This document shows, one piece after another, positions 1-64,000 of a stretch of 64,000 bases of DNA. Position 1 is the stretch's first letter. Each line of letters begins with the position of its first letter. The position numbers were made by a program, and so were the translations under genes. A model generated the notes under the pieces. That model saw nothing but the letters and a program-made list of their open reading frames with translations. It ran no database searches and was not told the origin of the DNA. Origin of the DNA: Thermoproteota archaeon (GTDB lineage: Archaea > Korarchaeota > Korarchaeia > Korarchaeales > Korarchaeaceae); contig JAOZGC010000002.1 in NCBI GenBank assembly GCA_027491915.1, forward strand, positions 64,001-128,000, written 5' to 3'.

Positions 1-392
1 TGCCGAGGAACGTCTACGACGGGGGCGTGAGGGTTGGGATGATAAGACCTGGGGATGGGCTCTTTGTTCCCAGCATAGAGGGGGCCAAGAGGCTGCTGCG
101 GGTCCTGCCGAGGCCCAGGGGACGGGTTGTCGTGGCCGAAGAGGCAGCCGACATGGTCTCTAGGGGAACTTCGGTCTTCACCCAGTTCGTCGAGGATGCG
201 GATCCCTCCATTAGGCCCTACACCGAGGTTATGATCGTCGATCCGGGGGACAGGCTGTTGGCCACAGGAAAGACGATCCTGTCGGCTTTTGAGGTGCCAG
301 AATTTCCTCCAGGGCAGGTGTTCGTCAGAGTAAGGCACCACATACTGCCTAGGAGATCCAAGAACAGGGGAGATAGTCCAGAAAAATCCTAG
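1..392 (+). CDS. PUA-domain protein (archaeosine TGT C-terminal-like), 5'-partial
   Basis: Frame is open to the left edge; RPGDGLFVPSIEGAKRL...VSRGTSVFTQFV..ADPSIRPYTEVMIVD..DRLLATGK is a typical TGT-C/PUA signature. Confidence 0.75.
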   Translation, partial: PRNVYDGGVRVGMIRPGDGLFVPSIEGAKRLLRVLPRPRGRVVVAEEAADMVSRGTSVFTQFVEDADPSIRPYTEVMIVDPGDRLLATGKTILSAFEVPEFPPGQVFVRVRHHILPRRSKNRGDSPEKS

Positions 393-916
393 AGGGGCAA
401 AAAACACCTCTTAAGAAGACTCAGGGCCTCCCTTCTGACTCTCTCGTTGATCCTCAGCATAACCATTCCCATCGAGGGCTGCCCGTATGCCACCCACCAC
501 CCATCTGGTGCCAGTATTACGGCAGGAAACCCAAGCAGATCTTCCTCCCCCTCTACTATTATACCTACCCTCTCACCGACCGAGGCTAGATCTATGGCCT
601 CTCTCACCGCCGACCACGCTTCCCTGGTTATGGTCCCACTTGGATTGGCCACTTCTATGATCCTTCTTCCAGCGAGCAGGGTAGGAGAGGGGGAGACCGG
701 GATCCTCCCTTCCTTAAGATCGAGTATCGCCACCCCGATCCCGAGCCCGGCGTCCGAGAGCACCCTGCTCACTCTGTCTCCCACCGATATGAGGAGACCA
801 CCTTTCAGATCCCCCTCGCCGGGCGGCGAGGTCTTAATGGGTCCTCTGGGCCTTTTGAGGATGTCTCTGCACTCTCTACTCAATCTCAGGCTCTTCTTCA
901 GATCTCTTGGTCCCAT
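389..916 (-). CDS. GTP-dependent dephospho-CoA kinase (DUF359)
   Basis: Motifs ISVGDRVS, D-x-K-x-x-R, NPSGTIT, VEGEEDLL, YGQP..GMV. Start trimmed to ATG 916 (949 is an alternative) because the longer ORF runs into the tRNA. Confidence 0.85.
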   Translation of the reverse strand: MGPRDLKKSLRLSRECRDILKRPRGPIKTSPPGEGDLKGGLLISVGDRVSRVLSDAGLGIGVAILDLKEGRIPVSPSPTLLAGRRIIEVANPSGTITREAWSAVREAIDLASVGERVGIIVEGEEDLLGFPAVILAPDGWWVAYGQPSMGMVMLRINERVRREALSLLKRCFLPL

Positions 917-959
917 GAATTTTTCACCGAACTCTGGGGGACATTCCATCCGCCTAATT

Positions 960-1038
960 TGGTGGGGCCGCCGGGATTTGAACCCGGGACCACCGGCGCC
1001 CCAGGCCGGCATCCTAAACCATGCTAGACCACGGCCCC
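960..1038 (-). tRNA. tRNA-Pro(GGG), CCA encoded
   Basis: Reverse complement GGGGCCGTGGTCTAGC...CCGGC-CTGGGGC-GCCGG...GGTTCAAATCC...CGGCCCCACCA. Confidence 0.95.
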
Positions 1039-1156
1039 GGAGAGCGATTGGGTCGACGACTTATAATCGCACCGCACCGCGCCGGCCCCGTCTCGATCCC
1101 CGAAACTATTCCAACCCACCAGTGATAGAACCTCTCCCTCCAAGATCGCGGCCGGG

Positions 1157-2569
1157 ATGAGCGCCGACCTCGCGCTGGTGGAGGAGATGACGAATGAGTT
1201 CCTTCGTACCCTGTCGGCGGCCTCCATCCCACCGGAATGGAAGCTCTCTCTGATCGCAGATCCCTGGGGTTCCTACGATAGGTTCAGGAAAAAGCGTCCC
1301 CGCGACTTCCTGAACATGCCCATCCCTCCTAGGATCAACAGACCGCCAGGTTGCGGCGGAGAAGATGGAGCCCCCTTTTCTTGGAGACCCTCAGAAGGGA
1401 AATCGGTACTCTTCCTACCCCGATCACTGTGCGTCGGGGCAGTGATACTCGTCAAGTTCTTGGCCGCAAAATTGGAGGGGAACTATCCGGATCCAGAAAC
1501 CAGGGATTTAACCGAGGTGTTGAACTACAGGGAGAGGTTAGCCCGTGAAATGCTCAGGTCGTGGGGTCTCCCCAGAGATGAAGGGCTCATAAGGGAGGGC
1601 GTTCTGAGGAGCACCAAGCTCTGGCCCTTTTTGGCCATCCTGTTGGACGATAGGGTCACCGAGGTATACGCGTCCGTCGGGAGGTCTCCGGTGATAGATC
1701 ACCTAGACCTCGGTAGGAGGGAGGTCGCGAACCTGAAATTCGATGACGCCGCCTTCTTCAAGCTGAAGACGATCGCAGACTCCTCTCCCTTCACGATCTT
1801 GGATCAACTGCACCCCTCAGCCAAGGTTGATCTGGGCGTTGGGAACATCAGGGCTAGAATCTCGTTGGATATGGATCCTTTCTCCCCACCTTCGGTCGAC
1901 ATTAGAAACCTCTCCGCCCTGCGATCTCTCTCAATACCAAGGCTGATATCCGGCGGCTATCTGGATCCGAGAGACGCTTCAGAGTTGATCAGGGGGCTCG
2001 TGGTGGGTAGGCCGACTCTGGTAGTCGGCCCCACCGGTTCTGGAAAGACGACCCTGTGCAACGCCATCCTCTCCTGCTTACCTCCGGGCTGGAGGGTGTT
2101 GAGCGTCGAGCTGGTTCGAGAGATAGAGGATAAGGAAAATCACGGTCTCATGCACCAGAGGTTCGTGGCCAAGAACAGGTCGAAGGAAGATATCCTCATA
2201 GACCTGCTGCACAGGAACCCAGATCTAGCTTTCATGGGGGAGATACTCGACAAGTCTCATGCCGAGGCCTTCGCCTCGGCGGCCGACGCTGGCCTGAGGA
2301 CGCTGGCCACCACGCACGCCAGGGATCCGGATTCTCTACTTAGGCGGTGGAAGAGGTGGCACCTGGCCGAAACGGTTCTGGAATCCAACTTGGCTATCAT
2401 GGGCAGAAATCGGGCTTTATTAGGGATATTCCGCTTTAAATCTGACAAGTTTATCAGGATAAGGGCGGCTCGCGACGAACTCTCGGACATCCTCTCCAGT
2501 CTCCCCGGGCACCTGACCAACAGGGAAACCGCCGAGGCGCTGATCGGGTATTGGAGGAGGCAAAAATGA
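1157..2569 (+). CDS. Type II/IV secretion (pilus assembly) ATPase, TadA/VirB11-like, divergent
   Basis: Walker A GPTGSGKTT, Asp-box-like SVELVREI, Walker B FMGEI, His box TTHA; LLDDRVTEVY in the N-domain. Confidence 0.8.
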   Translation: MSADLALVEEMTNEFLRTLSAASIPPEWKLSLIADPWGSYDRFRKKRPRDFLNMPIPPRINRPPGCGGEDGAPFSWRPSEGKSVLFLPRSLCVGAVILVKFLAAKLEGNYPDPETRDLTEVLNYRERLAREMLRSWGLPRDEGLIREGVLRSTKLWPFLAILLDDRVTEVYASVGRSPVIDHLDLGRREVANLKFDDAAFFKLKTIADSSPFTILDQLHPSAKVDLGVGNIRARISLDMDPFSPPSVDIRNLSALRSLSIPRLISGGYLDPRDASELIRGLVVGRPTLVVGPTGSGKTTLCNAILSCLPPGWRVLSVELVREIEDKENHGLMHQRFVAKNRSKEDILIDLLHRNPDLAFMGEILDKSHAEAFASAADAGLRTLATTHARDPDSLLRRWKRWHLAETVLESNLAIMGRNRALLGIFRFKSDKFIRIRAARDELSDILSSLPGHLTNRETAEALIGYWRRQK

Positions 2570-3596
2570 ACAGGTGGCCCCCCAAAATAAAAAAAGAACT
2601 TTCAGAGGTGAAATCAGCCTATGGGTTAACGGTCGGTAGACAGATTTCCCTGATAGCTTCCCTCTACTCCTCTTCTAGGGCGGCCGACAGTCCGCTGAGG
2701 GAAACGCTGAATAGGTTGAGGATGGCATATCTGGTAGAGGGCACCATTCCGAGGGACCTCCTCCAGCGAATTCCCCTAGGTCTGCTCGGCCAGCTCTCGA
2801 CCGCCTACTCCGGTGTCTCGGTAGGGCTATATTCCGGCCTGCTGGCCTCGCTCAGATCTTATCTGAGAGAATTGGAGACCCGCCTGGGATTGATCATAAC
2901 TGGGGGTTTCGGGGGCCTTATCTTCCTGACTTCCTTGGGTGCCGTGGGCCTGATCCCGAGGATACTTTTCGTTGCGTTGGCCACCCTCTTCTCTCTTGCG
3001 TTCCTCCTCTTGAAATGGGAGGAGATAGGTCTTCCACCTGGGGGGATCCGAGCATCCTTGAAGATCTCGCCGAGGCGATTTCCGCTGGCGAGTCTCCGGT
3101 CAGGAGGATCCTCTCATCCGAGGGCTGGGATCCTATCACCTTCACGATCTCGGAGGCTTCCATCACTTCTGGGGATGTCATATCCAATTTCTCCTCGAGA
3201 TTCGGCGGGTTCTCGGGTCTTATCGAGGTGGAGGCGTCCGCGGTGCATAACGAAAAAACTCCAACTATATTGATAGAAACGGCTAAAATATTAAGAGAAT
3301 TTGGGGCGATAGAGCGGGAGGCGCAGGGAATACTCAGGGTAAAAAGATCCGTGTTCAGAGTAGTGTCCCTGCTCTCTGGATTCATACTCGCCGAGGTAAT
3401 CAGAGCCGGTCAGATCGTTGGTTCCTCACTTGGCGTCTCAGACGGAGGCTCGGAGTGGATGATACCGCCTCTGATTGGTGTGGAGATCTCGGTCCTCCTT
3501 TCTGCCGCCCGAGCCCTAGACGACTCTCCTCTGTGGGCCGCCCTAGCGTTGATACCGACTATCCTGATCCTGATAGCGTCCGGGTCAACATTATGA
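2566..3596 (+). CDS. Type IV pilus membrane platform (TadB/C-like), split by an apparent frameshift near 3040-3045
   Basis: ORF from ATG 2566 has TM helices and then degenerates; the overlapping frame 3015-3596 carries LEDLAEAISAGES (T2SS-F-like) plus TM helices; one extra G in the G6 run fuses them; lies between the ATPase and the prepilin peptidase. Confidence 0.55.
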
Positions 3597-3967
3597 TTGG
3601 ACCGCCCCTGGCAGCAGCCGAAGGGGTCATCGCCGCTCTGTTGGACATTAAGACTGGAAAGATAAATAACAAATTCATTTTAGTGGCCATATTATTAAAC
3701 CTATTTTCTTATCATATAGATGAACCAAACATCGTACCAAATATAATATATTGGATCTTAATGGCGATCATCCTGTCAAAATTTAAATTTTCTTGGGGAG
3801 ACATAAAATACGCCTTTCTCTATACACTGATCCTGGATCCCAGATCATATTTCCTCTGGATCGACCTGGTGCTCTTCGGCTCGCTCTTGACGGGATCCCT
3901 CTTTCGGAAGGTCTCCTTTCCAGTGGTCGGGTTGGTGAGCTTCTTCGCCCTCCAGCTCCTCGATTGA
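3593..3967 (+). CDS. Minimal A24 prepilin peptidase
   Basis: Hydrophobic protein with catalytic-Asp motifs LLDIKTGKINN and WGDIK; ATGA overlap with the upstream stop. Confidence 0.7.
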   Translation: MIGPPLAAAEGVIAALLDIKTGKINNKFILVAILLNLFSYHIDEPNIVPNIIYWILMAIILSKFKFSWGDIKYAFLYTLILDPRSYFLWIDLVLFGSLLTGSLFRKVSFPVVGLVSFFALQLLD

Positions 3968-4034
3968 CATTTTCTCGTCGGGAAAAATATTCTGACCACA
4001 ACCTGAGATATTCCCCCCAGGGAATTATTGGACG

Positions 4035-4310
4035 ATGAGAATGGGGTCGCGTCTTGTGGAGAAGCTGCAGGAGATGCTGAGAGACGAGAGGGGGGTGACA
4101 GAGGTCCTAGATGAGGCCCTCTTGGTGGCCCTGGGGATAGCCCTATTCATAGGAGTCATAGTGTCACCCATATCCGGGATCTTTGACTTCATATGGAATC
4201 TGCCGGATATAACTGAGCAGGGATTTCAGGCCTTTGTGGATCAACTATCAAAATTAACTCAGGCTTCTGGCCTATTCCCCCACATTCTCTCCCCTCTATC
4301 CCCCTATTGA
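4035..4310 (+). CDS. Small archaeal pilin-like protein with class III signal peptide
   Basis: LRDERG|VTEVLDEALLVALGIALFIGVIV: charged leader, RG cleavage site, hydrophobic helix; next to the prepilin peptidase. Confidence 0.7.
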   Translation: MRMGSRLVEKLQEMLRDERGVTEVLDEALLVALGIALFIGVIVSPISGIFDFIWNLPDITEQGFQAFVDQLSKLTQASGLFPHILSPLSPY

Positions 4311-4350
4311 ATGCTAAAATTAATATCTCCCCCGAACATGTGAGACGATC

Positions 4351-5055
4351 GTGAGACCGACCCTGTCCGTGGTGATACCCACCTACAACGAGGAGCTCAT
4401 CCTGGCCAGGTGCCTTGCCGCCCTGAGGAATCAGGACGTCCAGATGGAGATCTTGGTAGTCGATGGAGGGAGCTCTGATTCCACCGTCGATGTCGCCGCG
4501 AAGTGGGCCGATGAGGTCATAGTCTCCCGAGAGGCCGATTCTCCCGCCGCCGCCAGAAACATGGGGGCCGAGGCGGCGTCCGGGGACGTGATAGCCTTCG
4601 TGGACGCTGACACCGTCGTGGCCGAAGGTTGGGCCCAGGCAATCTTGGGCGACTTCTCCGACGAATCGGTGGTTGGCGTCACCGGGCCGGTTCTCCCCCT
4701 ATCGCCTGCGAGCTTTTGGGAGGTGTTAGGTCACCTGCTCTCATACGACATCTTCGTCAGACTCACCATGCTCGTCGGAAGGGCCCACATGCTGGGATTG
4801 AACGTCGCTTACAGGAGGGACTTCTTCCTTGACGTGGGGGGTTTCCCCCCATTCGATCTGTCGGAGGACGTGATGCTGTCGTCGATCGTCTCGAAGATCG
4901 GCAAGGTATTATTCGACCGGAGAATGGTCGCTTATACCTCTCCCAGGCGCCTCAGGAAGATGGGGGTGGGTTGGTCCTCCTACTACCTCTTCTTCAACGG
5001 TCTCAAGACGCTGGCGGGCCTCAAGCCGGAGGACTACTACCCGAAGGTCAGGTGA
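4351..5055 (+). CDS. Glycosyltransferase family 2
   Basis: SVVIPTYNEE, VVDGGSSD, ARNMGA, FVDAD, SED, TSPRR motifs. Confidence 0.9.
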   Translation: MRPTLSVVIPTYNEELILARCLAALRNQDVQMEILVVDGGSSDSTVDVAAKWADEVIVSREADSPAAARNMGAEAASGDVIAFVDADTVVAEGWAQAILGDFSDESVVGVTGPVLPLSPASFWEVLGHLLSYDIFVRLTMLVGRAHMLGLNVAYRRDFFLDVGGFPPFDLSEDVMLSSIVSKIGKVLFDRRMVAYTSPRRLRKMGVGWSSYYLFFNGLKTLAGLKPEDYYPKVR

Positions 5056-5073
5056 GGGCTTATTTAAGCAATC

Positions 5074-5089
5074 CGCAAATTTTATATAT
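5074..5089 (+). promoter_or_regulatory. BRE/TATA promoter of tfb
   Basis: cgcaaaTTTTATATAT about 30 nt upstream of the TFB start in an AT-rich intergenic region. Confidence 0.55.
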
Positions 5090-5118
5090 CGGCTAATGCG
5101 ATCTAGATCTGGAGACTT

Positions 5119-6108
5119 TTGGGGGGAATCGAGACGGAAGAGGGCGAGGGTGGTGCCGACCGGAGAGAGGGAGGACCACTGTCTCCGGAGGTTCTGTCTT
5201 GTCCCAGGTGTGGGAGCACCGAGATAATCCACGACCCCGAGACGGGGGAGATGTTCTGCGCCAGCTGCGGATTCGTGTTGAGGACCGGGCTGCCCGACTC
5301 TAGCAAGGATTGGAGGGCCTTCGACGTTGACGAGTACATGAACAGGGCGCACACCGGCGCGCCGGTGACGCCGACCAGGCCGGGTTATGGCCTAGATACC
5401 GACATAATGATGACCAGCGGCGGCCTCAGCCGCAAGACCATCCAAATACTCCGGAGAACCCACAGGCACGTGAGCGACCCGAAGGAGAAGACCATAGAAC
5501 CGGCACTCAGGAAGATAAGGCAGGCGGCCGAATCCCTCAAGCTCCCTCCCGAGACCGTCCAAGACGCGGCGATGCTCTACAGGGCGGCGGCCAGGGCCGG
5601 GCTGGTTAAGGGGAGGAGCATGGACGCCATGGTCGCGGCGGTGCTCTACGCTTCCTGCAGGAGGACGGAGATACCCAGGACCTTGGAGGAGGTGGCCTCC
5701 CTCTTCAACCTGAAGGAGAAGGAGGTGGGCCGGAACTTCAGGTTCCTCTTCAGGAAGCTCGGGATCCAGATACCCCCTCCCAAGCCGGAGAATTTCGTCT
5801 ACACCATCTGCGCCAACCTCGGTCTCTCCGAGAGGATCGCCACGCAGGCTGTCCGCATACTGAAGCTCTCCAGGGAGAAGGGGGCCATAATGGGAAGGGA
5901 GCCTGTCGGGGTGGCGGCCGCCGCCATATACATGGCCAGTCAACAGTTCGGCGAGCACAGAACGCAGAGGGAGCTGGCCCAGGCAGCCGGGGTAACAGAG
6001 GTCACCGTCAGGAACAGGTACAAGGAGCTCATGAAGAAGATAGGTCACCTGATAGCGGAGGAGAGGGAGGAGACCATAGAGGGAGGAGGGGAATCCCGGG
6101 AGCGGTGA
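5119..6108 (+). CDS. tfb: Transcription initiation factor TFB (TFIIB)
   Basis: Zn ribbon CPRCGS...CASCG, B-reader DWRAF, two cyclin repeats, C-terminal GVTEVTVRNRYKEL. Confidence 0.97.
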   Translation: MGGIETEEGEGGADRREGGPLSPEVLSCPRCGSTEIIHDPETGEMFCASCGFVLRTGLPDSSKDWRAFDVDEYMNRAHTGAPVTPTRPGYGLDTDIMMTSGGLSRKTIQILRRTHRHVSDPKEKTIEPALRKIRQAAESLKLPPETVQDAAMLYRAAARAGLVKGRSMDAMVAAVLYASCRRTEIPRTLEEVASLFNLKEKEVGRNFRFLFRKLGIQIPPPKPENFVYTICANLGLSERIATQAVRILKLSREKGAIMGREPVGVAAAAIYMASQQFGEHRTQRELAQAAGVTEVTVRNRYKELMKKIGHLIAEEREETIEGGGESRER

Positions 6109-6171
6109 AGGGAGGCTAAGATGAAGGAGGATGGAGGGCGGCGCGGGTAGAGGAAAGCGGGAGGGGATCTC

Positions 6172-6318
6172 GTGTACGTCTGCGTGAGGTGCGGCTACGT
6201 CTTCACCAAGGAGGAGATGGAGGAGTTCTTCAGGCGGGACTTCAAGTGTCCCAGGTGCGGCTATAGAATCCTGAGGAAGGTCAGGAAGGAGGTCCCCAAG
6301 AGGGTGAAGGCCGTCTGA
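6172..6318 (+). CDS. rpoP: RNA polymerase subunit P (Rpo12), absent from the ORF track
   Basis: My translation: MYVCVRCGYVFTKEEMEEFFRRDFKCPRCGYRILRKVRKEVPKRVKAV (48 aa); GTG start after a purine-rich SD. Confidence 0.93.
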   Translation: MYVCVRCGYVFTKEEMEEFFRRDFKCPRCGYRILRKVRKEVPKRVKAV

Positions 6319-6340
6319 GTCCCGTCTCCGGGGGACCGCC

Positions 6341-6901
6341 ATGAAGATAGGAGGGTTTGCAAAAGAACTGTACTTTCTGGCCATAATTTTTATAGTATTT
6401 TATGTAACTTTCAATATATTGATGCCATTTTTCCTCGGTGTCGACAACCCAATAGCCACTGTCAACGGACCCTCCATGGAACCCACTTTCCACGACGGAG
6501 ACCTGGTGATACTGGCTGGCGTCCGACCGGAGGACATAAAGGTGGGCGACGTGATCGTCTACTCGGCCAGCTGGGCCGGGGGAGAGGACGTCATACACAG
6601 GGTGGTCTCGATAGAGGAGAGAGGTGGAACTTACCTTTTCAGGGTTCAGGGAGACAACAGGGAGACCAATCCCGTCCCAGATCCGGGTTACGTCACCCCC
6701 GACGAGATAAGAGGAAAGGTTATTGTTGGGGGAATCCCCATGGCCGGGAGGCTGCTCTCCATCGTTCAGAGTCTTCCCGGCAGGGTGACCGTGATGGCCC
6801 TCTTGGCCTCCCTGCTGATAAAGGATTACGTCGATTACAAGAGGAAGTCCGAATCGGGCGGCCCTCGGGACGCGGGAGAACCAACCCTACTGGAATCTTG
6901 A
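6341..6901 (+). CDS. Signal peptidase I (Sec11/S26B)
   Basis: GPSMEPTFHDGDL, VGDVIVY, VIHRV, QGDN...PD motifs flanked by TM helices. Confidence 0.92.
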   Translation: MKIGGFAKELYFLAIIFIVFYVTFNILMPFFLGVDNPIATVNGPSMEPTFHDGDLVILAGVRPEDIKVGDVIVYSASWAGGEDVIHRVVSIEERGGTYLFRVQGDNRETNPVPDPGYVTPDEIRGKVIVGGIPMAGRLLSIVQSLPGRVTVMALLASLLIKDYVDYKRKSESGGPRDAGEPTLLES

Positions 6902-6940
6902 GGGGGCGAATTCCGTTCTGGGGATCTCCCCCACGGACGG

Positions 6941-6953
6941 GGATTTATATATA
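6941..6953 (+). promoter_or_regulatory. TATA box upstream of tbp
   Basis: TTTATATATA about 30-40 nt upstream of the TBP start. Confidence 0.5.
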
Positions 6954-6983
6954 CTCCCAAATATAAAGACCAGGTCGGTCAAC

Positions 6984-7577
6984 TTGGATGAGGCCTCCTC
7001 AGGCGCGGTTAGATTCCCAAGGGAGCCTGAGATAAATATACAAAATGTTGTATCTTCCGCTGATATTAGGCAAGATTTAGATCTAGATGAGATACACAAA
7101 AGAATAAAGGAATCCAGATATGAGCCTAACAAATTTCCCGGGCTAGTTCTCAAACTTAAGGAGCCGAAGGCCGCCTTGCTCATATTCAGCAGCGGCAAAT
7201 TCGTCTGTACCGGAACGAAATCCGTCAGGGAATCCTCGGAAGCTATCCACAAAGCTATTTCAATTATGAACGAGAAAGGTATAAAGATACGAAACAAACC
7301 CCTCATAAAGGCGGAGAACATAGTCGCGTCAGCCAGGCTCTTCGTCAGGGTGGACATAGAGAAGCTGGCCAGGAATGAGCCCAACACCCTCTACGAGCCG
7401 GAGCAGTTCCCCGGGCTTATATTCAGGATGAGCGATCCCCAAGTGGTCTTCTTGGTATTCGCCTCTGGCAGCCTGGTCTGCACCGGGGCCAAGAAGGAGG
7501 CGGACGTCAAGAGGGCGGTCTACAAACTGCGGAAACTGCTGGCCGATAAGGGGTACCTGGTTTTCGAGGAGTACTGA
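6984..7577 (+). CDS. tbp: TATA-box binding protein
   Basis: Two TBP repeats: IQNVVSS...YEPNKFPGL...LIFSSGKFVCTG and ENIVAS...YEPEQFPGL...VFASGSLVCTG. Confidence 0.98.
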   Translation: MDEASSGAVRFPREPEINIQNVVSSADIRQDLDLDEIHKRIKESRYEPNKFPGLVLKLKEPKAALLIFSSGKFVCTGTKSVRESSEAIHKAISIMNEKGIKIRNKPLIKAENIVASARLFVRVDIEKLARNEPNTLYEPEQFPGLIFRMSDPQVVFLVFASGSLVCTGAKKEADVKRAVYKLRKLLADKGYLVFEEY

Positions 7578-8444
7578 ATGGGGGCCCCCGTGAGGACCTC
7601 GACCGAGTGTGAGAGGTGCCTCGCTGGAAGGCTGGCCGACCGCCTGACCGAATGCGGGATAAACCCCAATTCGGTTTCTAATATCCTCCTACATGTGGGA
7701 AATATGGTGAAAAAATATGAGATTCCGACCGATATAAAATCAAAATTGTGGAAAGAGATTGCCTCCAACGACCGGCTGCTGCGTTGCTTCTTAGATGACA
7801 GACTCAGGAGATCGCGGATCGGGGCCGAGCTGGCCAAGATAGCCATGGAAGAGGCCGACAACGTTCCCAGGGGGTATATGAGGTTTAGGTGGCTCTCTTG
7901 GCTGTCGGCCGCTGCGAGCTCCCTTGGGTGGTCTCTCCAGAGGTACACCGACTGGGGTGAGGGGGGCCTAACGGGATTAGGCGGGGTCCCCCCTCTGGAC
8001 GATACCGAGGAGGCCTTCGAGATAGTGAGCACCGGGTCGTCCATAGTGCTGGTGGCCGGAGGCCTGCCTGAGTACCACATTGATTCCGTTCTCTTAGAAT
8101 ATCTGACCCTGATGGGAAGGAAAGTTTCAGTAATAGCCAAATTCTCTCCCATTTTTTACGATGTAACCGTAAAAGAAGTGAGAGAGATCTCGCCATGGGT
8201 GAAAGTGGCCCCCGCCGGAGACGGCCCAAATTCTGGGTTCAGACCGTCCACCGCGAGCGGGGAGGCGAAGGATCTCATGGAAGAGAGCGACCTAGTGATC
8301 TCCAAAGGGGTGGAAAACTTCATTTCCCTGCAGGGGGAGCCGCCCGACACCCCCACCCTCCATCTCCTCTCGGTCGGTTGCGGCCCGGTGGCCAGGGCGG
8401 TGGGCGTCCCCATAGGTTCTGTGGTTGCCTTTTTAGTGGGGTGA
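7578..8444 (+). CDS. DUF89/ARMT1-like damage-control phosphatase family protein, divergent
   Basis: N-terminal ECERCL, C-terminal DLVISKGVENF and CGPVARAVGVPIGS. Confidence 0.65.
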   Translation: MGAPVRTSTECERCLAGRLADRLTECGINPNSVSNILLHVGNMVKKYEIPTDIKSKLWKEIASNDRLLRCFLDDRLRRSRIGAELAKIAMEEADNVPRGYMRFRWLSWLSAAASSLGWSLQRYTDWGEGGLTGLGGVPPLDDTEEAFEIVSTGSSIVLVAGGLPEYHIDSVLLEYLTLMGRKVSVIAKFSPIFYDVTVKEVREISPWVKVAPAGDGPNSGFRPSTASGEAKDLMEESDLVISKGVENFISLQGEPPDTPTLHLLSVGCGPVARAVGVPIGSVVAFLVG

Positions 8445-8468
8445 CCCCCCCGACTCGGGGGAGGTCCT

Positions 8469-9089
8469 TTGGGGCTGGACCGACGAGAGGGAGAGTACCT
8501 GGTCAGGAGGGCCAGAGACGTCATACAGTCACGTCTGATCGGGGAGCAGCCGCCTCCTGCCGCGGAAGTGTCTCCCGGGTTGACCGAGAAGAGGGGGGCG
8601 TTCGTCACCATCAGGACCCACCCCGAGAACAGGCTGAGGGGATGCATAGGGTTTCCCGAGCCCATATACCCCCTCCACGTGGCCGTGGAGAGGGCCGCCC
8701 TGGCAGCGGCCTTCGAGGACCCACGGTTCCCTCCCCTAACTCTGAGGGAGCTCCCCGTGATTACCATCGAGGTCAGCGTCCTGTCCCCCCTCAAGAGGCT
8801 GAAGCCTGAGTCTGCGGAAGACCTCCCTAAGATGATAGTGATAGGCAGAGATGGGTTGGTTGTCAGGAAAACTCCATTCAGCGGTCTCCTCCTCCCTCAA
8901 GTTCCTGTCGAAGAAGGATGGGGACCCTTGGAATTCTTGGACTATTCCTGCCTGAAAGCCGGGATGGAACCCGGGTGTTGGAGGGATCCCGGGGTTGAAG
9001 TTTACTCTTTCACGGCTCAAATATTCGCGGAAGAGAGTCCATTAGGGAATATTGTTGAAATTAGATTATCAGAGTCAGGTGGGGGATAG
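8469..9089 (+). CDS. AMMECR1-domain protein (TIGR00296)
   Basis: RGAFVT, LRGCIG, AAFEDPRF, IEVSVLS, GLLLPQV, CLKAG. Confidence 0.95.
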   Translation: MGLDRREGEYLVRRARDVIQSRLIGEQPPPAAEVSPGLTEKRGAFVTIRTHPENRLRGCIGFPEPIYPLHVAVERAALAAAFEDPRFPPLTLRELPVITIEVSVLSPLKRLKPESAEDLPKMIVIGRDGLVVRKTPFSGLLLPQVPVEEGWGPLEFLDYSCLKAGMEPGCWRDPGVEVYSFTAQIFAEESPLGNIVEIRLSESGGG

Positions 9090-10271
9090 GTGCTCGTTTA
9101 CCTGTCCTTCTCCGGCATAGGGTTGGGGCACGCCTCGAGAAGCGTGGCCCTGGCTAGGAAAATCAGGAGCATGGGCTTGGAGGTGATCCTGTCATCTTAC
9201 GGGGATGGACTGGCATACGCCAAGAGGGAGGCGCGAGACATCCCAATCCTGTACGGGGGCAGGCCGTCCGTCTGGGAGCAGGGGGCCGGGGGGAGGCCTG
9301 ATGTTAAAAAAACCGTAAAGAAAGCTCCAAAACATATAATTATTTTTTGGAATCATTTGAGAGCAGAGGTAAATAACGTGGAAATGACGTCCCCCGACTT
9401 GGTGGTCTCGGACTCCCGCGTGTCCACCCTGATAGCCGGCGCGATCTTCGGCCTCCCCCAGGTGGCCCTGGTAAATCAACCCAGGGTTCTCATATCCCCA
9501 ATGATAGAGAGGTCTGGCAGGAAGGTGCTGAAGAAGTTGGCTAGGCCCGTCCAGCTCGGCGCGGACGGCCTCCTGGGGCTGATATGGTCCACCTCTAGGG
9601 CGGTCATAGTACCGGATTTCCCACCCCCATTCACAATAGGGGGGAAACTGGTGGAAGATCTCCCGAGGAGGCTTTCGTCCAAGCTGGTGTTTGTCGGGCC
9701 CTTGATCACCCGACCGCCGGCACCTGATTCGGTGCGTGGGGAAGTCGACTCAAAACCTCGCGTTTTGGCCCTCATCTCCGGTCCGGAGAGGGAGAGAAAG
9801 GATCTTCTGAGGGTCATTGAGAGTTACCTGTTGTCCAGGAACTCGCTTCCATTTCGAATGGTGATCTCTTCGGGAGATCCTAAGGGTGAAGGAAGGGTGG
9901 TGAGCAGAGGGAGGGACTGGGTGATCTACGATTGGCTTCCAGATAAGTGGACTGAGCTGACCTCAGCCGACGTCGTCCTCTGCAGGGCTGGCCACACCAC
10001 AATAGCCGAGAGCCTCATGGCGGGTAAACCCTTGATTCTGATTCCCGTTCCCGGACACACGGAGAAGGAGGCCAACGCGGCCTCCGTCGAGTCGATGGGT
10101 CTGGGTAAGATCTTGCCCCAGGAAGAGTTCGCTTACGGGCTGGAGAGGGTTGTCGAAGAGATCGTCTCAGACGATTCGATGCGGAGTCGTCTGGATAACT
10201 TCGTCGATAGGTTCTCCCGCTGGGATCCCCTGGACAGGGCGGCCTCCATAATCGCGGCCTCCTCAGACTAG
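9090..10271 (+). CDS. GT-B glycosyltransferase (family 28/MJ1255-like)
   Basis: GIGLGHASR, DLVVSD, CRAGHTTIAE, IPVPGHTEKEANA. Confidence 0.85.
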   Translation: MLVYLSFSGIGLGHASRSVALARKIRSMGLEVILSSYGDGLAYAKREARDIPILYGGRPSVWEQGAGGRPDVKKTVKKAPKHIIIFWNHLRAEVNNVEMTSPDLVVSDSRVSTLIAGAIFGLPQVALVNQPRVLISPMIERSGRKVLKKLARPVQLGADGLLGLIWSTSRAVIVPDFPPPFTIGGKLVEDLPRRLSSKLVFVGPLITRPPAPDSVRGEVDSKPRVLALISGPERERKDLLRVIESYLLSRNSLPFRMVISSGDPKGEGRVVSRGRDWVIYDWLPDKWTELTSADVVLCRAGHTTIAESLMAGKPLILIPVPGHTEKEANAASVESMGLGKILPQEEFAYGLERVVEEIVSDDSMRSRLDNFVDRFSRWDPLDRAASIIAASSD

Positions 10272-10765
10272 GTGGTTCTCTCCCCGCTAACCCTCCTGAT
10301 CGCCCAGATCAGCTTTCCAGAGAGGTCCCTAATGATCTCATCCGACGGGCTCGTTATGCGCAGGTGGACCAACCTGCCCGCATCATCAGTCCCCACCTCA
10401 TAATCCAACTTGCCCTCCGATCGGAGCGGGTCGAGGACCTTCTTAACATACCATCCCTCCAACAGGGATCCCCGGAAAGGTATCTCCGCGTCGTCCCTGG
10501 CGTTGAAGGAGAGACCGCCCCCGCCGAAGGACAGGGTCCCAATCTCCTCTCCCGCAACCATTATCCTGCGGACTTCTCCCCCTGACTCGGAAGCTGGGGG
10601 AGGCCCCCCCACCTGGGTTCCGGGGGCTATCGACACCCTTATCAGCACCTCGTCTATGGTCTCCAACATCCGCCTCAGGCGGTTCAATCTTCTCTCGGTC
10701 TTCTCTATCTGCCTCTTGAGGGAATCTCTGAGCCACAAGAGATCCCTTATCCTCTCCTCTTCCAT
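10268..10765 (-). CDS. Hypothetical protein with N-terminal coiled coil
   Basis: Start at MEEERIRDLL, coupled to the lysS stop; the upstream part of the track ORF is an alternative frame of lysS. Confidence 0.6.
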   Translation of the reverse strand: MEEERIRDLLWLRDSLKRQIEKTERRLNRLRRMLETIDEVLIRVSIAPGTQVGGPPPASESGGEVRRIMVAGEEIGTLSFGGGGLSFNARDDAEIPFRGSLLEGWYVKKVLDPLRSEGKLDYEVGTDDAGRLVHLRITSPSDEIIRDLSGKLIWAIRRVSGERTT

Positions 10766-12378
10766 CAAGGGGATCCACCCACCTCCCTGGAGAGGGAAGC
10801 TCTTATCCATTCCTTTGTCCTGCCTATCCCCAACCTGACCACTAGGGGACCAAGCCTCGGTCCCCTGGGGGCGCCTACCAGAAGCTGGTACACCGCAGAG
10901 AAGAATCTCTTGTCGCCCACGGTGGCCGAGGCCACCTCGTGTGCAAGGTTTTGAACCTCTTCCTCGCTCATCCCATCTCTCAGCCTGGCCGCGAACTCCC
11001 GCACCGCCTCTAGGGTCTCCCCGTCGAGGCGACTCTCCTCGGGTTGAACCCAACCCACCTCTCCCACGAAGTTGGCCGCGTGGTCGAACCACCTAACGAA
11101 GGTGGGGTCGTTCAGCAGATCCTCCCTGCTAACCCCGTAGTATCCGGCCAGCATCTCGGCCGCGATGAACCTCAACTCTCTCCTGTCCAGCGTTCTGTGG
11201 GGGAGTATGCTGATCACGTTTAGGAGGGAGGAGAAGCTGAAGGGAGGGGGCCGCGGGACCTTCCCCAGCATGAACGAGTACTCGACCAACCTCCTCACGG
11301 TCAGCCTGTCCCTCTCGGACATACCTTTGGGGTTCCAATAGGCTCTGAGGTTCCTCTCAAAGTCAGCCACGTACGTCGGGATCTTCTCCACGGCTAGTTT
11401 CCTGGCCCCCCTGTACCTCTTGAACATGAGCATCCTCAGGCTCTCCTTCGGGGCGTACCTCAGCCAACGCTGGGGGGTGAGGACGTTCCCCCTGGACTTG
11501 GATATCTTGGTTCCGCTCGCGTCCAGGAACATCTCATACCTTATGGTGTGAGGGGGTTCGAATCCGAGCACTTCCCTGGATATCCGCGAGTTCACCCTGA
11601 AGCTGTCCGTTATGTCCTTGCCGTGCGGCTCGAAGGAGATCTTCAGGGCATCCCACCTGGCGGCGAATTCTCCCCACATCCACGGGAGCTTTCCATCCCC
11701 CCTCGAGTAAGACGCCTCTCCGACGTGACCGCAGCCTTTGATCCCCTTAAACTCCTGATCGCATACGTAGATTACCTTTCTCTCTTCCGGGATTACTCGG
11801 ATGACCCTCGTTGTATACATGCGCCCGCAATTCTCGCACACGGGCCAGTAGGGTATCCATCCCCTGGGCTTGCTGGACCCGACCTCCTCCCTGACTATAG
11901 CCTCCACCTTCTCCCTGCGGGTGAGTATCCTGTGGATCTGATCGTCGAGGACTCCTGATTTGTAGACCTCCCTCGCGGTCATCAGCTTAAAGTCGAGATC
12001 TAGTTTCTCCAACGCGTCTACCAGCAGACCGCTCATGTGCTCCCCATAGCTCCCGTGACACCCCCACGGGTCGGGGATGTCAGTGACGGGCATTCCCAGA
12101 TACTTCCTATACTCCTCCGGCACCCCGATTGGAACCTTTCTCAGGCCGTCCCTGTCGTCGGAGAAAGCTATCATCTCGCTGGGATGACCCAGAGATTCTA
12201 TCCCCAGCTTAACGCCGTAGGCCCTGAGAGAATCGCCGACGGAGCCTATGTGAGGGAAGCCGCTCGCCCCTATCCCAGATTCCACCCTTATCGGCCTCAG
12301 ATTCCTCCCAAGTCTATTCTCTCTCTCGACGACCTCCTCTGCCAGCTTGTCCAGCCAGAACGCCGCGGGCAAACCCAC
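10765..12378 (-). CDS. lysS: Class I lysyl-tRNA synthetase
   Basis: SGFPHIGS (HIGH), DGLRKVP, Zn motifs, KISKSRGN (KMSKS), C-terminal GPRLG. Confidence 0.96.
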   Translation of the reverse strand: MGLPAAFWLDKLAEEVVERENRLGRNLRPIRVESGIGASGFPHIGSVGDSLRAYGVKLGIESLGHPSEMIAFSDDRDGLRKVPIGVPEEYRKYLGMPVTDIPDPWGCHGSYGEHMSGLLVDALEKLDLDFKLMTAREVYKSGVLDDQIHRILTRREKVEAIVREEVGSSKPRGWIPYWPVCENCGRMYTTRVIRVIPEERKVIYVCDQEFKGIKGCGHVGEASYSRGDGKLPWMWGEFAARWDALKISFEPHGKDITDSFRVNSRISREVLGFEPPHTIRYEMFLDASGTKISKSRGNVLTPQRWLRYAPKESLRMLMFKRYRGARKLAVEKIPTYVADFERNLRAYWNPKGMSERDRLTVRRLVEYSFMLGKVPRPPPFSFSSLLNVISILPHRTLDRRELRFIAAEMLAGYYGVSREDLLNDPTFVRWFDHAANFVGEVGWVQPEESRLDGETLEAVREFAARLRDGMSEEEVQNLAHEVASATVGDKRFFSAVYQLLVGAPRGPRLGPLVVRLGIGRTKEWIRASLSREVGGSP

Positions 12379-12494
12379 CCCGGCAGCCTCCCGCCGGGGC
12401 TAAAAAAGGTTGGAAGCGGAAGAAAGAGTTGCGGGAGAGAGGATCGAGAGCCCCCTCCCCCACCTCCCTCCGCTCATTCCGCCTACTTTCGCGT

Positions 12495-12782
12495 TCAGAC
12501 CTGGGTGAGCTCTATCTCTATGACGCTTATGTCCCTCCTGTTGCCGTACTCGTCTATTATCTCCTCTGTTCCGGTTCTTATGTCGGATATCTTGATCTTG
12601 TCCGGGAAGTACTTGAGCCTCGTGATCTCGGCGACGTCAACGGCCCTGGAAATCGACCTGCCCCTGGCCTTGAGTATGATCTTCTTGACGCCCCTGTTTA
12701 TCTGGAGGGTGGTCGCCATCACGTAGTTGATGGCAGGCTTCTTCCCGACATAGACAATTCCCTCCTCCCCTTCTCCTGGCAT
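12495..12782 (-). CDS. albA: DNA/RNA-binding protein Alba
   Basis: VYVGKKPAINYV, KARGRSISRAVDVAE, ISVIEIEL. Confidence 0.97.
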   Translation of the reverse strand: MPGEGEEGIVYVGKKPAINYVMATTLQINRGVKKIILKARGRSISRAVDVAEITRLKYFPDKIKISDIRTGTEEIIDEYGNRRDISVIEIELTQV

Positions 12783-12881
12783 ACGTCTCCACCTCTCTGA
12801 AACGCTGGCTCGCCGGGAAATGTGGTGTCCCTCGAACCTCCAGCGAGGCCGCGTCCTAGAGGATGGTCGATTAATAAATTT

Positions 12882-13133
12882 TCAGGCGAGGAGCTCGTCT
12901 AAGGAGTACTCCCTGGATCTCCCCACGGCCTCCCTCCTTATCCTCACCGGGATCCTGCCGAGACTCAGTTCCATCTCGGCCAGTTTTATTGGATCAGCCT
13001 CTCCCTCTGGTATCTCATCATCCCTCAAAAATAGAGGAGAGCCGGCGGCTATCTGCTGGGCCCTGAAGGCGATTATCCTCGCCCTCTCAAATTTGGTCAG
13101 CCTTCTCGGGCCCAGCTCGCCGCCTTCACCCAA
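12882..13133 (-). CDS. rpoK: RNA polymerase subunit K (Rpo6)
   Basis: LTKFERARIIAFRAQQIAAG...LAEMEL..GRIPVRIRR. Confidence 0.95.
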   Translation of the reverse strand: MGEGGELGPRRLTKFERARIIAFRAQQIAAGSPLFLRDDEIPEGEADPIKLAEMELSLGRIPVRIRREAVGRSREYSLDELLA

Positions 13134-13136
13134 TCC

Positions 13137-14762
13137 TCACTCCTCCTCCTTGGATTCCTCCTCGAACTTCTTTCCGGCAGCCGCTATTATGTCGTCTATC
13201 TTCAGTATCGTCTCTGCGAACTCGGCGGCGGATTCGATGGCGTTCTTCACAACCCTGGCTGGCTCTATGACCTTTTTGGCCCTCATGTCAACTATGTCGC
13301 CCGTGAAGACGTCGAAGCCGTGAGTGGTCTTTCCGTCCGCGTGGGCCGCCACCAGCTCGGCCATCTTGATCACAGGATCGTGTCCGGCGTTCTCCACGAG
13401 GGCCCTGGGTATCACCTCTATGGCCTCGGCGAACTTCTGAACAACAGTCTGCTCCTTTCCGCTCAGGTCCTTGGCGTACTCCCTCAATCCAAGGGCAACA
13501 TCCATCTCTATGGCCCCTCCGCCCACCACGATCTCCCCATCCTCTATCACATCCCTGACGACGCTTATCGCGTCGTGTACCGTCCTCTCGGTCTCATCTA
13601 TAACCTGCTTCGATCCGCCCCTTATCAGTATGGAGACGGCCTTGGGATCCTTGCACCCCTCGACGAAGACCATCTTGTCCTCTCCGACCCTCCTCTCCTC
13701 AACCAGGCTTGCCTCTCCGAGGTCGGCCGGGGAGATGTCCTTCACGTTGACCACTATCTTGGCGCCCGTGGCCTTGGCGAGCTTCTCTATGTCGGACTTC
13801 CTCACCCTCCTGACGGCCAGTATGCCCCTCTTGGCCAGGAAGTGCTGGGCAACGTCGTCTATCCCCTTCTGGCAGAAGACGACGTTCGCGCCGGTGGAGG
13901 CTATCTTGTCCACCAGGTCGGCGAGTATCTTCTTCTCCTGAGAGAGGAACTCCTTTATCTGGTCAGGGGACACCACCCTTATCTTGGAAGAGATCTCCGG
14001 CTTCTTCACCTCGAGCGCGCTCTCTATCAGGGCTATCTTGGCGTTCTCCACCCTCCTTGGCATTCCCGGGTGGACCACCTCCTTGTCTATCACTATGCCC
14101 CTGATCAGCGCGGTGTCGGTGAGGGCCCCTCCCTCCTTCTTCTCCCGCTTTATGTTGTCGAGGTCGACGACCCTCTTCCCGTCTCTCTCCTCCACTACCG
14201 TCAGGGCCGCCTCGACCGCTATGTTGGCTATGTGATCCCTGGCGCTTGCCACCGCCTTGGAAGCCATGGCGAGCTTGGCTATCTCCTTCAGCACCTCTTT
14301 ATCGTTCCACCTGACCTTCTCTGCATGCTTGCTGACGAGCTCTATCGCCTTGGCGGCCGCCTTGCGGTACCCCTCTATTATCACGGTAGGATGAATTCCT
14401 ACGTCCATCAGCTCCTCGGCCTTGGACAGGAGCTCTCCAGCCAGCACCACGACGGTGGTGGTCCCGTCTCCCGCCTCCTGCTCCTGGCTCTTCGCCAGGT
14501 CCACCATCATCTTGGCGGTGGGATGCTCAACCTCTATTTCCTTCATCACGGTGGCCCCGTCGCTCGTTATTATGACGTCGCCGAACGGGTCGACGAGCAT
14601 CTTCTGCATGCCCTTGGGTCCCAAGGTGGTCTTCACGGTCTCCGCTATGGCCTTGGCCACCATTATGTTGAGTCTTACGGCCTCTCTTCCCCTCGTCCGG
14701 GAGGTTCCCTCCTTCAACACGAGCACCGGGATGGTTCCTCCTCCACCTGCCGCAGCAGACAT
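13137..14762 (-). CDS. ths: Thermosome (group II chaperonin) subunit
   Basis: TLGPKGM, GDGTTT, VHPGMP, FCQKGIDD, ILKIDD. Confidence 0.98.
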   Translation of the reverse strand: MSAAAGGGGTIPVLVLKEGTSRTRGREAVRLNIMVAKAIAETVKTTLGPKGMQKMLVDPFGDVIITSDGATVMKEIEVEHPTAKMMVDLAKSQEQEAGDGTTTVVVLAGELLSKAEELMDVGIHPTVIIEGYRKAAAKAIELVSKHAEKVRWNDKEVLKEIAKLAMASKAVASARDHIANIAVEAALTVVEERDGKRVVDLDNIKREKKEGGALTDTALIRGIVIDKEVVHPGMPRRVENAKIALIESALEVKKPEISSKIRVVSPDQIKEFLSQEKKILADLVDKIASTGANVVFCQKGIDDVAQHFLAKRGILAVRRVRKSDIEKLAKATGAKIVVNVKDISPADLGEASLVEERRVGEDKMVFVEGCKDPKAVSILIRGGSKQVIDETERTVHDAISVVRDVIEDGEIVVGGGAIEMDVALGLREYAKDLSGKEQTVVQKFAEAIEVIPRALVENAGHDPVIKMAELVAAHADGKTTHGFDVFTGDIVDMRAKKVIEPARVVKNAIESAAEFAETILKIDDIIAAAGKKFEEESKEEE

Positions 14763-14853
14763 CCTTTCTCACCCCCTCGCGCCAAGCAGTGCGATGGGTC
14801 CCAACTCAGGGGGTCAGTCATCCGATTTAAAATGCTTTCCGCGCCGACCCACC

Positions 14854-15489
14854 TCACCCCCGGGCGGCCCGGACCACCCGGAGCGCGGCCGAATACGGAT
14901 CTCCCGCCCTGGTGATCGCCCTTCCAACCATCACGAAGTCGGCCACCCCCCTCAGAGCTCTGATGGCCTCCGAATCTATCCCACCGGCAGCCCCCACCAG
15001 GAGGCCCTCCCTCCTGAGCCTGGGCAGCGTCTCCCACCCGGAGAAGGTGCCCTGATCTATGCCAGCATGGAGGCACACCATCTCCACCCCTAGGTTGGCC
15101 GCCTCCTCAACCCTGCCCTCGAGGTCCCTCCCCTCCAACCCGATGGTGTCCACCAGGACCGCCTTCCCCCGGGACTCCGCCTCCTCAACTGCCGACGATA
15201 TTGTCTCCCTGGGGGCGGTCGCCAGGACGCTCACCACGTCGGCCCCGGAGCCGAAGGCCAGGGAAGCCTCCAGGCTCCCCGTGTCGACCGTTTTGGTGTC
15301 GGCGAATATCTTGGCGTCCGGGAAGGCCGCCCTGACGGCTCGGACCGCGAGCATCCCGTGACTCTTTATCAGCGGAGTCCCAACCTCTATAGATCTGATC
15401 CCAGCCCTATATGCCTCGAACGCCGTTCTCAGGGCGCGGCCCAGGTCAGTAAAATCCAGGGAGAGGAAAATCTCAAGCTCCCTCGACAA
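14854..15489 (-). CDS. hxlA: 3-hexulose-6-phosphate synthase (OMPDC/HPS family)
   Basis: IEVGTPLIK, ADTKTVDTG, HAGIDQ, AAGGI, VGRAIT. Confidence 0.82.
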   Translation of the reverse strand: MSRELEIFLSLDFTDLGRALRTAFEAYRAGIRSIEVGTPLIKSHGMLAVRAVRAAFPDAKIFADTKTVDTGSLEASLAFGSGADVVSVLATAPRETISSAVEEAESRGKAVLVDTIGLEGRDLEGRVEEAANLGVEMVCLHAGIDQGTFSGWETLPRLRREGLLVGAAGGIDSEAIRALRGVADFVMVGRAITRAGDPYSAALRVVRAARG

Positions 15490-15760
15490 TGGACTCCACC
15501 CTCCTCAAGACCCACCAGGTCATTCCGAGCATGAAAAGGGAGGCCGCTACCATGGCCACCACAATCTCCGGTCCGGCGCTCCGCCCGTACGCAAAGAAGA
15601 AAGGACCTATTATCACAAACCCCTCCTCAGGAGCCCCTCCCATCGATCCGACGGAGAGCAGCATTATCCCTACGAATACCAGCCCGAAGCCGAGCGTCAG
15701 CAGCATCAGTCTCAACACACCCCTCTCCACCGATTCCGGCTCGACGGCCAATCGACTCAC
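15473..15760 (-). CDS. DUF131-like small membrane protein
   Basis: TM helix, GFVIIGPFFFAYG, second TM helix; paralog of its neighbour. Confidence 0.6.
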   Translation of the reverse strand: MSRLAVEPESVERGVLRLMLLTLGFGLVFVGIMLLSVGSMGGAPEEGFVIIGPFFFAYGRSAGPEIVVAMVAASLFMLGMTWWVLRRVESIVEGA

Positions 15761-16008
15761 CCCGCCAAGGAGAGGTACATCATGATCACCGCCACGGCCG
15801 CCAGGATCGACACGGCCGCCAGGGTGAGAAGCATCCCCCGGGTCACGTTCCTGCCGAACACTATCGGAATCGGGCCTACCAACACTATACCGGCTATGGT
15901 GGTCTCCGATCCACCTCGACCGGCGATCCTGTCGATCAAGAGGGCCAAGAGCATCATCGCGGCCCCTATAACCGCGAGGATCACCCCAATCGCCTGAACG
16001 AAGTTCAC
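15757..16008 (-). CDS. DUF131 (TIGR00304) membrane protein
   Basis: AGIVLVGPIPIVFG signature. Confidence 0.8.
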   Translation of the reverse strand: MNFVQAIGVILAVIGAAMMLLALLIDRIAGRGGSETTIAGIVLVGPIPIVFGRNVTRGMLLTLAAVSILAAVAVIMMYLSLAG

Positions 16009-16011
16009 GGA

Positions 16012-17376
16012 TTACCTCACCCCCGAGGCCCTCCTGAGGCTCTCGATCCTGCTCGGCTCCCCGAGAACCCTGATGAGCGTCCCCCGGCGGAGACTCTCTC
16101 CTTCCTCCGGGATCTTAGATCTCGCCCCCTCCTGGATCGATATAACCCTCAGGCCCCACCTCTCCTCGACCTCTCTCACCGTCAATCCCGAGACCCTCCC
16201 GCCGACGGGGACTATGGAGTAGGCCGGGGCGCCTTCCTCAAACCTCGGCGAGGTGGGCGCCAGGGACTTAAGATCGACGTTCGCCAAGAAATCGGCTATC
16301 CTCTCCCCCGCCCTGCCGTCTCCAAACGGGTTTTTATCAACCCTCAACCTCCCGCGCGTCCTGCCGTATAGAACCCTCCTCACCGCCCCCACTATCCTAT
16401 CCCGCGCCGCGCCGGTCAGGGTTCCCGCGCCGATTTCGAGCATCTCTGGCCTCTCCGTATTGTCCCTCAATATCACGCAGGGGATCCCTAAGGTGGCCGC
16501 CTCCTCCTGTATTCCGCCTGAGTCTGTGGCCACCACCTTTACGCCCAGTAAAAGCGCTAAGAAGTCCAGATAACCCAGCGGCTTGATTATCCTCAAGTGA
16601 TCATACTCCCTCAGCGGCCGCAGAAGGCCCATGGTCTCCAGCCTCCTCTTGGTGTGGGGGTGCATGGGCCACACTATCTTGACCTCGCTCAGGGACCTCA
16701 CGGCCAGGACTATCTCCCTCATCCTCTCGGCCGATCCGAGGTTCTCTCTCCTGTGGACCGTGAGCACCATTGAGATCTCCCTCTTCCCTATCCCCACCTT
16801 ACTCAAGATCCTGTCCGTCCTCTCCCTTGCCCTTGGAAGCATCGCCCTTATCGCGTCGACCACGGTGTTCCCCGTCAGGAGGATCCTCCTCGGAGATATC
16901 CCCTCATCGAGCAAGTTCGCCGCCGCCCTCTCGGTGGGCGCGAAGTCGACCGCCGACACGTGGTCCACCAGCCTCCTGTTTATCTCCTCCGGCATCGTGA
17001 AGTCAAAACTCCTCAGTCCCGCCTCGACGTGAGCAAACGGAATTCCCATCTTGACCGCGGCCAGGGCCGACCCGAGGACGGAATTCGTGTCACCCACCCC
17101 GAGGGCTATGTCTGGGAGCATCTCTCCGAGGATCTCCTCCGCCCTAATCATGGTCTCCGCCGTCTGATAGGATTGAGATCCCGATCCAACCCCCAGATCA
17201 GCCACCGGCCTCGGAAGATCAAACTCCTCGAAGAACACGGCGTTTAACTCCAAGTCGTAATGCTGACCCACGTTCACTATCTCCACATCTTCACCTCTCT
17301 TCTCGAGCTCTTTTATCACGGGAGCCGCCTTGATGATCTCCGGCCTCGTGCCCAGGAAGAACAGGTGCGCGCCCAT
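16012..17376 (-). CDS. wecB: UDP-N-acetylglucosamine 2-epimerase with C-terminal TrkA-C-like domain
   Basis: GTRPEIIK, GQHYD, GDTNS, HVEAGLRS, PEEINR, HRREN, TDSGGIQEEA, NPFGDG; extra ~80 aa tail; start trimmed to MGAHLFF. Confidence 0.9.
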   Translation of the reverse strand: MGAHLFFLGTRPEIIKAAPVIKELEKRGEDVEIVNVGQHYDLELNAVFFEEFDLPRPVADLGVGSGSQSYQTAETMIRAEEILGEMLPDIALGVGDTNSVLGSALAAVKMGIPFAHVEAGLRSFDFTMPEEINRRLVDHVSAVDFAPTERAAANLLDEGISPRRILLTGNTVVDAIRAMLPRARERTDRILSKVGIGKREISMVLTVHRRENLGSAERMREIVLAVRSLSEVKIVWPMHPHTKRRLETMGLLRPLREYDHLRIIKPLGYLDFLALLLGVKVVATDSGGIQEEAATLGIPCVILRDNTERPEMLEIGAGTLTGAARDRIVGAVRRVLYGRTRGRLRVDKNPFGDGRAGERIADFLANVDLKSLAPTSPRFEEGAPAYSIVPVGGRVSGLTVREVEERWGLRVISIQEGARSKIPEEGESLRRGTLIRVLGEPSRIESLRRASGVR

Positions 17377-17442
17377 CGGACGTCGCCCCTGCCTGTCACT
17401 TTTTTTAAAGTCCCCGGAGACCGCCCCGAGAGGTGGGGGCCG

Positions 17443-19821
17443 GTGCTCACACCAGAACCGATGGTTAGGTTCTACGCGTACACCACGAGGGCTTCGCGGA
17501 GAAATCTGGCCGAGGCGCTGGTGGAGTTCGGTGAGGTCCACGTGGAAAGGCCAGAATGGATCCCGGGGGTCTCCCCTCCCAAGGACGTCAAGGTAGAGAC
17601 CCTTAATCTCTACAGGTCGTTGAGGGAGGTGCTGGACAGGGTGGTCTCCCTGGGAATAACCCCGGGAGAGGCCGCCGGAGGGGCGAGCCGGGCGGAGGCC
17701 GAGGATCTCAGGAGGGAGGCCGAATCTCTAATATCTTCTCTTTTGGAGGAGGAAAAGAAGTTAGAATTGGCAAAAAAGGCAAAATCAATCATTAAAGATA
17801 GAGAAAAAAGAAAAGAAGTTTTGGAAGAGAGGCTCAGGAGATTGGAGGAGGCCATAAGCTCCTACTATGAGGTGGCCGCCAGGGTGATAGCAGAGGAGCC
17901 AGAGAAGCTTAGGTTGGGTAGGATCCTGTTGGACATGGAGAGGGAAATATCGGCCATCTCCTCAGCCCTGAGGATCTGCTCAGATCCTTCCACCAGCACC
18001 TCGGATGCCAGGGAACTCCTAACCTCGGCAACGGAGCACCTGGATATCTTGCGCACCCTGATGAGGGACGTCTTCCCACACGTCCCCCATGCGATTTACG
18101 AGGAGATGGAGGAGATGGTCGACAGGGCGGCGGACAGGCTGTCATCTGCCCTGAGAGAGGTGAACAGGGCGCTCAAGAGGGAGGACGAGATCTCCGAGAT
18201 GAGGCTCGTCGAGGGCATGTGGAAGCGAATAGAGGAGTCTTCCAAGAGGATAGTGGCCCTCTCTCCCCTCGTTGTCGGCGAGTCCAGGATGTCAGAGCTG
18301 AGGGCTAAAATAGAGGAGATGGAGGCTGAGAAGGACTCCCTCCTGGCCGCAGCCCGGAGCGAGATAGAGGCGGCCGCCGGCCTTGTTAGGGAGCTCGCGA
18401 GCAGGTTCGCCTCCGTGAGGAAAAATCTCATATCCATAGAGGCGGTTGAGGTGGGGGAGGCCGAGAGGAGGCTCTCCGATGTGATCAGTGAGGCCCAACC
18501 TATCTATCTCGAGATCCAGAAGATAGAGGCCGAGTTGGAGGAGCTCTCCGAAGCCGCCTCCCCCCGATTTGTGAGGAGGGCCAGGGAGGAGAGGGACCTC
18601 ATCAGGAAGAAACTCGCCGCCGTTTCGGCCCGCATAGTGGCCCTCATGATGGATCTGAGATCGGAGGCGGCCGCAGAGAAGCTGGAATCCGACTTCCTGA
18701 TGGAGGGGGAGCACATGGTCGTGGCCGCCGGCTGGGTGCCGAGGGACAGGGCCGGCGACCTAGAGGGTCTACTGAGGGAGAGGCTCTCCGGATTTGTGGC
18801 CGTGGAGTTCGAGCCCCCGGAGGAGGAATCTAGGCCGCCCACCCTGGTGAGGCTGAAGAAGATATTCGAGCCCTTCAGGCTGCTGACTCACAAGATGTAC
18901 GGTCTACCATCCCCCAACGAGATGGATCCGACCCCGCTGGTATCCTTCCTCTTCCCGCTGATGTTCGGTTTCATGTACGGCGATCTAGGTCACGGCATCG
19001 CGCTGGCCCTCTTCGGGCTGATCGTCAGGGTGAGATCCGGTTCCGAGACCATGAGGGACTTCGGGGGGGTTCTCCTCTACAGCGGAATCGCGGCCTCCGT
19101 GTTCGGCGCCGCGTACGGCGAGCTCTTCTTCCTGAGGCTCCCCTACGAGCCGATGCTCCCTCCCCCGGTGGAGAACCCCATAGCCCTCTCCGGACTGGCG
19201 GTCATGGTCGGGGCGGCCGAGCTCTCCCTCGCCTTCCTCCTCGAGGGGATCAACAGGCTCATTTCCAGGGAGACCGCGGCCGCCCTGCTGGAGTTCAAGG
19301 GATTCGCGACCCTCCTCATGTACATCGGGGCGGCATACGCCGTATACAGGAACGGCGGGGACGTGATGTCGACTCTGCGCGACCCGCTCCTCCTGGCCAT
19401 GGCCATCCCGCTTTTCGTGACGGCGGTCTACCCGGTCGTGGAAGCCCGGGCGAGGGGACGCGGAGCGGCCGAAGGGGTGATAGAGGGCTTCATAACGATT
19501 CTGGAGAGCGTCTTGGGGCTGCTGAGCAACTCCCTATCTTATCTGAGGTTGGCCGGGTTCGCGGTGTCCCACGCAGCCTTCGGCCTGTTGGCCTGCGAGA
19601 TGGCCTTCGGAACCCACTGCACCGTCTCCAACATACTGCCCGAGTCCGCAGCCTCCCCGACCGGCCTGCTCATAGTCATATTCTTCAATCTGTTCGCCAT
19701 GGGGATGGAGGGGATGCTCTCCTTCATACAAGCCACTAGGCTCACCTTCTACGAGTTCTTCACCAAGTTCTTCTCCGCCAGCGGAGTCCCTTTCAGGACC
19801 CCGGAGGAGCTGATCGATTGA
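17443..19821 (+). CDS. atpI: A/V-type ATP synthase subunit I
   Basis: GWVP, PPTL, YGLP..NEMDPT, FGFMYGDLGHG, SNSLSYLRL, RLTFYEFFTKF; GTG start after a GAGGTG SD. Confidence 0.95.
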   Translation: MLTPEPMVRFYAYTTRASRRNLAEALVEFGEVHVERPEWIPGVSPPKDVKVETLNLYRSLREVLDRVVSLGITPGEAAGGASRAEAEDLRREAESLISSLLEEEKKLELAKKAKSIIKDREKRKEVLEERLRRLEEAISSYYEVAARVIAEEPEKLRLGRILLDMEREISAISSALRICSDPSTSTSDARELLTSATEHLDILRTLMRDVFPHVPHAIYEEMEEMVDRAADRLSSALREVNRALKREDEISEMRLVEGMWKRIEESSKRIVALSPLVVGESRMSELRAKIEEMEAEKDSLLAAARSEIEAAAGLVRELASRFASVRKNLISIEAVEVGEAERRLSDVISEAQPIYLEIQKIEAELEELSEAASPRFVRRAREERDLIRKKLAAVSARIVALMMDLRSEAAAEKLESDFLMEGEHMVVAAGWVPRDRAGDLEGLLRERLSGFVAVEFEPPEEESRPPTLVRLKKIFEPFRLLTHKMYGLPSPNEMDPTPLVSFLFPLMFGFMYGDLGHGIALALFGLIVRVRSGSETMRDFGGVLLYSGIAASVFGAAYGELFFLRLPYEPMLPPPVENPIALSGLAVMVGAAELSLAFLLEGINRLISRETAAALLEFKGFATLLMYIGAAYAVYRNGGDVMSTLRDPLLLAMAIPLFVTAVYPVVEARARGRGAAEGVIEGFITILESVLGLLSNSLSYLRLAGFAVSHAAFGLLACEMAFGTHCTVSNILPESAASPTGLLIVIFFNLFAMGMEGMLSFIQATRLTFYEFFTKFFSASGVPFRTPEELID

Positions 19822-19884
19822 ACGTTCCGTTCAAATCTTTATATGGGATGGCCGTCGCCCCCCGTGGCCACGAGGTGGATCGTG

Positions 19885-20238
19885 ATGACCAAGATCGGCG
19901 GTATTAGGAGGCTCGCCCTCATCACCGTGGTGGCGCTGCCTGCCATCCTCCTGCCCCTGTCAATAAATCAGACGCTTACTCTGGCCGCCCAGCCGGAGGT
20001 GAGCGGGTCCCCGCCGGGCGGAGATTCCAGGGGCCTGGCCTTCCTGGGGGCCGCGGTGGCCGTCCTGGGGAGCACCATAGGAGCGGGTATAGCGCTGTAC
20101 GGGGTGGGGGTCGGCGGCAGCGCCCTCCTGGCGGAGAGGCCCGACCAGTTCACCGCCGTGCTCATACTGGGGGGACTATCCGAGGGGGTCGCGATATACG
20201 GGCTGCTGATAGGCATCATGATCCTGGGGAAGATCTAG
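19885..20238 (+). CDS. atpK: A/V-type ATP synthase subunit K (proteolipid c)
   Basis: GAAVAV...GAGIA...AERP...LSEGVAIYGL with the conserved Glu; hydrophobic N-terminal extension. Confidence 0.93.
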   Translation: MTKIGGIRRLALITVVALPAILLPLSINQTLTLAAQPEVSGSPPGGDSRGLAFLGAAVAVLGSTIGAGIALYGVGVGGSALLAERPDQFTAVLILGGLSEGVAIYGLLIGIMILGKI

Positions 20239-20293
20239 ACTAAGACGGTATACAGACCGGATCGTCTCAAACCCCCCACCTTTCATTTTCCTC

Positions 20294-21328
20294 TTATTTT
20301 CCCCTCCCGGCGGCGAGGAGGTCGTAGAGCTCTGGCCCCAGGATCCCGCTCACCCTCCCCAGGAGGAGGGTCTTGAACCTGGTCCACTCCCACTCACACT
20401 CTACGACGTACCACAGAACGTATGGTTTGTCTAGGGGATATCTGGAGGCGACCCTCCTTGTCCTCCCGACCGCGTCCCTGAAAAGGGCCAGCTCCATCAC
20501 CCACGGTTCACCCACCCTCTTCAGGCTGTCCAACATTAACAGAGCCGCCGACTTGTACTCTTCCAGACCGGACAGCCTGGTTATGGCATCCTCCAGATCT
20601 CCCGCCTCGAATACCGCCCTCAGGGCGTGCCCTCCTATCTTTCCCCTGAAGAGCTCGGAGAACCCTTTGACGTCCCTCCCCTCATAGTGCAGCTTCAGGG
20701 CGATCGCGAGCAGCCTTCTCTCCACGATTTCCCTGAGCACCCCCTCGGTTCTCGCGTCCCCGGTCGCCGCGGCGGCCTTATTTACCATCTCCCCGTGGGC
20801 GGTCTCGAGTCGAACGTCGAGCCTGGAGAGGTCCTCCCCATCCGAAGATCTCCAACTCTCCAGCGCCGACCTGACCTCGGCCTCTCTCACGAGCTGAACC
20901 AACTCTCCCAGATCCTCCGCCTTGGAGAGCACCCCAACATCCAAGAGGAACCCGCTCAGGGGGAGCATAGCCCCCTCTATCTCGCCCTTCCTCCCGGCCA
21001 TCAGGGCGTACACAATCCTCCTCAGATTCTCCAGGTCGTACCTGGCCGAGTAAACCCTTATGAGCCTCCTGAGGGGATCCGAAGTTAGAGATATTATCCT
21101 CCTGACTCTGAGGCCGAACACCCTGGCGGAGTTCCTTTCTATAGCTTTAGGATCCCTCAGATCCTCAGGAGAATCGAAGAACGGTCCGTACTCGGTGTTC
21201 GCCAGCTCTGAGAGCAGCCTCGAGTCGTCCTCTATCAGGGCCCAGGACCTGAGCCTGTCCTCTGGTATGAGGTGGGTCCCCAGCCCATGGGCCCTTACCA
21301 CAACGTACGTGGATCTGCCGGAGGGCAA
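20294..21328 (-). CDS. atpC: A/V-type ATP synthase subunit C
   Basis: YVVVRAHGL, LANTEYG, RYDLENL; position in the operon. Confidence 0.8.
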   Translation of the reverse strand: MPSGRSTYVVVRAHGLGTHLIPEDRLRSWALIEDDSRLLSELANTEYGPFFDSPEDLRDPKAIERNSARVFGLRVRRIISLTSDPLRRLIRVYSARYDLENLRRIVYALMAGRKGEIEGAMLPLSGFLLDVGVLSKAEDLGELVQLVREAEVRSALESWRSSDGEDLSRLDVRLETAHGEMVNKAAAATGDARTEGVLREIVERRLLAIALKLHYEGRDVKGFSELFRGKIGGHALRAVFEAGDLEDAITRLSGLEEYKSAALLMLDSLKRVGEPWVMELALFRDAVGRTRRVASRYPLDKPYVLWYVVECEWEWTRFKTLLLGRVSGILGPELYDLLAAGRGK

Positions 21329-21955
21329 TCACTCACCTCTCTTGAGAACCCTGTACTTCTTCACCCTGAGAAACTCCTCCAGCCCTTCCTCCTCCAGGGA
21401 CTCCTCTATGTACCTTATGGCTTCCTCGTGCTCTGGTATCACCAGCTTCTCGAGAGAGTTGACCTTCCTCATGGTCTCGGCGAGATTCGAGGCTATCCTC
21501 TCGAACTTGGCCTCCACGTTGGCCACCCTTATCATCTCGTTGATCGCGTCGGCAAGCTTCCTCGCGGCCGCGATGACGGCCGCGTCCATGCTCGGTGTCG
21601 TCCTGACTTCCAGCGCCTCGACCTCCACCTCCGGCACCTCCACTCCTATCACGCTCCTCACCCTCATCTTGGTCTTCATGGGCCTGCTCAGCAGGGCGAC
21701 CTTCTTGGCCTCCCCGGGGCCGGCCGCGGCGAAGGCCATCCGGAGCATCTCGTAGGCCTCCACGAATCTGGCCTCGGCCTTTTCCCTCTTCCTGATCTCG
21801 GGGAGGAGGCCCTGGGCCTCCTTTATCAGCTGGTCCCTCTTCATCTTCAGGGCCTCGACCCCTCTCCTCAGGAAGCCGACCCTCTCCCTGAGCATTATCA
21901 GGAAACCCTTGGTGGCCACGATCCTGCCAACGGACTTGAAGGCCACTTCCCCCAC
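21329..21955 (-). CDS. atpD: A/V-type ATP synthase subunit D
   Basis: ATKGFL, LKMKRDQL, VIGVEVP, RKVNSLEKLVIP. Confidence 0.93.
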   Translation of the reverse strand: MGEVAFKSVGRIVATKGFLIMLRERVGFLRRGVEALKMKRDQLIKEAQGLLPEIRKREKAEARFVEAYEMLRMAFAAAGPGEAKKVALLSRPMKTKMRVRSVIGVEVPEVEVEALEVRTTPSMDAAVIAAARKLADAINEMIRVANVEAKFERIASNLAETMRKVNSLEKLVIPEHEEAIRYIEESLEEEGLEEFLRVKKYRVLKRGE

Positions 21956-21986
21956 CCGCCCGACGTCCGGTCGGTTTACCGCGATC

Positions 21987-23390
21987 TTATTCTCCCCCAG
22001 TCGGGGGCTTCCTCCTCGGGTGGTACTTCTCCAGGGTCCGGTCGCTTATTCTCGTGAGTTCGGTCTCGGGCAGCAGGGATATTATCCTCCAGGCTATGTT
22101 CAGGGTCTCCTCTATAGGCCTCCTCTCCTTATACCCCTGGGCCACGAACTCCGTCTCGAACCTCTTGGCGAATTCCAGGTAGGTCCTCTCCCTCTCGCTG
22201 AGCCCGGCCTCCCCTATTATCTGAACGAGCTCCCTGGCCCTCGTCCCCTCTTTATAGGCGGAGTACATCTGGTCGGCGACCTCCTTGTGATCCTCCCTGG
22301 TCTTGCCCCTGCCTATGCCGTCCTTCATCAACCTGCTCAGGCTCGGGAGGACGTTTATCGGCGGGTATATCCCCCTGTTGTTCAGGTCGAAATCCAGGAA
22401 GATCTGTCCCTCCGTTATGTAGCCGGTCAGGTCCGGTATGGGGTGGGTTAGATCCCCACCCGGCATCGTGAGGATCGGCATCATCGTGATGGATCCGGGC
22501 CTGCCCTTTATCCGCCCGGCCCTCTCGTAGATGCTGGCCAGGTCGCTGTACATGTATCCTGGGTACCCCTTCCTGCTGGGCACCTCCTCCCTGGCCGCGC
22601 TGAGCTCCCTCAGGGCCTCGCAGTAGTTGGTCATGTCGGTGAGTATCACCAGGACGTCCATGCCCTGGTCGAAGGCCAGGTATTCGGCGGCCGTCAGGGC
22701 CACCCTGGGCGTTGTTATCCTCTCTATCACCGGATCGTTGGCCAGATTGAGGAAGAGCACCGATCTGCTCAGGGCGCCGAACTTCTCGAACTCCCTCCTG
22801 AAGAAGAGCACCTCGTCGTGCTTCAACCCTATGGCCGCGAAGACTATCGCGAACCTCTCCTCCTTACCGGGAACTATCGCCTGCCTCGCTATCTGGGTCG
22901 CCACGTGATTGTGGGGCAGCCCGGATTCCGAGAATATGGGGAGCTTCTGACCCCTTACCAGACTGAGCATGCCGTCTATCGCCGATATCCCCGTCTCTAC
23001 GAACTCGTCGGGATAGTCCCTCATGGTCGGGTTGATCGGGGCGCCGTTTATGTCTCTCCTCTCCTCGGCCCTGACTGGAGGTCCCCCGTCTATGGGGACG
23101 CCCGAGCCGTTGAACACCCTGCCCAGGATCTCCATGGAGACCGGCAGCCTCAGGGGCTCGCCGGTGAACTTCACCAGGGAGCTCACATCTAGCCCCTCGG
23201 TGTCTCCCAATATCTGGATCACGGTGGAGTCGGAGGTCACCTCCAGAACCTGCCCCAGCCACTCCCTGCCGTCCTCCGAGTACACCCTGACGACCTCGTC
23301 GTAAGAGGCCTCGGGCACGCTCCTCATGACGACCAGGGGCCCCTTGACGGCCTTTATTCCCCTATAGGTCAGCCCGTAGATCTGGCTCAT
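21987..23390 (-). CDS. atpB: A/V-type ATP synthase subunit B
   Basis: [47 protein letters not shown]. Confidence 0.98.
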
Positions 23391-25195
23391 GCCCTCACCT
23401 CCGCCATCAGGCTCGAGGCCTCGGCCTCCAGCCTGGAGACCGCCTCATCCAGCGCGGAGTCGAACTCCTCGGGGGGGACGAACTTCAACCTCCTGAGCGC
23501 CCCCAGCGACTTCATCCCCTGTATCGCCGACATCGGAACGCCGGCGTCCACCAAGGGCCTCAACCTGTCGTAGAACTCGGTGAACACCTTGAGCATGAGA
23601 GCCTGCTTCCTCGGGGGGCAGAAGGTGTCCACCTCGTGGTAGGCGTTCTGGACCAAGAACCCCTCTTTTATCAACTCGGCCGCCAGCAGGACCAACCTGT
23701 TCTCGTCGCTCAGGGCGGCCTCCCCCACCACCCTAGCGACCTCCTCGAGGCTCGACGCCCTCTGGAGAAGGGCCATCGCCTTGTCCCTGTACTCCATCAT
23801 GTCTTGTCCGGTCTCGGACAGCCACCAGTTTCTAAGGCCCTCCAGATACTTGGAGAAACTCCTGAGCCAATTTATGGCCGGGAAGTGCCTCTTGAACGCG
23901 AGGTCCTTGTCCAGCGCCCAGAACGCGCCCACGTATCTCATCGTGTGCTGGGTCACAGGTTCGTTGAAGTCCCCGCCTGACGGGCTGACCGCCCCTATTA
24001 TAGCCACCGAACCGACCTCATCCCGGTTCGAGCCAAGCACCCTAACCCTGCCGGCCCTCTCGTAGAAGGAAGCTATGAAGTCCGGCAGGTAGGCTGGGAA
24101 TCCCCTCTCAGATGGTATCTCTTCTAGTCTGGAGCTCAGCTCCCTGAGGGCCTCGGCCCACCTGCTGGTGGAGTCGGCCGTGAGCACCACGTGGAGGCCC
24201 ATGTCCCTGAAGTACTCCGCGTAGGTCACGCCTATGAAGATGCTGGCCTCCCTGGCCGGGACGGGCATGTTGCTGGTGTTCGCTATGAGGACGCTCCTCT
24301 CCATGAGCGGGCGGCCGGTCTTAGGATCAACTAGCTTCGGGAAGGTGTGCAGGAGGTCGGTCATCTCGTTTCCCCTCTCCCCACACCCGACGTACACCAC
24401 CACGTCCGCGTCTGCCCACTTCGACACCTGGTGCAGGGTGACCGTCTTTCCGGTGCCGAATCCCCCGGGTATGGCCACTGCTCCTCCCTTGACGGCCGGG
24501 AAGAAGGTGTCTATCACCCTCTGCCCGGTCACCAAGAGCTCGCTCGGGTCGAGTTTCTCCTTGAAGGGCCTGGGGATCCTGACCGGCCACCTGTGGTGCA
24601 TCTTCAGGTCTTCTCTCCCCCCGGGACCGGATAGGGTGGCGACCACCTCCTCCACGGTGTAGTCCCCCTCCGGGGCCACGTACTCAGCCCTGCCCCCGGC
24701 GGATCCGGGCGGCACCATTATCTTGTGCTCTATGGCCCCCTCCATCACCGTGCCTATCACGTCGCCCGGAGTGAGGGCGTCTCCCTGGGACGCCTTGGGA
24801 ACGAAGTGCCACACCTTGTCCCTGGGGAGTGTTGGCACCTCTATCCCCCTGGTTATGAAGGGCCCACCGGCCTCCTCGGCTATCCTCTTCAAGGGGCGCC
24901 CCAGGCCGTCCAGCACCAACCCCAGGAGGCCCGGCCCGAGCTCGGCGGACAGGGGCTCTCCGGTTCTCTTCACCGGCTCGCCCACCCTCATCCCGCTGGT
25001 CGGCTCGTAAACCTGGATTACTGCGACGTCCCCCCTTATCCTGACTATCTCCCCAATGAGCTCCTCCTCCCCGACTCGGACGATCTCCCTTATCTTTGCC
25101 CCTCTCATGCGATCCGCGGCGACCACCGGCCCCTTCACCTGAATGATCCGTCCGACGGCGGTTTCCTCCTCCCCCTCTCCCACAATCCGCTGCAT
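23387..25195 (-). CDS. atpA: A/V-type ATP synthase subunit A (no intein)
   Basis: Walker [34 protein letters not shown]. Confidence 0.98.
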
Positions 25196-25201
25196 GGTCC
25201 A

Positions 25202-25834
25202 TCACCCGAACAGGATCTCCAAAATGTCTCCGTATCCCTCCTCCCAGACCCTCCTGAGCCTTCCCTCGAAGGTGTTATAGTACCTCACCGTGTCCTCCTC
25301 GTCCCTCACCACCACGCCCCCTATCGTGTTCAGACCTCGCCGATCGACCTCCACCTTCACGCCCATCTCCTGCTCCAGCTCGGCCGCCACCTCTCTCAGG
25401 ATCTCCAAGTCGGCGTCCCTCCCCATGATCACGACCGACCCAGAATTGATGGATTCGATGGCCTGCCTGGCCAGTCCCTTGATTATCACCCTGTAGTCAT
25501 ATTCGGCCCTCTTGCCGGAAGATACGGCCGCCAGCTCCTCTCTGGCCGCGTCGAACGCCTTCTTGATATACTCTGCCTTGATCCGCATGATGATCTTCTT
25601 CGCCTCCAACTCTGCTGCGCTCTCCCTCCTGCTCAGCTCGTCCCGCATCTCCCTCTCGGCCCTCTCCCTCCTCGACCTGATTATCTCTTCCGCCTGCCTC
25701 CTGGCCTCCTCAACTATCTCTTCCGCCCTGATCCTGGCCTCTTCTATCTTCTCCTCCGCCTTCTGTTTGGCCAACCCGAGTATGGCCGTAACTACGGCCT
25801 CCGCCCGCCCGCCCTCATCTCCCGTCAACCTCAA
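25202..25834 (-). CDS. atpE: A/V-type ATP synthase subunit E
   Basis: Long N-terminal coiled coil, IGGVVV, YNTFEGRL, ends ILFG. Confidence 0.88.
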   Translation of the reverse strand: MRLTGDEGGRAEAVVTAILGLAKQKAEEKIEEARIRAEEIVEEARRQAEEIIRSRRERAEREMRDELSRRESAAELEAKKIIMRIKAEYIKKAFDAAREELAAVSSGKRAEYDYRVIIKGLARQAIESINSGSVVIMGRDADLEILREVAAELEQEMGVKVEVDRRGLNTIGGVVVRDEEDTVRYYNTFEGRLRRVWEEGYGDILEILFG

Positions 25835-26117
25835 CCACCTTTCCCACTATGTATCTGACGGCCTGCGGGAGGGATCCGTCGGCCTTCAGCCTGAGCTGCT
25901 CGGCCCTCCTGCTCGCCTCCTCCAGCAGGGCCCTTATCTTTGCCTCCACCTCCCCGGCCACGCTCACCTCTATCGGAGCCTCCCTGGCCTCCCTCAGGAT
26001 CTCTTCAGCCTTGGCCCGCGCCTCTCCGATGATCCTCTCGGCTTCTCTCTCGGCCTGCTCAATGACGGCCTTGGCATCGGCCTCACTCTTCAAGAGGACC
26101 TCTATCAGCCTGGCCAT
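25815..26117 (-). CDS. atpH: A/V-type ATP synthase subunit H (G)
   Basis: 100-aa EA/RA-rich coiled coil between F and E. Confidence 0.75.
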   Translation of the reverse strand: MARLIEVLLKSEADAKAVIEQAEREAERIIGEARAKAEEILREAREAPIEVSVAGEVEAKIRALLEEASRRAEQLRLKADGSLPQAVRYIVGKVVEVDGR

Positions 26118-26129
26118 TTCGACACCTCC

Positions 26130-26471
26130 TCACACCTTCAGACTTTCGCTCCCGAGGGCCCTTATTAGGAGCTCCCTGAGCTCCCTGAATCTGACCCCCC
26201 TCGGCCCCTCCAGGTCGGGGACGACCGCGAAGACGGGCTTTACCAAACCCATCCTGAGGATCTCCCTCCTATATGGTTCTATCTCCTCATAAACCCTCTC
26301 ATTCACGAAGATCACGTGGGGGACGGAATCTCCCATGTCTCTTAAGAACTTCAGCAGATTCTTCCTCCCCCTGATGACGTGTGGCTCTATCCCGAGCATC
26401 GCGAACCCGAGCGCCAGGATGTCGTCATCCACCAGGGCTATCGGAGAGCCCTCCCCGGAGTCGCGATCCAC
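26130..26471 (-). CDS. atpF: A/V-type ATP synthase subunit F
   Basis: IALVDDDILALGFAMLGI...PVFAVVPD...LIRALG. Confidence 0.85.
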   Translation of the reverse strand: MDRDSGEGSPIALVDDDILALGFAMLGIEPHVIRGRKNLLKFLRDMGDSVPHVIFVNERVYEEIEPYRREILRMGLVKPVFAVVPDLEGPRGVRFRELRELLIRALGSESLKV

Positions 26472-26535
26472 CCCTCACCCCTCGGCCGACCGGCTCTCTG
26501 CTAATCTATAAAAACCGGGTGCCGGCGGGTGACCT

Positions 26536-26623
26536 GCGGGGGTGGCCGAGCCAGGTCAAAGGCGGCGGACTTAAGATCCGCTCCCCCAGGGGTTCGTGGG
26601 TTCAAATCCCACCCCCCGCACCA
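26536..26623 (+). tRNA. tRNA-Leu(TAA), CCA encoded
   Basis: GCGGGGGTGGCCGAG...GCGGA-CTTAAGA-TCCGC, long variable arm, GGTTCAAATCC...CCCCGCACCA. Confidence 0.96.
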
Positions 26624-26661
26624 GGGCCCGCCGCCTGGATCCCCCCGCCCACGGGTCGCCG

Positions 26662-27249
26662 GTGAGCCCATTGAGGGAGACAGAGGTCAAGCTTAGGATC
26701 GCCCACTCGGAATTCCTCGCGGCCCTGGAGAGGGCCGGCCTGACCTTCAGGGAGGAGGGAGGCTGGGAGGAACAGGAGGACATCTACCTGGACACCAAAG
26801 ATGGGGACCTGAGGAGGAGGGGGCTCGCGCTCAGGATCAGGGTGGTCGGGTCTGAGATCCTGGTCACTCTCAAGGGCGGCGCGTCATTTGGCCCATCCGG
26901 TGAGAAGGTGAGGGAAGAGCTGGAGCTCCCATTGACGGATCCCGGCGTCGCCGAGATCTTGGCCGCGGCCGGTTTGAGGATCGCCTCGCCGCCCTCCTCT
27001 CTGGAGGAGCTCTTCTCAGCCTTGGGACGCGGTGGGTTGATTCCTCGGGTGACCGTCAGGAAGAGGAGGAAGAAGATCTCTGTTCCGGGATGGAACTCCT
27101 TAGTCTTCCTCGATCTGGTGGATGGACTGGGAGAGTTCGTCGAGGTGGAGGGGGAGGACTCCCCCCGGCTCGTGGCCAAGCTGGGACTAGGGGATAGAGC
27201 GGTCAGGCTGACCTACGCCGATCTCGTGGAGGCCTTATCTCGCGTATGA
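26662..27249 (+). CDS. CYTH-domain protein (class IV adenylate cyclase-like)
   Basis: ETEVK, QEDIYLD, ALRIR, VTLKG, REELE, KRR, DLVDGLGEFVEVE. Confidence 0.88.
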   Translation: MSPLRETEVKLRIAHSEFLAALERAGLTFREEGGWEEQEDIYLDTKDGDLRRRGLALRIRVVGSEILVTLKGGASFGPSGEKVREELELPLTDPGVAEILAAAGLRIASPPSSLEELFSALGRGGLIPRVTVRKRRKKISVPGWNSLVFLDLVDGLGEFVEVEGEDSPRLVAKLGLGDRAVRLTYADLVEALSRV

Positions 27250-28561
27250 GGGAGGTCACTCCACCCTTCTCCAGCAGCCTGACCGCCGATTCGGCGGCCC
27301 TCTCGTATACCTCATCGGCGTCGACCGAGACGTGCCTACCCTCCCTAATCACGATCCTCCCGCCGACTATCACGTCCGAGACGTCCGAGCACCTGGCCGA
27401 GTAGACCAGGTGGGAGATCACGGAGTGGACCGGCTGCCACCACGGGGCCTCGATTGAGACGGTGATCACGTCAGCTCTGGCGCCCTCCTCCAGCCGGCCC
27501 AGGTCCCTCATCCCCATGGCGTCCGCCGGGATCCGGGTGGCCATGTCCAGCGCGGTCTGGGCGCCGACCACCCTGGGATCCCGGCCAACCCCCTTGTGGA
27601 GGAGGGCCGCGAACTTCATCGTCTCGAACATGTCCAGGGAGTTGTTGCTCGCCGCGCCATCCGTCCCAAGACCGACATTGACCCCGGCCTCGATCAGCTC
27701 CGGGACGGGTGAGATACCCGCCCCCGTCTTCAGGTTGCTGACCGGGTTGTGGGACACCAGCGCGCCCGACTCCGCCAGGATCTTGATATCTCCCTCCCGG
27801 GGCCACACGACGTGGGCCATGACGGTCCCCTCTGACGCGAGGCCGACCTGGGCCATCAGGCGCACGGGGCTCACCCCAAACTCCCTCTCTATCTGCTCGA
27901 TCTCGCTCCTGTCCTCGGCCACGTGTATCTGGATCGGGACGGCCAGCTCCCGGGCGGCCTCTGCCGTCGCCTCTAGGAGATCTCTAGAGACGCTATACGG
28001 GGCGTGGGGGCCGAGCGACGGGGTGATGAGCTCGCTCCTCCCGCGCCACCTGGCGACGAAGTCTTTAGCCTTCTCGAATGCCTTCCACCCATCCTCGCTT
28101 TCGGGGGTCCCGGCATCTATGTAGCTCGAGGCCAGAACCCCCCTGATCCCCAGCCTGGTGGCCGCCTCCGCGACGGAGTCCTCGTAGAAGTACATATCGA
28201 ACACGGTGGTCGTCCCCCCGCGGAGCGCCTCCAACATCCCGAGCTCCGCCCCAGCTCGAACGTCTTCAGCGGTGAGGTTGGACTCCAGCGGCCATATCTT
28301 CTCCGTGAGCCACCTCATCAGCTCCATGTCGTCCGCCACCCCCCTGAACAGAGTCATGGCTATGTGGGTGTGGGTGTTGATGAGCCCGGGCATTACGATC
28401 TTCCCGGCCGCATCCAGTACCTCGTCCGCCTGGACCGGTAGATCCCTCCCTATCCTCGATACGCGGCCGTCCTCAACTAGCACGTCCCCCCCGAATATTA
28501 TCCTCCTCTTCTCATCTTGGGTGACCACGGCCGAGGCCCTCCTCAGCAGGATGCTCTCCAC
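27203..28561 (-). CDS. mtaD: Amidohydrolase, 5'-methylthioadenosine/SAH deaminase-like
   Basis: PGLINTHTH, FRGVADD, WPLE, GPHAPY, HVAE, HNPVSNLK, GTDGAASNN. Confidence 0.85.
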   Translation of the reverse strand: MESILLRRASAVVTQDEKRRIIFGGDVLVEDGRVSRIGRDLPVQADEVLDAAGKIVMPGLINTHTHIAMTLFRGVADDMELMRWLTEKIWPLESNLTAEDVRAGAELGMLEALRGGTTTVFDMYFYEDSVAEAATRLGIRGVLASSYIDAGTPESEDGWKAFEKAKDFVARWRGRSELITPSLGPHAPYSVSRDLLEATAEAARELAVPIQIHVAEDRSEIEQIEREFGVSPVRLMAQVGLASEGTVMAHVVWPREGDIKILAESGALVSHNPVSNLKTGAGISPVPELIEAGVNVGLGTDGAASNNSLDMFETMKFAALLHKGVGRDPRVVGAQTALDMATRIPADAMGMRDLGRLEEGARADVITVSIEAPWWQPVHSVISHLVYSARCSDVSDVIVGGRIVIREGRHVSVDADEVYERAAESAVRLLEKGGVTSLIREIRPPRDRRRSA

Positions 28562-28624
28562 CGCCTCACCCCGGCGGGGTCGGGGCCGGCAACGGTTAAT
28601 AACCCAACCGGACCCCTCCTCCCG

Positions 28625-30274
28625 ATGTCGAGGTTATGGGGCGCGGCCGCAGCGATCTCCATCTCCCTAATAGCCCTTCATCCCCTCCACGTCGCGGCCC
28701 AGCCAGCGAAGCCGGCGACCTTCACCTACCGCTTCGACGTGGCAGAGAACGGGTGGATCAACGTGTCGATAACGTTCGAATCGACCGGATCGGGGACCTC
28801 GTGGTTGATGGTCCCAACCTACCAGAAGTTCGACTTCACCGTAGAATCGGGGAACTTCGAGAACGTCAGCTGGAGAAGGTACGGCCCCTTCTACGCCAAT
28901 CAGACCTTCAACTTCACGGACGGCACGTCGTTCGAGATATCCTACAGCTACCGCTTCGGCGCATTCATAGTAGAGCCGACCGGGGCCTTCTTCTCCACCC
29001 TGGTTGGGTTCGATCCGAGGACCCGTGGGAGCGTCACGGTCAGCCTGCCGCCCGGCGTCTCCATCCTGAGAACCTACCTTAACAAGGCGGAGCTCGAGCC
29101 GGACAGTCGATCGGCGGAGGGCGCGCCGTCCATAACCTACGATCTGCCGAAGGAGAACGTCGCCCTATACAGGGTTATGGTCATCTTTCAGGTCCCCGGA
29201 GAGCTCCAGACCGTCGAGAGGACCTCGGGCCTGCTCACCGTCACAGCACCTGCTCGATACGCCGACGTCGCCGAGAACATAACAAGGCTGTACGATAGGT
29301 ACCTCCACTACTTGCTGGACCTGACCGGGGTAGGCGAGGTGCCCATCAACCTGACCCTCTACATGCCCAGCAGCCCAGACGAGATCTTCACCTTGGGATA
29401 CACCAGCGTCTCCTCGCCGTACGAGCTGTACGACAACGTGATAACTCCGGGTTCCGTGTCCCTCAACCTGATACTGGTCAGGATGGTGGGGAGCCAGCTT
29501 CAGAACACCCTGATCCACGAGCTCCTGCACCAGTACATGCTGAGGGCGGGCCTGTCGACCGAGCTGAGGTGGGCACACGAGGGTATGGCTCAGTACCTGT
29601 CCATCTTGATAGTGAGGCAGGAGACCGGAAACTCATCTTACGGTCAGGAGGACATACAGGCCGCCGGGAAGATGGCCCAGATGCTGAACTACGACCTCGG
29701 ATTCCTCCAGGACTGGAGGGGCGGGGGGATACCGGAGGACTCAAACAAGTACTACCTCTCTTCCCTCTACATCTTCTCCCAGATTGGGGAGGGGGGCGGA
29801 GGGTTCGACCTCTACAAAAGGTTCTTCCACCTGATAAGGGAAGACGGCGTCTTGGTGAACACCACCGGACAGTTGGTATCCTACCTGAGCAAGGCCGCCG
29901 GCTCAGATCTCTCCGTGGATTTCCGGAGACTCGGCTTCAGATTCTCGACGGTTCAGTCGACTCCTCCCGCCGGAGTGGTGGTTCCCATGGGCGGGGGAAG
30001 GTACCCGCCACTCATGGTGGAGCTGAATCCCTTCTCGGCGCTAGCCTGGGAGATGGACAGGATGTCCGTGAGGGCGGCCCTGGCCGGGGACATGTCCAGG
30101 GTGGGAGCCCTCAGGAGCGAGGCGAGGGCGTTCAGGGTGCTCGGCCCCCTGATGGGCGCCTCCATCATAGCCGGCGCGGTGACCCTGATCTCTGCCGCCT
30201 CTTGGGCGGCCGGCATCAGACGAAGATCCTACCGGCCGCCTCGAGCTTCTCCAGGGCCTCCCACCTATCCATGA
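28625..30274 (+). CDS. Secreted, membrane-anchored zinc metallopeptidase (gluzincin/peptidase MA-like)
   Basis: Signal peptide, HELLH plus downstream WAHEGMAQY, C-terminal TM helix followed by RRR. Confidence 0.75.
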   Translation: MSRLWGAAAAISISLIALHPLHVAAQPAKPATFTYRFDVAENGWINVSITFESTGSGTSWLMVPTYQKFDFTVESGNFENVSWRRYGPFYANQTFNFTDGTSFEISYSYRFGAFIVEPTGAFFSTLVGFDPRTRGSVTVSLPPGVSILRTYLNKAELEPDSRSAEGAPSITYDLPKENVALYRVMVIFQVPGELQTVERTSGLLTVTAPARYADVAENITRLYDRYLHYLLDLTGVGEVPINLTLYMPSSPDEIFTLGYTSVSSPYELYDNVITPGSVSLNLILVRMVGSQLQNTLIHELLHQYMLRAGLSTELRWAHEGMAQYLSILIVRQETGNSSYGQEDIQAAGKMAQMLNYDLGFLQDWRGGGIPEDSNKYYLSSLYIFSQIGEGGGGFDLYKRFFHLIREDGVLVNTTGQLVSYLSKAAGSDLSVDFRRLGFRFSTVQSTPPAGVVVPMGGGRYPPLMVELNPFSALAWEMDRMSVRAALAGDMSRVGALRSEARAFRVLGPLMGASIIAGAVTLISAASWAAGIRRRSYRPPRASPGPPTYP

Positions 30275-31118
30275 AGGCCCTCTCCAGTGCCCTAACGTCT
30301 TCCTCCGTCAGGTGGGCGAACCTCCTCTGCGGCGCCAGGTACTCCCTCAGCGGCCTCCTCTTGGGCCTCATGGTTATCCTGAGTTTTCCGTCTTCAACCT
30401 CGTACAGGGGCCACACGTACGTGTCGACGGCGAGCCGGGCCAGCTCTATCGTCTTGTTCACCGGGTAGTTCCACCCCGTGGGGCAGGTGGACAGTATCTC
30501 GATGTACCTGAATCCCCTCTTGTCTCTGGCCTTCGCGACCTTGTTCACCAGGTCGAACGGGTAACCTATGCTGGCCGTGGCGACGTAAGAGGCCCCGTGC
30601 GCGGCCACGATGAGGGGCATGTTCTTCTTCATCTCCGCCTTCCCCGTCGGCGTGGTCTTGGTCCAGGCCTTAGGCGGTGTGGCCCCGGACCTCTGTATCC
30701 CGGTGTTCATGTAGGCCTCGTTGTTGTAGCATATGTAGAGGACGTCGTCCCCCCTCTCCGCCGCCCCGGATAGGGCCTGTATACCTATGTCGTAGGTTCC
30801 TCCGTCCCCGGCCCACGCCACGACCCTGACGTTCCCCCTGCCGAGCGCTGCCAGCCCGGCGGCCATGCCGGCCGCCGTGGACGCCGCGGCGGCGAACGCC
30901 ATGTTGAACACCGGGACCCTGAACCCGCTCTTCGGGTAGGGCCCCTGAATGACGCTCGTGCAGCACGCGGGTATCACGTAGACCGCGTCCTTCCCCAGAA
31001 CCTTGGACACCAACTTGAATGCCACGAGGGCCCCGCATCCGGGGCACGCCGCGTTGCCCGGCATCACGAACTTCCCGGCCCTCCTGAGGTCTTTCATCGT
31101 GATGGGCATGTCACTCAC
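30216..31118 (-). CDS. porB: 2-oxoacid:ferredoxin oxidoreductase beta subunit
   Basis: ACPGCG, TPP motif GDGG...NNEAYMNTGIQRS, CPTGW. Confidence 0.93.
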   Translation of the reverse strand: MSDMPITMKDLRRAGKFVMPGNAACPGCGALVAFKLVSKVLGKDAVYVIPACCTSVIQGPYPKSGFRVPVFNMAFAAAASTAAGMAAGLAALGRGNVRVVAWAGDGGTYDIGIQALSGAAERGDDVLYICYNNEAYMNTGIQRSGATPPKAWTKTTPTGKAEMKKNMPLIVAAHGASYVATASIGYPFDLVNKVAKARDKRGFRYIEILSTCPTGWNYPVNKTIELARLAVDTYVWPLYEVEDGKLRITMRPKRRPLREYLAPQRRFAHLTEEDVRALERAFMDRWEALEKLEAAGRIFV

Positions 31119-32337
31119 CCACCTCCCTCACCTTCAGCCCGTACCAGTAGGATACCCTGTCCACCCCTTCCGATATCTTCCGCTTGGCCGACCTGAAGAT
31201 CGCCTTCAGATCCCTCACCCGGACGTCCCTGCCCCCCAATCCGGCGATGAAACCGACCACCGGGGGTCTGTCCTCCGCGTGATACAGGGAGGCTCTGAGG
31301 TCCGAGGCGAGGGGCCCTCCATGACCGAATGACACGCTCCTGTCAACCACTATTATCCCCTTCTTTCCGGCCGCCAACTCCGTGATCTCTTCTCCGGGAA
31401 ACGGCCTGTACAGTCTGATCTTGACGAGACCGACGCTCTCCCCCTCCCTCCTCAATTCCTCGATCGCAACCTCGGCCTCCGAAGCCAGCGTCCCAGAGGC
31501 GACCATGAGGTAATCCGAATCCTGAGACCACCTCTCGTAGATGGCTGAGCCGTGGTACCTCCCGAACTTCTCGGCGAACTCCGTCGATATCTCCTTCAGG
31601 CGATCCTTCGCGGCCCTGGAGGCCCTGTCTATGGACCACCTCATCTCCATGTAGAGTTGATCCGGCATAACCAGGTTTCCGTAAGTTATGGGCGCGTCCG
31701 GATCCATCCTCCAGTGGGGAGGATCGTAGGGCGGGAGAAAAGAATCCACGTCTCCCTGATCGGGGATGTTCACCGGGGCGTAGGTGTGACTCAGGACGAA
31801 CCCGTCCAGGCACACCATGAAGGGAAGCAGGACGTCCGGACTCTCGGCCACCTTGTACATCATCAGAACGGAGTCCAGGGCCTCCTGATTCGACGAGACG
31901 AACAGCTGCAGCCAACCGGTGTCCCTCTGGGAGATGGCGTCTTGGTGATCCACGTGTATGCTCCAGGGCGGGCCGACCGCCCTGTTGACCACGGCCATGC
32001 CTATCGGGAGCCTGGCCCCGACCGCCCAGTGCAGCACCTCGTGCATGAGCAGGAGCCCCTGGCTGGCCGTGGCCGTGAAGGCCCTGGCGCCCACGGTGGA
32101 GGCCCCTATGGCCGCCGCCATCGCGCTGTGCTCGCTCTCGACCCTTATGTACCTGGCGTCGAGCTCTCCCCTCTCTATGAAGTCGGCCAGATACTCCACT
32201 ATGGTGGTCTGGGGGGTTATGGGGTAGGCCGGGACCACCTGCACCCTGGCCAGCCTGGCGGCGTGGGCGACCGCGTGGTTCGCGGTTATTATGTCCCACC
32301 TTCCCCCCTCAGCCAGCCTGGAAGCCTGCGCGGTCAA
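31111..32337 (-). CDS. porA: 2-oxoacid:ferredoxin oxidoreductase alpha subunit
   Basis: AYPITPQT, VESEHSA, TATASQGL, DGFVLSH, GLGGRD; TTG start overlapping the porD stop. Confidence 0.93.
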   Translation of the reverse strand: MTAQASRLAEGGRWDIITANHAVAHAARLARVQVVPAYPITPQTTIVEYLADFIERGELDARYIRVESEHSAMAAAIGASTVGARAFTATASQGLLLMHEVLHWAVGARLPIGMAVVNRAVGPPWSIHVDHQDAISQRDTGWLQLFVSSNQEALDSVLMMYKVAESPDVLLPFMVCLDGFVLSHTYAPVNIPDQGDVDSFLPPYDPPHWRMDPDAPITYGNLVMPDQLYMEMRWSIDRASRAAKDRLKEISTEFAEKFGRYHGSAIYERWSQDSDYLMVASGTLASEAEVAIEELRREGESVGLVKIRLYRPFPGEEITELAAGKKGIIVVDRSVSFGHGGPLASDLRASLYHAEDRPPVVGFIAGLGGRDVRVRDLKAIFRSAKRKISEGVDRVSYWYGLKVREVGE

Positions 32338-32606
32338 AGGGAGTTCCCCCTCCCCTCGGGAACCATCTCTATGGCCTTGGTGGGACATTCATTGGCGCAC
32401 ATGCCGCACCCCTTGCAGTAAGTGTAGTCTATCTCCGGGAATCCGTCCGCTCCCTCGCTTATCACCTCCTCCTGACAGTACAACCAGCACAGCCAACACT
32501 TCACGCACTTCTCCTTATTTATCACCGGCCTGAAGACCCTCCAGATGCCTGTCTCGCCCGAGGCCCCGGCTTCTGGGAGGGACACCGGGATCACGTTTGT
32601 AGCCAC
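32334..32606 (-). CDS. porD: 2-oxoacid:ferredoxin oxidoreductase delta subunit
   Basis: TGIWRVFRPVI, CVKCWLCWLYC, YCKGCGMCANECP. Confidence 0.93.
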   Translation of the reverse strand: MATNVIPVSLPEAGASGETGIWRVFRPVINKEKCVKCWLCWLYCQEEVISEGADGFPEIDYTYCKGCGMCANECPTKAIEMVPEGRGNSL

Positions 32607-32711
32607 CGGTCTGTCACCTGGCCGCCGACGCCCCGGTCGAATAAAATATGTACCAGTCGGAGGACTGCGGCAGGAGGGGCGCGCGCAGGGATCAAAAAGT
32701 TTGGAGGGGGC

Positions 32712-32963
32712 TCACAGGCCCCGCTCTGGCCTGGGCCGCCTCTCGGGGATGCTTTCCTCCTTAACGGAGATGCTCTTCCCCTCGAACTCCAGCTCGAGGG
32801 TTCCCCCTCCCAGAGAGCCCGGCTTGACGCTGACCTCTATCGGAACCTCGGACCTCATCGGGTAGAATATCTTCCACACAGCCGACTTGAGACCGGGCTG
32901 CTTCTGGTCCAGGAACTCCAGTATCCGATCCGTCATGGGAACTCCGACGCGCCTCGCGGACAT
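32712..32963 (-). CDS. Small hypothetical protein
   Basis: Globular-looking composition and genome-like codon use (MTDRILEFLDQKQPGLKSAVWKIFYPM...); start uncertain. Confidence 0.55.
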   Translation of the reverse strand: MSARRVGVPMTDRILEFLDQKQPGLKSAVWKIFYPMRSEVPIEVSVKPGSLGGGTLELEFEGKSISVKEESIPERRPRPERGL

Positions 32964-33146
32964 ATGCACCACCTCTGGCGGGGCCACCATTCGAGTGACC
33001 TTGGGTTGGACGGTGCATCCCCTTTAAAATATTATGCGGTCTTCCCCACCGGCAGAGCCGAATCTCCGGCTGCCGGAGTCAGCCTGACGTCGAATCTCAG
33101 ATTTATATCTTTGTCCGACCTTAACAACAGGGGGAGGTGAGCCGCG

Positions 33147-33293
33147 ATGCCTTCGATTCTCCCCGATCAGATCGATGACTGGGATACCGCGCTGTACTTC
33201 GTCTACCTCTACCTGGCCGAGGAGGAGGAACCCCCAGGGGCCAGGGTGAGGGGATCCGGCGAGAAGAGCCGCAGGCTCGAGGTGCTCGTGTAG
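33147..33293 (+). CDS. Putative 48-aa small protein, absent from the ORF track
   Basis: TATA-like TTTATAT at about 33102, strong SD GGAGGTGA, ATG 33147; MPSILPDQIDDWDTALYFVYLYLAEEEEPPG... Confidence 0.45.
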   Translation: MPSILPDQIDDWDTALYFVYLYLAEEEEPPGARVRGSGEKSRRLEVLV

Positions 33294-33327
33294 GGGTAAT
33301 AAACTGGGCCCCCGCCGCCCAGCCCCG

Positions 33328-34233
33328 ATGGCGCGCGCGATTAGGCCGGGTGGTCCCTGGGAGCCCAACCCCTCACTCTTTCTTGGATACAACCAGTCAT
33401 ACGAGAAGTCTAAGTACGTCGTGCTGCCGGTCCCCTCGGACTCAGGCTCGACCTGCCTCCCGGGTGCCAGGTTTGGCCCCCAGGAGCTGATATCCGCGAG
33501 CCGATTTCTCGAGCCCTACGACCCCGAACTGGATTTCTCTCCGGCCGACGCGGGCATCCACACCCTGCAGCCGCTGGAGCCAGTTCAGGGGGATCCGAGA
33601 TCGACAGCCGAGAGGGTCGGTAGGCAGGTGGCCGCAATATACAGCTCGAACAGGATCCCGGTCATAGTTGGGGGGGATCACTCGATCACTCCCGGGGCAG
33701 TATCAGCCCTGTCGTCGGAGCTCGGGGGAGACCTGAACCTCGTGGTCTTGGACGCCCACCTGGACCTCTACGACGAGTACGGCGGCTCGCGTTTCAGCCA
33801 CGCCTGCGCGATCCGCAGGGCCGCAGAGGCCAGCCGAAAGACGGTCATAATCGGCGTTAGATCGGCAGGGATAGAAGAAATCACCTTTCTGCGGAATTCA
33901 AGCGGCATTCAGGCAATCTGGAGTCGGGAGATCAGGGACGGGGGGGTGGACGTGATCTCTGAGGCGATGAGGAGGTTGCCCCCTCATCCGACCTACCTGA
34001 GCCTGGATCTGGACGTCATGGACCCCGGCGCCATGCCCTGCGTCGGCTGTCCTGAACCTGGAGGCTTGGACTGGTGGGAGACCACCGGAGTGTTGGAAGC
34101 TGTATTCAGGCTGGTCGACGTGATCGCCTTCGACCTTACCGAGTTCACGCCGTGCCCCGGCTCAGGCCTGAGCTCGGCCTACACGGCCGCCAAGCTGCTC
34201 TACAAGATGATCGCCCTCTCCGAGCTTAGTTAG
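33328..34233 (+). CDS. speB: Agmatinase (ureohydrolase)
   Basis: GARFGP, GGDHSIT, DAHLD, SHAC, SLDLDVMDP, PEPGG. Confidence 0.92.
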   Translation: MARAIRPGGPWEPNPSLFLGYNQSYEKSKYVVLPVPSDSGSTCLPGARFGPQELISASRFLEPYDPELDFSPADAGIHTLQPLEPVQGDPRSTAERVGRQVAAIYSSNRIPVIVGGDHSITPGAVSALSSELGGDLNLVVLDAHLDLYDEYGGSRFSHACAIRRAAEASRKTVIIGVRSAGIEEITFLRNSSGIQAIWSREIRDGGVDVISEAMRRLPPHPTYLSLDLDVMDPGAMPCVGCPEPGGLDWWETTGVLEAVFRLVDVIAFDLTEFTPCPGSGLSSAYTAAKLLYKMIALSELS

Positions 34234-34734
34234 GGCCGGGATCAGGAACTCGGCCAAGACGCCTAAGACCGCGATCTCGCCCCAGGCCTTGATCACGATC
34301 CCCATCACCACCCACTCACTCAGGTACGCATACTCCGCGCCCAAGAGCAGGGACCTCGCCATCTCCAGAGTGAAGTAAGTCAACACAGATTCCGGAATGT
34401 ACCCCACCAGAACGGCCAGGATTGGCCTGACTCCCCTCCTGAGGAGGAGACCCCAGACCACCCCGCTGATGGCTTTACCCGGGAATATGAGCGCCCCCAC
34501 CAGCGGCGGTAGGTAGCCCAGTAGGGAGTACCTGACAAACGGCGTCACGGAGACCGCGCATCCGACCAGCCCCCCCCACCCCGGCCCCATCAGGGCGGCC
34601 GCGGCCAGCGTACCGACGTGGCTAAGGTCTATCGCGATTTGGGGCGCCAGATTGCCTAGAGCCATCGAAAGAATCGCCAGGGCATTTCCCAGGGCCCCAA
34701 ACATGCCAGCCAGGGCGACCTCCCTCGTACTCAT
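34162..34734 (-). CDS. ECF transporter S-component-like membrane protein
   Basis: MSTREVALAGMFGAL, DLSHVG, MGPGWGGLVG; about six TM helices. Confidence 0.65.
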   Translation of the reverse strand: MSTREVALAGMFGALGNALAILSMALGNLAPQIAIDLSHVGTLAAAALMGPGWGGLVGCAVSVTPFVRYSLLGYLPPLVGALIFPGKAISGVVWGLLLRRGVRPILAVLVGYIPESVLTYFTLEMARSLLLGAEYAYLSEWVVMGIVIKAWGEIAVLGVLAEFLIPALTKLGEGDHLVEQLGGRVGRAQA

Positions 34735-34775
34735 CTCGCTCTAGCCCACCCCGACCATATTTCTTATTTTTGGAT

Positions 34776-35918
34776 TTAAATCTCAATATTGGAAACTATC
34801 TCGGACGGGGACTCCCTCTCCCCCAGCCTCTCGAACAATGAGTGGACGAGATCCTCCAATCCGAATCCACTCTTGGCGGACACCAGAACCATCGGTATAT
34901 CCCTCACCTCCTCCCTCAAGGAGGCCACCCTGACCGCGAGGGCCCTCTCGTCCACCAGGTCCACCTTGTTCAACACCAGGATCAGGGAGTCCCTTGGGAC
35001 CCCTATCCTCTCTAGGATCTCCAGGGCCTCCCTCGTCTTGATCCTTATCATCTCCGCGCTGTCGGAGACGTCGGCGACCAGCAGGACGATGGAGGAGTTG
35101 ATCACGTCGAGCAGGTTAAGGTTGAAGGACTGTATTAGCCGAGGGTCCAGGTCGAGCACGAACCCTATGGTATCTACGAGGTATACCCTCCCTCCCGCCA
35201 GGCTGGCGTACTTGCTGGAAAGGGTGGTGAAGGGCTCGGGACTGACCGGCTTCCTCATCCCGGTGAGGGCGTTGAAGAGGCTGGTCTTCCCGGCGTTGTA
35301 ATATCCAGTCAGGGATACTATGCTTCCACCCTCCCTCTTTATCCTCTCTATCCTCAGCAGCTTGTCCCTGGTCAACTTCGCTATCTTATCTCGGAGGACC
35401 TTCATCCTCCTCTGCACCGCCCTCAGTTGGCTGTGATACGCGTATTCCCCCCCACCTCGAAAGCCAGCCTTCACCCTCATATACTTCATCCTGGCGGCCA
35501 GCTTTATGTCAGGGAACGATCTGGACAGCTCCGCCAGTTCTATCTGGAGCTTAGAGAGAATGTCCCTGGCGGCCATCCTGAATATCCTGAGCGTGACGTC
35601 GTACCTGTCCAGCACCTCCGTCCTCAAGACCCTCTCCAGGTTCCACCTCTGCTTGCTGCTGAGGACGTTGTAGAAGACTACCATGTCTGGCGAGAGCTTT
35701 CTGACCAGAGCCCTCACCTCTTCGACCTTCCCCCTGCCCAGGAGAAAGTTGGTCGTCGGCCTCCGCCTGACTTGGATCACCCTGTGAATTGTGGCCACTC
35801 CGAGCGTGTCGAGCAGTGACTCCAGCTCCGCCATCCTGATCTTGAACATTACGTGATCGTGCACGTCCGTCTTAAGCATCACCGTGATCGCGCGCCGTCT
35901 CTCCCTCCTCCTGGGCAT
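34776..35918 (-). CDS. hflX: GTPase HflX
   Basis: GRGKVEE, DRYDVTLRIF, SKLQIELA, G1 GYYNAGKTS, FTTL, DTIGF, NKVD. Confidence 0.93.
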   Translation of the reverse strand: MPRRRERRRAITVMLKTDVHDHVMFKIRMAELESLLDTLGVATIHRVIQVRRRPTTNFLLGRGKVEEVRALVRKLSPDMVVFYNVLSSKQRWNLERVLRTEVLDRYDVTLRIFRMAARDILSKLQIELAELSRSFPDIKLAARMKYMRVKAGFRGGGEYAYHSQLRAVQRRMKVLRDKIAKLTRDKLLRIERIKREGGSIVSLTGYYNAGKTSLFNALTGMRKPVSPEPFTTLSSKYASLAGGRVYLVDTIGFVLDLDPRLIQSFNLNLLDVINSSIVLLVADVSDSAEMIRIKTREALEILERIGVPRDSLILVLNKVDLVDERALAVRVASLREEVRDIPMVLVSAKSGFGLEDLVHSLFERLGERESPSEIVSNIEI

Positions 35919-35948
35919 TCTCTCTGACCCCGGCGGGAGGTGGCCAAT

Positions 35949-37304
35949 TTAATCTTCTCCAGCGCCGTCCGGGATGATCGGTCTCTCGAACAGGTCCCTA
36001 GGTCCCTTTACGGTCGCGTCTATCACGAGCTTTGATCGGGGCAGCTCCACTAGGGCCTTCCTGCCGTCTACCCTCATAACCCTCACGTTGCTGTGATCCA
36101 GGGTGGATCCCATGAGCCCCCTGATGACATGGTAATCCGAGGCGGGATCGGCCCTCTGAACCACGGCTGACATGACCTCACCGTAATCTGCCACGTTAAC
36201 GTCGGAATCGACAATTATGACTCTCTTCAGGCTCTTGTGGGCGTACATAGCTGCCAAGGCCACTGAGAGGGGCTGTCCCTCATCCTCCTTCTCTATCGAT
36301 ATGGCCACCTCCACCCACCCCCCGCCCGCGGGCGTCATGGCCACCCCCCTAACCTCGGCGAACTTGGATGCGGCCTCCCATATCAGGGGCTCCACGGGCA
36401 GCCCCATCAGGAGAGAGTGCTCTCTGCCCGCCGGGAGGATCGCGTGGTAGCATCCCCCCCTCTCGTACCTGATCTCCGACACCTCGAGGACCGGCTGCTT
36501 TCTCACGATATCCTTCCCCATTATCTCATAGAAGGGTCCCTCCTCGGCCAGCCTATCAGGGAATATCCTCCCCTCAAGCACCAGGTCGGCGTCCACCACC
36601 GCGTCCGCGTCCACCGTGTCGCATGGGGTCACCTCCACGGGAGAACCTGCCAATCCCCCGGCGATGCCCAACTTGTCCCCGTCTTCCTTCGGCGTGGCGG
36701 CGGCCACCATGATCTCCGGCCTGACTCCAATCGCGACCGAGACCTCCAGGGGTCGTCCTTCCCTGCCGGCCCTTGAGATCATCCTGTGGAGCCTCCTCCC
36801 CTCGACCGCCCTGAGGACCAACTCCCTCCTCCCTACAAGCAGCATCCTGTGGAAGGAGGCGCTGTGCGATCCGTCCTCATCCCTGGCTACGACGATGCTC
36901 GAGGTCATGTATGGACCCGGCTCCCCGACGTAATGCCTCAGGATAGGTATGCGTCGAAGGTCCACCTCGTCTCCCCCCACCTCAATCTCCCACTCCCAGT
37001 CGACCGTCTTGGGATCTAACCTCTTCCTGACCGCTTCGGCCATCTTACGCCACAGAAGTCTCTCTTCAACCCGCAGGGCCTCGGCCAGGAACTTTCTGCT
37101 TGCGGCCACTCCTCCAACGACCTTCAAATCTGCCGCGCTTCCGTCCCTGAGCCTCACATCCTCCATAGAGACTATCTTCGTGCCCTCCCACTTCTTTATC
37201 TCCCTGGCGGCCTCAAAGTCGACGCTCCTGGGATCGCTCACAACTTCTACAAACTCTGGCCGGATCTCGCTCAGGAATCCGCTAAGACCGCGGGTCGCGC
37301 GCAC
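35949..37304 (-). CDS. UbiD-family decarboxylase (possibly anhydromevalonate phosphate decarboxylase)
   Basis: IPILRHY..EPGPY, SFHR, EEGPFYE, EHSLLMG, KRVIIVDSD, IDAT. Confidence 0.85.
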   Translation of the reverse strand: MRATRGLSGFLSEIRPEFVEVVSDPRSVDFEAAREIKKWEGTKIVSMEDVRLRDGSAADLKVVGGVAASRKFLAEALRVEERLLWRKMAEAVRKRLDPKTVDWEWEIEVGGDEVDLRRIPILRHYVGEPGPYMTSSIVVARDEDGSHSASFHRMLLVGRRELVLRAVEGRRLHRMISRAGREGRPLEVSVAIGVRPEIMVAAATPKEDGDKLGIAGGLAGSPVEVTPCDTVDADAVVDADLVLEGRIFPDRLAEEGPFYEIMGKDIVRKQPVLEVSEIRYERGGCYHAILPAGREHSLLMGLPVEPLIWEAASKFAEVRGVAMTPAGGGWVEVAISIEKEDEGQPLSVALAAMYAHKSLKRVIIVDSDVNVADYGEVMSAVVQRADPASDYHVIRGLMGSTLDHSNVRVMRVDGRKALVELPRSKLVIDATVKGPRDLFERPIIPDGAGED

Positions 37305-37366
37305 TCTAATATATCCGGTCGCCAGTTTATATAGGACGACGGGTCCGCCCGCGAACGGGGGGGAAC

Positions 37367-38662
37367 TTGTTCAGGTTCTCCAAAACCCACTACGCCTCCG
37401 AGGCCCTCGGGCTCGGGGAGGGATCCAGGGTCAGGCTGGCCGGTTGGATCTTCAGGAAGAGGGAGCTCGGGGGGGTCATCTTCATAGTCCTCAGGGACTC
37501 TACCGGCAGCATACAGGTCGTGGTTAGGGAGCCGGAAATAGGTCCATCTCAACTCAGATCCGCCAGGGAGGCCGGGTTAGAGAGTTCCATAATCGTGGAG
37601 GGCGTGATCAGGAAGGATCCCAGAGCCCCAGGGGGAACCGAGGTCTTGGCCAACTCTCTGGAGGTGGTGGGAGAATCCGACAACTATCCGATAAGGAAGG
37701 GGGCCGGAGAGGAGTTCCTGCTGGACAATCGTCACCTCCATCTGAGGAGCAGGAGCATGTGGGCCATACTGAGGATCAGGGCCGAGGCCCTGCGGGCCGC
37801 CAGGGAGTGGTTCGATTCCAACGGATTCACGTCCGTGGAGGCCCCGAGCATAGTAGGGGCGGCCGTAGAGGGGGGAGCCACCCTCTTCGAGATAAACTAC
37901 TTCGGCAAGAAAGCCTATCTTACCCAGAGCTCCCAGTTCTACTTGGAGGCCGCCATATTCTCTTTGGAGAACGTGTACACGATACAACCTAGTTTCAGGG
38001 CGGAGAAATCCCGGACCAGGCGGCACCTCACGGAATTCTGGCACGTGGAGGCCGAGATGGCCTGGGCGGATCTGAACGGGGTCATGGAGGTAGTCGAGGG
38101 GCTCGTGGGTCACATGGCATCGGCCGTGGCCGAGAGAGGGGCGGAGGAGTTGGAGATACTGGGCAGAAGGTTCGACCCACCCGATACCCCCTTCCCCCGC
38201 ATATCCTACGACGAGGCCGTGGACATCGCCAAGAGGAAGGGGGTGGACATAGAGTGGGGGGACGACCTATCCACAGAGGCCGAGAGGGCCGTCTCCCTAG
38301 AGTTCGACTCCCCCGTCTTCGTTCACAGGTATCCCAAGTCGGCGAAGGCCTTCTATCACATGCCAGATCCATCCAGACCGGAGGTGGTGCTCTGCGTCGA
38401 CCTGCTTGCTCCGGAGGGGATAGGAGAGATAGTCGGAGGTGGACAGAGGATCCACGACTACGACCTCCTGGTTCAGAGGATAAGGGAGGAGGGCCTCAAC
38501 GTCGAGGACTACAAGTGGTACCTGGACCTGAGGAAGTACGGATCGGTTCCCCACGGCGGGTTCGGCCTGGGCCTGGAGAGGACCGTCAGGTGGATTGCCG
38601 GTCTCCCCCACATCAGGGCCGCCGTTCCGTTCCCGAGGACCATAACCAGGGTGACCCCCTAA
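37367..38662 (+). CDS. asnS: Asparaginyl-tRNA synthetase
   Basis: NRHLHLRS, YLTQSSQFYLE, FRAEKSRTRRHLTEFW, YKWYLDLRKYGSVPHGGFGLGLER. Confidence 0.95.
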   Translation: MFRFSKTHYASEALGLGEGSRVRLAGWIFRKRELGGVIFIVLRDSTGSIQVVVREPEIGPSQLRSAREAGLESSIIVEGVIRKDPRAPGGTEVLANSLEVVGESDNYPIRKGAGEEFLLDNRHLHLRSRSMWAILRIRAEALRAAREWFDSNGFTSVEAPSIVGAAVEGGATLFEINYFGKKAYLTQSSQFYLEAAIFSLENVYTIQPSFRAEKSRTRRHLTEFWHVEAEMAWADLNGVMEVVEGLVGHMASAVAERGAEELEILGRRFDPPDTPFPRISYDEAVDIAKRKGVDIEWGDDLSTEAERAVSLEFDSPVFVHRYPKSAKAFYHMPDPSRPEVVLCVDLLAPEGIGEIVGGGQRIHDYDLLVQRIREEGLNVEDYKWYLDLRKYGSVPHGGFGLGLERTVRWIAGLPHIRAAVPFPRTITRVTP

Positions 38663-39288
38663 ATCGGCAGCCCCCTCTCCTCCCCCCTCTTCTCTCCCAC
38701 CTCCCTCAACAGGGCCTTGAACTCCCTTGCCCTCTTATCCCCTATTACCTCCCTCAACTCCGGGATCCCCGCGGCGAACACCCTCTCTAGGCTGCCGAAT
38801 CTCTCCAGCAGCCTCTCGGCCAGCCTGGGACCTATCCCGGGAAACGCCTCCAGAACGGCCACGCGCCTCTCCTTGGGGTTGACCCTCCTCCTGATCCTGG
38901 CCGCCGGGAGAAGAGATCCGACCGGCTCCAGTCTGGCCAGCGCCTCCAGGAATCTGGGACCCGTGCCCTCGGGAATGCAGACTATTGGGACCCCCGACAC
39001 GATCGACTTGGCGGCGGCCCCTACCACCACCTTCCTCTCCCTCTCGCTCAGTGAGGGCAGGGGCACCTCCACCATCACGAGCCCGCCGCCCCGCGCCTCC
39101 ACCATCCTGCGGATTTGATCAAATAATCTACCATCATACACCGATTTTAGAAAGTCTTTTAGAGTTTTCCTCTCAATGCATATAACTCCATTGACTATAT
39201 AGTCGCACGGATCAAGCTTTCTCCTCTCAACGGGGATCCCTCCCTCCCTCAACTTCCTGTAAACCCCATTCGGCTCTCCAGAATCCAC
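38659..39288 (-). CDS. xpf: Short XPF/ERCC4 endonuclease
   Basis: DY...IERKT..DF..S..DGRLFDQ nuclease motif plus HhH PGIG. Confidence 0.9.
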   Translation of the reverse strand: MDSGEPNGVYRKLREGGIPVERRKLDPCDYIVNGVICIERKTLKDFLKSVYDGRLFDQIRRMVEARGGGLVMVEVPLPSLSERERKVVVGAAAKSIVSGVPIVCIPEGTGPRFLEALARLEPVGSLLPAARIRRRVNPKERRVAVLEAFPGIGPRLAERLLERFGSLERVFAAGIPELREVIGDKRAREFKALLREVGEKRGEERGLPI

Positions 39289-39290
39289 GA

Positions 39291-41027
39291 CTATCCTTCT
39301 CGGCCCGCTTGCCCTGGTCGTCTTTCCTCACCGCCCAAGTATCCCTCAATCTCGCTGATTACCATCTCAGATTCCTCCAACGGGTCGGCCTCCTCAAGGT
39401 AATCTGCGAACATTACGACCACGGAAGAGGACTCGTCATACCTCAGGTTTCCGCCCGCCCTGATCTCCTTCCCGATCAACCTGGAACTGACCTCGTCAGC
39501 TGGCATTGAATCCTCAGGAAAGCCCTCCTGCTCTATTATCTCCAACACCTCACCTGGCGACTTGCCAAGCACCTCCTCCGCCCTGTCTCCCGTGAATATC
39601 ACCCTGGCCACGCCAGCCCCATCGTCCACCCAGAGGTGAAAGGTGAGCGACGGGCGCGCCTCCTCCACCTCGCCGCAGTTGGGGCACGCGAAGACCCCGT
39701 ACTCCCTCCTCACCTTGGACCCGCACCTATTGCAGTGCCAAGTCACCCTGACGAATCCGGAAGTTCCGACGACCGTTCCCCGGATCTCCCTGTAACCCTC
39801 TCCCTGGCTGAGATCCAGCCAGGTCCTCGGGTACCTGAGCGAGTAGGCTATCCTCTCGGCCGACGCGGGTACCCTCCCCTCGCCTTGGGAGATCACCTCT
39901 ATATTCCCATAATCCCCAACGTTGGCGATTTTGGAGTCTCCCCCCACGGTCCAGAAGACGTTGCTGATCCTCACAGTGGCGGGCAGGTCGAGTCCGATCA
40001 CCTCGTCCACCCTGTTTCCCCACGCCCTCACCAGCCTGGGTCCCTCCTCCGTGATGAGCAGGAAGTCTACCATCCTCTTTCCGCTGGGCCTCTCGCTCGG
40101 TCTGAACACGTAGACTATCCTGCCCTTCAGGTCGGATGATAGGCCGCCCTTCCCCTCCTCCTCCACCTCGACGCTGGTCCTTGGGGTGCTGTGGATCTCG
40201 ATCTCCCCATTTCTCAGCGATACTCTGCAAGCCCTTATCGTGATCTTCGACCCGACCGGAACCGACGACAGGAGGTTCACCGCGTCCCCCCAGAACACTA
40301 CCCTGATCTCCTCCTCCATGGAGCAATCTGACAGTATCGCGGTCGCCATCCTCCCAACCGACCCGTCCCTCCTGGTGAACTCCCTCTCGCCGCTCACCAC
40401 GGTCAGGATACCCCTGACGTCCACTTCCTCCCCCACTGTGTCCTCAGTGACCTCGTGCACCTCCAATACCGGATGGGCGGGCAGCGGGAACTCCGGGTGA
40501 TCTCCGGGAATCTTCTCTATTGTCGACTCCGATCCGACGTGAATCACCTTGGAACCGTCCATCCTCTTTCCTATCCTGGCGTTGACTATCTCAACGACGT
40601 CTCCCTCCTTGAACTCCCCAGAGGAGAATCGGCCCACTTTTCCCTCATCCCAAACTATGGTGAGCACGTCTCCCGTGCTGTCAGAGAGCATGAACTCTAT
40701 CCTCACTCCCTCTGTTCCGTCCCTCCTGGCGTATCTTATCGGTCTGTATAGTCTGGTAATCCTCCCAACCACGCGGGCTCTTCTCATCCCAGGTATCAGC
40801 TTGGATATGCTCACGATCCTCGGCCCCTGAGATTCCCCGCCCATTACAGGAGCTAGAGATAGACCGAGTTCCTTGGCCACCATGTATAGAGCGGCGTCGG
40901 CGCTTATCATCCCAGAGTACCTCTCTATATAGGACTCGGCGATCGATCTTATCTCCTCGGGGGTCCTACCGGAGGCTTCACTTATCTTCCTCAGGAGGCC
41001 CTCATCCCAACCTTGTTCATATCCCAA
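39291..41027 (-). CDS. rpa: Replication protein A (multi-OB fold, Zn finger)
   Basis: Repeated OB folds (F.RRDG..G, LSD.TG, V.W), CNRC...CPNC Zn finger, VDDGAG. Confidence 0.85.
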   Translation of the reverse strand: MGYEQGWDEGLLRKISEASGRTPEEIRSIAESYIERYSGMISADAALYMVAKELGLSLAPVMGGESQGPRIVSISKLIPGMRRARVVGRITRLYRPIRYARRDGTEGVRIEFMLSDSTGDVLTIVWDEGKVGRFSSGEFKEGDVVEIVNARIGKRMDGSKVIHVGSESTIEKIPGDHPEFPLPAHPVLEVHEVTEDTVGEEVDVRGILTVVSGEREFTRRDGSVGRMATAILSDCSMEEEIRVVFWGDAVNLLSSVPVGSKITIRACRVSLRNGEIEIHSTPRTSVEVEEEGKGGLSSDLKGRIVYVFRPSERPSGKRMVDFLLITEEGPRLVRAWGNRVDEVIGLDLPATVRISNVFWTVGGDSKIANVGDYGNIEVISQGEGRVPASAERIAYSLRYPRTWLDLSQGEGYREIRGTVVGTSGFVRVTWHCNRCGSKVRREYGVFACPNCGEVEEARPSLTFHLWVDDGAGVARVIFTGDRAEEVLGKSPGEVLEIIEQEGFPEDSMPADEVSSRLIGKEIRAGGNLRYDESSSVVVMFADYLEEADPLEESEMVISEIEGYLGGEERRPGQAGREG

Positions 41028-42075
41028 TTCCCCTCACCACCACTCTTCCCGGCCCCCCTTCCTCTCCCTCGAACTCTGCGCTCACGCCCAGGAGCGACTC
41101 GCACAACTTCACGTTGCTTATCGCGTGGAGGGTGAGACGGGAGATCCTTATCTCTGACTCTCCGGGGGCCAGCGCCAAGTACGGTATCACCATGTCCCCG
41201 GAATGGGGATCCATAGGGGCCCCGGAACGCAAGGCCCCGATCAGGGCCTCGGCCGCCTCCAGCCCCACGACCTCACTGGGCTTCCCCCTCCTCCCGAGGG
41301 AATCTCCCCCGAGCGTGGAGACGGAGGTTTTAGCCCACAGGGTTATTCCCGCTCCGGGCCCGAGACCCTCTCCCACCTCCCTTTCCACCCAGGCGCGCCA
41401 CCCCTCCTTCGCTATCCTCTCCTCAGCGGATCTGGCCATCCTCTCGGCCACGTGGCCCGGTAGAGAGGTGGCGTGCGCCCGGCCTCGGATCTCTCGAACA
41501 TCTCCCCTCTCGACGAGTCTGATGGGCCTGACACGTCCTCCTCCCCTCACCTCCAGCACGGCTCTTCCCCCACCCCTCGGGTAATGTCCCCTGCGGACGA
41601 CCTCTATTCTTGCCTCTACCCCCATTATCCTGAGATTCTTTAGGAAGACCTCCTTCATGTAGTCTATGGGCGGGGCCCTCGGGACGTCGGTGCCCCCGAC
41701 CGCCTCCACCCTGACGTCCTCCTCGGATCCCACGCTGGCCGCGAGTGCCGCCTGAAACAGCAGGGATATGCTCCCAGCTGTCCCTATATCTACGGAAAAT
41801 CTGCCGCCTGGTCTCCGTCTGGGTCTGAACACAACTCTGGTTGATCCAACCTCTGCGCCCTCCACGTCTGCGTCGGCCATCTCCTTCAGAAGCCTGACTA
41901 CCGCCAGGTGCTGCGGTCTGAGTCCGGGCCGGCTTCTCCTTGCCCTCACGTTGTACACCTCCACCGGCTCTCTAATCACACACGCCAGGGCCAGGGCATA
42001 CCTGAGGATGGATCCTCCTCCCTCCCCCACGCTGCCGTCTATCCTGATCATCGTTTTCCCCTCCCTCAGGTTCAA
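41017..42075 (-). CDS. rtcA: RNA 3'-terminal phosphate cyclase
   Basis: IDGSVGEGGGSILR, RPGLRPQH, GTAGSI, GGTDV, GHYPRGGG, TLH. Confidence 0.95.
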   Translation of the reverse strand: MNLREGKTMIRIDGSVGEGGGSILRYALALACVIREPVEVYNVRARRSRPGLRPQHLAVVRLLKEMADADVEGAEVGSTRVVFRPRRRPGGRFSVDIGTAGSISLLFQAALAASVGSEEDVRVEAVGGTDVPRAPPIDYMKEVFLKNLRIMGVEARIEVVRRGHYPRGGGRAVLEVRGGGRVRPIRLVERGDVREIRGRAHATSLPGHVAERMARSAEERIAKEGWRAWVEREVGEGLGPGAGITLWAKTSVSTLGGDSLGRRGKPSEVVGLEAAEALIGALRSGAPMDPHSGDMVIPYLALAPGESEIRISRLTLHAISNVKLCESLLGVSAEFEGEEGGPGRVVVRGIGI

Positions 42076-42104
42076 TTAAATTTGGGATAGGCCCCACGGA
42101 GCTG

Positions 42105-42728
42105 ATGTACCCCGTAATCCTGCGGACTATCAGAACGAGGGACAGATACGTCGGCCTAGCTTTCTATGGAAATCTCCTGGCCGCGAACACAATACCCCTC
42201 CCGTCGAGGGAGGAGGCCCTCTTGGAGCTCAGGGCTTCCCTGTCCGCCTCTGGAATCCACCCCCCCAGCAACCCCTCATCCCCTCTCGTTCAGGATGTGG
42301 GCGGGGATGTCTCCCAGCTCGGCTCGATGATATACAGGCTGTTCATGGGCGAGGAGGTTTCCCCCTCGCCAGCCCCTGTAGTCCTCTTGAAACCCGACAA
42401 CGACCTCACCGCCAGGGTCTTGGAGGTCGTCGCCCGAATTCCCAGGGGGAGGGTTGCAACCTACTCGGCCGTGGCCGAGGTGGTCGGCACTTCTCCCAGG
42501 GTGGTGGGAAACAAGTTGGCCCTAAACCCATTTCCACTCATAATACCGTGTCACAGGGTGATCCGGAGCGATCTGTTTGTGGGAAACTACGGATACGGCG
42601 CCCTGGTCAAGGGTGGGATCCTGGAGAGGGAGGGAGTAACCGTGGACGTCCCCTCAGGGAAGGTCTCTCGGAGCGCGTTGATCTCATCCTCCGAGCTACT
42701 CCGTTTAAAGAGCAGCGTTCCCTGGTAG
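42105..42728 (+). CDS. ogt: Methylated-DNA--protein-cysteine methyltransferase
   Basis: IPRGRVATY, NPFPLIIPCHRVI active site. Confidence 0.92.
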   Translation: MYPVILRTIRTRDRYVGLAFYGNLLAANTIPLPSREEALLELRASLSASGIHPPSNPSSPLVQDVGGDVSQLGSMIYRLFMGEEVSPSPAPVVLLKPDNDLTARVLEVVARIPRGRVATYSAVAEVVGTSPRVVGNKLALNPFPLIIPCHRVIRSDLFVGNYGYGALVKGGILEREGVTVDVPSGKVSRSALISSSELLRLKSSVPW

Positions 42729-42744
42729 GCCGAGGGATGCGCCC

Positions 42745-44022
42745 TTGCCTCCCCAGAGAGCCGTCTATGCGGAGGACTACGGAACGTCTTACTTCAAATT
42801 CGGCCCCGTCTGGATAGGGAAATACCCGGAGATGGTAGAGAACAGGGGCTACTTTCCAAAGATATCCAAGGCCGTGGCTGAGATAAGGGGGATCGAGGCC
42901 AGGACCGTCGTGGTAGGCCCCGAGGTGTCGAACTACCTGGAATCCAGGGAAGAGTTGAGAAGGTTATACTATCCAATGCGAAACGGAGTTATCGATAGAG
43001 ATGATAGAAATGGGTGGTTAATTGTTAAAGAATTGACGAGATATGGGCTCAAGAAATTCGCCCCCGTCGGCCGCGAGTCACCCATCGGTCCCTTCGACGG
43101 CTTCTACGTTGTGGCCGCCCTGGCGGCCCAAGCCCCGAGGTACATGTACGAAGAAATCTTCTCGATACACGAGGAGATAAATTCTGAGGAGGGTGGATCT
43201 CTGGTGAAGGCCGTCACCATAATTCCGCAGCCCCTGGCGGTCGCGATAGCTGAGAAGGCCACCACCTGCACGGTCTTGGAGGCCGGCCACGGGAACACCC
43301 AAATAACCCCAATAAGCAGGGACGTCATAAGGTCGGCTCTGATACCTCTCAACCGCGGCGGCGCCGACTCGAACGCCATAACCGCCCAGATATTGAAAGA
43401 TCTTGGCTACGGAAACCTGGCTCGGGAAGAAAAATTCGTCAGGATCTTCAAGGAGATGGCCGGCCTCGTCCCGATAAACCTCGACGAGGCGGTAGAGTGG
43501 GCGAAATCCCATCCGGGCTCCCTCACGAGCTCTTTCACCGTGCCGGGAACCACCGTCAAGGTCGACATGGGGGAGAAGGCCTGGCAGCGCTTCCTGATAG
43601 GGGAGTACTTCTTCAATCCTGGCCACGAGATGTTTGAGAGCTACTATTCGGTGGGATTCACTCCCCCGAGGGACACCGTCCTGCCGGGGGAGACCATCCC
43701 GGGAGACGTTTCCCTGGCCGAGGCCATCCTCATGGCCGTGCGTAAGACACCCGTCGAGATACAACCCGGACTGCTCAGTAAGATCCTCCTATCCGGAGGG
43801 GCCTTCGGCTGGAGGGTGCCAGCTGGCCTGGAGGGAATAGCAGCCGACGCGACCCAGAAGCTGGAGACCATGCTCAGATCCCTTGGCGTGTCGACCTCCC
43901 CGAAGATGGTGGCGGAGCCCCAGTTCTCCGTGTGGCGCGGCTCGATGGTCTACGGACTGTACCTACCCGAGAGGCTCAGGTGGAGCTGGAAGAGCATGGA
44001 AGGGTGGCATCAGATAAGTTGA
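42745..44022 (+). CDS. Crenactin (archaeal actin)
   Basis: DYGTSYFKFGP, PQPLAVAIAE, EAGHGNTQITPIS, LNRGGA, ILLSGGAFGWRVP, EPQFSVWRG; close to Pyrobaculum crenactin as I recall it. Confidence 0.93.
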   Translation: MPPQRAVYAEDYGTSYFKFGPVWIGKYPEMVENRGYFPKISKAVAEIRGIEARTVVVGPEVSNYLESREELRRLYYPMRNGVIDRDDRNGWLIVKELTRYGLKKFAPVGRESPIGPFDGFYVVAALAAQAPRYMYEEIFSIHEEINSEEGGSLVKAVTIIPQPLAVAIAEKATTCTVLEAGHGNTQITPISRDVIRSALIPLNRGGADSNAITAQILKDLGYGNLAREEKFVRIFKEMAGLVPINLDEAVEWAKSHPGSLTSSFTVPGTTVKVDMGEKAWQRFLIGEYFFNPGHEMFESYYSVGFTPPRDTVLPGETIPGDVSLAEAILMAVRKTPVEIQPGLLSKILLSGGAFGWRVPAGLEGIAADATQKLETMLRSLGVSTSPKMVAEPQFSVWRGSMVYGLYLPERLRWSWKSMEGWHQIS

Positions 44023-44768
44023 CGATCTAGGACCATCTTCCTGAACTCTAGGGCGTTGTTCCACATGTCCATATTGTTAAAGAGTACGTAGGCTTCTTTT
44101 TTGTTCATTTTTTCTAATTTACCCAACAAATCCTGAAATTCTTGAGTTGAATATGAATATTTATATAAAATTTTTCCATCCTTTCTCCCACCGTGTAGCC
44201 TGAAATAGGCCAAGTCTGAGCCGTCCAGAGGCCTCCGGTAGAAGGGATCCACGACGTGAATTAAATCCAGGTCGTCTAGGAGTCTGATGAGGCCGCGCTC
44301 GTCGATCCACCAACTCTCGTCTCTCGGTTCCCACCCAACCGCGAGCCCTCCCCTATCCAGAGATGAGAAGAAATCTCTCAGATCCCTCTCCGTGAGATCC
44401 GATCTCCTGAACGACGGTGGGGACTGGAAGATCACTATCTTGGAGCCCAACTTCGCCGCCACGACCCTCACCATCTCCCAAGCGGTGAAATTCCCCTCGG
44501 TGGGCCTGAGCATCCCACAATCCGCGCAATCTATTCCGGCCTTCCGCCACACCGGTCCCCCGGGGCGGTGGGTTATGGCCGCCCAGGCCTTCAACGTGTA
44601 CTCAAAATCCTTCGGCGACTCCTTCCTCCATCTCTCCACGGTCGACGCGCGGGGGATCCGGTAGAATGTACGCTGAATTTCCACCAGACCGAATTCCCTG
44701 AAATACCTCTTCCTGGAGGTCGGGAATCCGCAGCAGCCTACCTTCACCCTCATCGGGCGTCTCAACAT
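44010..44768 (-). CDS. DUF72 family protein
   Basis: VGCCGF, VEIQRTFY, LKAW..ITH, FQSPPSF, WEPR, YFRLHG, YVLFNN. Confidence 0.92.
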   Translation of the reverse strand: MLRRPMRVKVGCCGFPTSRKRYFREFGLVEIQRTFYRIPRASTVERWRKESPKDFEYTLKAWAAITHRPGGPVWRKAGIDCADCGMLRPTEGNFTAWEMVRVVAAKLGSKIVIFQSPPSFRRSDLTERDLRDFFSSLDRGGLAVGWEPRDESWWIDERGLIRLLDDLDLIHVVDPFYRRPLDGSDLAYFRLHGGRKDGKILYKYSYSTQEFQDLLGKLEKMNKKEAYVLFNNMDMWNNALEFRKMVLDRQLI

Positions 44769-44790
44769 ACCACCCTTAATACCAGATGAG

Positions 44791-45828
44791 GTGCGCCCTC
44801 CCAGATGGCCTATGGACCTCCCCTCAGAGGTCTACGAGATAGCCCGTGATATACGCGACATGAAGATCAGGGGAGCCGGTAGAATAGCCAGGGCGGCCGC
44901 CAAAGCTCTCCTGAAGGTGGCGCGGGAATACGAGGCCAAGGACGCGGATGATCTGGTTTCTGCGCTGCTGAGGGCATCTAAACTGCTCGTTGAGACGAGG
45001 CCGACCGCGGTCTCCCTGCCCAACGCCCTCAGGTACGTCGTGGTTAGGGTGCTGGAGGGGGTCGATAGGGGGTACGATCTGAGTGGCATAAGGGAAATCG
45101 CGTCAAAGGCTGCCGAGGAATTTACTGAGTTTTCAACACGAGCGGTCGAATACATCTCAAAATTTGGCTCACACAGGATCAGAGACGGTGATCTGATAAT
45201 GACCCACTGCAACTCGGACGCGGCGATCTCCACCCTGATACAGGCCTGGGAGGAGGGGAAAAGGTTCGAGGTCCTGGCCACCGAGACGCGGCCCAGGTTT
45301 CAGGGGAGGCTAACAGCCGCCAGGCTGGCGGATGCCGGAATCCCAGTGACCCTGATAGTGGACTCGGCGGCCAGGTACTTCATGGAAGACGTCGACGCCG
45401 TGATCGTCGGGGCGGATGCCGTCGCGGCCAACGGAGCCGTGGTGAACAAGATAGGAACCTCTTCCATAGCCCTGGCGGCCCACGAAGCCAGAGTTAACTT
45501 CTTCGTCGCGGCCGAGACCTACAAATTCTCTCCAGAGACCATGCTCGGTTCCCTCATAAGGATAGAGGAGAGAGATCCGTCCGAGGTGGTGGACCGTGAT
45601 TTCCTGGCCGCCCACCCGAACGTCAAGGTTAGAAATCCGGCCTTTGACGTGACTCCTGCGATGTATATAGACCTGATAATAACCGAGAAGGGAGTCATTC
45701 CACCCAGCGCCGCGGTGATAATACTGAAGGAGGAATACGGGTGGTTCACGAGGTCCAGGCTCCCAGAGTTTCTCACAGGCGGGTTGGGGTCGGCCAGGAT
45801 AGAGGAAGACTCCCCCACCACGGCCTGA
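44791..45828 (+). CDS. Ribose-1,5-bisphosphate isomerase
   Basis: MKIRGAG, TRPTAVSLPNA, MTHCNS (catalytic Cys), ETRPRFQG, VGADA, NKIGT, NPAFDVTP; alternative ATG at 44811. Confidence 0.92.
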   Translation: MRPPRWPMDLPSEVYEIARDIRDMKIRGAGRIARAAAKALLKVAREYEAKDADDLVSALLRASKLLVETRPTAVSLPNALRYVVVRVLEGVDRGYDLSGIREIASKAAEEFTEFSTRAVEYISKFGSHRIRDGDLIMTHCNSDAAISTLIQAWEEGKRFEVLATETRPRFQGRLTAARLADAGIPVTLIVDSAARYFMEDVDAVIVGADAVAANGAVVNKIGTSSIALAAHEARVNFFVAAETYKFSPETMLGSLIRIEERDPSEVVDRDFLAAHPNVKVRNPAFDVTPAMYIDLIITEKGVIPPSAAVIILKEEYGWFTRSRLPEFLTGGLGSARIEEDSPTTA

Positions 45829-45830
45829 GA

Positions 45831-46925
45831 TCACGGCCTGTACCCCCATCTCTCTAGGGCTATCCTCAGATCCTCGCTCACTTTTGCAGCCTCTAAAACA
45901 GTCTCTCCCCTCAAAAAAGCGTCTATCGCCTGCCTGATTGCTGAGATCCCACTTTCCTCTCCGTTCGGATGGAGCCATGGAGAGTCCGGCATTATTAGTA
46001 CTTCCTCAATAGAGTTCTCCAGATTAGATTCCACGGTTCCAGGGTGGATCGCCCCCTGTATCACCGGCATGGACTTCCCGATCCGGTCCTCAGAGGTCAG
46101 CGCGTTCACGGCCCGCCTGAATTCCCAAACATCCGTCCCGTTCCCAACCGCCGGAACTCCCACCATGCTGCCGCCGAGCAGCCTGGCCAGGCGGCACCTG
46201 GCCGGAGGAGACAGGCCCTCCGTCTCCCTACCGTAGACGAAAATGGGGACCGCACCGAGATTCCTCCTGAACTCCAAGAGCCCCATCCAACCTCCATATC
46301 TGAGAGAGAAGCCCAGCAGCCTCGCTCCAGAATCCATGGCTCTATTGGCGTTTTCCACCGCCTTCCACCCTGACACGTTCACCACGTAGTCCACCCTACG
46401 CCCGGTCTCCTCTCTGACCCTGTCTCTCATGTCGGCAATATGCGACGACCTGGCGCTTACCTCATCAGGCTTGACCAGCCAAGGGGGATCTACTCCGACG
46501 TCCAGGCCCCTGAGGGCAAGCTCGTAGAACCTGCGCCCCACATCAGCCGGGGCCGCGCCCGGAGGAAGTCTGATGTGGGAGGCTACTCCCGGGCCCCTCA
46601 GCCCCAGTTCCCTGGACAGGTCGATCAGCCCAACCCCGGGCCCGCCGAGGCGGGATTCGACGTCGGGGGGAACCTCGAAGTCGTTCACCATCCCCACCCG
46701 GGTCAAGTCACCGAGCACCCCTATCAGGGCCTGCTCTCCCAAATCCCGGAGGATCTCAGGCGGCAGTCGTATGGTGATCCTATCACCGTGGGTTTCTACC
46801 CTTCCCCCCATGAAAGAGGCCCACTTCTCCGCCATCTCCACGGAGTCGGAGATAGAGACCGACCCGGTCAGGTTCACCTCTATTAGTATCGTCCGCCCCG
46901 AATCCGACCCAGCCAGCGGGGCCAC
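45831..46925 (-). CDS. RuBisCO large-subunit-like protein (Form III-derived), catalytic residues lost
   Basis: GPGVG, DRVREETG..YVVNVS, GGWMGL, PV..GAIHPG, HPNG..SGISAIRQAIDA, ALERWG match Form III; KDDE is replaced by VDPP. Confidence 0.8.
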   Translation of the reverse strand: MAPLAGSDSGRTILIEVNLTGSVSISDSVEMAEKWASFMGGRVETHGDRITIRLPPEILRDLGEQALIGVLGDLTRVGMVNDFEVPPDVESRLGGPGVGLIDLSRELGLRGPGVASHIRLPPGAAPADVGRRFYELALRGLDVGVDPPWLVKPDEVSARSSHIADMRDRVREETGRRVDYVVNVSGWKAVENANRAMDSGARLLGFSLRYGGWMGLLEFRRNLGAVPIFVYGRETEGLSPPARCRLARLLGGSMVGVPAVGNGTDVWEFRRAVNALTSEDRIGKSMPVIQGAIHPGTVESNLENSIEEVLIMPDSPWLHPNGEESGISAIRQAIDAFLRGETVLEAAKVSEDLRIALERWGYRP

Positions 46926-46975
46926 CCACCACCTCCCGGCCGGGTCGTTATAATCTTCCCCCGTCCTCCGGGCCG

Positions 46976-48226
46976 GTGCCGGTGGAATTAGACCTGGACC
47001 CCGGAGAGGGCCTGCTGGTGAGAACGCCGTGCTATCTCTCGATGGCCGGCGGCGACGTGGACGTCTGGGGCCTACCCCTGGAGGGAGGCCAGCTTAGGAT
47101 AGGAATCCCGGAGCTCACCCTCCTTGTGACCGCGCGCTCTCGAACGACGCTGAGACTGGAGGCGGTCGGCCACAGGATCGTGAGGAACCCAATACCTGAG
47201 GAGTGGTGGTCGGCCGCCGAGAAGGCCAGGGATGCGGAGAGGGTAGTCATACTGGGCGAGACCGACTCTGGGAAGAGCGGGCTTCTCTTCTACCTGGCGA
47301 ACGTCCTCTCCATATCGGGACTGAGGGTGGGAATCGTGGACTCTGACCTGGGCCAGAAGGACCTGGGCCCTCCGGCCACCGTGGCGGCGGCCGCCTTCGC
47401 CTCGCCGCCCCTCCACCCCGGCCTAGCCGAGCCGGAGTTCCTGTACTTCGTCGGAGATACAAGTCCCAGGGGGCACCTCCTTCAAGTGGTCGCCGGGGTG
47501 CGCTCATCTCTGGATTACCTGGGAAGACGCCCAGACGTCACCCTAGTAAACACCAGCGGGTACGTCTCCGGGAGCGCCGCCCGGGCGCTGAAGTATCACA
47601 AGCTGGAGGTGATCAGGCCTGATCTGGTCTTCGTAATCGGCGATCGGGGAGAGGTCTCCCACTTGCCGAGGGTGATTCCCCCAGGTCCGGAGGTCCAGAT
47701 CCTGCCAGGTCCTCCGTCCATAATCAAGAAAGACCGGTCCAGGAGATACGCCGTCAGGAGGGCCAGGTGGATCCGCTACCTGTCGGGCGCCTCTGAGACT
47801 AAAGTGGATTTCTCTGAGGTCAGGGCACTCGGAACCCTCCTCTTCACCGGAAGGCCGTCTCCGGCGGCAGCCTCGTTGGCGTCGGATCTTATCGGGAGGG
47901 AGATTAACTACCTGGAGATCTCCCCGGACGTAGTCTCCATCTTGGTCGAGGGGGGGCTCTCTAGGGCGGAGATCAGGGCACTCGCCTCGTCTTTCGGGGT
48001 TGAGGTTCGTGCCGCCGCGCCGTCCTCCTACGACGGCCTCCTGGTGGGTCTCATGTCTGAGACCGGAGGCTGTTTGGGTCTGGGACTGCTGTCGGACCTC
48101 AATCCAGGTGAGATGAGGGGTTCCGTGATCTCCAGGGTAAAGAAGTTCGCTTATGTTAAATTCGGATACATAAGACTCTCCAGATCCTTGGAGGAGATCG
48201 GGAGGAGGGAGGTGGCCGCACCGTGA
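46976..48226 (+). CDS. Clp1-family polynucleotide 5'-kinase
   Basis: GETDSGKS, DSDLGQ..LGPP, YFVG..SP, VNTSGY, lid RR..W..Y. Confidence 0.85.
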   Translation: MPVELDLDPGEGLLVRTPCYLSMAGGDVDVWGLPLEGGQLRIGIPELTLLVTARSRTTLRLEAVGHRIVRNPIPEEWWSAAEKARDAERVVILGETDSGKSGLLFYLANVLSISGLRVGIVDSDLGQKDLGPPATVAAAAFASPPLHPGLAEPEFLYFVGDTSPRGHLLQVVAGVRSSLDYLGRRPDVTLVNTSGYVSGSAARALKYHKLEVIRPDLVFVIGDRGEVSHLPRVIPPGPEVQILPGPPSIIKKDRSRRYAVRRARWIRYLSGASETKVDFSEVRALGTLLFTGRPSPAAASLASDLIGREINYLEISPDVVSILVEGGLSRAEIRALASSFGVEVRAAAPSSYDGLLVGLMSETGGCLGLGLLSDLNPGEMRGSVISRVKKFAYVKFGYIRLSRSLEEIGRREVAAP

Positions 48227-49599
48227 TGATCAAGAACTTCGGGGAGCTGCTGTCTAACGCCCCCTCGGAGGTCGACAGGAAGGCCCGCTGGCTGGCCCTG
48301 TCGGCCGTAGAGGCGGCCATACGGGAGGCTGATCCGGAGGAGGCAGTGACCTCCGCCTTATCGCTCTCTAGTGGCTCCATTGAACTCCGATCCGGCCAGA
48401 CTATTCCCCTAAGCGGAAGAGTATTCGTCGTCGGGGCAGGCAAAGCCACCGGCTTGATGTGCAAGGGGGTACTCAGAGTCCTGTCGGACCTCCCAGTAGA
48501 GGGCGCGGTGAACGTGCCCCGGGGGACCGAAGGACTATTCGATCTGAACAGCGTGGAGATCACGCCCGCGGGTCACCCCCTCCCGGATAGGGGAACCCTA
48601 GAGGGAACCCGCAAGATAGTGGAGATAGCCGAGAGATCCGGCGAGGGGGACGTCCTGATCGCCCTCATATCGGGCGGCGGGTCGGCGCTCATGGAGCTCC
48701 CTGAGGGCAATATATCTCTCAATGATCTGAGAAAAATGAACGATTTATTGATAAAATCCGGAGCTAAAATACAAGAAATAAACAGCGTTCGCAAGCACGT
48801 GTCCCGCGTCAAGGGGGGGAGGCTGGCGGCCTTGGCCCAGCCAGCCAGCGTGGTGTCCCTGATAATCTCAGACGTGATAGGAGACCCCCTGGACTCCATA
48901 GCCTCCGGGCCGACCGCCCCGGATCCGACTACCTATGAAGATGCCTGGGAAGTCATCCAGAAGTACGGACTCGGAGACGATATGCCGGAATCCATCTTGG
49001 AGGTACTCAAGAGGGGGATGAGGGGAGACCTGCCGGAGACCCCCAAGCCCGGGGATCCGGTTTTCGAAAACGTGGTCAACCTCATAGTCGCCAGCAATTG
49101 GGACTCTCTGAGGGCTGCCGAGGCCGTCCTCTCCCGAAATGGCGTTAGGGTCGTCAACTTGGGCCCCCTTGTGGAGGGAGAGGCGAGGCATGTGGGAGTC
49201 GTCCTGGCCTCGATCCTGAGGGCGGCCAGCGAGGGTAGATTTTCGACACCTCCTCCCGTGGCCCTGCTGGCCGGTGGAGAAACCACGGTGAGGGTGACCG
49301 GGAGCGGAATCGGCGGGAGAAATCAAGAGCTGGTGCTCGGCGCGGTCAAGAAGCTGGCTGGCCTGCGCGGAGTCGTTCTAACTTCTGTCGGGACCGACGG
49401 GGTAGACGGAGTCACCGAGGCGGCCGGGGCCCTGGCCGACGGATCAACCCTCGACAGGGCTTACTCCATGGGAATGGACCCTGATTTCTACTTGGAGAAC
49501 AACGACTCCAACACCTTCTTCGGCAGGTTGGGCGATCTCGTGGTGACCGGGCCCACCCTAACCAACGTCATGGACGTCATGGTGGGAGTGGCCCTGTGA
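48223..49599 (+). CDS. Glycerate 2-kinase (MOFRL family)
   Basis: GAGKA, GHPLPD, LISGGGSAL, KGGRL, SDVIGD, IASGPT, GGETTV, GGRNQE, GTDGVDG, TNVMD. Confidence 0.93.
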   Translation: MMIKNFGELLSNAPSEVDRKARWLALSAVEAAIREADPEEAVTSALSLSSGSIELRSGQTIPLSGRVFVVGAGKATGLMCKGVLRVLSDLPVEGAVNVPRGTEGLFDLNSVEITPAGHPLPDRGTLEGTRKIVEIAERSGEGDVLIALISGGGSALMELPEGNISLNDLRKMNDLLIKSGAKIQEINSVRKHVSRVKGGRLAALAQPASVVSLIISDVIGDPLDSIASGPTAPDPTTYEDAWEVIQKYGLGDDMPESILEVLKRGMRGDLPETPKPGDPVFENVVNLIVASNWDSLRAAEAVLSRNGVRVVNLGPLVEGEARHVGVVLASILRAASEGRFSTPPPVALLAGGETTVRVTGSGIGGRNQELVLGAVKKLAGLRGVVLTSVGTDGVDGVTEAAGALADGSTLDRAYSMGMDPDFYLENNDSNTFFGRLGDLVVTGPTLTNVMDVMVGVAL

Positions 49600-49643
49600 A
49601 CCTCGGCCCTTATTAATTCGGCCAGCCCAGATCTTAGGAGAGA

Positions 49644-49958
49644 ATGCCTAGGCGCAACCCGAAGGCCAAGCCCGGCGGGACGGGCGGCAGGCGCAGGTGG
49701 CTTGGCAGGAGGGGTCGGGTCAACCTCTCCACCCACAAGTCAGCCATCCCCCAACGGCCGATAGCCACCGAGGAGAGGGGTCCCAGGGAGGGAGACAGGA
49801 TAGAGGTCCTGATAACCGACGTGAACAGGAGGGGGGAGGGCGTCGGGAGCTACGGGAACATGAGGGTTACCGTGAGGGGGGCGGCCGATCCGGGCGAGAT
49901 CGTCCGGGCCGTGGTTAAGAGGATCAGGGGTAGAGAGATCTACGCGGAGATGGAATGA
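49644..49958 (+). CDS. Single TRAM-domain RNA-binding protein
   Basis: Basic N-terminus then EGDRIEVLITDVNRRGEGVG...V.GA.PGE.V. Confidence 0.8.
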   Translation: MPRRNPKAKPGGTGGRRRWLGRRGRVNLSTHKSAIPQRPIATEERGPREGDRIEVLITDVNRRGEGVGSYGNMRVTVRGAADPGEIVRAVVKRIRGREIYAEME

Positions 49959-50680
49959 CGAGGTCGCCTCGCGGATCCGGACTTAGGAGGGCGCTCTTGG
50001 ATCTGGGCCTGACCCCGAAACAGGTCGAAGTCTACGTCGGGCTCTTGAGGGTGGGAGTCCCCCTCTCAGCGGCGGAGGTCGCCGAGATCGTGGGCATCCA
50101 CAGGACCGGAGTATACAGGATCCTGTCGGAGCTGGAGAATATGGGTCTGATCAGGACGACTCCGGGCAGGCCTGCCCACTTTGCCGCCAGGCCTATCGGG
50201 GAGGCCGTCGGCTCTCTGGTGTCTATCGAGTTGGAGAGGATCTACTCCTCCGCGATGGAGGCCCTCAACTTCAGGGCCCCCCTGTGGAGCGACGACTCTG
50301 AGTTCAGATTGGGGATAGACCTCCTAACTGTGAGGGGGGCCAGGGCCGTCAAGACGCTCCTCTTGGACCTGATCAGATCCGCCCAGAAGAGGATCCTGAT
50401 ATTGAAATCCGGGACGTTCGAGGAAATCTTCAGATCGGTTGAGGGGGAACTGCGTGCGGCCCGAGAGGCAGGGATAGAGGTTATCCTGAGGACCACCAGG
50501 CGGGTACAAGAGGTTGGGGGGGCCTCATCGGACTCCGGATGGACCATCTTGGCACTGCCTAGCTCCGATGGTGGAATCGTAGCGATCGCGAGCAGCAGAG
50601 AACCCACCTCCGGGGTCCTCAAGAAAGTTCTGGCCTCGCTCTCCGGAGCGAATACCTTTATCCATCGCCGGGGGATCTGA
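49955..50680 (+). CDS. TrmB-family transcriptional regulator
   Basis: LGLT..QVEVYVGLL, HTH with VYRILSELE.MGLI, GRP..F. Confidence 0.85.
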   Translation: MTRSPRGSGLRRALLDLGLTPKQVEVYVGLLRVGVPLSAAEVAEIVGIHRTGVYRILSELENMGLIRTTPGRPAHFAARPIGEAVGSLVSIELERIYSSAMEALNFRAPLWSDDSEFRLGIDLLTVRGARAVKTLLLDLIRSAQKRILILKSGTFEEIFRSVEGELRAAREAGIEVILRTTRRVQEVGGASSDSGWTILALPSSDGGIVAIASSREPTSGVLKKVLASLSGANTFIHRRGI

Positions 50681-50692
50681 GGTCGACCCGAG

Positions 50693-51061
50693 ATGCCTGT
50701 CGATTGTGGAGAGGGCAAGGGAGATAAGAAGCCGGAAGTGGTATCCCTCAGGCTCTCTTCGATCAGGGATCTCGCTAGACTGGCCTCCTCCGTGTCTCAG
50801 GTCGTGGCCCTCATCTACTTTGAGAAGGAAGGCGTCAACGTCCTGGGGACATTCGCACAGCCCTTCGGATCAGTGGACTACACCATTTTCTCCTACGCGG
50901 TCGTGGACTCACCCCCAGAAGGAAACTTCCTGGTTTACTCGGCCGAGGAGACTGGAGAGGAAGTCTCCTACTCCAATTTCATACAGTCCGGTGGGAGATA
51001 CTCCGTCTTCCCCATAATAAAACTTGAAAGTCCCCCGAATTGGCTGCCCCTATGCGTCTGA
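50693..51061 (+). CDS. Conserved hypothetical protein
   Basis: SIRDLARLAS...FPIIKL resembles small TACK-type hypothetical proteins; fits the operon. Confidence 0.55.
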   Translation: MPVDCGEGKGDKKPEVVSLRLSSIRDLARLASSVSQVVALIYFEKEGVNVLGTFAQPFGSVDYTIFSYAVVDSPPEGNFLVYSAEETGEEVSYSNFIQSGGRYSVFPIIKLESPPNWLPLCV

Positions 51062-51085
51062 CACCCTTCCGTCGAGGGGGGATCC

Positions 51086-52363
51086 ATGAGGATCTACGCC
51101 GACCTCCACGTCCACTCTCTCTTCAGCAGGGCGACCAGCTCCTCCATGGACATCCCGAGGATGGCCGCCGGGGCGGCAAAGAAGGGGCTCAACCTCATAG
51201 GGACCGGCGACTTCACCCATCCGGCGTGGCTCTCGAAGCTGAGGGAGGTCCTCTCTGAGTCAGAATTTCCTGGTTTTTTCACCTATAAAGACGACATTAA
51301 CGTCTTTTTTATATTACAAACCGAGATAAACGTCGAATTTTATCAGAATGACTCCATTAAGAAGATACACCTGATCCTGCTCGCCCCGGACTTCGACTCG
51401 GTCGAGGAGGTCAGGAGGGTGCTCTCCAAGTGGGGCGACCTGACGTCAGACGGCAGGCCCACCGTCAGGGTGGACGCGCCCACCCTAGTCGAGGAGGTGA
51501 CAGAGGCCGACGACCGGGTCGAGGTGATTCCAGCGCACATCTGGACCCCCTGGTACTCCCTCTTCGGCTCGAAACACGGGTTTGACTCACTGGAGGAGGC
51601 TTTCGGATCTCAGGTCGGGAAGATCCACGCGCTAGAGACCGGTCTCTCCTCTGACCCACCTATGAATTGGAGGGTCAGCTCCCTAGATCGATTCAAGCTG
51701 ATAAGCAACTCCGACGCCCACTCTCCTCATCCCTGGCGGATCGGCAGGGAATTCAACGTCTTCGAGCTCTCAGATCTTGGATACGACGGCCTGTTGAAGG
51801 CCCTCCGATCAAATTCTGAGCGAAATCGATTGGTGATGACCGTGGAGGTGGATCCGGCGTACGGCAAGTATCACTACGACGGCCACAGATCCTGCGGCGT
51901 CCGCCTCCACCCCAGAGAGGCCAAGAGATTAGGCAACAGGTGCCCCGTGTGCGGCAGGCCCCTGACGGTGGGGGTGCTCCACAGGGTCGAGGATCTGGCC
52001 GACAGGCCGGAGGGCTACGTCCCACCGGGCGCCCCACGATTTGTGGACACGGTCCCCCTGCCGGTGTTGATCTCGTCGGTTTTGGGAAGGTCAACCTACT
52101 CGAGGGTCGTAACCAACACCTACGAAGAGTTGATATCAAAATTTGGGAGCGAGATAGAGTTACTGCTGAACTCCCCCATGAAAGAGGTGGTCAAGGTTGC
52201 CGGGAAGAGACTCGGCCATGCCCTTCGGGCCATGAGGGATGGGAGACTCCGGATCGAGCCAGGTTACGACGGGGTCTACGGCGAGGTTAAAGTGGATCTC
52301 GATCAGGTCGGATCCGCGGGAGGACGCGGGAGCGATTTTTCCGGTCTGGAGGACTACCTATGA
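51086..52363 (+). CDS. Endonuclease Q (PHP domain, TIGR00375)
   Basis: ADLHVHS.FSRATS, GTGDFTHP, PAHIWTPW, ETGLSSDP, SNSDAHS, GKYHYDGHR.C, CPVCG, PGYDGVYG. Confidence 0.92.
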   Translation: MRIYADLHVHSLFSRATSSSMDIPRMAAGAAKKGLNLIGTGDFTHPAWLSKLREVLSESEFPGFFTYKDDINVFFILQTEINVEFYQNDSIKKIHLILLAPDFDSVEEVRRVLSKWGDLTSDGRPTVRVDAPTLVEEVTEADDRVEVIPAHIWTPWYSLFGSKHGFDSLEEAFGSQVGKIHALETGLSSDPPMNWRVSSLDRFKLISNSDAHSPHPWRIGREFNVFELSDLGYDGLLKALRSNSERNRLVMTVEVDPAYGKYHYDGHRSCGVRLHPREAKRLGNRCPVCGRPLTVGVLHRVEDLADRPEGYVPPGAPRFVDTVPLPVLISSVLGRSTYSRVVTNTYEELISKFGSEIELLLNSPMKEVVKVAGKRLGHALRAMRDGRLRIEPGYDGVYGEVKVDLDQVGSAGGRGSDFSGLEDYL

Positions 52364-52722
52364 GGGAAAAAGGAGTCTCGCTGGGAAAGACCTTGGTCCT
52401 CACTCTGATCCTAGCCTCCGTCTCGAGCGTTTACCTATCTCTGAGAACCCGCCCACAGCCGGAGCTGAACCTGGAGCTCTCCGCCGCCGGGGGGTCGGCC
52501 GTCCTGAGAATTACCGACGTAGGTAAGGGTGCCGCGGAGCTGGAGCTAATAGTAATACGCCTTTCCCGCGACTCCCCCTTTCTCCTCAGGGCGAGGGGTC
52601 TCCGCGTTGATCCGGGTGAGACAATACAGGTAGACCTGGGGGTTGACCCTTCGGACGTCGAGTGGGTCTCTGTGATCACCCTTCAGGGGGACTGCTTCTC
52701 AGCCCGCCCAGGAGCTCCCTGA
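52360..52722 (+). CDS. Putative archaeal pilin-like protein
   Basis: MREKG|VS plus hydrophobic helix; Ig-like ITDVG...VDPGE...VITLQG. Confidence 0.5.
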   Translation: MREKGVSLGKTLVLTLILASVSSVYLSLRTRPQPELNLELSAAGGSAVLRITDVGKGAAELELIVIRLSRDSPFLLRARGLRVDPGETIQVDLGVDPSDVEWVSVITLQGDCFSARPGAP

Positions 52723-53455
52723 TCCTGCTGGGGGAGTACACCCCTATCGCCGCCCCTGGGAGGCGAGGACCCACCCTCGGTACGAGGCCCACGCCGCGGG
52801 TGTTCCCCTTGCAAAAGACGGCGTGGGCCAGGAAGGCCAGCCTCTCAATCCCAACAACATCTCTTGCGTGGTCGCTCTTCCTCAAGGCCCTCCTGACATC
52901 CCTCAGGGTGGCCCCAGTTATGACGAGTACGTCCAGGTTCCTGGCCATCCACCTGTCGTACATCTCCAGGGTTTCCCGGCCCAGCTCTCCCTCGACGGTC
53001 CCCCGCCCCATCCTGGTTATCCTCACCATGAGGGGCATGTGTTCGACCATCCCCCAGAGCCACAGGATCTTTCTCAGCGGTAACCTCCTTCCTCCTGTAA
53101 GATCTCTCCTCAGAGAGAAGAGGGGGATTAAGACGTCCTTGGATCCAGGGAAGAAGTCCACGTAGATCCCGTATCCGTACTTTCCCGGCTCGACCAGGAA
53201 CCCCCTAACCTCGTCTCCTGGGGACACGGCTCCCACGTCCTTCACCTGACCGTACCTCAGCTTCACCAGGTTCGCCGCCGCTACCTCGTCCTCCCCGTCT
53301 ATCTCGACCTCCACCCATCCCCCTTCAATGATCCTCACGTCCAGCGAGTCTATCTTGAGATCCTCAAGGGAGGATGCTATCTCCCAGCCGAGCCTCTCCA
53401 GCTTGTCCTGCCTGTTCTTCCCATATATCTTCTCCCCCAAGACTATCCTCATCAT
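52676..53455 (-). CDS. DUF2110 family protein
   Basis: GEDEVAAANL, GYGIYVD, IERL..L.H...CK..T...G; usual neighbour of tfe. Confidence 0.8.
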   Translation of the reverse strand: MMRIVLGEKIYGKNRQDKLERLGWEIASSLEDLKIDSLDVRIIEGGWVEVEIDGEDEVAAANLVKLRYGQVKDVGAVSPGDEVRGFLVEPGKYGYGIYVDFFPGSKDVLIPLFSLRRDLTGGRRLPLRKILWLWGMVEHMPLMVRITRMGRGTVEGELGRETLEMYDRWMARNLDVLVITGATLRDVRRALRKSDHARDVVGIERLAFLAHAVFCKGNTRGVGLVPRVGPRLPGAAIGVYSPSRIRELLGGLRSSPPEG

Positions 53456-53994
53456 TCCTGCTCTCCCAGTAGAGCGTCTTCTATTCTGTCGAGCGTGGAT
53501 AAGAGATTCCTTATCTTATCCAAATTTCTGCTCCTGTCTGCCGGCTCGAGCAGTGCCCCGCACACCGGGCAGGAAGGCGGCTCTCCCCCCAGGAACTCCA
53601 TCAGTATCTCGTCGAAGGGGGCCCTGTAGTGGGACGGATCCGCGGCGCACACGTAATACTCGACGTTCTCCTCTAGGTGAGACCTCTCCAGGAGCGCCCG
53701 TCTGACCATTTCTATCCTACCTCTGAGGAAATCCCTGACGGCCCCGTAGTTAATCCTCCAGTAGACGTGCTTCGTCCCGTCCTTGGTCTCCTTCACCCTG
53801 ACCCTGTGGGCTAAGTTGGCGTCCTGCAGCATGTACAGCATCTTCCTTGTCTCCTGCTGGGATATGCCCATCCTGATGGATATCCTGGTCTCCTCCACTA
53901 TCCCTTTCCTCATGGCCTCCCTCAGTCTGTGGGCCAGATCGAAGTCCTGGACCACTGCCGCGATGGCTAGGTCGACGAGGTCCTCCTCACCCAT
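53452..53994 (-). CDS. tfe: Transcription factor E (TFIIE-alpha)
   Basis: Winged helix (ETRKMLY.L..ANL...YW), YYVC...CPVCG Zn ribbon. Confidence 0.88.
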   Translation of the reverse strand: MGEEDLVDLAIAAVVQDFDLAHRLREAMRKGIVEETRISIRMGISQQETRKMLYMLQDANLAHRVRVKETKDGTKHVYWRINYGAVRDFLRGRIEMVRRALLERSHLEENVEYYVCAADPSHYRAPFDEILMEFLGGEPPSCPVCGALLEPADRSRNLDKIRNLLSTLDRIEDALLGEQE

Positions 53995-54058
53995 CTCCCG
54001 CCCTCAACCTTCCCGGGTAAATATTATAGAATCACCACCCTGAGCCAAGTTACGGGGA

Positions 54059-54131
54059 GCCCCGGTAGCTCAGTTGGCGGAGCGGCCGCCTCGTAAGCGG
54101 CAGGTCGCGGGTTCGAATCCCGCCCGGGGCT
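54059..54131 (+). tRNA. tRNA-Thr(CGT), no encoded CCA
   Basis: GCCCCGGTAGCTCAG...GCCGC-CTCGTAA-GCGGC...GGTTCGAATCC...CCGGGGCT. Confidence 0.95.
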
Positions 54132-54244
54132 TGCACTCATCTCCCCTCTAAGATCTTGAAAAATCGCACTTCGCCTGAAGATCGCCCGGATGGGTGAGAG
54201 GAGAGAGTTCCTTCCATCCGTATCTTCACGTCGTGGATGGGGGA

Positions 54245-54317
54245 TGGGGCCGCCGGGATTTGAACCCGGGTCTCGAGGTCCCGAACCTCGTAGGATGCCA
54301 AGCTACCCCACGGCCCC
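54245..54317 (-). tRNA. tRNA-Pro(CGG), no encoded CCA
   Basis: Reverse complement GGGGCCGTGGGGTAGC...CGAGG-TTCGGGA-CCTCG...GGTTCAAATCC...CGGCCCCA. Confidence 0.95.
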
Positions 54318-54842
54318 GCCCCGCCGCGCTCCGTCCCCTCGTTTTAAAATTTGCTCGGCCCTCTCAGTGATCTCTGGTTTGAGGGACCTGTAAGTCGACT
54401 CTAGCGACTCGCTGACGACCTTGGTGTCGGCTATAACCGGCATGAAGTTTGTGTCTCCGCTCCACCTTGGGACCACGTGCACGTGTAGGTGTCCCTCAAA
54501 GCCGGCGCCTGCTATCCTGCCCAGGTTCATCCCCAAATTGAAACCGTGAGGTTCCATGACCGATTCCAGGGCACCTATCGATGCCCTCACCAGCGAGAAG
54601 ATCTCCCAGGCCTCCTCCCACCCTAGGTCTCTCGGGGACGCCACGTGTCTGTAGGGGGCCACCATCAGGTGACCCGGATTGTAGGGGAACCTGTTCATCA
54701 GTATGTAGGCCCTTTCTCCCCTGAAAAGTATTAAATTTTCCTCATCATTTCCTCCTGGAAGTTCACAAAATATGCATCCTTTCCGATCCTTCGCCGCCAC
54801 TTTTATATAATTTACCCTCCAAGTGGCCCACAGCCTCTCCAT
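54303..54842 (-). CDS. HIT-family hydrolase (Ap4A phosphorylase-like)
   Basis: LWATWR..YI, CIFC, N.FPYNPGHLMV, HLHVHVVPRW.GD.NF. Confidence 0.93.
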   Translation of the reverse strand: MERLWATWRVNYIKVAAKDRKGCIFCELPGGNDEENLILFRGERAYILMNRFPYNPGHLMVAPYRHVASPRDLGWEEAWEIFSLVRASIGALESVMEPHGFNLGMNLGRIAGAGFEGHLHVHVVPRWSGDTNFMPVIADTKVVSESLESTYRSLKPEITERAEQILKRGDGARRGGAVG

Positions 54843-54909
54843 ATCGATCGGGGCGGGCGGCGCGGCGGACTTATTTAGGGCTGCCCACGATCGGACCCGG
54901 TGGCCTCCC

Positions 54910-55509
54910 TTGTCAGAGGAGATCTACGTCTGCGAGGTCTGTGGGGGAACCTTCTTTGGCCGGCCGATAAAGGTAAAGGTGGACGGCTACACCGCGTTGG
55001 TCTGTCCCTCGTGCGCGAGGACCATAAGGCACCAGGCTGGAAGACGAAGGGAACCCGTCGATCTGAGTGGCAGGAGGGCTTCCGCGCCCCTGAGGGAGGC
55101 CCGGTCGAGACCCATGAGGCCCAAGGTCTCCACGAAGGAGACCGTCAGGGCGAGGGAGGTCAAAAGAGAGGAGGCTAGGATCGCCGCCAGGCTGAGTCCA
55201 GACACCTACGAGCTGGTGGAAGGTTACGGATCCGTGCTGAGACGGGCCAGGGAGGAGATGGGGCTGACCCTAGATCAGGTTGCCAAGGCCGTCAACATAA
55301 AGACGTCCCTCCTCCGAAATATAGAGACCGAGAGGATGGTCCCTCCCCTCAGGATTGTCAGGGCCTTGGAGAAGTTGTTGGACGTAAAGATAACCACGGT
55401 GGTCTCGGATGTTGAATCGGCCGCCGCCCCTCCCGCCTCGGACACCCAGGACAGACCCCTTACCCTGGGCGAGATATTGGAACTGAAGAAGAGGAGAGCG
55501 GTCGATTAG
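54910..55509 (+). CDS. Multiprotein bridging factor aMBF1
   Basis: CEVCG...VCPSC Zn ribbon, ELVEGYG..LRRARE HTH, LTLGE. Confidence 0.9.
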   Translation: MSEEIYVCEVCGGTFFGRPIKVKVDGYTALVCPSCARTIRHQAGRRREPVDLSGRRASAPLREARSRPMRPKVSTKETVRAREVKREEARIAARLSPDTYELVEGYGSVLRRAREEMGLTLDQVAKAVNIKTSLLRNIETERMVPPLRIVRALEKLLDVKITTVVSDVESAAAPPASDTQDRPLTLGEILELKKRRAVD

Positions 55510-55523
55510 AGTCGGGATCACAG

Positions 55524-56684
55524 ATGCCGACCAACATTCCTCCAGAGGCCTGGGCCAAATTTGAGGAGTATAAATCGGCCAGGACCCCTGAGGAGAAGCT
55601 GCGGAAGCTGAGGGAGTTCCTGGCCCTGATGCCCAAGCACAAGGGAACTGAGAAGATGGAAAAATTCGTTAGGAGGAGAATATCTCAACTTAGAGAGGAA
55701 ATAGAGAAAAAAAGAATGAAAAAATCTGGGAGGAGGGGCCTCCTCGTTGAGAAGAGGGGGGCGGCCCAGATAGTGCTGCTGGGATTCACCAACTCCGGGA
55801 GGAGCACCGTCCTTTCCGCGTTGACGAACGCCAGGCCGCCCATCTCCCCCTCACCCTTCACCACCTCCAAACCCGTCGAGGGTATGATGCAGTTCAGGGG
55901 GGCTCAGGTCCAGGTGGTCGAGGCCCCCCCACTCGTTAGGGGGGGTGGGGGAACCAGTCCGATCGCCTTGGCCCTCGCCTCGAACTCGGACGTTCTCGGA
56001 GTTGTCGTGGACGGGACCGGTGATCCCGTCGGCGACGCCGAGGAGATCATGAATGTGCTCTCCTCCCGGGGAATAGGCGTAGGTCGAAGTGGAGGGAGGG
56101 TCAGGGTGAGGCGGACTCAGGGCGTCCCCACCATCGTGGTTAGGAACAGGGGCACTATCCTGGACGGGGACGAGTCCGATCTGAGGTCTGCATTGGAGTC
56201 TCTTGGAATACACAGGGCCGTGGTCGAGATAATCGGCAGGGTGACCCTGGCAGACGTCGAGAGGGCAATCCTCGGAGAGAGGAGCCATAAACCGGCGGTG
56301 GCTTTCGTGACCCGATGCGATTTGAGGCGAGGCCTACTCGGCTGCGGGAACCTGAGGTCCAGGCTGGGGGACAGGCTGGCCGACGTGATCTGCTTCTCTC
56401 CAGAGAACCCGCCAGATCCCGAGGACCTCGGTCCCCGGATCCTGAAACTCCTCGGTCTGATAAGGGTATTCACCAAACCGGTCGGTCAGAAGACCCCCTC
56501 TGAGAGGGCCCTAATACTCGAGGAGGAGTCCACCGTGGCCGACGCCGCAAGGGCAATACACCGGGATCTGGTCGATAGGATGAGGTACGCCAGGGTCTGG
56601 TCTGAGAGGCTCCCATATAGCCCTATGAGGGTGGGCCCTGATTTCAGGCTGGAGGACCTAGACGTGCTGGAGATAAGGGTGTGA
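55524..56684 (+). CDS. DRG/OBG-family GTPase with TGS domain, degenerate G motifs
   Basis: MPTNIPPEA, PKHKGTEK, GAAQ, G1 GFTNSGRST, IRVFTK, TGS domain. Confidence 0.88.
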   Translation: MPTNIPPEAWAKFEEYKSARTPEEKLRKLREFLALMPKHKGTEKMEKFVRRRISQLREEIEKKRMKKSGRRGLLVEKRGAAQIVLLGFTNSGRSTVLSALTNARPPISPSPFTTSKPVEGMMQFRGAQVQVVEAPPLVRGGGGTSPIALALASNSDVLGVVVDGTGDPVGDAEEIMNVLSSRGIGVGRSGGRVRVRRTQGVPTIVVRNRGTILDGDESDLRSALESLGIHRAVVEIIGRVTLADVERAILGERSHKPAVAFVTRCDLRRGLLGCGNLRSRLGDRLADVICFSPENPPDPEDLGPRILKLLGLIRVFTKPVGQKTPSERALILEEESTVADAARAIHRDLVDRMRYARVWSERLPYSPMRVGPDFRLEDLDVLEIRV

Positions 56685-57376
56685 TGATGTCCCTTGAGGA
56701 GGAGAAGGCGGCGGCCGCCGAGGCCGCCGTCGACATGATCCCCAGCGATGCCCGGGTTATCGGCCTGGGATCCGGCTCCACGGTGGCGCACTTCGTCCGG
56801 AGCGCGGCGAAGAGACCAGCTCTGAGGGATCTCACTTACGTCCCGTCGTCGTCGCAGATAATGGACGAGGCTCTTGGGGCAGGACTCCGGGTGATCGACG
56901 TGGACGAGGTTGAGTGGGTGGATCTGACCGTGGACGGGGCAGACGAGATCACTCCCGGAGGAACCCTGCTCAAGGGCGGCGGGGGCGCCCTGACCAGAGA
57001 GAAGGTGCTCGCGGTTAACTCCGACTTCTACCTGATAATAGCGGATCACACCAAGCTGGTCGGGGCCATATGCGAGACGAGGCCGCTGCCGGTGGAGATA
57101 CTGAGCTTCGGCAGCTCGAAGACTGTGAAGCTTCTGGAGGAAATGACCGGCTGGAGAGCATCCCTCAGGGAGGTGGGTGGCAGGCCCTTCGTCACCGACA
57201 ACGGTCAACTCATAGTGGATCTACATCCCCCAGATCCGCTGGAGGATCCAGAGTCGGTCTACACGAACCTCAAATTGGCGCCCGGCGTGTTGGAGGTGGG
57301 CATCTTTCTGGAACTTGCCGACGAGGCCGTGATCGCGAGGGGAGACCTCGTGGAGGTCCTTACCTTCTCCGCCTGA
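56681..57376 (+). CDS. rpiA: Ribose-5-phosphate isomerase A
   Basis: GLGSGST, DGADE, KGGGGALTREK, PVE, TDNG, PGVLEVG. Confidence 0.96.
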   Translation: MMMSLEEEKAAAAEAAVDMIPSDARVIGLGSGSTVAHFVRSAAKRPALRDLTYVPSSSQIMDEALGAGLRVIDVDEVEWVDLTVDGADEITPGGTLLKGGGGALTREKVLAVNSDFYLIIADHTKLVGAICETRPLPVEILSFGSSKTVKLLEEMTGWRASLREVGGRPFVTDNGQLIVDLHPPDPLEDPESVYTNLKLAPGVLEVGIFLELADEAVIARGDLVEVLTFSA

Positions 57377-57602
57377 TCAGCCGGAGCAGCGCCTGCGCCT
57401 CCTCCCTTTTCCTGTGAGATAAAAACCAGTCCAAGGCCTCGGAGACCTCGACAGGTGGAATGGGATTAGACTCGAAGAATTCCAGCATGCCTTGGAATAT
57501 TACCTCCACCCGCTGACCGGGACTGAGCCTTCTGATCCCCCGCAGGTATCCCCTCTCGGCCAGGTACCTGTGGGCCCTCTCGGCCCACTTCTCTCCCTCC
57601 AA
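57360..57602 (-). CDS. Small hypothetical protein directly downstream of the methyltransferase pseudogene
   Basis: 80-aa helical ORF abutting the pseudogene 3' end. Confidence 0.4.
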   Translation of the reverse strand: MEGEKWAERAHRYLAERGYLRGIRRLSPGQRVEVIFQGMLEFFESNPIPPVEVSEALDWFLSHRKREEAQALLRLIRRRR

Positions 57603-57603
57603 A

Positions 57604-59305
57604 TCAGGTCCCCCCCGTCCTGTCGAGCTCGTCCCCCGCCATCTCCTGGATCTCGTCGATCGTCTCCCGGGCGGCCGCTCCGTGTAGCCCCAACATCTCG
57701 GCCGCCAGCGAGTCTATTCTATCCCTCAGCTCGGGATTCATCTGCTCCCTGAAATCCGAGAGGATCTCGCCTTCCAACGATTCGATGAGCGAGCGGGCCT
57801 TCAACCTCAGTTCCTCCAGGCATGATTTGTGCGACGAGACCGGCATGCTCGCGAAGTCGGACCTGGGGAACCTAGTCCACCTGCCGCCGACCTGTCTCCC
57901 GGCGAGCAGCAGGCATCCCAAGAAGAAGGTGGGGTTGAACCATGCGGCCAGGAGTCCCTCCCCCCAGGAGGCAGATCCGGCCCAAACTATGTAGAAATTC
58001 TTTGTGGCCGAGACTGGTATCTCAGTCAAGTTTGCATAGACTCCTGGAAGTCAAATTCTGTCGATATACGTGGTAGTACCAGACTTCTCCGGAGGACCTG
58101 ATGGCCAGCGAGGCCGCGCCGGATCTCTCCCCCACCTACCTACACCTCCCCTACCTACACCTACCTACATATACTCTATAGGACGCCCTCGGGGAGGCCC
58201 TCCCTCCTCCGTCGGCGGTATTGCCACTAAGTGGTGGATCTCACCGGGGAACACCTCTCAGGAGTAGAGTCGCGGCCTCCTGAGGGCCGGGACGAGGAGA
58301 GACCTCGGGAGGTGGATTTGTTTTCCCCCGCCGTCTCTCAGGATTGACTTTCCATTGTCAGGAGATAACTCCCACACTCTGTTGGGAAGGAAGAAGAAAT
58401 CTGGGTCGTACATCCCCAACTCCACTGACTAGGCTGGAGAAGATCTCCCGACCGGCGAAGAGCCTCCCCTCCCTCAGACCCTCTTCAGAACCCGGAACAG
58501 GATCTCCTTCAGCTGGCCCCCCTCAACACGCTCAGATCGTTGAGGAATATCTCCCTCCCCGAGACGACCTGTTCCCGCAATCTCCCCCTCCCGGGGACGC
58601 TCACAGGGTCGCCGTCCAGAATACCCGTGGTGGAAGCCCGAGAACCCGAGGCCCCTGGTGGCCACTAGGAGGATCTCCTTGAAGCCGCTTCCCGTCGGCA
58701 GGGAGACGCCCCCTATCCTCCATGACCGCGACGGAGTCGAACCTCTCCACCAGCATGCCGGAGAACCCCGTACCCATAATTCGTGCAGAAGATTGAGGCC
58801 GGCAGGACAGCCGCCAGGACGCCCGACTCGGAGAGGCTACGATCGGTCAGGCGATCATATTCACCACTCCCTCGCGGATTCGAGGACGATCCCCCTCTCC
58901 TCTCCCTCTAAACGCTCCCCACCTGATGAAGGGAGAATTCGTGACGACCACGTCAGCGGCGGTAATCTTCTTCCAAACCCTGAATGCGTCCGCCCTCAGC
59001 ACCTCCAGCGAGAACCCCATCCTCGCCGCTTCCCCCGATATGGAACCTTCTGCCGCGTCGGCGGCCTTCGGATCAACGTCTACACATACCACGAGCCTTG
59101 GCCCAGCACCCCTCTGAAGTAGGGATTTTTATCAATTACCCGGCCCGCAGAAGGGATCTACCACGGTCTCGATCTTCCTCTCCACTGATTCGAGGACCTC
59201 CGCCGCCATCCTGTCGGCGACCCACTCCTTCGTGTAGAATGACGAGATGAGTTTTCTCCTCCCTTCGGCGAAAGGCTTCCTCGGGCTGATGAGACGGGCC
59301 GTCAA
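57604..59305 (-). pseudogene. Decayed N6-adenine DNA methyltransferase (type II/IIG R-M-like)
   Basis: Minus-strand fragments in order: FYTKEWVA...VVDPFCGPG (motif I) then stops, VDVDP, ADVVVTNSPF (NPPF-like), GVLAAVLPASIF, SGFKEILLVA, LLAAWFNPT; several frameshifts and stops. Confidence 0.8.
58133..58171. repeat. Short tandem repeat (CTACCTACAC-like, about 3 imperfect copies)
   Basis: cacctacctacacctcccctacctacacctacctacata, inside the pseudogene. Confidence 0.6.
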
Positions 59306-59395
59306 ACTTTCTCCCCCCTCACGCCGCCGATCTCCGCTGGCCGCGCGGTACCATCCGCTAACGCTTAAATAAAGGAGAGGAGAGGGGCTTTAAGG

Positions 59396-59515
59396 GCCGG
59401 GGTAGCTCAGCCTGGTTAGAGCGCGGGACTCATAATCCCCTATCGGCGGGCCGCCGCGCCGCCGGGCTGATGGGAGATCCCGAGGTCGCGGGTTCAAACC
59501 CCGCCCCCGGCACCA
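59396..59515 (+). tRNA. tRNA-Met(CAT), elongator type, with 42-nt intron (about 59435-59476), CCA encoded
   Basis: GCCGGGGTAGCTCAG...CGGGA-CTCATA[intron]A-TCCCG...GGTTCAAACC...CCCCGGCACCA. Confidence 0.9.
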
Positions 59516-59585
59516 CCCTCCTCGACCTCCTGGATCTCCCTCCCGAGGGCAGAATTTTATTGACCGGAGGCGGCGCCCGCGCCGG

Positions 59586-59662
59586 GGGGCCGTGGTCTAG
59601 CTTGGTAGGATGCCGGCCTTGGGAGCCGGCGGCCGTGGGTTCAAATCCCACCGGCCCCACCA
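59586..59662 (+). tRNA. tRNA-Pro(TGG), CCA encoded
   Basis: GGGGCCGTGGTCTAGC...CCGGC-CTTGGGA-GCCGG...GGTTCAAATCC...CGGCCCCACCA. Confidence 0.95.
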
Positions 59663-59730
59663 TCAAGATAGGAGCTGGGTGGGCCTAGGCTGAGAAGAAA
59701 CCTAAAATACACCCGGGCGGCTCCTCTCGA

Positions 59731-59830
59731 GCCGGGGTGCCCTAGCCCGGTAGGGGGCCGGCCTGCTAAGTGTCACCGCGGACAGCCGGTGGCCCAATGG
59801 GCCGCGCGGGTTCGAATCCCGCCCCCGGCG
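59731..59830 (+). tRNA. tRNA-Ser(GCT) with about 15-nt intron (59769-59783)
   Basis: GCCGGGGTGCCCTAG...CCGGC-CTGCTA[agtgtcaccgcggac]A-GCCGG, long variable arm, GGTTCGAATCC. Confidence 0.88.
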
Positions 59831-59835
59831 CTCTC

Positions 59836-59926
59836 GGGCCGGTGGTCTAGGGGTATGACGCCGCCCTTACACGTCGATTGGCGGAGGAAGAGGCGGAGGT
59901 CGGGGGTTCGAGTCCCCCCCGGCCCA
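59836..59926 (+). tRNA. tRNA-Val(TAC) with about 19-nt intron (59872-59890)
   Basis: GGGCCGGTGGTCTAG...CCGCC-CTTACA[intron]A-GGCGG...GGTTCGAGTCC...CCGGCCCA; 5 nt after tRNA-Ser. Confidence 0.88.
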
Positions 59927-59957
59927 CTTTCCACATCTTGGGGGCCGCGGTGATTCC

Positions 59958-61544
59958 ATGGCTAGGAGGATCGGGATCCTGGAGGAGGGAGGATTCTACG
60001 ACAGGGATCCGAGGAACTATGATCTCAGGGTTGCGGTGGTTTTTCCAGGGCCCTACAAAGAATCAATCAACTCCCTTGGCCATCAGCTGATCTACTTCCT
60101 GGCGAACTCGGTTGAGGGGGTCATGGCAGAGAGGTTCACGTCGGACATACCCGGTTCCGTAGAATCCGGCTCAAAACTGCGTGATTTTGACGTTGTGTTG
60201 GCCTCCGTTCACTACGAAGGGCAGATCCACGTTCTGCTGCGGATGCTCGCGAGGGAAGGGATATTGAGTCCCGGTTCCGGCGATCGCCCAATCGTGATGG
60301 CCGGGGGCCCTGCTCTTAGTAATCCCCTACCTGCCTCCGTCTTTCTAGACGGAGTTTTCCTAGGAGATGGGGAGAGATCCGTCCCTGCCGCCATCAGGAC
60401 GCTGGCCCAGGGGGGGAGCCCTTCAGATCTATCCGGTTACGGGGTCTACACCGGGGAGGGGAGGGTGAGGTTCGAGAGATCACCCATGGACTTCCTCCCA
60501 CCGAGGCAGCTTAGGGCGATCCTCCCCGACGGCAGACGGAACCCATTCCTCTTGGAGGTATCCAGGGGGTGCTCTAACGGGTGCAGGTTCTGCCTCATGG
60601 GATGGATCCAGCGTCCCAGGAGGGACAGGAGCTGGTCCGAACTCAGATCTCAGGTTGACCTGGCCAGGGAATTGGGATACGAGAGGATATACCTCATAGG
60701 GAGCGACGTCCTAGGGAACCCGAGATCTCTCGACCTGATGAGTTACATCTTGGACAGGGGACTGAGCTTCTCCTTGCCGTCCATCAGGGCCGACAGGATC
60801 TCCCAGGATCTGCTGGAGATCATCAGGATGGCCAGAATAAAGAGCGTCTCGCTCGCCCCGGAGACCGGGAGCCTCAACCTGGCCAAGTCAATAAACAAAC
60901 CGGTGGATCCGGATATCTACATCTCGACCGCCAGTGACCTCAGAAACGCCGGGGTCAGGAGGATTAAAGCCTATTTCATTCTGGGCCTACCCTTTGAATC
61001 TGAGGAGGACGTCTTGGAATCCGCCCGCCTCGCGTCCAAGATGTCCTCCCCCGGAAATCCCATCAAGGTAACGATAAGCCACTTCGTCCCCAAACCTCAC
61101 ACGCCGTTCGAGCGCCTCCCCATGATCCCTCCGGGCAATTACAGGGAGAGGGTGAGGCTGTTCAGGAGCCACTACGACGGCCCCATAAACGTCATGCATC
61201 CGGGGAGAGCGGCCGTTCAGGCCGCCCTTTGTCTTGGAGACGAGTCCATCGGCAAGATCGCCGTCTCGGCCGCCAGCAGACCTTTCTCCAAATATTCTTA
61301 CTGGAAGATCGCCAGGAGAGAGGGGATAGATCTCGACCGGCTGGTCTACGGGGAGAGGCCTGCTCCCTGGCGCGACGCCGTCGACGTGGGGGTGAGGGCC
61401 GAATTCTTGGAGGAAGAGGCAGATAGGGCCGTTATTGGGGAGATTACTCCATCCTGCGACGAATACTGCTCCCTGTGCGGCGCGTGTCCCCTGGGGTTCC
61501 CCGAGCGAGACGGGGCCACCCGTACATCGAGGCCAGGGCCATGA
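59958..61544 (+). CDS. Radical SAM protein (TIGR03960-like)
   Basis: FPGPY...INSLG, LEVSRGCSNGCRFC, LPSIRAD, LAPETGS, FVPKPHTPF, C-terminal C...C..CGAC. Confidence 0.88.
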   Translation: MARRIGILEEGGFYDRDPRNYDLRVAVVFPGPYKESINSLGHQLIYFLANSVEGVMAERFTSDIPGSVESGSKLRDFDVVLASVHYEGQIHVLLRMLAREGILSPGSGDRPIVMAGGPALSNPLPASVFLDGVFLGDGERSVPAAIRTLAQGGSPSDLSGYGVYTGEGRVRFERSPMDFLPPRQLRAILPDGRRNPFLLEVSRGCSNGCRFCLMGWIQRPRRDRSWSELRSQVDLARELGYERIYLIGSDVLGNPRSLDLMSYILDRGLSFSLPSIRADRISQDLLEIIRMARIKSVSLAPETGSLNLAKSINKPVDPDIYISTASDLRNAGVRRIKAYFILGLPFESEEDVLESARLASKMSSPGNPIKVTISHFVPKPHTPFERLPMIPPGNYRERVRLFRSHYDGPINVMHPGRAAVQAALCLGDESIGKIAVSAASRPFSKYSYWKIARREGIDLDRLVYGERPAPWRDAVDVGVRAEFLEEEADRAVIGEITPSCDEYCSLCGACPLGFPERDGATRTSRPGP

Positions 61545-62025
61545 GGACCCCGTGCTCGTACAGGCCCGTCCTGTCCACCGCTCCCCCGGTGAGGAACCCT
61601 ATGGCGCCCTTACCCCTCTTGGCCTCAGGTTCTCCGGTGAGCTGGGCGATAACGTCCCCCAACTCTTCCCCACGGATCAGCCTCTCGAGGATCTCGGGCG
61701 GGCACTCAAACAGCCCCGAGAAACCCCTCCCGACGGTGCCGTCCCTAGCCACCACGTAGACCAGCCCGCCGAGGTAGTGGACGCCCGCTACCCTCACGAC
61801 TCCGCCCTCTATGCCCACCCCGAAATCAGCTCTGGCAACGATCTCCATCGCCCTCTCCGCCCTGTTCTTTGCCCCCCTCAATACCTCCGAGTAGAAGGGC
61901 TCCGGCGAGGTCCCGCTGCTGACTTTAACCGCCTTTACCTCGGGGATTTCTCCGAAGAAGGCTCCAAAGGCCCTCTTCACCGCGTTGACCTTAACCGGAT
62001 TGTCCGACCCGACGGCCGCCAGCAT
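61444..62025 (-). CDS. yjjX: Inosine/xanthosine triphosphatase (YjjX/DUF84)
   Basis: AVGSDNPVKV.AV, GAKNRA, GVGIEGG, ELGDV, GAIGFLT; start trimmed to MLAAVGS. Confidence 0.88.
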   Translation of the reverse strand: MLAAVGSDNPVKVNAVKRAFGAFFGEIPEVKAVKVSSGTSPEPFYSEVLRGAKNRAERAMEIVARADFGVGIEGGVVRVAGVHYLGGLVYVVARDGTVGRGFSGLFECPPEILERLIRGEELGDVIAQLTGEPEAKRGKGAIGFLTGGAVDRTGLYEHGVLMALASMYGWPRLARGTPGDTRRTGSSIRRRME

Positions 62026-62088
62026 CTCCTTCCGGTTCTCCGGGGCAAATATTAATTGAGATCGGGGACCACCTGATTGGTGGGCGTC

Positions 62089-62367
62089 ATGCCAACTTAC
62101 GTGTTCCTCGTCTTTTACAAACTGGACTACCTCTCTCCAGAGGACGAGGAGAAGGCCAGGAGACAGTGGGAGGACATAATGGAAGAGTGGCCGGCCGAGG
62201 TAAGGTTCGTGGGAGTCTTCGACCACGCCTGGGGGACAGAGTACAACGGTTTTATAATGATGGAGGGTGAGAGCATGGATGCTTATGTCAAATTCTGGAA
62301 ATGGTTCAGAGACAAGATCCGATGGTACGTTAAAGAGACAAAAACGGTCATAGCCGTGAAGAGGTGA
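62089..62367 (+). CDS. Small hypothetical protein (ferredoxin-like alpha/beta fold)
   Basis: Aromatic-rich ORF with HAWGTEYNGF; own divergent promoter region. Confidence 0.6.
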   Translation: MPTYVFLVFYKLDYLSPEDEEKARRQWEDIMEEWPAEVRFVGVFDHAWGTEYNGFIMMEGESMDAYVKFWKWFRDKIRWYVKETKTVIAVKR

Positions 62368-63097
62368 GCCTGCGTAGCATAGACGAGCGGAGCAGGAGTC
62401 CGGTCCCCCAGCCCCTGGCCTCCTCCTCCCACCTCCTCAGGAATCTGGATATCTGCCTCGGATAGACCTCGAATTCAGCGTCGCACTTGGTCTCCGCCAG
62501 GAGCAGGCCCTCGCCGGGCGCGGTGGAGACGGTCGGTCTCCCCATCCTCACGTAATTCTCCGCCGCGCCCACGATCCTCCTGACCGCCTCCCAGCAGAAC
62601 CTCTCCCCGGATATTCTTATCAAGATCCCCCAATCCACCTCTTCCACCCCGACGTCGTCGACCTCGAGCCGCCCCCCTCCCCTGCACAGCCTGCTAGGTC
62701 CCAGGGACAGGGCGGCCTCCAATCCCTCTCTGAAGACCTCCGGATCCAAAGGCCCCGGGATGAAGTAGACGTAGGTCTTGAGGCGACAGACGTCCCTCAA
62801 CCTGACTCCCTCAGGCGCCTTCCCCATGGCCCATGCGGAGACGTCCCCTGGCAACAGGTAGTTCAGCCTCCCGATGCGGCACGGAGAGCCGGGACTTCCA
62901 ACGACCGACACCACGTTATCCAGCGCCGATACTCCCCTGTCCGTCCTGGAAGAGACCTCCAGCCTCGGCTGAGTTTCGGCGCATTCAGATCTCCTTAGGG
63001 CCTCCTCCAACTCCCCCTGAACCGTCCTCAACCCCGGCTGCCTCGCGAATCCGTGGAACCCCGGGCCCAGGTAGGCCACCCTCAGCAGGAGCCTCAA
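62348..63097 (-). CDS. truA: tRNA pseudouridine synthase TruA, divergent
   Basis: VAYLG..FHGFARQP..RTVQGE, SRTDRGVSA (catalytic Asp), F.W..VRRIVG, APGEGLLL. Confidence 0.88.
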   Translation of the reverse strand: MRLLLRVAYLGPGFHGFARQPGLRTVQGELEEALRRSECAETQPRLEVSSRTDRGVSALDNVVSVVGSPGSPCRIGRLNYLLPGDVSAWAMGKAPEGVRLRDVCRLKTYVYFIPGPLDPEVFREGLEAALSLGPSRLCRGGGRLEVDDVGVEEVDWGILIRISGERFCWEAVRRIVGAAENYVRMGRPTVSTAPGEGLLLAETKCDAEFEVYPRQISRFLRRWEEEARGWGTGLLLRSSMLRRLTSSRL

Positions 63098-63144
63098 CGG
63101 CGGCGGCTCCCCCCGTTTTATTATATGGTCGACCGATCTCTTGG

Positions 63145-63747
63145 GTGCCCCCAACGGGTGTCGCCGAGAAAGCCCTGAGGCTCACGGAAATGATTCGGGA
63201 GAACCTGTCGAAGGTGGATGAGGGGGAACTGGATGGCCTAATAAGGGCCCTCCTGAGGACCATAGGCTCAGGGAAGATCTTCGTCGTCGGCGCTGGAAGG
63301 TCCGGTCTGGTCGGCAGGGCATTCGCAATGAGGTTGATGCACGTTGGATTCAGCGTCTACGTTGTTGGAGAGACCGTCACCCCTGCCCTCAAACCGGGAG
63401 ACGTTCTAATTGCGATAAGTGGGTCGGGAGAAACTAGATACCCCATAACCATAGCCCAAGAGGCCAAGAAGATAGGGGCCCTGGTGGTGGCCGTGACCAG
63501 CTTTCCGAATTCCACCTTGGGCAGCCTCGCCGACGCCGTGGTGACCATAGGGGGGAGAGTCGTCCCGAGGGGACAGAAAGACTACGAGGCCAGACAGATA
63601 ATGGGGATACACGAACCCCTGACCCCGCTGGGGACTCTGTTCGAGTTGAGCGCCATGGTCCTGCTGGACGCCGTTATAGCGGAGATGGTCCACCTGTTGG
63701 GTAAGAGCGAGGAGGACCTGGCGAACCGACATGCCACAGTCGAGTGA
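63145..63747 (+). CDS. hxlB: 6-phospho-3-hexuloisomerase
   Basis: IFVVGAGRSGLV..AFAMRLMH.G, VGETVTP, ISGSGET, PLGTLFE, RHA..E. Confidence 0.95.
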   Translation: MPPTGVAEKALRLTEMIRENLSKVDEGELDGLIRALLRTIGSGKIFVVGAGRSGLVGRAFAMRLMHVGFSVYVVGETVTPALKPGDVLIAISGSGETRYPITIAQEAKKIGALVVAVTSFPNSTLGSLADAVVTIGGRVVPRGQKDYEARQIMGIHEPLTPLGTLFELSAMVLLDAVIAEMVHLLGKSEEDLANRHATVE

Positions 63748-64000
63748 GGAGAAGCTGAGTGAGATCCTGGATTTGGCGGCCGCCCGGGTGACCCCCTCCA
63801 GGGAGGAGAGGGAGAGGGTCAGGGAGGTCGTTTCGCGGGCCGCGTCCAAGATGAGGGAGGCCCTCTCCAAGCTGGGCGTCAGGGCTCACGTGACGTTGGT
63901 CGGATCGATCGCGAGGGATACTTGGATATCAGGGGAGGCCGACGTTGACCTGTTCGTCCTCTTCAATAGGGATTTCCCGCCGGAGAGGCTCGGTCCCACT
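63731..64000 (+). CDS. cca: CCA-adding enzyme (class I), 3'-partial
   Basis: My translation: ...RVTPSREE...LVGSIARDTWISGEADVDLFVLF nucleotidyltransferase motif; runs off the window. Confidence 0.9.
   Translation, partial: MPQSSEEKLSEILDLAAARVTPSREERERVREVVSRAASKMREALSKLGVRAHVTLVGSIARDTWISGEADVDLFVLFNRDFPPERLGPT

What the first reader, a model, noticed from the sequence alone, without database searches (positions are those of the whole stretch)
44791..46925. Catalytically dead Form III RuBisCO paralog tail-to-tail with ribose-1,5-bisphosphate isomerase
Seen: an intact 364-aa ORF keeps Form III scaffold motifs (GP..G, DRV.EETG, NV, GW, HPG, HP.G...G..AIRQAIDA, ALERWG). By eye it has lost essentially all active-site residues: KPK to RLP, carbamylation motif KDDE to VDPP, HxHRA to FVYGR, loop-6 Lys absent, SGG to QGA, GGG to PDS; the N-domain is also shortened. 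Its stop lies 2 nt from the stop of R15P isomerase, which makes RuBP in the archaeal AMP/pentose-bisphosphate pathway. Known: most Form IV RLPs keep the KDDE-like metal site. Inference: the unbroken frame despite active-site loss suggests a selected pseudoenzyme, such as a structural or regulatory partner in a hetero-oligomer with an active RuBisCO, a scaffold for the isomerase, or a metabolite sensor. This is the best candidate here for an undescribed system.
Basis: partly seen in the sequence, partly recalled or inferred. Interest (0 to 1): 0.88.

Follow-up and report, generated by a model that had tools for sequence, protein, structure and literature searches.

The report
RuBisCO-fold protein without any catalytic residues
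This archaeal gene encodes a well-folded relative of the CO2-fixing enzyme RuBisCO that has lost every catalytic residue yet is kept by selection in a group of related hot-environment archaea, so it is a candidate RuBisCO-derived protein with a new, still unknown job.

Summary
ORF 45831-46925 (-) encodes a 364-aa protein with a confident RuBisCO large-subunit fold (AF2 pLDDT 89; Foldseek TM 0.81-0.84). Aligned to the genome's own canonical type III RuBisCO, it has none of the 17 catalytic or substrate-binding residues. Its stop codon lies 2 nt from that of a bona fide ribose-1,5-bisphosphate isomerase.

It is not a one-off. Syntenic orthologs were found in 22 of 40 genomes of the same archaeal class. 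All 17 examined at residue level are equally "dead". Within-genus dN/dS is 0.05-0.20, so the gene is selected.

The clade is distinct and long-branched. It is not a recent copy of the resident rbcL (AU p 1e-6). It sits nearest a form III-related group, through a partly degenerate intermediate.

Ten genomes of one genus keep the protein but have no RuBisCO, isomerase or AMP phosphorylase. Two genomes keep that pathway but have lost the protein.

Best reading: a dimeric RuBisCO-like protein incapable of carboxylase or enolase chemistry, with an accessory role independent of the AMP pathway. It may be co-regulated with a divergently transcribed Clp1-family kinase. It is a new variant of a known kind, of moderate interest.

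The parts
45831..46925 (-). 364-aa RuBisCO-like protein (RLP) lacking all 17 catalytic and substrate-binding residues. It has a shortened N-domain plus a TIM barrel.
   Evidence: ORF. PF00016 C-terminal match. AF2 pLDDT 89, pTM 0.89. Foldseek TMq 0.81-0.84 to form III RuBisCO and MtnW. Residue patterns.
44791..45828 (+). Ribose-1,5-bisphosphate isomerase (e2b2), convergent with the RLP; the stops are 2 nt apart.
   Evidence: TIGR00511 433.9 bits against cut-off 314.1. Sequence of the junction. The same convergent pair in g2, g3, g5 and f2 loci.
46926..46975 (.). 50-bp divergent spacer between the RLP and the Clp1-like gene. A central palindromic TTATAA at 46948-46953 lies about 25 nt from both GTG starts. 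Inferred to be a shared archaeal TATA box for two leaderless transcripts.
   Evidence: Sequence. Orthologous spacers of 34-53 bp in g2 and g4 carry a central A/T-rich element at the same distance. Promoter function is an inference from established archaeal promoter architecture and was not tested.
46976..48226 (+). Clp1-family P-loop protein (416 aa), divergently transcribed from the RLP. This adjacency is conserved wherever the RLP is present and the flank was long enough to see it.
   Evidence: PF16575 109.3 bits. tblastn synteny.
44010..44768 (-). DUF72 protein (252 aa), on the same strand as the RLP. In genus g4, where the isomerase is absent, it lies directly downstream of the RLP with overlapping ends.
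   Evidence: PF01904 137.5 bits. Coordinates in L020-L022, L024 and L062.

Best explanation
The gene encodes a member of a clade-specific family of RuBisCO-like proteins that descends from a form III-type RuBisCO large subunit. It keeps the two-domain fold and probably the head-to-tail L2 dimer. It has lost the carbamylated lysine, both Mg2+ ligands, the acid/base residues and both phosphate-binding sites. It therefore cannot carry out carboxylation or the Mg-enolate chemistry shared by all characterised superfamily members (that shared chemistry is established knowledge, recalled).

Purifying selection maintains it for an accessory function that does not depend on the AMP -> R15P -> RuBP -> 3-PGA pathway. 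That function is most likely non-catalytic, that is binding or structural, making it a pseudoenzyme. Its position next to e2b2 is then a historical relic of an e2b2-rbcL neighbourhood. Its conserved functional neighbour is more likely the divergently transcribed Clp1-family kinase, which shares a single central TATA-like element with it.

Shown here: fold, residue loss, family conservation, selection, phyletic independence and synteny. Inferred: dimer formation, the non-catalytic role, the relic origin and co-regulation with Clp1.
For: Fold:
- AF2 with a 21-row alignment gives pLDDT 89 and pTM 0.89.
- The top Foldseek PDB hits are form III RuBisCOs 2d69 and 2cwx and MtnW 2zvi, with TMq 0.81-0.84.
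- The family profile scores 190 bits to 6hun, 181 to 1geh and 174 to MtnW 2oek.

Residue loss:
- The 17 catalytic or binding columns are each 100% conserved in 28 canonical sequences.
- No canonical residue is retained at 13 of the 17 columns in any of the 16 family members. The exceptions are N123 in 4, K175 in 1, E204 in 3 and G381 in 4.
- Mean conservation at the 17 columns is 0.46 in the family against a family background of 0.50. 2313 of 10000 random column sets are as low.
- The conserved positions are mostly scaffold Gly, Pro, Arg and Trp shared with canonical enzymes.

Selection: dN/dS is 0.05-0.20 in 11 of 12 ortholog pairs (one pair was saturated), against 0.015-0.07 for the neighbouring isomerase in 8 pairs.

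Distribution:
- Family-type matches occur in 22 of 40 genomes of the class.
- The AMP pathway is absent from 0 of 21 g4 genomes' searches: no RbcL, R15Pi or AMPpase above cut-off. Ten of these genomes have the RLP.
- G004 and G008 have the pathway but no RLP and no remnant at the syntenic site.

Origin:
- The family plus the intermediate P0004 form one starred branch (99*, 100*).
- Joining the family to the resident canonical clade is rejected (p-AU 1e-6).
- The best tree joins it to an active form III-related group (support 74).
- The best NCBIfam model for P0004 is type III RuBisCO, at 283 bits.
- In 2 of the 16 canonical loci examined, e2b2 lies immediately upstream of rbcL (L035 and L050).

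Dimer: ESMFold2 homodimer score is 0.86 against a best control of 0.33. The three runs agree in at least 87% of contacts and the partner pLDDT is at least 88. The mark was reached by 20 of 30 proteins solved as pairs and by 1 of 23 solved as single chains. The interface is the canonical one, with the N-domain over the partner's barrel mouth. RuBisCO dimers are solved, so this pass may reflect likeness only.

Promoter: a central TATA-like element lies in the 34-53-bp RLP-Clp1 spacer in g1, g2 and g4.
Against: - No expression, binding or activity data exist for any member.
- dN/dS could not be measured on the window protein's own branch, because its nearest relative is only 36-40% identical.
- The window protein departs from its own family at family-specific conserved positions: R257 is V, D273 is V, D313 is P, and S154/P155 are D/E.
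- Several replaced positions are fairly conserved within the family: G403 to D in 14 of 16, D203 to P in 12 of 16, R295 to G in 11 of 16, G404 to E in 11 of 16, K175 to R in 10 of 16 and H327 to E in 10 of 16. These could form a new polar site, so catalysis of a different kind is not excluded.
- The protein was lost repeatedly (11 of 21 g4 genomes and 2 of 4 g5 genomes), so its function is dispensable.
- The form III placement has weak support, and a grouping with the MtnW-containing form IV clade is not rejected (p-AU 0.114).
- The groups used in the AU tests were named after the tree had been seen.
- Residue patterns were checked in 17 of the 22 genomes. For G041, G042, G044, G046 and G049 only the match and frame length were seen.
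Confidence: 0.55

Rival explanations
1. It is still an enzyme, but with a rebuilt active site in the same barrel mouth that acts on a substrate which is not a bisphosphate. The site would use the family-conserved Arg at the K175 position, the retained Asp at D202, the Glu-Arg pair at the end of strand 6 and the Asp-Glu pair that replaces the P1 phosphate-binding glycines.
For: Selection is fairly strong (dN/dS 0.05-0.20). Replacement residues recur within the family: D at G403 in 14 of 16, E at G404 in 11 of 16, R at K175 in 10 of 16, E at H327 in 10 of 16 and R at position 257 in 88% of 17 rows. The predicted dimer still places the partner's N-domain over the barrel mouth. Other RLPs have evolved new reactions (recalled knowledge; the MtnW label comes).
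Against: No polar residue at the barrel mouth is invariant across the family. The invariant residues are scaffold positions shared with canonical RuBisCO. The window protein itself lacks the Glu-Arg pair and the first Asp. The 17 former site columns are no more conserved than the background. All characterised superfamily enzymes use the Lys-carbamate/Mg site, which is absent here (recalled).
Confidence: 0.25
2. One reading: it is a non-catalytic partner that forms hetero-oligomers with the active RuBisCO, or that scaffolds or regulates the adjacent R15P isomerase.
For: The window genome holds a canonical rbcL, the isomerase and two AMP phosphorylases. The convergent isomerase/RLP pair is conserved in g1, g2, g3, g5 and f2. 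The canonical dimer interface appears to be retained, so heterodimers with a paralog are conceivable.
Against: Ten g4 genomes keep the RLP, under purifying selection in the four compared, although none of the 21 g4 genomes has RbcL, R15Pi or AMPpase above cut-off. Two g5 genomes keep the pathway without the RLP. The two genes are convergent and so not co-transcribed. A heterodimer would complete neither active site, because both the barrel residues and the N-domain residues are lost. The RLP is not a recent duplicate of the resident rbcL.
Confidence: 0.08
3. In this particular reduced genome (1.12 Mb) the gene is an intact but decaying relic on its way to loss, even though the family is functional elsewhere.
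For: The window protein has one of the three longest terminal branches in the tree (1.54). It is changed at five family-specific conserved positions. The family has been lost repeatedly in relatives. No closer relative exists with which to measure constraint.
Against: The 364-codon frame is unbroken in roughly 60% G+C DNA. All 19 family-invariant residues are present, since they are invariant columns that include this row. The fold prediction is confident throughout apart from residues 1-9. The TATA-like element and the start-codon spacing are intact.
Confidence: 0.1

Closest known systems
Form III (archaeal) RuBisCO of the AMP / pentose-bisphosphate pathway, for example the Thermococcus kodakarensis, Pyrococcus horikoshii and Hyperthermus butylicus enzymes (PDB 1geh, 3a12, 2cwx, 2d69, 6hun)
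   Same: The same two-domain fold and the best sequence-profile and structure matches. The predicted head-to-tail dimer. Position next to e2b2. Probable evolutionary source, through the intermediate P0004 and an active form III-related group.
   Different: None of the 17 catalytic or binding residues is present in the window protein. TIGR03326 scores 63.9 bits against a cut-off of 497. The N-domain is shortened. The protein persists in genomes without the pathway.
Form IV RuBisCO-like proteins with known chemistry: DK-MTP-1-P enolase MtnW/YkrW (PDB 2zvi, 2oek, 4nas)
   Same: A RuBisCO-fold protein that is not a carboxylase. Foldseek TMq 0.83-0.84 and profile score 174 bits. A grouping with the MtnW-containing clade is not statistically rejected (p-AU 0.114).
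   Different: The MtnW-type representatives in the tree keep K175, K201, D203, E204 and H294 (for example P0057, 652 bits to the MtnW model). The window family keeps none of these apart from one K175. It does not branch inside that clade.
Chlorobaculum tepidum RLP (IV-Photo; PDB 1ykw, 1tel), an RLP without a known reaction
   Same: A RuBisCO-fold homodimer with no assigned catalysis, and a structural match (ranks 17-19).
   Different: It is bacterial and a different clade. From recall, it retains more of the metal site. This was not tested here, because no sequence of it was in the alignments.
Phage and Beckwithbacteria 'form IV-like' RLPs (Jaffe et al., bioRxiv 10.1101/386292; passages read)
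   Same: Described there as highly divergent RLPs whose key residues differ strongly from known type IV, with function unclear. The nearest ESM-Atlas feature clusters to the window protein include short viral RuBisCO_large clusters (a lead only).
   Different: No relative of the family was found in viral contigs with the family's two conserved peptide patterns. The window family is chromosomal, syntenic and vertically inherited within one archaeal class.
Other K201-less RuBisCO-superfamily lineages seen among the search hits, for example the L043/P0017/P0035 group (L043's record title names a Brockarchaeota MAG)
   Same: Independent degeneration of the active site from form III-related ancestors. 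28 of 90 non-canonical representatives lack K201.
   Different: They lie on separate branches of the tree. The window family is degenerate at all sites and has its own conserved motifs: R-G-E at 339-341, E-A-N at 299-301 and S-P at 154-155.

Membership tests
Bona fide RuBisCO, form III | RuBisCO large-subunit fold (N-domain plus alpha/beta barrel) | tested here: met
   AF2 pLDDT 89. Foldseek TMq 0.81-0.84 to 2d69, 2cwx and 3a13.
Bona fide RuBisCO, form III | Carbamylated Lys (K201) and Mg ligands D203 and E204 | tested here: not met
   These positions are V, P and P in the window protein. K201 and D203 are retained in 0 of 16 family members.
Bona fide RuBisCO, form III | Catalytic and RuBP-binding residues K175, K177, H294, R295, H327, K334, S379, G381, G403 and G404, plus N-domain E60, T65, W66 and N123 | tested here: not met
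   All are replaced in the window protein (pattern ASFD|RPVPPY-G-QAPD).
Bona fide RuBisCO, form III | Score over the curated cut-off of the type III model (TIGR03326) | tested here: not met
   63.9 bits against 497.45. The resident canonical gene scores 616.8.
Bona fide RuBisCO, form III | Branches within form III in a superfamily tree | tested here: inconclusive
   It forms a separate long branch. The best tree puts it beside an active form III-related group with support 74. The root is unknown, and no labelled form I or form II references were included.
Form IV RuBisCO-like proteins (RLP) | RuBisCO homolog lacking residues essential for carboxylation | tested here: met
Form IV RuBisCO-like proteins (RLP) | Branches with the described form IV clades (YkrW, DeepYkr, Photo, NonPhoto and others; names recalled) | tested here: inconclusive
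   It is not inside the clade containing the MtnW-model proteins, but joining it to that clade is not rejected (p-AU 0.114). The other named form IV clades could not be labelled in the trees.
Form IV RuBisCO-like proteins (RLP) | No carboxylase activity; a different reaction or role | not testable with these tools
   This needs a biochemical assay.
Ribose-1,5-bisphosphate isomerase (neighbour gene) | Score over the curated cut-off of the equivalog model TIGR00511 | tested here: met
   433.9 bits against 314.1, covering profile positions 1-301.

The most novel reading that the evidence does not exclude
This may be the first RuBisCO-derived true pseudoenzyme. On this reading, a dimeric RuBisCO shell has been stripped of all chemistry and re-used as a non-catalytic binding or regulatory protein. 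It would be co-expressed from a shared bidirectional promoter with a Clp1-family polynucleotide or nucleotide kinase, linking it to RNA or nucleotide metabolism rather than to carbon fixation. It would have survived the loss of the whole AMP/RuBisCO pathway in one genus.
Probability: 0.25. Interest if true: 0.7.

Novelty: new variant of a known kind. Interest (0 to 1): 0.5.

Why it matters
RuBisCO-like proteins are the main window onto how the RuBisCO scaffold was re-used in evolution. From recall, every member with a known function still uses the Lys-carbamate/Mg site. This clade has lost all 17 site residues yet is conserved, syntenic and under purifying selection. It also comes with a partly degenerate intermediate and an active sister group. 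Together these would give a natural series for studying how an enzyme becomes a pseudoenzyme, or how an entirely new site arises. They would also show what the bare RuBisCO dimer can be used for.

There is a practical point as well. Such genes match RuBisCO domain models weakly (35 bits to PF00016, just over the cut-off). They can therefore be miscounted as carbon-fixation or AMP-pathway potential in metagenome surveys.

Tried and rejected
- **Word-based homolog search.** It found only the protein itself and one 27% relative, so it gave no family. The full HMMER scan and the genome searches did.
- **Genome-collection scan with the 21-row alignment.** An 8-row alignment worked. Most of its distant hits (L035-L051) proved to be active RuBisCOs.
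- **Viral contigs.** None of the 33 pattern matches encodes a relative of the family.
- **Sequencing runs.** None was listed and no RNA holder was listed.
- **Literature.**
  - No paper holds both 'rubisco-like' and 'pseudoenzyme'.
  - No paper holds the four ortholog accessions.
  - The Tabita 2007 review is not held, so the names of form IV subclades and their residue patterns are recalled only.
  - The DUF72/YecE search gave no function in the 15 listings shown.
  - In the Korarchaeota paper PMC12787533 I read only the passages around 'Rubisco', 'AMP phosphorylase' and 'genome size'. They mention form III-b rbcL, deoA and e2b2, but no RLP. Its supplements, which hold the tree and gene tables, could not be seen and may bear on whether the clade was noticed.
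  - I did not establish the taxon of the window genome beyond Thermoproteota, which comes from relatives' record titles and source names. A korarchaeal affiliation is only a guess.
- **AU test with the mixture model on 66 rows.** It did not finish. I reran it with 37 rows under LG+G4, a setting that rejects true clades somewhat more often.
- **Complex prediction.** RLP with RbcL, R15Pi or Clp1 was not tried.
- **Recent duplication of the resident rbcL.** Rejected.
- **Remnant of the RLP at the syntenic site of G004 and G008.** None was found by tblastn or blastn at E up to 10.
Full report
**What is there**

The window is G000:C4:64001-128000, from a 1.12-Mb genome in 4 contigs estimated 91% complete. 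It holds two convergent ORFs: 44791-45828 (+, 345 aa) and 45831-46925 (-, 364 aa, GTG start). Their stop codons are 2 nt apart.

The + gene is ribose-1,5-bisphosphate isomerase, scoring 433.9 bits to TIGR00511 against a cut-off of 314.1.

The - gene matches Pfam RuBisCO_large only over its last 78 residues (35.2 bits, cut-off 30.1). Its best NCBIfam models are type III RuBisCO (63.9 bits, cut-off 497) and the MtnW enolase (59.7 bits, cut-off 409).

The neighbouring genes are as follows:
- a crenactin-like gene (587 bits, just under its 630 cut-off) at 42745-44022 (+);
- a DUF72 gene at 44010-44768 (-);
- a Clp1-family P-loop gene at 46976-48226 (+);
- a glycerate-kinase-family gene (DUF4147 + MOFRL) at 48223-49599 (+).

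The same genome has a canonical type III RuBisCO (616.8 bits; locus L001), two AMP phosphorylases (634.9 and 598.5 bits, cut-off 535) and the isomerase. The AMP pathway is therefore complete.

I aligned the 364-aa protein to that resident enzyme by BLASTP (27% identity over 225 residues) and by MAFFT with 19 and 22 other sequences. In a 139-row alignment the window protein reads ASFD|RPVPPY-G-QAPD at the 17 columns where 28 canonical sequences read ETWN|KKKDEHRHKSGGG. The columns themselves were fixed by the resident enzyme.

The N-domain is shortened. The segment that carries the E60, T65 and W66 equivalents is missing.

**The fold is real**

With a 21-row family alignment, AlphaFold2 gives mean pLDDT 89 and pTM 0.89. 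Only residues 1-9 are poorly predicted. Foldseek against the PDB returns form III RuBisCOs (2d69, 2cwx, 3a13) and MtnW (2zvi, 2oej) at TMq 0.81-0.84. A profile of the family scores 190 bits to 6hun, 186 to 8dht, 181 to 1geh and 174 to MtnW 2oek.

**It is a family, not an accident**

A full HMMER scan of 1.84 billion representatives found 163 proteins at E <= 1e-3. Only 5 reached E <= 1e-30, one of which is the protein itself.

Genome searches gave more.
- Searching 41 related genomes with the protein gave matches in 26.
- Searching the 40 genomes of the class with the intermediate P0004 gave matches in 26 at E <= 1e-20.

Separating family-type matches from canonical ones, by score, frame length and synteny, I count the family in 22 of 40 genomes:

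| Group | Genomes with the RLP | Comment on the misses |
|---|---|---|
| own genome (g1) | 1 of 1 | |
| g2 | 4 of 5 | the miss is 72% complete |
| g3 | 4 of 5 | the miss is 75% complete |
| g5 | 2 of 4 | |
| g6 | 1 of 2 | the miss is 66% complete |
| g4 | 10 of 21 | |
| g7 | 0 of 2 | |

I examined 17 of the 22 at residue level. All lack the site. In the 16 family rows scored (the 17th, G043's protein, was read only at motif level), K201 and D203 are each retained in 0 of 16. For G041, G042, G044, G046 and G049 I saw only the match and the 358-364-codon frames.

**Selection**

Nei-Gojobori dN/dS between orthologs within genera is 0.05-0.20 in 11 of 12 pairs. One pair was saturated. The range includes 0.10-0.14 in g4. 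The adjacent isomerase gives 0.015-0.07 in 8 pairs. The protein is therefore constrained, though 3- to 6-fold less than a core enzyme.

The constraint lies on the scaffold. Of 80 columns that are at least 90% conserved in canonical enzymes, 28 keep the same residue in the family. Mean conservation at the 17 site columns is 0.46, against a family background of 0.50, and 2313 of 10000 random column sets are as low.

Some replacements recur:
- D at G403 in 14 of 16;
- P at D203 in 12 of 16;
- G at R295 in 11 of 16;
- E at G404 in 11 of 16;
- R at K175 in 10 of 16;
- E at H327 in 10 of 16.

Acidic residues in place of the P1 phosphate-binding glycines argue against any bisphosphate ligand. That is an inference.

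The family-specific conserved motifs are S-P (154-155), E-A-N (299-301), D335, R-G-E (339-341) and an Arg at position 257. The window protein has V at 257, V at 273, P at 313 and D-E at 154-155. It is thus an outlier within its own family.

**Synteny and the phyletic test**

The gene order crenactin, DUF72, isomerase (+), RLP (-), Clp1 (+), glycerate kinase is kept in g1, g2, g3 and g5. The convergent isomerase/RLP pair is also kept in f2.

In the five g4 loci I examined the isomerase is missing, and the RLP lies directly upstream of DUF72 on the same strand with overlapping ends.

Across the class, the pathway genes over their cut-offs are distributed as follows:
- canonical type III RuBisCO: 15 of 40 genomes;
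- the isomerase: 14 of 40;
- AMP phosphorylase: 16 of 40.

In g4 all three counts are 0 of 21. Many g4 genomes are 96-99% complete. The only trace of rbcL there is a 44-codon fragment with a TAG in G024. Ten g4 genomes nevertheless keep the RLP.

Conversely, G004 and G008 (g5) have the pathway, but their isomerase is followed directly by Clp1, with no RLP and no detectable remnant.

The RLP's presence is therefore independent of the pathway in both directions. This speaks against an obligate role as partner of RuBisCO or of the isomerase. It also shows that the function is dispensable.

**Origin**

In a FastTree of 134 rows, the 16 family rows form one side of a branch (support 93), and with P0004 a starred one (99).

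In an IQ-TREE LG+C20 quick tree of 66 rows, the family has support 98 and the family plus P0004 has 100. The joint branch attaches next to a group of fully active, form III-related enzymes. These score about 450 bits to the type III model, just under its 497 cut-off, and reach or nearly reach the cut-off of the large-subunit subfamily model.

P0004 keeps the E60, T65, W66, K175, K177 and E204 equivalents but has lost K201, D203, H294, K334 and the glycines. Its best model is type III RuBisCO at 283 bits.

The AU tests used 37 rows under LG+G4, and the groups were named after the tree had been seen.
- Holding the family with the resident canonical clade is rejected (delta lnL 101, p 1e-6).
- Holding it with the active form III-related group is already the best tree (support 74).
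- Holding it with the MtnW-containing clade is not rejected (p 0.114).

In 2 of the 16 canonical loci fetched (L035, L050), e2b2 lies immediately upstream of rbcL. I therefore read the RLP as the descendant of an old rbcL that sat beside e2b2. On this reading it was freed when a second, now resident, form III enzyme took over. This step is inferred.

**Quaternary structure and promoter**

A homodimer prediction passes, with score 0.86 against a best control of 0.33. The runs agree in at least 87% of contacts and the partner pLDDT is at least 88. The mark was reached by 20 of 30 proteins solved as pairs and by 1 of 23 solved as single chains. My own alignment was used, so these counts hold only roughly. 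The interface is the canonical head-to-tail one: residues 58-76 of one chain lie over the barrel-mouth loops 119-123, 147-152, 185-187, 207-215, 234-237, 291-292 and 314-318 of the other. Because RuBisCO dimers are solved, this shows likeness, not binding.

The 50-bp spacer between the RLP and the Clp1-like gene holds one palindromic TTATAA at 46948-46953, about 25 nt from each GTG start. The spacers in g2 (34-53 bp) and g4 (51-52 bp) have a central A/T-rich element at the same distance. In g3 the spacers are 129-131 bp. Given the usual position of archaeal TATA boxes (established knowledge), this suggests one bidirectional promoter and two leaderless mRNAs. It was not tested.

**How unusual is it**

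Among 90 non-canonical superfamily representatives in the same alignment, 62 keep K201 and 54 keep K201, D203 and E204 together. 28 lack K201. This set is biased towards relatives of a degenerate query and comes from a fast alignment. Degenerate RuBisCO-fold lineages are therefore not rare in metagenomes.

Jaffe et al. describe phage 'form IV-like' proteins with highly divergent key residues (passages read). Public sources already call orthologs 'ribulose 1,5-bisphosphate carboxylase large subunit-like protein'. I found no paper that describes this clade. The library is incomplete, however, and supplements were closed.

**Verdict**

The 'selected pseudoenzyme' idea is supported as far as sequence evidence can go. 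The specific partner hypotheses are not supported.

The best explanation (confidence 0.55) is a dimeric, non-carboxylating and non-enolising RuBisCO-like protein with an accessory role that is independent of the AMP pathway. The rivals are a rebuilt enzyme (0.25), a decaying relic in this genome (0.10) and a RuBisCO or isomerase partner (0.08).

It is a new variant of a known kind. Interest is 0.5.

Noticed in passing
L001:1120-1240 (G000:C4, canonical rbcL at about 338902-340155): The resident canonical type III RuBisCO matches its HMM from model position 1, starting 34 codons upstream of the first in-frame ATG, GTG or TTG. The conserved N-terminal peptide is preceded by ATC-TCT-CTG, so the gene either uses a non-standard start (CTG or ATC) or carries an assembly error. 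All 17 site residues are intact.
   Followed up: partly
L064:148-1470 (G006:C8) and L063:1968-3206 (G043:C9): Some relatives carry a further, more conventional RuBisCO-like paralog that keeps the K-D-D-E metal site. In G006 it scores best to the MtnW model (345 bits, below the cut-off) and lies about 10 kb from the dead RLP on the same contig. G043 has one although genus g4 lacks canonical RuBisCO.
   Followed up: partly
G024:C11:3672-3896: A 44-codon RuBisCO_large fragment with an internal TAG in a g4 genome. It may be the remnant of the lost canonical rbcL.
   Followed up: no
L043:1471-2703, with P0017 and P0035: A second, independent series of active-site decay branches within an active form III-related group (L043's record title names a Brockarchaeota MAG). 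The patterns run from KEKGEHGHNSGGL to GERVVLCE-VDNE.
   Followed up: partly
window 42745-44022 (+) and 44010-44768 (-): A crenactin-like gene (587 bits, just under the 630 cut-off) overlaps the 3' end of the DUF72 gene by 13 nt in convergent orientation. The block from crenactin through DUF72, (isomerase), RLP and Clp1 to glycerate kinase is conserved across the family of genomes.
   Followed up: partly
window 48223-48226: The Clp1-like gene and the glycerate-kinase-family gene overlap by 4 nt (ORFs 46976-48226 and 48223-49599). This suggests one transcription unit divergent from the RLP. The same pair is adjacent in g2, g3 and g5 loci.
   Followed up: no
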